A stretch of 16,882 nucleotides of DNA. It comes from an uncultured archaeon (GTDB taxonomy: Archaea > Asgardarchaeota > Lokiarchaeia > Sigyniarchaeales > SOKP01). Numbering within the stretch: position 1 is the stretch's first letter; each line of letters begins with the position of its first letter. The stretch lies in the NCBI GenBank assembly GCA_964447495.1, contig CAYUTF010000058.1:1-16882 (forward strand), given 5' to 3'. Positions 1 to 16,882 of this stretch are shown piece by piece. The position numbers were made by a program, and so were the translations under genes. The notes beneath the pieces are model-generated. The model was not told the origin of the DNA, ran no database searches, and saw only the letters and a list, made by a program, of their open reading frames with translations.

Positions 1-2
1 TT

Positions 3-1082
3 CCCAAAGAGCACTCTCTTTCAATATATTTTCATGGAATTGACGGTATTGCCTGCAGAGTTCTTAATGCATCTCCTTCCAAACAGATACTTCTTCTAAT
101 TCCTTTTAGGGTATCTACATCACAAGAAAAAATTATTGTCACCGAAAACTCTATCAATTCCAGCAGGAGTAGTGCCTCTCCAATATCCATTACCCCCATT
201 TTGAAAATATGTGACACCATTTTAGAGGGTTTTTTGACTAGTGGAGGATTTTGTGACTCTCTTTCCCATTTACTACAATTAGATCTACACATCCAAAAGA
301 CATCCTCAAAAAAGCATCTCTCTCTAATTTCAGGTACAACTAGATATGTAATCCGTGTTGAACCACTTTTTGTTTTACAGAATGTACCAGGATTTAAAGA
401 AAAATCTATTTTATTTGCGTATCAGAGGCAAAATAACCTCCATGTAATTAGTATGAGTCAATTAGAACGCTATCTCGCATTTTTAGAAAAGAAATTATTT
501 TTTATTGAAAATTTTGCTCTTTCATATCGCGAACAATTCAATAGCGAGTTATTAAAAAACAAACGAAATCAAAACATTCGCAAGTTAAGTTATCCATTTA
601 TTACGTTTGGAATTGTATTTGGATTCATTTTAGCATCAGGATTATACGATTTTCTTAAAATATTTATCACATTAGGTTATGCAAGTATCGTTGTTTATAT
701 TGTCGGGTTAATTTTCCTCTTTCTACAATATCAGAAAGTGAATTCTAAAGTAACTGACCAATTTATAACAACTCATTATCAAGGATCACTTAGCTTTGAT
801 GAAGCAGACTTAACTTTAATTAGAGAAGAACTTTCCATTGATGAGATGGTCCAGTTTAGTTATGAGTGTTTTGGAAAAAACCCCACTTATAAAATTCTTG
901 AAAAAATAGAAAAAGAACAAATTGAGAAGCTATCTATCCCAAAAAAACCATCGAAAGAAATATTACAAGTATTTGAGACTTCAGCTTTATCTTCAATTAA
1001 ATCTACTAAGAATGAGAGTCAAAAATTGCAACAAAAAGATCATACTCTCATACAAAAATATAGTACCTTCCTTGATGATTAA
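3..1082 (+). CDS. 5'-truncated hypothetical membrane protein with a soluble alpha/beta domain (possibly degenerate PD-(D/E)xK/NERD-like) and a TM hairpin in its C-terminal half
   Basis: The frame of the listed 201..1082 ORF stays open back to nt 3 (PKEHSLSIYFHGIDGIACRVLNASPSKQILLLIPFRV...), so the TTG at 201 is probably not the start. Two hydrophobic helices are present: YPFITFGIVFGFILASGLY and IFITLGYASIVVYIVGLIFLFL. Confidence 0.8.
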   Translation, partial: PKEHSLSIYFHGIDGIACRVLNASPSKQILLLIPFRVSTSQEKIIVTENSINSSRSSASPISITPILKICDTILEGFLTSGGFCDSLSHLLQLDLHIQKTSSKKHLSLISGTTRYVIRVEPLFVLQNVPGFKEKSILFAYQRQNNLHVISMSQLERYLAFLEKKLFFIENFALSYREQFNSELLKNKRNQNIRKLSYPFITFGIVFGFILASGLYDFLKIFITLGYASIVVYIVGLIFLFLQYQKVNSKVTDQFITTHYQGSLSFDEADLTLIREELSIDEMVQFSYECFGKNPTYKILEKIEKEQIEKLSIPKKPSKEILQVFETSALSSIKSTKNESQKLQQKDHTLIQKYSTFLDD

Positions 1083-1128
1083 GTTACTTATTTTTTATCC
1101 TAATTTTTTCTTTAAAAATGATTAAAAT

Positions 1129-1908
1129 ATGTATACTATAAAAAATAATGGTATTGTCATGAATCTTAAGTCCGGGTTTAAAGGATTATTTATACTTGGT
1201 ATTTGTCTATCCTTTCTCTCGCTCTTTTTTGAATGGTATTCTTTTCAAGCGCGAGATTTGGAAGGTAACTTAGTTGTATTTTGGAATCTTTATTTATTTA
1301 TGGGATGGAATACAATATTTCCGCCAAATTCATGGTTTAATGTGGTATTCATGCCAAATGGAGACACTGTGCCGTTTGTAATGAATGTTATCTATATTGG
1401 GATAATGCTTATTAGTGTATACTCTGTAATTTTTTCAGATTTAGAATATTCTGATAATTTAGAGAAGGGTAAAAAGTATGCTTATGTTCATATTTTATTA
1501 TTATCACTTAGTGGATTTTATATTTGTATAGTTCCAATTTATTATTTGGTTTCTCAAGAATTATTTTTTCCTTATCTTGTCTATATGGATTTCGAATTGG
1601 AAGTCACCTTTTACTATTCAATTGCTGTGGGATATATCTTGCAATGCGTTGCATTTAGTGCTATGTTTCCTTATTCAATTTACTATTATTTTACCACAAC
1701 ACATTTCAATAACCAAAATAACACTAGCGAGACAGTTCTTCAGACTATAATTACACAAGTGCAGGAGTCACTGGATTTTGATAAGCTTATTGCTGAAGAA
1801 AAAGTTAAATTACAGCTTGAACCCGAAGAAAAAAAGACTATAGTGCATCAGGAAGAAGAAGTCAACCAAATTTATAATCAATTTTTAGAAACAAGGCGGG
1901 TAAAATGA
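1129..1908 (+). CDS. Four-TM membrane protein with claudin/PMP22-like topology and a charged helical C-terminal tail
   Basis: 259-aa ORF with four hydrophobic segments. W follows TM1 (FFEWY), then a beta-like loop ending LFMGW. The last TM begins YSIAVGYIL. Alternative ATG at 1159. The stop overlaps the next start (ATGA at 1905-1908). Confidence 0.8.
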   Translation: MYTIKNNGIVMNLKSGFKGLFILGICLSFLSLFFEWYSFQARDLEGNLVVFWNLYLFMGWNTIFPPNSWFNVVFMPNGDTVPFVMNVIYIGIMLISVYSVIFSDLEYSDNLEKGKKYAYVHILLLSLSGFYICIVPIYYLVSQELFFPYLVYMDFELEVTFYYSIAVGYILQCVAFSAMFPYSIYYYFTTTHFNNQNNTSETVLQTIITQVQESLDFDKLIAEEKVKLQLEPEEKKTIVHQEEEVNQIYNQFLETRRVK

Positions 1909-2756
1909 ATCAGCATCTTATTGATTTAAAGTTAAAGAAATTAATTGAGTTATGTTCTGAAACATTAAATTATAAGAAGATCGCGGTAGTAGGTTTTATC
2001 CTTCTGAGTAATAGGGTAGATGAGATTGGAGTACGATTCGGGATTAAGCCTCGTAATAAGGAAAAAGGTGAAAAAATATTCGAATATATGAACATAATTA
2101 ATGAAATACTCAATATTAACTTCAATATTCCTTTATTTAAAGAATCTATGATAGAAGATATATGTACCATTGAACTGCTCTTCCTTCGTAAGAGGGGAGA
2201 TATTTCATTACCATATATTAAGGATATTCTCACAATTTATTATGATTTAAGAAGTATAGATATTCCTGATGTATTCCAAGTTATCTCAAAAGATCAAATG
2301 TTTCAAGGTTCTTCCCTTAAAGTGTTATCTTTTTTTTCAGGTAAAAACAATGAGATAAAAGGAGGGAAAATGCGCCCTCTCATATTACAAAAGCTTAGAG
2401 AGGAGGAACGTCAAGCAGAAATGAGTTTAGCTCAACAATTTGATCGCACTACTTTTGAGAGAACATTACAATTAAAAACTATTAGGCAATCTATAGAAAA
2501 TCAGCGTTCTGGTAAGATTAGAATACAAGGGGCTCTAAAAGATAACATAAATTATATTCGCTCAAAAGAAAATATCCTTTATTACCTTATTATTGGTTGG
2601 CTTCTATTATTTATAATGTTAGGAGCAATTATTATTTTTGAATCTATAATATATCCTGAAATCACAGTAGGAGTAAGTCCCTACCTACTTTTAGTTTTTG
2701 GACCATGTCTCTTCCTGATATTAGTATATAGATTCTATAAAAGAATTAGAAGGTGA
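1905..2756 (+). CDS. Hypothetical membrane protein: helical N-terminal domain, helical middle, C-terminal TM hairpin
   Basis: 283-aa ORF, translationally coupled to the upstream gene by an ATGA overlap. TMs are ILYYLIIGWLLLFIMLGAIIIF and VGVSPYLLLVFGPCLFLILVY, followed by a basic tail RFYKRIRR. Confidence 0.85.
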   Translation: MNQHLIDLKLKKLIELCSETLNYKKIAVVGFILLSNRVDEIGVRFGIKPRNKEKGEKIFEYMNIINEILNINFNIPLFKESMIEDICTIELLFLRKRGDISLPYIKDILTIYYDLRSIDIPDVFQVISKDQMFQGSSLKVLSFFSGKNNEIKGGKMRPLILQKLREEERQAEMSLAQQFDRTTFERTLQLKTIRQSIENQRSGKIRIQGALKDNINYIRSKENILYYLIIGWLLLFIMLGAIIIFESIIYPEITVGVSPYLLLVFGPCLFLILVYRFYKRIRR

Positions 2757-2763
2757 GAATATT

Positions 2764-5700
2764 ATGACAAAAAATTACTCAGAAATATTAAACAAACAAG
2801 GAGCTTTTTCCCCTAAAAATAATGTCGAAAAAGATTCTCAATACCAATTTCTTAATATATGGGAAGAAGATATTCCATCCTTTAAGGATATAAGAACTTC
2901 TATACTGAAATCTGGTATTTTCATGTTGTTAGGTATTGTCTACCTAATTACAATGTTCTTAATTTCTAAAAACTTAATGGTTGCTATTGGAGTTATGTTG
3001 GGATATTTCCTCTTTTTTATTATAATTTTCCGAGATAAATTCGATAATTTAAAGCGACTTTTCCATTTTAGAAGCTATAATTCATTTCGAAATTTCGAAT
3101 TTTGGCAATTTCAAGGTGATACCTCAATAGTTTTAATAAGAAATCGCTATGAATACACTACTACAGCACTAAGAATTTTGCAGGTTGAAATTCTCCCTGA
3201 AAATGTCAAAGGTAATCTGAAAAAGTTAATTAAAGCATTAGCAATAGCTTATATCCCATTTACTTATCAAATTGTTCAGAAACCACTACTTTCTTCACTA
3301 AATGACGAATCATCTTTTCAATATGAATCAAATAGATTCAAAACCCTAATTTATTTCACAATTTTTTATGATCTCCAAGGATCAATAACTTCTCAGAAAT
3401 TTCAAACCTTTATCGATAAGCTAAATTCATATACAATCTCTTTAAAGAACAACCTTCATTCAAATTTTCATCATTATAGAGTAGTTGATCTCAAGGATAC
3501 AGCTTTAATTGATGCTTTAAGAACCTCATTTCTAAAGAAAGAACCAAAAAATGAAAGAAATCAAGAAAAAACGTCTCAAGAGGCAAATAAGTATAGGAAA
3601 AAAAAAAATGCTTTACGATTAGCAATTAAAATTATCTTTATCCTAATACTTGTTTTCACTGCTGATGCATTACTTGCTAAATTGCAAGTGAATCTTTTTT
3701 TGCGTGTAACATTCTTTGGAATCTTTATTGGCTTAATTATTTCCCAGTGGTGCTATGAATTACTTGAAGTCATCACATTAAGGAAATCTATATTATTTAA
3801 ATCTGATAAATTTCGATATTTTGACCTATTTGAGGGAATTTCCTTTTATAAAGTAACTGGATCAAAAAATACACTTTTCTTTCAAGGAAATAATTCTATT
3901 TTAGGGGGTATGAAACAACTCCATCTCACATTTGCTATTGCGCCTCTGATTTCTGCTCCTAATAAATTTTATCAAGCTCTAATCGAAGCAGGAATCCCCT
4001 TTACTTACACTATACAATGTTTACCGACTTCATTCTATAATTTCGAGAAAAAATGTAGGAAATATCTTAAAATTCGTGAGCAAAAAAGAATCTTAAAAAA
4101 AGTCTTATCTACTGCTAATGAAAATAATTGGCTTCAAATGAGAGGCGGTATTTGGAGAGTTATGTTGACATTATCAACTTCTTATGCTGAATTCTCCCAG
4201 GATATTACAATCGATCGTTTAGAAATGATAGAATCAGTCCTTAATACAAACATAGAAATTGCGAAAAATGCATTTATATCAAACTTCCCAAACTGTAATT
4301 TGGAGCTCCTTCAATCTAAAAGTTTAGAATCGGGAGTTCTTTTTGAAGCGTTTAAAAACAATAGATTTACGAGATATGGGACCCATTTAAATAGTATAGT
4401 ACTTCAAGGTTATGACTTAATCTCATTAACATGGTTAGCCGATGAATTTAAAAAAGGGATAGAAACCAAAATTGCCGCAGAGTTTAATAGTCCTCTCCAT
4501 CTAGAGAACTTTATTACTATTGGCTATACCATTAATACAGAAACACTAACCCGAGAGATCCCAGCAGGATTTATGAAATCTCAACTGGATAATCTTCTAA
4601 TTACCAATGGTCGATCGGAACAGCAGCACCTTCTTGTTATGCGAATTGTGAGGGAGTTAGTAACAAAAGGTTATCCTTCACTGATATTTGATTTCACAGG
4701 AGAATGGTCGCGTATAATTCGAAGTTTTCAAGGAACTAATCTCGAGGATTCATTCCTCTATTATAAAATCGGAAAAACCTTCAATCTGGACTTAATACAT
4801 TCTGGAATTCCCTATGATCAAAATAATATCGATTACTTGGATTATATGTTTGAAGCCTATGCCAACTGTTTTAAAAAAGATGATCGCACTATTGAAATAT
4901 TTAAAAATTCGCTTAAACGTTCCTTAGATGCAGGAGAGGACCTATCAACCAGTACAATAGCCTTGGATTTGCTGAGCAAACCAGATTGGAAAAAAAGGGA
5001 AGAATCTGCAATCAATTCGGTAATCAATTTCTTCCATGAGTTTTCTAGAGACGAGCTAAATTTCTTCCACATATATTCTGAGACTTCCACTTCCCAAAAT
5101 CTTATTAATGATATTTTAACCAGTAAACAAACTAATATAATTGACCTATCCCAACCAAGTAGTCTAGAAAAAAAGGCTTTTCTTATGTTTGTAATACTTG
5201 CTAAATGTATCCATTATATCAAAAATAATCAAGATTTCAATGCGAAATTCCTTATCTTACCCCATATTGATGTGATATTCGACGCATTCTTTTTAGATAA
5301 AAATATGCGCTATGGGAGAATCAATAAATTTTTCGATCCTTTACGAAACGCCGATTTTGGGCTTATCTGTATGGCCTCCCAAGCACGATATCTCCATTCC
5401 AATCTATTTACTGATTTCGATAATATAATCTGTTTTAAAGCGACGGATAGCCGAGATATAGCGATCTTAAAAAACACGATGGGTTTGGACACAGTGCATG
5501 GTACAGGTATTTACAGCAAAACTAGGAATGAATCCTATCAAGTTAAATATCTTATGAGTATGCGATCTAAGGATGCATTGATGAAGCGAGATGATATCTA
5601 TCAACCTTTTCCTATAGAAGCGGATTGGGGTGTATTTGAAAACTCACCAGTAATGACGTGGGTGGAGATTATTTCTTATATGAGACAACAAGGCTATGAT

Positions 5701-6573
5701 TTAGAATTTGCAGAAAGAAAGTTACTGGCTCAAGCAAAAAAAACAGTTTTCGAAAAAGATTTTGGGAATTATAGTACTTTCATTGATGAAATCATAGCTT
5801 TTTTGGGAGATTTACGGACTATGGATCAAATTGGAAATATATATGCCGAAACTATTAAGAAAGAGCTTAAAATTCGGTTGAATTTCAAACTTTCTAAACT
5901 TACGCAAAACAAAAAGCAAAAGAAACAAATCCGAGACGATATATTTCAAATCCTTCTTCAACATGAATATTTAAAAGAACACCATCCCGCACAAGCAAGT
6001 GGTTCTGAATCGATTCGCACCTCCTATTATGTAGGACCACAATTTGATAAAGCCTTAGAGGACTATATTCAAGTCAAAAAGCAGATTTCCCCTACGGTAG
6101 AGGTAATCCAGCAACAATCGGATGGTGTGATTCTACCTGACAATCCCATTTCCGACCGTTCATTACTCTCTAAAACTACTCTCGATTCTCATAAACTACA
6201 AGAAGTAATAGCAAAGGAAATCGGGGAAACATTATTTTTCGATCTTTTTGAAATCTATAAAGCAATCAACCACAAGGACTATCGGACAGGACTTGAAAAA
6301 GCCCAAGAGTATCTCACACACTTTATCTTTCAAGTTTATAATGAGTATTACGATGTAGATTATGTTATTACTAAAAGCGATTTAGAACGGTTTATTTCTG
6401 ATTTAACCCATTCTAAGGGATTTCCGTTCAGTTATGACGAGTTTAAGAAGTACATGAATCTATGTGAAAGTATATGCTTTACCGAAGACAATTTGGAAGA
6501 GACTATTCAAACCATCTATACCCAGTTGGAAATGATTCATAATAAAATCAAAAATTACATTTATTCGAATTAA
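2764..6573 (+). CDS. Membrane-anchored HerA/VirB4/TraD-superfamily (FtsK-HerA) protein with degenerate Walker motifs (probable pseudo-ATPase)
   Basis: 1269 aa with two TM hairpins. HerA/VirB4 landmarks occur in the canonical order: NLLITNGRSEQQH (aa 610-622, Walker A position), LIFDFTGEW (640-648), IIDLS (792-796), FLILPHID (829-836, Walker B position), LRNADFGLICMASQ (860-873), then NIICFK...DIAILKNTMGL. Confidence 0.8.
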   Translation: MTKNYSEILNKQGAFSPKNNVEKDSQYQFLNIWEEDIPSFKDIRTSILKSGIFMLLGIVYLITMFLISKNLMVAIGVMLGYFLFFIIIFRDKFDNLKRLFHFRSYNSFRNFEFWQFQGDTSIVLIRNRYEYTTTALRILQVEILPENVKGNLKKLIKALAIAYIPFTYQIVQKPLLSSLNDESSFQYESNRFKTLIYFTIFYDLQGSITSQKFQTFIDKLNSYTISLKNNLHSNFHHYRVVDLKDTALIDALRTSFLKKEPKNERNQEKTSQEANKYRKKKNALRLAIKIIFILILVFTADALLAKLQVNLFLRVTFFGIFIGLIISQWCYELLEVITLRKSILFKSDKFRYFDLFEGISFYKVTGSKNTLFFQGNNSILGGMKQLHLTFAIAPLISAPNKFYQALIEAGIPFTYTIQCLPTSFYNFEKKCRKYLKIREQKRILKKVLSTANENNWLQMRGGIWRVMLTLSTSYAEFSQDITIDRLEMIESVLNTNIEIAKNAFISNFPNCNLELLQSKSLESGVLFEAFKNNRFTRYGTHLNSIVLQGYDLISLTWLADEFKKGIETKIAAEFNSPLHLENFITIGYTINTETLTREIPAGFMKSQLDNLLITNGRSEQQHLLVMRIVRELVTKGYPSLIFDFTGEWSRIIRSFQGTNLEDSFLYYKIGKTFNLDLIHSGIPYDQNNIDYLDYMFEAYANCFKKDDRTIEIFKNSLKRSLDAGEDLSTSTIALDLLSKPDWKKREESAINSVINFFHEFSRDELNFFHIYSETSTSQNLINDILTSKQTNIIDLSQPSSLEKKAFLMFVILAKCIHYIKNNQDFNAKFLILPHIDVIFDAFFLDKNMRYGRINKFFDPLRNADFGLICMASQARYLHSNLFTDFDNIICFKATDSRDIAILKNTMGLDTVHGTGIYSKTRNESYQVKYLMSMRSKDALMKRDDIYQPFPIEADWGVFENSPVMTWVEIISYMRQQGYDLEFAERKLLAQAKKTVFEKDFGNYSTFIDEIIAFLGDLRTMDQIGNIYAETIKKELKIRLNFKLSKLTQNKKQKKQIRDDIFQILLQHEYLKEHHPAQASGSESIRTSYYVGPQFDKALEDYIQVKKQISPTVEVIQQQSDGVILPDNPISDRSLLSKTTLDSHKLQEVIAKEIGETLFFDLFEIYKAINHKDYRTGLEKAQEYLTHFIFQVYNEYYDVDYVITKSDLERFISDLTHSKGFPFSYDEFKKYMNLCESICFTEDNLEETIQTIYTQLEMIHNKIKNYIYSN

Positions 6574-6584
6574 TAAAGAGATTT

Positions 6585-6950
6585 ATGCTTATTATGACAG
6601 TTATGGATGAAATTGATCAGCTCACAGATGCCTTGGAAAAGTTAATTTTTCATAAAGATGAACTAAGAGAGATAGGAAAATCAATCACTCAACTAAAAGA
6701 TGGTACATGCACTCCTGAAAAGTTAAAAACCAAATTATTGGAATCACGCATACGAATGTTTAATGATATCGTTGAATTTATGAAATTTTTTTTCACACAC
6801 ATTGATTCAAATGAGTCAGAAGAACCATTACCTCAATATCTTAGGAAAGATCTTAAAGAAAAGAATTCTTTACTAACCGAAATAGCAAAAAGATTACTAA
6901 CCATAACTTTGGAAAAGAAAATTGGCAAAAATAATAATATAAAAAAATAA
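6585..6950 (+). CDS. Small helical soluble hypothetical protein, last gene of the run
   Basis: 121-aa ORF starting 11 nt after the previous stop, with amphipathic helical composition. Alternative in-frame ATGs at 6594 and 6603. Confidence 0.7.
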   Translation: MLIMTVMDEIDQLTDALEKLIFHKDELREIGKSITQLKDGTCTPEKLKTKLLESRIRMFNDIVEFMKFFFTHIDSNESEEPLPQYLRKDLKEKNSLLTEIAKRLLTITLEKKIGKNNNIKK

Positions 6951-6954
6951 AATT

Positions 6955-7095
6955 TTAGTTAATATCGTCGATATATTTTAACCATTCATCCCATAAACTG
7001 GGCTCAGAATAATGATTCTGGACACATTTCTGTAAACTATAAGAGCAATCCCTATAAGTATCATCTTTTTCATAGTTTTTATCATCAAAATACAT
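6955..7095 (-). CDS. Unannotated 46-aa acidic small protein MYFDDKNYEKDDTYRDCSYSLQKCVQNHYSEPSLWDEWLKYIDDIN
   Basis: Read manually: ATG at 7095-7093, TAA at 6957-6955. GAGGT lies 7 nt upstream (GCAGAGGTATTTTGAATG). The ORF ends 4 nt from the convergent gene's stop. It is too short to appear in the ORF track. Confidence 0.65.
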   Translation of the reverse strand: MYFDDKNYEKDDTYRDCSYSLQKCVQNHYSEPSLWDEWLKYIDDIN

Positions 7096-7249
7096 TCAAA
7101 ATACCTCTGCAACTTGTTAATTATAGATAAAAGCGCTAATTGATGAATCTATTTAAAGAAAAAATCTAAAAATCATTCTGTAAACTTAAAATCTTTTATA
7201 TTTGGACAAGATTAATGGTTCAATTTCTAGACAGAAAAGTAATTTTTTC

Positions 7250-7257
7250 TTTATATA
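7250..7257 (+). promoter_or_regulatory. Candidate archaeal TATA box for the GNAT gene at 7308
   Basis: TTTATATA matches the TTTAWAWA consensus about 50 nt upstream of the ATG. The AT-rich background weakens the call. Confidence 0.4.
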
Positions 7258-7307
7258 GATTAACGAATTTAGACTTTTCACAATCAGTACTATGAAATGG
7301 ATATTAT

Positions 7308-8576
7308 ATGATCACCCAAGAGATTATACCCTATCCTGTAGTTCCCTACAAGAAACTATTTCCGAGCTCAATTGATGCCTTTTTAGAGCTTTTTGAAGGA
7401 ATACTTGATAGTGAGAGTATGGAATATGGAATGAACCTAGAATTTGTCATCGATAACAGGATCGATAATCCAAAAGTGAGCCCTGTTCTCCGATTGGCCA
7501 AGTCACATGAAGCTAAATTCATAACTCAGATTTGTAAAGAAGTTTATCAGCACACTTATCCTTATAAAGAGTTAATGGACGAAAAAACAATTCAAGACAT
7601 GATTAGAAGCCCTGAACATCATTTCATCTTGTTTTTAGTGGAAGATCAAGTAGTGGGATGCTTTCGCTGTGCGCTAGATTTTTCTCAAAAGAAAGGGTAT
7701 ATGGGCGGATTCATGCTTAAAAGTCCTTATCATGGTACCATCGATGTGGTAAAAGCCATCATTGGTTCTTATGTATGGATGTGGAACACTTTTAAGGATG
7801 AGATTTTAGTATGGTACTGCGAAAATCGGACAGCGCATGCGGCTTCCCAGTATATAACAGCTGTATGTGGTATTCACACCATAGCCCTCTTTCCGAATAA
7901 GGATGTATTCTACAATGAAATTGAATCAGATGTCATGGGCATCACGTATCAGAAGCATGTTCTTCCTAGGTTGCGAAGGAGTAAACATCCATGCTTGATT
8001 GAGAATGTGATCGATTGTTATTTATATGCAGATAGGCTCTACAATTTAGGTAATTTCAATTTAGTATCATGCGATCTTAAAGTTGACACGCGAAAAATAC
8101 AGGATTTACAAAAAAGAGTCGTGATCTCATGTACAAGAGATACACATGATTATCAGCATATTCGATTTTCTATAGAGGCAAATAATGCTTCATTTACTTT
8201 TCTACACACCCCTCATATTCAAAATTGCGAAAAAATTACTTATCATGTCTCTTCCAATGAAGAATTATTCGTTTTTATGGAATATTTTAGAGATTACATG
8301 AAAGAGCATCAAGTAAGATATAGTGAAATCTTTGTGTCTGCATATAAACCCCATTTTCAGAAGATATTAATCGAGTTTGGTTTTAAGGCAAGGGGATATG
8401 TACCTTGTTGGAAGTATCATAATAAACACCATTGTTTTGAGGACCATATCCTCTTTAACTATTATGAAGGTGAATTGAGAAATATCGATCTTCTTCCTGA
8501 AGGGCTGCAATTATTTGAGATCATTGGTCTCAATAAAATTGAAAGTGAAGGCTTGAACTTAAGAGAAATTTATTAA
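7308..8576 (+). CDS. Tandem GNAT-fold N-acyl/acetyltransferase-like protein
   Basis: GNAT pattern LRLAKSHEAKFITQICKEVYQHTYPY...LVEDQVVGCF...GYMGGFMLKSPYHG and CENRTAHAASQ. A second GNAT-like C-terminal end reads FQKILIEFGFKARGYVP. Confidence 0.75.
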   Translation: MITQEIIPYPVVPYKKLFPSSIDAFLELFEGILDSESMEYGMNLEFVIDNRIDNPKVSPVLRLAKSHEAKFITQICKEVYQHTYPYKELMDEKTIQDMIRSPEHHFILFLVEDQVVGCFRCALDFSQKKGYMGGFMLKSPYHGTIDVVKAIIGSYVWMWNTFKDEILVWYCENRTAHAASQYITAVCGIHTIALFPNKDVFYNEIESDVMGITYQKHVLPRLRRSKHPCLIENVIDCYLYADRLYNLGNFNLVSCDLKVDTRKIQDLQKRVVISCTRDTHDYQHIRFSIEANNASFTFLHTPHIQNCEKITYHVSSNEELFVFMEYFRDYMKEHQVRYSEIFVSAYKPHFQKILIEFGFKARGYVPCWKYHNKHHCFEDHILFNYYEGELRNIDLLPEGLQLFEIIGLNKIESEGLNLREIY

Positions 8577-8649
8577 GTTTAAGAGCTACAAATTTTTTAA
8601 AGACTTAATCAAAGGTTTTTCTTATTTAAATTTAGAAATTTTGTGAAAT

Positions 8650-8675
8650 TAAAAAAGTATTAAAAAAGAAAAAAG
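8650..8675 (-). terminator. Oligo-T archaeal-type terminator downstream of the PP-loop gene
   Basis: Three A5-6 runs on the + strand (T runs on the - strand) start a few nt after the stop codon at 8682. Confidence 0.4.
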
Positions 8676-8681
8676 TTATTT

Positions 8682-9845
8682 CTACTTTTTAGAATTTATC
8701 AATTCAATATTCTGTAGAATCTTATTTTTATTAGGATCATTATTTCTAAATCGAATTATTGATTCCAAAATTTCGTCTTTTGAACATCCTATCGTTTTAA
8801 GAAATCTTTCAATGCCTTCAGCATTAAATGTGCCTTTATATATTGAATGAGCTATTCTTTTATACAATCTCAACCATTTTCTTCGATTTACTTGACGGAC
8901 TCGATCGTCAGGAGTTTGTCTTACAAGTTCAGCATATTGTAAAGCATAGGTAAGTCCCCCATAACGATAGAAGTCGTACATTGCGGCAGCTTTAACAACA
9001 TGACAATTCGTTAGAATAGGATCTGCTTTTCCTTTTTGAATGAATCCCTTAGTTTCCACGGTTTCAATTATTTTATTCTCGTCATATTCCATAACATGGT
9101 AAGGTAAGATTATTCTTGGCATATCCCCTATTGAAATTTTTTCATTGTTGATGAACATCTCCCTATCCTTCTTCGTAAATGGAGCTAAATCAACAAATAT
9201 TGGTTTCCATTCATTTAAAGCCTCAATTCGGGGGATTTCATAGAAAAATCTCTTAATTTGATCAGGAGAATAACCAAAAAACACATATGGAATATCTCGT
9301 TTTATTGCTTCGTTAACAATGATACTATGGATTAAATCACTACATTTATCGCACACGTTCACCGTCAGAGAAATTGTATCCGACTCATGATTAAAAAATA
9401 GCCACCGATATAGCCTCGTGAAGCTTTTTGCTGCATCTTCAAAAAATAGATGATGTTCTTCAATATTCATTTTTTTCAGTGTATCCTTAATATTTTGCTT
9501 TGCAACTTCGGTCATAAATCCTGTATCAATTGTGATTGCTAATACATTCAATTGAAGCTCATTCATCAAATAATCGAGTAAAGCTGTTGAGTCTTTACCA
9601 CCTGAATACCCTAATACACAATGATACTTCTTTTTTCTTGGGGAACTCTGTAGTCTCTGTATCACACTATTCCAATCATTAAGCTTTTGATGTCTTAGAT
9701 CACTATCAATTTGTACCTTCGACCAGTTTTCATTTTTATGATTTGGATTATTACAGTAATCACAGAGCCCCTCATCATTCAACTTTAATCCTAAAAATCC
9801 ATTTGGAATAATGCAATTTCTGCAAAAATGTTCTTGTTTTATCAT
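8682..9845 (-). CDS. PP-loop (adenine nucleotide alpha hydrolase) ATP pyrophosphatase, N-acetyl-sugar amidotransferase/WbpG-like, with an N-terminal Cys4 Zn site
   Basis: N-terminal CRNC-x16-CDYC. PP-loop YHCVLGYSGGKDS, followed by LAITIDTGF, an internal CDKC, FFGYS and TNC. Confidence 0.85.
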   Translation of the reverse strand: MIKQEHFCRNCIIPNGFLGLKLNDEGLCDYCNNPNHKNENWSKVQIDSDLRHQKLNDWNSVIQRLQSSPRKKKYHCVLGYSGGKDSTALLDYLMNELQLNVLAITIDTGFMTEVAKQNIKDTLKKMNIEEHHLFFEDAAKSFTRLYRWLFFNHESDTISLTVNVCDKCSDLIHSIIVNEAIKRDIPYVFFGYSPDQIKRFFYEIPRIEALNEWKPIFVDLAPFTKKDREMFINNEKISIGDMPRIILPYHVMEYDENKIIETVETKGFIQKGKADPILTNCHVVKAAAMYDFYRYGGLTYALQYAELVRQTPDDRVRQVNRRKWLRLYKRIAHSIYKGTFNAEGIERFLKTIGCSKDEILESIIRFRNNDPNKNKILQNIELINSKK

Positions 9846-9997
9846 TTTATCATCTAAAAATTGATGTTTGTAGGTTATATAATATATTTTAATCCGACCT
9901 TTTTAAAGAAAAAAAATCTCACTTAAATTTTTCTTTTAAAAATAATAGCTAATTTCTTTCGATAACAATGAAAAATACAAATTAGAGATATTAAGAA
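9846..9997. promoter_or_regulatory. Divergent promoter region between the PP-loop gene and the YghO-like gene
   Basis: 152-nt head-to-head gap. TATA-like TTATATAATATAT at 9875-9887 lies about 30 nt upstream of the minus-strand ATG, consistent with a leaderless mRNA. Confidence 0.45.
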
Positions 9998-11164
9998 ATG
10001 CAACAAATTAATCAAAGAAAGATAAAATTATATGGTAATCCTCAAGTTTCAGAATCAAAAAATCTAAATGAAATAAAGGAAGCGTTAGAACATACTTTAT
10101 ATGTTCCAGAGAGGAAATTAAAATCCAAAATTATTGGAGAATTATTAAATTATCTGGATTTAAAATTTCAGAAGAAAAGCTACCCTATTACGTCATTTAT
10201 AGCCCTAAGAGATTCAGAGATTTGCGGGTTTGTAATCTGTCAAATTGATCCTTATTATACTAGTTATGGAAGAAAGTGTGGAACATTTGGGTGGATATAT
10301 GCTGATTCACTAGAAACTTGCGATCTTCTGATGAGGGAATGTGCTCAATTTACACGATTATATAAAGCTCGGAAATTAAGAGGTCCAATTAATTGTCCAA
10401 AAAGTCTTGGGGGGATAGGTTATCAAGTTATGGGATTTGAAGAACCAATGCTTTATGGGGTTGCTTTTAACGATCCAAAATCCAAAGTTTTAAAGTACCT
10501 TGCTCAATTAGGCTACGTGAAGGAATCGCAGTATTCCTGTGTCCGCGTGGAACAAAAAACTTGGAAAAATGGTAAAAAGATTGATAAAGATATTGTCTTG
10601 AGATACACTAACTTGGAAGGAATTATTGAAAGAAAAGATGAGATCCTTAACTTGGGCAAAAATTCTTTTCATGATATCTTGCCTGATGCATCTGGAAGAG
10701 ATGAACGCTTTAATGAATTTATTTATGCGTTTACTCAAATTCCGGATTCAACTCGCAAACTTTATGAAGACTTTAAGCCGCGAGAATATTCTAATAATCC
10801 TCATTTTATTGAAGCATGGGAGAATTGTGATCTCGGTAATTTAGAAGTGTTCGCCCCCATGGCATTTGATAGATATACGGGAGAGTTGGTGGGAATTTTA
10901 CTTGGATTGCCAAATTTATATGAAGCATGGAGTGGAAACCCAATTACTCGCTGTAACGTGGATACCGCAATGGTACGGCGAGATTATACTGGCAAGGGTA
11001 TCTTTTCTGCATTAAATAATATCGGACAGCAAACAGCCAGGCAGTTTGGTATCACCTATTTTGAAGGTACCACGATTTGGTCCAACAACTCTCTTGCTAT
11101 AGATACTATTTTTCCTCATTGTACTCTAATAAGGAAGCATTATATTCTACAAAAGCGAGTATAG
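9998..11164 (+). CDS. Double-GNAT acyltransferase, YghO / bacterial ceramide synthase-like family
   Basis: Motifs FIALRDSEICGFV, CGTFGW, RGPIN, GYQVMGFEEP, FNDP...LGYVK, GELVGILLGLPNL, the acyl-CoA-binding motif VRRDYTGKGI and EGTTIWSNN. These follow the YghO-type pattern (GFF/GPxN/GF..PP/N/GY.K ... PD.N ... G.G ... W..E.N). Confidence 0.75.
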   Translation: MQQINQRKIKLYGNPQVSESKNLNEIKEALEHTLYVPERKLKSKIIGELLNYLDLKFQKKSYPITSFIALRDSEICGFVICQIDPYYTSYGRKCGTFGWIYADSLETCDLLMRECAQFTRLYKARKLRGPINCPKSLGGIGYQVMGFEEPMLYGVAFNDPKSKVLKYLAQLGYVKESQYSCVRVEQKTWKNGKKIDKDIVLRYTNLEGIIERKDEILNLGKNSFHDILPDASGRDERFNEFIYAFTQIPDSTRKLYEDFKPREYSNNPHFIEAWENCDLGNLEVFAPMAFDRYTGELVGILLGLPNLYEAWSGNPITRCNVDTAMVRRDYTGKGIFSALNNIGQQTARQFGITYFEGTTIWSNNSLAIDTIFPHCTLIRKHYILQKRV

Positions 11165-11168
11165 TTAT

Positions 11169-14100
11169 TTATTCTATATTATTTTCAGTTATTTCGGATG
11201 CATCCAATTTTGGTTTCAAAGGTGGATATATAGGCTCAAATTTTTCATTAAACAATTTGGAATTCATCCAAATTTTATCAATAGGATTCCAATTTAAATT
11301 AATTATCGGATTATAATCATTTTTCAAGTCAACATCATTGAATAATTGACTAAGGAAGTGGTTTCCATCAACTAATTCAGTGATAAGTAAGACATGTGAA
11401 ATTCCTAAATAGGTAAAAATTCTAGATAAATATTCAATAAAATCACTAATATCAATATCGGGAAACCAAATTTTAATATATAATCCATGTTCAAATGATT
11501 TTACCTTTAAAAATGAATGTAAATAATATTCTCCTTCAATTTCATGAATATGAACCTTATTAAAAAACCGGAAGATATCTAAAATGGGTCTTATAGCTGT
11601 TTCATTAATAGAAGGAATAATAAAAACTACATTTTGATGAAGATTAAGATTTGAAGTTTTAACATTAAACATTCCTATTTTCTTTTTAATGAATGAATTC
11701 ACTTTAGCATAAACATCCTCATCTTTAGGTAAAGAACCAATATATTTTAAATTCCGAGTCTTATGAGGATAAATAGATACCAATTCAGTGAATTCAGAGC
11801 TATAAGGCGCAAAATTTTCCTTCTTAATTTTTTCTAAAATTGTAATGATCTTATAATTTGCTTTAGGATTAATTTTTTGTTTATTAAATAATATTTCTTG
11901 GACATAAGTTAAGAAAAGACTGAAATCCAAGTTCCAAATTGCTTTCTTATCCTCAATTTCTACATTTTGAAAAACATTATGAAGTAAATAGACTTTCTTA
12001 ATCGTAAAAAGACAATATTCACTAATATTTTTCTTTGAAAATAATAACCAATTGATGTAACTTAAATTTGGATTGTTAAAGGGGAAAACATACTTTATAA
12101 AGAAAATATATGAAGATTTTGATACTTCTGAGAACTTAAGTGATTGAAAAGTGTTCGATAAAAGTAATTTAAAATCTATTTCCGCCATATCCATTGGTCG
12201 AAAATATAAATAATATTTTTGTAATCCAAAGTGAGAAAGAAAAGGCTCAAATTTTATTGATTTGATGTAATGGGAAAAAATGCTGTCCTTTTTTAAATTG
12301 GACCAATAACTTTTATCCTCGAAAGCGGGCTCTATTTTAGTAAGAATGTGAGTTAATTTTTTAAAATCTTCGTAAATAATATCTTCTTGATCCCTATTAG
12401 AATTAACTTCTTCAATCAAATATTTTAAAGTGGTTCTTTTGAATAAATTTTTAACAGGAATGTTCCATTCTGTCTCTTTAAATAAGGGAATATTTTTTCC
12501 GAAGAGCTTTCGGCTATAAAGTAGATATTGTTCAAATAGAGCGGATGTATAAAAAAATTCTTTGTTAATAAAGTCATAAAAATTTCGTCTTGTAAATGCT
12601 TCGGTTATTCCAGAAAATAGTACTTTATTGCAACTTATTAAATTTCCTTGAAATAAATGGTGAAATGTTGTAATAAAATCACTTAATTCATTTATATCCA
12701 TATGGGGTAAATTCAATAAACAGTAAATGATATTCTGTTTCGAATCATCACATTTAATTTCCAAATAAGATAATCGAGGGGTTTCCATAGCTAAATCCTG
12801 TATTTTAGAAAGAACTTCGGGAGTTGAGTTTAACAAGAAAATAAATATATTTTTTTCCACAATAAGAGTCACTAATGAATTTGTCAATTGTGGTTGGATT
12901 ATAGGAGGGGACTTATTTACAAATTTCTCCAATCGCGATTCAACCTCGTTACTCGTTATATCCCCCGGTAATATTTCAGCATACACATCTTCAATTTTTT
13001 TTTTCTTTTCTTTATAAATCGACCTGAATAGTTTAGGATCTTGAATAATATTTCTAATAGAGGAAATATCATATAGTTTTAATTCCATACATATTTCTAA
13101 TAGCTTCAAGAGGATACTATAGTTATGTGCTTTCTGGAGAAATTTATTTTGTGAATTTAAATATAATGGATATAGATTTTGAATAAGAAACGCTTTCATT
13201 TTTGAATTCTTTAAAATAAGATTTTTATCTAAGGATGAAGATAATCCTTGATTCTCAATACGATTAATTAATTCTGATATTGGCATTTTTTTTTGATTTT
13301 CCTTTAGAAAGCTCCTAAGTTGTTCTATTATACTGCAAATTTGAGAAACATAATTATAGATGATAAAGAAACCGTCTTTTTGATTTTTCACGATGAAATC
13401 TGTACATGTGTTCCTTAATTCAGAATTTTGTGAAATTTCTTTTAACAAATTCCTAAGATCACTGATGATTCTTTTTTGTTTTGACAACTCATTTAAAAGA
13501 TCGTCTTTTAAACTAGAAAGTGTTGACTCACGCCTTTCGAAGCTAAAACCAGTTAAAGAAAGCTGGCGAGCTCTTTCAATAATTAGAAAATCAAATAATG
13601 ATAACTCAGACATAAAGGTTGCATCAATATATTCTAATTCAGAATTTAAAACAAGCTTTTTGTTGTATTGTTTCACAAATGATGGAACAAATTTCTCAAC
13701 TTCTGCATTATCTAAATAATAGTTTAGATTATAAAATGATTTACCTTTTAAGATTGGAAACAAATCTGCAATTAATAAATAACCGCTTTCTTTTAACTTG
13801 ATTAAAAAATCTCTTAAATCTTGCAAATATGAGTTAGGAATGATAAAATATCCGAAATACTCCTTTGAAAATCCAGTCGGTAGGAATTGAGATATTAAAT
13901 TAAAGGGTAGTTGCGATAAAAATTTATCAATCTTAAACCATGGGAGGATTGGATGAAAACGTATATGAATATACAAAAATGAGATATTTATCGCGTTCCA
14001 ATTTAATAAGTAAATTGGAGAACAATACGAATATTGACTTAACCATCTTACATTTGAAATAAAAGCTCTTAATGATAATGAGGTATGAAGTATTCCCTTT

Positions 14101-14801
14101 TCTTTAAATTGCTTAAAATATTTTTGATAATCTAAAAGTGCCCGATAACTTTTTACTTTATTGAAGATAATATTCAAAACCCTAATGGTTTCTAATAAGT
14201 TTTCATTTTCTCCATACACTTGTTTTAAACTTTTCATGTGAATACGGATTAAAACGCGATAAAGATACTCATATGACACTTCAGAATCAAGGGTACGAAG
14301 AAAATGAAAAAGAGTTGATATGAGGCTCCTTTCGGAATTTGGATATTTAAATTGTAAAAATTTTTTCACTGAATCATATTGAAATGTGAAGAATTGACTA
14401 TATACATTTATTTTACGTACTTGCTCTTTCCATTCATCAATGTATTCATAACGCGAAAGATCTAATTCAATGAGCATATAGATAAAAAAATGCATCTGAA
14501 TGTTATTTCTCAAAGACTCTTTAAGAAAACAAAAATACGCTTCTCTTAATAGAATTATTGGTATAAAGTGTGGAAATTTCTTAGAAATTCTAATAAGTAA
14601 TCTATTATCTTGATATTTTTCTCTTAGTACTAAACCCAGAGGACTTAATAACTCTGATTCAAATATATCCTCCTCTCCTAGAATTATCTTGACATTCCGT
14701 GCAATAGGATTAAGATTTATTCTTCTAGATATTAGTTCTAAATATTTTTCAAATATGTCTTGAATCTCATCGATTTTAAAATTTGCTATTAGATTTTCCA
14801 C
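11169..14801 (-). CDS. Very large (1210 aa) hypothetical protein with repeated Lrp/AsnC-like (wHTH + ferredoxin-like) modules and an N-terminal degenerate zincin-like helix
   Basis: Long ORF with a GTG start and AGGGGA upstream. It has repeated Lrp-linker-like segments (SPIYLLNWNAINISFLYIHI; IKFEPFLSHFGLQKYYLYF; FNVKTSNLNLHQNVVFII) and an N-terminal ILLREAYFCF. The CDS is certain; the domain call is moderate. Confidence 0.7.
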   Translation of the reverse strand: MENLIANFKIDEIQDIFEKYLELISRRINLNPIARNVKIILGEEDIFESELLSPLGLVLREKYQDNRLLIRISKKFPHFIPIILLREAYFCFLKESLRNNIQMHFFIYMLIELDLSRYEYIDEWKEQVRKINVYSQFFTFQYDSVKKFLQFKYPNSERSLISTLFHFLRTLDSEVSYEYLYRVLIRIHMKSLKQVYGENENLLETIRVLNIIFNKVKSYRALLDYQKYFKQFKEKGILHTSLSLRAFISNVRWLSQYSYCSPIYLLNWNAINISFLYIHIRFHPILPWFKIDKFLSQLPFNLISQFLPTGFSKEYFGYFIIPNSYLQDLRDFLIKLKESGYLLIADLFPILKGKSFYNLNYYLDNAEVEKFVPSFVKQYNKKLVLNSELEYIDATFMSELSLFDFLIIERARQLSLTGFSFERRESTLSSLKDDLLNELSKQKRIISDLRNLLKEISQNSELRNTCTDFIVKNQKDGFFIIYNYVSQICSIIEQLRSFLKENQKKMPISELINRIENQGLSSSLDKNLILKNSKMKAFLIQNLYPLYLNSQNKFLQKAHNYSILLKLLEICMELKLYDISSIRNIIQDPKLFRSIYKEKKKKIEDVYAEILPGDITSNEVESRLEKFVNKSPPIIQPQLTNSLVTLIVEKNIFIFLLNSTPEVLSKIQDLAMETPRLSYLEIKCDDSKQNIIYCLLNLPHMDINELSDFITTFHHLFQGNLISCNKVLFSGITEAFTRRNFYDFINKEFFYTSALFEQYLLYSRKLFGKNIPLFKETEWNIPVKNLFKRTTLKYLIEEVNSNRDQEDIIYEDFKKLTHILTKIEPAFEDKSYWSNLKKDSIFSHYIKSIKFEPFLSHFGLQKYYLYFRPMDMAEIDFKLLLSNTFQSLKFSEVSKSSYIFFIKYVFPFNNPNLSYINWLLFSKKNISEYCLFTIKKVYLLHNVFQNVEIEDKKAIWNLDFSLFLTYVQEILFNKQKINPKANYKIITILEKIKKENFAPYSSEFTELVSIYPHKTRNLKYIGSLPKDEDVYAKVNSFIKKKIGMFNVKTSNLNLHQNVVFIIPSINETAIRPILDIFRFFNKVHIHEIEGEYYLHSFLKVKSFEHGLYIKIWFPDIDISDFIEYLSRIFTYLGISHVLLITELVDGNHFLSQLFNDVDLKNDYNPIINLNWNPIDKIWMNSKLFNEKFEPIYPPLKPKLDASEITENNIE

Positions 14802-15216
14802 AATTTTTTCTCTATCCCCTAACCTTTAATTTAAATATTAACTATAAATCTTCTCACTTCAATTCTTGATTTCCATTTAATTAATAATAAATATAAAACT
14901 TTTGTTGTTGCTTTTTGATTTTTACAAAAAACATCATTTTGATGATTTTTTTACCCCAGAAATTCTAATATTTTATAATATATGAGCCTCCAAAGTAAAA
15001 ATAGATACTCTTACCATTATACTAGATTCAAAAAATTGAATAATTCTTTTAAAACTAAACGAGTGAGTTAAATTTATGGAGAGATATTTCATTATATATT
15101 AAAGAGATATTTTTGGGTGGACGCAAATCTCAGTGATGATTAATTTTTTACATTACCATGAATACTATGAAGATAGAATGGTATAAATCTAAATTTACAG
15201 ATAAACCACAAGTTAA

Positions 15217-15702
15217 ATGAAGAAGCAAGAAAAAGCACGTGATCGTCCATATATACCTGATTATGGCATAGAAGAATCAGATAACGGATTACTAGGTTGG
15301 GATTTTGTACAAAATGAGATGAAGGATGCAAAGATTTACTGGTTAAGTACTACAAAATCAGATAGTCGTCCCCATGCAATTCCTACTTGGGGATCCTGGA
15401 TTAATGATGATTTTTATTTTGGGGGAGGTTCAGAAACACAAAATCGTAAAAATTTAGCTGAAAATCCCTATATTGTTGTCCACTCTGAAAGTGGGACTAA
15501 GGTTGTTATAATAGAAGGGAAGGTATCAATTGAGAAAAATGAAAATCTAATTAAGGAGATTAAAAAGGATTATATGAGAAAATACAATTTAGATCATCCT
15601 CCTCCATTTTATCGGGTAAACAAAATTAAGATTTTTTGTTGGGATATGAATGATTATGCAGGAACCCCAACACGATGGAAATTTATCGAAATAAAAGAAT
15701 GA
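15217..15702 (+). CDS. Pyridoxamine 5'-phosphate oxidase-like (split beta-barrel FMN/F420-binding) protein
   Basis: YWLSTTKSDSRPHAIPTWG...FYFGG...NRKNLAENPYIVVH...VVIIEG...YMRKY is the typical PNPOx-like signature. Confidence 0.9.
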   Translation: MKKQEKARDRPYIPDYGIEESDNGLLGWDFVQNEMKDAKIYWLSTTKSDSRPHAIPTWGSWINDDFYFGGGSETQNRKNLAENPYIVVHSESGTKVVIIEGKVSIEKNENLIKEIKKDYMRKYNLDHPPPFYRVNKIKIFCWDMNDYAGTPTRWKFIEIKE

Positions 15703-15765
15703 ATGGATATTGGAAAAATTTGATTTTGATTACTGAATTTTGCAACTATCCATATTTTTTTGTTT
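15703..15765 (+). terminator. Imperfect hairpin plus T-run directly after the PNPOx-like gene
   Basis: ATGGATA (15703-15709) pairs with TATCCAT (15747-15753), with imperfect inner arms TTGGAAAAATT / AATTTTGCAA. T7 follows at 15755-15761. Confidence 0.45.
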
Positions 15766-15792
15766 AAATAATATGCTGTATTTATTAATTTT

Positions 15793-15871
15793 AGAAAAGA
15801 AAAATAAAGTCTTTGTAAGATAACCCTCAACGTCTCCTCAAATATCTTCTCAACTTTATTTTTTCTTTTCT
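15793..15871. repeat. Long intergenic inverted repeat/hairpin with a C-rich loop
   Basis: AGAAAAGAAAAATAAAGT (15793-15810) pairs with ACTTTATTTTTTCTTTTCT (15853-15871, one extra T). An inner stem is formed by AAGATA (15817-15822) and TATCTT (15843-15848). Confidence 0.7.
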
Positions 15872-15945
15872 CATATAATAGCCTTAAAAATAGCTCTCTT
15901 TTATTGTTATATGTAAAAATGAAATAAAATTATAATATTCTAATC

Positions 15946-15985
15946 TTTAAATAAAGTCTATTCTTTTACTTCCTAATATTAGGAA
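15946..15985 (+). promoter_or_regulatory. TATA box plus perfect 16-bp palindromic operator upstream of the MFS gene
   Basis: TTTAAATA at 15946-15953. TTCCTAATATTAGGAA at 15970-15985 is its own reverse complement and covers the expected transcription start. Confidence 0.65.
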
Positions 15986-16005
15986 ATTTTTTAGGGGATA
16001 TAGAT

Positions 16006-16882
16006 ATGCCACCACACAGATATGTGAGTGAGAAAGAACATCATGAACATTTAGCGAAGTACAATATTAATGCTAATCGAGCGATGTTCACACTAGTTTT
16101 AAGCGTTTTAGTAGACGTATTTGGGTATAGTATGGTCTTACCACTTTTACCTCAAATAGGAAAAGTTTTTGGGGCTTCAGATATCTTGATTGGGATTTTA
16201 ATTTCATCTAACGCATTCTCTGCTCTAATTTTTGGGCCGATCTGGGGTAAGTTGAGTGATAAATTTGGAAGGAAACCGATTTTGCTTATTTCTCAAATTG
16301 GAACGGGAGTAGCATTTCTATTTCTTGCATTATCGCCTTCACTTGAAATGATATTTTTCTCAAGGATCTTTGACGGTATTTTTGGAGGACAGCTTCCAGT
16401 AATTCGAGCTTATATTTCAGATATTACTACAGCAGAAACCAGATCATCGCAAGTTGGAAAAATTATGGTGGGAAACACTCTTGGAATGATCTTAGGACCA
16501 AGTATAGGAGGATTACTTGGAGTGATAAATTGGCGTTTTCCTGGTTTCTTCGCAAGCGGATTATCGGTTATTTCTATTATTTTAACGCTTAAAGTTTTAG
16601 TTGAAAGTATGCCAAAGCAAAGAATTGCCGATCTCAAAGAGCAAATGAAAAGAATGCGGGACTCCCTTGAAGGGAAAGGAAGTATTTGGAATAAAGAGAT
16701 AGTAATACGCCTTTCTCAATTATTCTTGCTCTCTTTTACGACGATAATGCTAACTTCTAGCTTAGCTCTTGTGTTGGACAAACGATTTGGTGCTGATCCT
16801 TTAGCTATTGGCAGTGTAATGACGGTAGCGGGAATAATCGGGATATTTTATGGAGGATTTTTACTCAAATTCTTAATCAAAA
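16006..16882 (+). CDS. 3'-truncated MFS transporter, DHA1/TetA-like drug:H+ antiporter family
   Basis: Not in the ORF track. Manual translation gives MPPHRYVSEKEHHEHLAKY...VLVDVFGYSMVLPLLP, motif A GKLSDKFGRK, motif B SRIFDG, AYISD and motif C GMILGPSIGG. The frame is open to the window end, and AGGGGA lies upstream. Confidence 0.93.
   Translation, partial: MPPHRYVSEKEHHEHLAKYNINANRAMFTLVLSVLVDVFGYSMVLPLLPQIGKVFGASDILIGILISSNAFSALIFGPIWGKLSDKFGRKPILLISQIGTGVAFLFLALSPSLEMIFFSRIFDGIFGGQLPVIRAYISDITTAETRSSQVGKIMVGNTLGMILGPSIGGLLGVINWRFPGFFASGLSVISIILTLKVLVESMPKQRIADLKEQMKRMRDSLEGKGSIWNKEIVIRLSQLFLLSFTTIMLTSSLALVLDKRFGADPLAIGSVMTVAGIIGIFYGGFLLKFLIK

Follow-up and report, generated by a model that had tools for sequence, protein, structure and literature searches.

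What kind of system is encoded by the membrane-protein genes that open a 16,882-nt stretch of Asgard archaeal DNA (the window), and what could drive it if its core protein is not an active ATPase? The five genes concerned, g1 to g5, occupy positions 3-6950 on the + strand, to which all coordinates below refer. They comprise the 3' part of g1 (3..1082, open at its 5' end, with 359 of about 486 codons in the window), g2 (1129..1908, 259 aa), g3 (1905..2756, 283 aa), whose start overlaps the g2 stop by 4 nt, g4 (2764..6573, 1269 aa), which forms the operon core, and g5 (6585..6950, 121 aa). A sequence-only reading had described five co-oriented genes spaced 46, -4, 7 and 11 nt apart, of which four encode transmembrane (TM) helices and none has a simple annotation. 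The ORF coordinates reproduce these spacings exactly, hydropathy places TM helices in g1-g4 and none in g5, and for g1-g5 neither Pfam (search E up to 0.1, no match reaching its cut-off) nor NCBIfam returned an assignment. The next gene, GNAT-like g6 (7308..8576, 422 aa), scores 17.2 bits against Acetyltransf_1, under the Pfam cut-off of 20.7; longer g6 relatives add a DUF998 membrane domain (36 bits in the homologue at locus L040). It is present downstream in 9 of 20 loci and is a possible, unproven sixth member of the operon.

The window coincides with the beginning of contig C58, the first 55 bases of which overlap exactly with contig C167 in reverse orientation. On C167 the g1 frame extends for a further 127 codons up to an ATG, and across the junction g1 is collinear with its closest homologue (alignment A5). 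Upstream of this ATG the strand flips, so the co-oriented run is complete with five genes and does not continue leftwards as had been supposed. The first gene to the left is divergent and encodes an alpha/beta-hydrolase membrane protein; beyond it lies a Hel308-related SF2 helicase. An active ATPase partner had been considered possible on this side, and the helicase is indeed a real ATPase candidate, but it is not of the HerA/VirB4 type and does not belong to the same operon. Its Pfam domains are DEAD, Helicase_C and archaeal helicase domain 4; despite its relationship to Hel308 it remains far under the equivalog cut-offs, and it has a 32% identical counterpart elsewhere in the genome. Its family (F4) is a conserved neighbour, transcribed divergently from g1 at 14 of 20 loci. 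Manual comparison of place tables puts the helicase on the g4 contig, at a distance of 4.8-8.4 kb, in 51 genomes (53 places), counted among related and non-independent genomes, and the spacing is 15-27 kb in two closed sister-family genomes.

Comparison with other genomes indicates that the five genes belong together. The g1-g2-g3-g4 order is kept in 16 of the 20 loci fetched from relatives (phmmer), and at the best 29 g4 loci the gene immediately before g4 is g3 in 28 cases and the gene immediately after it is g5 in 26. This arrangement is far beyond chance and bears out the co-occurrence across genomes that the sequence-only reading had left to be checked. Of 400 genomes from the phylum, 116 contain a g4 homologue, including 101 of the 134 that belong to the window's family and 10 of the 14 from another family within its order; outside these two main families, the g4 family appears in about 4 of 252 Asgard genomes at E <= 1e-10. 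With 164 matches among 1.84 billion representatives it is essentially restricted to Asgard archaea, and every named close homologue is a Loki-, Hermod-, Hod-, Thor- or Promethearchaeota MAG protein, in agreement with the lineage guessed beforehand. Flanking gene families recur across genera in the 20 loci, which argues for a stable chromosomal position. It could be objected that the genes are adjacent only through the close kinship of the compared genomes and form no functional unit: the syntenic loci all come from one family and are therefore not independent, and at four of the 20 loci, two from the sister family and two from other genera of the window's own family, g4 lacks same-orientation g2 and g3. 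We consider this explanation barely credible, as the gaps of -4 to 46 nt and the overlapping stop/start codons persist at 33-59% protein identity. Moreover, in the sister family (about 23% identity; loci L053 and L054) g4 retains a divergent neighbour with the g1 layout of soluble part, hairpin and C-terminal ..F-L-E-D tail, and at the f1 locus L052, where the operon is absent, an HhH-hairpin g1 relative still adjoins g4. Genes g1-g5 make up a single operon, conserved within a family-level group of Lokiarchaeia-type Asgard archaea, and text searches of the literature found no paper describing it, consistent with its earlier designation as a candidate undescribed system.

The identity of the operon core emerges from structural comparison. 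The best Foldseek matches of an AF2 model of g4 residues 1-1200 (pLDDT 79.3) are R388 TrwK/VirB4 chains, with E values between 1.8e-18 and 3.8e-14 on alignments of about 960-1000 columns, and HerA stands behind them (E 9.7e-13); as modelled, g4 reproduces in full both domains of VirB4, the type IV secretion ATPase, and adds two hairpins. TM hairpin 1 (2896..3042, aa 45-93 by hydropathy; model helices 46-68 and 71-88) is N-terminal to the VirB4-like N-domain and may, by positional analogy only, take the place of VirB3 in VirB3-VirB4 fusions. The VirB4-N-domain-like region (3079..4443, aa 106-560) is defined by a VIA alignment with full-length TrwK that begins at model residue 106 and chain residue 15, and it is interrupted by TM hairpin 2 (3601..3753, aa 280-330; hydropathy and model). 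It is followed by a HerA/VirB4/FtsK-type P-loop-fold domain (4465..5709, aa 568-982) whose Walker A site (4591..4635, aa 610-624) is degenerate according to sequence, model, family consensus and distant relatives. Here, the strand LLITN (model strand 610-614, helix 618-634) leads into G-R-S-E-Q-Q-H instead of G-x-x-G-x-G-K-[ST], with Q at the Lys position (R in most relatives) and H at the Ser/Thr position. The family consensus reads ..L-L-I-T-N-G-x-x-x-x-R-E.. (39 sequences), relatives at 20-25% identity have G-G-T-x-E-Q-R-F, and G-K-[ST] occurs in 0 of 33 sequences aligned at this site, a thirty-fourth (P0164) having only gaps there. At the Walker B position, located by model and alignments, a strand followed by P-H-I-D (5248..5271, aa 829-836) is present, with P833 invariant and D836 nearly so, and h-h-h-h-D-E is absent. 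The pseudo-ATPase call made from the window thus extends to all relatives aligned at Walker A. Further downstream, aa 1050-1106 (5911..6081) probably constitute a winged helix, as suggested by an H-H-H-E-E-H pattern in the model. The highly conserved stretch Y-L-x-E-x-H-P..A-S-G-S-E-S lies in this module (invariant Y1069, E1072, H1074, G1080 and S1087), and Pfam gives weak winged-helix matches in relatives (MAGE in 2 of 39, RIOX1_C_WH in 1 of 39, and HTH_34/PadR in 3 of 10 distant relatives, all of the latter under cut-off).

These features bear directly on whether the locus is simply an ordinary known system, namely a Ced/Ted DNA importer or the conjugative type IV secretion system (T4SS) carried by an integrated element. 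Both the VirB4-like fold of g4 and the small membrane proteins adjoining it, as described for Ced in PMC9905601, would fit. Nevertheless, the motif test largely refutes this reading through the degenerate Walker A, the VirB4 family PF03135 matches neither g4 nor anything else in the genome, and the operon is a conserved chromosomal feature rather than an element with variable insertion sites. Neither the window nor the examined flanks yielded a Pfam match to VirD4, VirB6/TrbL, relaxase, integrase or pilin, as already noted from the window sequence for the last three, and PMC9905601 mentions neither Asgard nor Lokiarchaea. An ordinary known system is accordingly very improbable.

The proteins surrounding g4 suggest a complex that faces the cytoplasm. 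The part of g1 in the window consists of an alpha/beta domain (aa 1-150), a TM hairpin (585-740, aa 195-246 of the window part; hydropathy) and a helical C-terminal domain ending in a ..YSTFLDD tail common to its homologues. Its AF2 model (pLDDT 78.3) gave no Foldseek match at E <= 0.001 and none that was nuclease-like, and VIA matched the long helical hairpin only; the pseudo-nuclease folds suggested earlier as a possibility thus find no confirmation here. Most relatives carry an N-terminal (HhH)2 (HHH_5 in 15 of 20 family members, best E 9.8e-13), and the HhH profile of the family matches the RadA/Rad51 N-terminal domain in the PDB at 1.1e-9, together with the HhH domains of Topo V, NusA and Pol beta. 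In most relatives g1 would offer this DNA-binding domain on a long acidic, disordered linker; in the window's own g1 the domain is absent, with no Pfam match on the N-terminal part encoded on C167. In g3, a conserved cytoplasmic helical domain (aa 1 to about 215) precedes a C-terminal TM hairpin (2565-2741, aa 221-279; hydropathy); mean column identity is 50% (alignment A4, 17 sequences), and nothing matches it in Pfam, NCBIfam, PDB or Atlas. Three TM segments of g2 exceed the hydropathy threshold, and a fourth is conserved and exceeds it in a homologue. Conservation is seen in the Trp-rich first outer loop (about aa 40-78) and in the motif D-x-D-K-L-I-A-E-E of the acidic cytoplasmic tail, and W52, W60, P76, P148, D216 and E224 are invariant (alignment A3, 17 sequences). 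This protein had been called a claudin-like tetraspan, for which only the four TM segments speak: sequence searches of Pfam, NCBIfam and PDB gave no match, and despite its conserved Trp residues the loop contains Cys in none of the 17 sequences.

Based on the hairpin layout and the positive charges beside the TM segments, the soluble mass is predicted to lie almost wholly in the cytoplasm, including the HhH domains of relatives, with only short g2 loops exposed outward. A role in cell-cell contact, as previously envisaged, is therefore unlikely, and the predicted placement of all large domains fits a cell-to-cell apparatus poorly. The same topology would suit a housekeeping nucleoid-membrane tether or membrane-organising scaffold, in which the dead ring and the hairpin proteins would hold chromosomal DNA by way of HhH and the winged helix, or shape the membrane, and would transport nothing. 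Such a role would also agree with the near-universal, apparently vertical presence in the family and the stable neighbourhood, with family-wide loss of ATPase motifs, with four proteins that insert short hairpins rather than long bundles, and with the union of DNA-binding domain, long disordered linker and hairpin in g1. On the other hand, the window's operon is intact although its g1 lacks HhH, DNA binding by g4 is a prediction, the g4 family is missing from most other Asgard families, and a tether would leave the RNase fusions described below and the dedicated helicase neighbour without a role. We regard it as improbable, though worth considering.

The gene g5 introduces a different aspect. 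It encodes a small soluble helical protein, present in the window in its short form, as in 17 of the 26 g5 homologues found at the best 29 g4 loci. Some relatives have longer proteins in which the g5 module is N-terminal and an NYN or HEPN-like domain C-terminal: NYN (PF11977) is found in 2 of 13 g5 homologues (41 bits versus a cut-off of 23), and in the other long forms an R-x4-H motif (R224, H229; R-N-x-x-x-H) is invariant in 9 of 9, with HEPN clusters as their nearest named Atlas neighbours (0.86-0.88, which serves as a lead only). No NYN or HEPN-like remnant was found in the window or genome. The protein may thus act as an adaptor that brings an NYN or HEPN-like RNase in some genomes. Together with the (HhH)2 domain of g1 relatives and the helicase neighbour, these RNase-type fusions are new with respect to the sequence-only reading.

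Exchangeable effector domains on one adaptor are the usual pattern of conflict systems, and SF2 helicases are common among defence components. The main rival explanation is therefore antiviral or abortive-infection defence, in which g1-g4 would form a membrane sensor with the dead VirB4-like ring as the sensing scaffold; on meeting incoming foreign DNA at the inner membrane face, it would switch on or bring in the g5-linked RNase together with the SF2 helicase. The occurrence of g5 alone, with NYN or with HEPN-like domains is in keeping with alternative effectors. Two cluster copies in some genomes would also be consistent with defence, although for some of these MAGs contamination is estimated at 8-9% and the bins may be mixed. 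An operon carried by most genomes of its family in a conserved neighbourhood contrasts with the usual patchy distribution of defence systems in variable islands. Most copies, including that of the window, lack an effector domain, known HerA-based defence systems possess an active NTPase whereas g4 is dead, and PADLOC returned nothing at E <= 0.01 for g1-g6 and a long g5 form except one 16-bit match. Defence is rather unlikely on balance, yet a serious contender.

Our preferred reading, held tentatively and at somewhat less than even odds, is that of a nucleic-acid portal, encoded on the chromosome, derived from a T4SS and facing the cytoplasm, whose VirB4-like scaffold is dead as an ATPase and whose motor is a helicase. 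In this portal, g4 would form a VirB4/HerA-like ring that does not hydrolyse ATP by the canonical P-loop mechanism and would act as scaffold or portal at the cytoplasmic face of the membrane, held by its own hairpins and by g1, g3 and g2. Energy would come not from g4 but from the divergent, co-located Hel308-related SF2 helicase, and the domesticated system would move or thread DNA, or possibly RNA, at the cytoplasmic membrane or across it, as an analogue of crenarchaeal Ced/Ted DNA import. Handling of nucleic acid is suggested by HhH in most g1 relatives, the probable winged helix of g4 and the g5-linked RNase of some genomes. The window holds a minimal version with neither HhH nor RNase, so neither domain is essential to the core function. 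Several observations count against a portal. To our knowledge, all described T4SS, Ced and Ted systems are energised by an active VirB4, whereas g4 is dead. HEPN and NYN are RNases that in prokaryotes are typical of conflict systems rather than DNA transfer. Pfam, NCBIfam and genome profile searches detected no VirB6/CedA-like protein with at least six TM segments and no pilin, VirD4 or relaxase.

Among known systems, VirB4 (TrwK of R388, with VirB3/TrwM) shares 10-13% sequence identity with g4, which differs in its degenerate Walker A and Walker B, the second hairpin inserted in the N-domain and a C-terminal extension of about 290 residues with the probable winged helix. VirB4 systems further include VirB6, VirB8, VirD4 and relaxase partners, none of which was found here, whereas g4 is chromosomal and Asgard-restricted. 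HerA-NurA, SIR2-HerA/Nezha, DUF4297-HerA, TdpAB and DndH are soluble active ATPases with HAS-barrel N-domains; g4 instead combines a VirB4-type N-domain, membrane hairpins and a dead P-loop, with no NurA, SIR2 or DUF4297 partner and no meaningful PADLOC match. The structural match of g4 to FtsK/SpoIIIE is much weaker than to VirB4 or HerA, and FtsK is an active motor, while a winged helix in g4 is only inferred. In Gram-positive competence (ComEA/ComEC/ComFA), a membrane-anchored (HhH)2, a channel, nuclease activity and a DEAD-box-type helicase motor act jointly on DNA at the membrane. The operon resembles this machinery as a functional analogy only: homology goes no further than the HhH and SF2 folds, competence lacks a VirB4-like component, and the HhH of ComEA is extracellular rather than, as predicted for g1 relatives, cytoplasmic. 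Closest in composition are Ced (CedA/A1/A2/B) and Ted (TedA/B/C), which PMC9905601 presents as chromosomal, domesticated T4SS derivatives that, like this operon, combine VirB4/HerA-like, polytopic and small two-TM proteins, with helicase or HerA genes often near Ted loci. CedB and TedB are described as ATPases that power import, a role ruled out by the g4 motifs, and CedA has six or seven TM segments compared with four in g2. No VirB2-like pilin was recognised in the operon, and the large cytoplasmic domains of g1 and g3 and the HhH and RNase accessory domains of its relatives are further differences from Ced and Ted as described.

The genome that carries the operon comprises 3.8 Mb in 223 contigs with a completeness estimate of 98%, and the window (G+C content of about 30%) represents the first 16,882 of the 20,866 bases of contig C58. 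DNA of this stretch is present in salt-marsh sediments. Five ORFs lie on the plus strand at its left end, namely g1 (3..1082, open at the window start), g2 (1129..1908), g3 (1905..2756), g4 (2764..6573), and g5 (6585..6950), and their coordinates confirm the co-oriented arrangement with gaps of 46, −4, 7, and 11 nt that had been proposed from the sequence alone. The proposal that none of the five has a simple annotation and that four of them encode transmembrane (TM) helices also holds: Pfam matches remain below cut-off for all five products, NCBIfam gives no match, and a simple hydropathy scan detects TM segments in g1–g4, comprising a single hairpin in g1, three clear segments in g2 (with a fourth one conserved among homologues), a hairpin at the C-terminal end of g3, and two hairpins in g4 (aa 45-93 and aa 280-330), with zero segments in g5. 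At the left edge, window bases 1-55 are the exact reverse complement of the start of C167, another contig of the same genome, whose minus-strand ORF runs off the contig end and shares a 17-residue overlap with g1. Based on this overlapping ORF, g1 is about 486 aa long, with its ATG 127 codons to the left of the window. Three observations support the join, namely the 55 identical overlapping bases, a reading frame that stays open, and the collinearity of the sequence across the C58/C167 junction with the nearest g1 homologue. When window positions 1-1500 were compared with contigs of four sequencing runs, contigs from three other runs were found to reach 109-355 nt past window position 1, and run X1, the possible source run, contained two contig variants 5 substitutions apart over positions 26-141; strain-level variation in this interval may be the reason why the contig ends within g1. 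The genes to the left of g1 are encoded on the opposite strand, a gene for an alpha/beta-hydrolase membrane protein being followed by one for an SF2 helicase on C167, and therefore the co-oriented run consists of five genes and stops at its left end. The sequence-only reading had expected the run to continue leftward, where an active ATPase partner might lie. An ATPase candidate is indeed present there, but it is the helicase encoded on the opposite strand rather than a HerA/VirB4-type partner within the operon, and the run itself ends at g1.

This gene organization is conserved across a family-level group of Asgard archaea. Homologues of g4 at E <= 1e-10 were detected in 116 of 400 genomes of the phylum, with 101 of the 134 genomes in the window's family, 10 of the 14 in another family of this order (hereafter the sister family; about 23% identity, ORFs of 1230-1270 aa), and about four genomes outside both. 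Twenty loci were fetched with flanks of about 7 kb and searched with the window's proteins by phmmer; the g1-g2-g3-g4 order is kept in 16 of these loci, which bears out the synteny of these genes across related genomes, with g5 present in 12 and the downstream GNAT-like gene g6 in 9. Among the 29 best g4 loci, g3 immediately precedes g4 in 28 and g5 immediately follows it in 26; as the genomes compared are kin, all such counts overstate independence. The four loci without the operon belong to other genera of the window's family (two) and to the sister family (two). A divergent neighbour with the layout of g1 (soluble part plus hairpin) accompanies g4 in loci L052, L053, and L054; in L053 and L054 this neighbour has a C-terminus of the ..F-L-E-D type, and in L052 it carries an HHH_5 domain. 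No g1-like neighbour of g4 was found in L050. The idea that the five genes are adjacent merely by chance is scarcely credible, being contradicted by the tight spacing, which is kept at protein identities of 33-59%, and by the pairing of g1 with g4, which persists at about 23%. Two full g1–g5 clusters, each with its own nearby helicase copy, are present in each of two relatives' MAGs (L036/L037 in G242 and L038/L039 in G250), and a third MAG (G276, 10 contigs) also gives two g4 matches. These second copies were considered as evidence for co-duplication of the cluster with the helicase and rejected as an argument, since G242 and G250, the clearest cases, have contamination estimates of 8-9% at which true paralogy and mixed bins are indistinguishable here.

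Clustering of flanking ORFs revealed a single family divergently oriented upstream of g1 in 14 of the 20 loci, with DEAD, Helicase_C, and "archaeal helicase domain 4" domains. Its members score 326-407 bits against the Hel308 equivalog models, far under the cut-offs of 887-1216, and match over the first ~470 residues alone. The distinctive C-terminal half of this helicase occurs in 91 of the 134 genomes of the window's family. According to place tables compared by hand, the helicase and g4 share a contig at a distance of 4.8-8.4 kb in 53 places (51 genomes), with larger distances of 14-29 kb in four genomes of the window's family and of 15 and 27 kb in two closed sister-family genomes. In the window's genome, the helicase gene is located on C167 (locus L003, 2557-4482, plus strand) and continues onto contig C136; the inserted hydrolase gene separates it from g1, and a second helicase with 32% identity is present on contig C3. 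The helicase directly adjoins g1 in most relatives. Its C-terminal half, which the Hel308 models do not cover, contains Cys-x-Cys ... Cys-x-His, a pattern reminiscent of SWIM-type zinc fingers, and the inserted gene (C167, 554-2218, plus strand) encodes 554 aa, of which the N-terminal part is an alpha/beta-hydrolase domain (Hydrolase_4, 46 bits) and the C-terminal half contains multiple TM segments.

On the other side of the operon, g5 and g6 are separated by a 357-nt A+T-rich spacer (6951-7307), which contains no ORF of at least 60 aa and, read by eye, a short minus-strand ORF of about 46 codons. The g6 product (7308-8576, plus strand) is GNAT-like with an Acetyltransf_1 match below cut-off, and longer homologues (~640 aa; homologues in L040-L048) add a DUF998 membrane domain; g6 could belong to the unit as its sixth member or merely be a conserved neighbour. 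A gene at 8682-9845 (minus strand), situated between two GNAT-like genes, encodes a PP-loop ATPase that is rich in Cys near its N-terminus and for which the best NCBIfam model is the WbuX N-acetyl sugar amidotransferase (111.6 bits against a cut-off of 203), and it may belong to a small sugar or cell-surface modification cluster. A second large orphan of the window is a 1210-aa ORF (11169-14801, minus strand) in the stretch of lowest G+C (0.25-0.28), for which Pfam, NCBIfam, and PADLOC gave no match at the thresholds applied.

Type IV secretion systems (T4SSs) and the archaeal Ced/Ted DNA importers have VirB4 as their signature motor. The two-domain fold of VirB4, consisting of an N-domain and a RecA-like C-domain, is predicted for g4, the core of the operon. 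At the sequence level, 57 homologues of g4 were retrieved at E <= 0.001 from a collection of 5.8 billion proteins, nearly all of them full-length (~1240-1340 aa) with 32-59% identity, and all given source names are Asgard MAGs. An exhaustive HMMER scan with residues 421-1269 retrieved only 164 proteins at E <= 0.001 among 1.84 billion representatives, and five of ten distant clusters looked up bear organism names, namely Promethearchaeota, Baldrarchaeota, Helarchaeota, and one labelled Bathyarchaeota. Comparison with PDB sequences by phmmer yielded nothing at E <= 1, and the profile of the g4 alignment (A1) gave only a chance-level match to isopropylmalate synthase (E 0.079). The AlphaFold2 model of residues 1-1200, generated from a 39-sequence alignment, is usable (mean pLDDT of 79.3); Foldseek searches of the PDB with this model ranked R388 TrwK/VirB4 chains first (E 1.8e-18 to 3.8e-14 over ~960-1000 columns) and HerA next (E 9.7e-13), and the ATPase-like domain also resembles HerA, DndH, and TrwB. 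According to the predicted model and the Foldseek alignments, g4 would consist of an N-terminal tail, hairpin 1, the first half of the N-domain, hairpin 2, the second half of the N-domain, the RecA-like domain, and an extension of ~290 residues. VirB3 is fused to VirB4 in some VirB3-VirB4 proteins, and by positional analogy hairpin 1 would stand at the VirB3 place of such fusions. In the extension, residues 1050-1106 are modelled as helix-helix-helix-strand-strand-helix and probably form a winged helix, in line with weak, below-cut-off winged-helix Pfam matches in relatives.

The nucleotide-binding motifs expected of such a fold are degenerate throughout the family. In the model, the P-loop position comprises a strand (610-614), three loop residues, and a helix (618-634), and residues 615-622 read N-G-R-S-E-Q-Q-H in place of the Walker A pattern G-x-x-G-x-G-K-[ST]. 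The consensus of 39 sequences at this position is N-G-x-x-x-x-R-E, in which G616 is the sole invariant residue, and relatives at 20-25% identity show G-G-T-x-E-Q-R-F or similar; among close and distant relatives, 33 could be aligned at the site and all of them lack G-K-[ST], a 34th (P0164) having gaps throughout. The Walker B pattern h-h-h-h-D-E is likewise absent, as the g4 strand 829-832 is followed by P-H-I-D, with P833 invariant in the close family, and distant members have D-x-x-D/E after this strand. No Pfam family was detected in the whole protein by hmmscan at E <= 0.1, and PF03135 has zero matches in the whole genome at E <= 0.01. In a six-frame search, the HerA central-domain model (DUF87, PF01935) matched g4 with 30.9 bits (cut-off 23.2) over profile positions 40-216, the match thus beginning after the P-loop region; matches to this model at E <= 0.01 occur in 3 of 39 g4 family members, and three further DUF87 proteins are encoded elsewhere in the genome. 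The initial description of g4 as a pseudo-ATPase is well supported at the level of sequence, and its motifs indicate that the ATPase is dead.

The small helical protein g5 occurs in short and long forms, the window copy being a short one. Long forms (~290-310 aa) account for 9 of 26 homologues, two of which end in an NYN RNase domain (PF11977, with 41 bits where the cut-off is 23), and the other seven have an extension with an R-x4-H motif. Alignment A7, which consists of these seven forms and two duplicate fetches, shows R224 and H229 to be invariant in all nine rows, mostly as R-N-x-x-x-H. This domain has no Pfam or PDB sequence match, and its Atlas neighbours, Cas_Csm6_HEPN and HEPN_RnaseLS at 0.86-0.88, provide a lead only. 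In the window's genome, tblastn identified no HEPN or NYN remnant downstream of g5 or elsewhere. A complex prediction for g4 (residues 560-1269) with g5 reached a best score of 0.25 against a mark of 0.32 and counts neither for nor against an interaction.

Relatives of g1 (530-800 aa) begin with a helical N-terminus and a DNA-binding (HhH)2 unit, which a long linker of acidic and variable sequence connects to a conserved alpha/beta domain; the TM hairpin and a helical domain with a conserved F-D-E-x-D-L-x-L-I-x-E-E motif follow, and the proteins end in an almost invariant K-Y-S-S-F-L-E-D. HHH_5 is detected in 15 of 20 relatives, and the HhH profile matches the HhH domains of RadA/Rad51, Topo V, NusA, and Pol beta in the PDB (1e-9 to 1e-3). 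The window g1 possesses the N-terminus and linker and is devoid of HhH, and the model of its window part (AF2, pLDDT of 78.3) shows no significant PDB match in structure comparison. The g2 product is a tetraspan with a Trp-rich outer loop 1 and a cytoplasmic tail bearing D-x-D-K-L-I-A-E-E, which resembles the g1 motif. Claudin/PMP22 tetraspans have a W..C..C signature in outer loop 1; with no Cys in this loop in any of 17 g2 sequences, and with TPR_22 at 0.06 rather than PMP22_Claudin as the only Pfam match at E <= 0.1, the suggestion that g2 is claudin-like is not sustained, the four TM segments being all that speaks for it. The g3 product combines a well-conserved cytoplasmic domain of ~215 residues with its C-terminal hairpin; neither the g2 nor the g3 profile matches anything in the PDB, and g3 has no usable match in the Protein Atlas. 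Profile-profile comparisons of g1, g3, and g5 with g4 revealed TM-hairpin similarity alone (probability 7-10%) and nothing for g5, and a suspected correspondence between P-F-A-Y-Q in g1 and P-F-S-Y-Q or P-F-T-Y-T in g4 is therefore unsupported. Two acidic motifs recur in these proteins, one being the almost invariant ..Y-S-S-F-L-E-D at the g1 C-terminus (window 1056-1079), which is kept even in the sister family, and the other F/L-D-x-D-x-L-I-x-E-E, which follows the hairpin of g1 and recurs in the tail of g2 (window about 1770-1800); both resemble docking peptides that might bind a shared partner. Judging from the topology of the hairpins and from Lys/Arg clusters on either side of the TM segments, we infer that all large domains are probably cytoplasmic and that just the two g2 loops and the hairpin turns would point outward. 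A dead ATPase, membrane hairpins, and cytoplasmic orientation would also suit a structural nucleoid-membrane tether or a membrane scaffold; such a function is unlikely overall, as it leaves the helicase and the RNases unexplained.

The role preferred here, which is put forward tentatively, is translocation or exchange of DNA (or RNA) by a domesticated T4SS derivative comparable to Ced/Ted. It would be consistent with the specific likeness to VirB4, the multi-component membrane part, the chromosomal location and vertical inheritance, and the DNA-related domains, and is weakened by a motor that is dead by its motifs, the failure to find any VirB6/CedA-like channel, pilin, VirD4, or relaxase, the RNA specificity of HEPN and NYN domains, the nearly all-cytoplasmic orientation, and a window copy that has neither HhH nor RNase. 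In a possible mechanism, g4 would oligomerize in a VirB4/HerA-like manner, forming a ring that lies against the membrane on its cytoplasmic side. Hairpins of g4, g1, and g3 would make up a belt around this ring, and the g2 tetraspan would be the sole candidate for a pore element. Binding of nucleic acid would fall to the HhH head in those g1 proteins that have one and to the putative winged helix of g4, the Hel308-related helicase would supply the motor activity lost by the ring, and g5 would dock accessory nucleases.

A bolder version, which must be regarded as a long shot, envisages a new Asgard-specific machine in which a VirB4-derived ring without ATP hydrolysis serves as an inner-face portal or anchor, where HhH-headed hairpin proteins keep hold of the chromosome or of DNA entering the cell, or thread it, with a dedicated Hel308-like helicase as the motor. 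In that case, the apparatus may provide a route of DNA exchange between these syntrophic archaea and their partners, or, by analogy, a prokaryotic counterpart of the tethers that attach DNA to the inner nuclear membrane in eukaryotes and in which a DNA-binding head and a linker are likewise found together with two TM segments and a winged helix. Asgard archaea are the archaeal group closest to eukaryotes, and their cell biology and gene exchange are almost unknown. A vertically inherited clade that keeps the VirB4 fold and membrane anchoring and has lost the ATP-binding motifs would represent a new use of the T4SS core, a novelty sharpened by the new membrane partners and the helicase neighbour. 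The operon also offers a testable handle, with five proteins plus distant relatives in closed sister-family genomes, and it is predicted that g4 lacks ATPase activity, that the HhH and winged-helix parts bind DNA, that the fused g5 forms act as RNases, and that the neighbour is an active helicase. Should it instead be a defence system, an Asgard-specific membrane-based type would be added to the sparse catalogue of archaeal immunity; in PADLOC-DB 2.0, nine proteins gave nothing at E <= 0.01 except a 16-bit Mem_02 match on a long g5 form.

Among known proteins, VirB4 is the closest to g4, and T4SSs and the archaeal Ced/Ted importers are the closest systems. The operon is at most like the inner-membrane platform of a T4SS and is not a member, given the degenerate Walker A and B motifs, the absence of PF03135 matches, and the failure to find canonical partners: Pfam and NCBIfam identified no VirB6/TrbL, VirB3, VirB8, VirD4, or relaxase in the window, C167, or the flanking families examined, with g1–g3 too divergent for sequence models. 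That g4 belongs to an ordinary conjugative T4SS or Ced/Ted system is very improbable in view of these motifs. Archaeal T4SSs are described, in a review of T4SS diversity, as plasmid-borne pairs of VirB4- and VirD4-like proteins (PMC12857230). In the Ced/Ted paper, which contains no mention of Asgard or Lokiarchaea, these importers are presented as domesticated T4SS derivatives with an active VirB4/HerA-like ATPase, CedB/TedB (PMC9905601), in contrast to the degenerate P-loop of g4. The VirB6-like CedA/TedA channel has six or seven TM segments, whereas g2, the only polytopic protein here, has four, and no small two-TM protein with a signal sequence, comparable to the VirB2-like pilin CedA1/TedC, is encoded in 3-6950. 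HerA is a soluble hexameric active ATPase, unlike the membrane-anchored g4 with its degenerate Walker A, and its partner NurA was not found in the window by Pfam. Full-text word searches of the literature, which are blind to sequence (asCOG/arCOG supplementary tables may name the family), returned no account of the operon or of an Asgard VirB4-like pseudo-ATPase. Taken together, the g4 operon is best compared to a membrane apparatus of the T4SS/HerA-FtsK superfamily with an inactivated core and new partners, and there is a real chance that it represents something more distinct.
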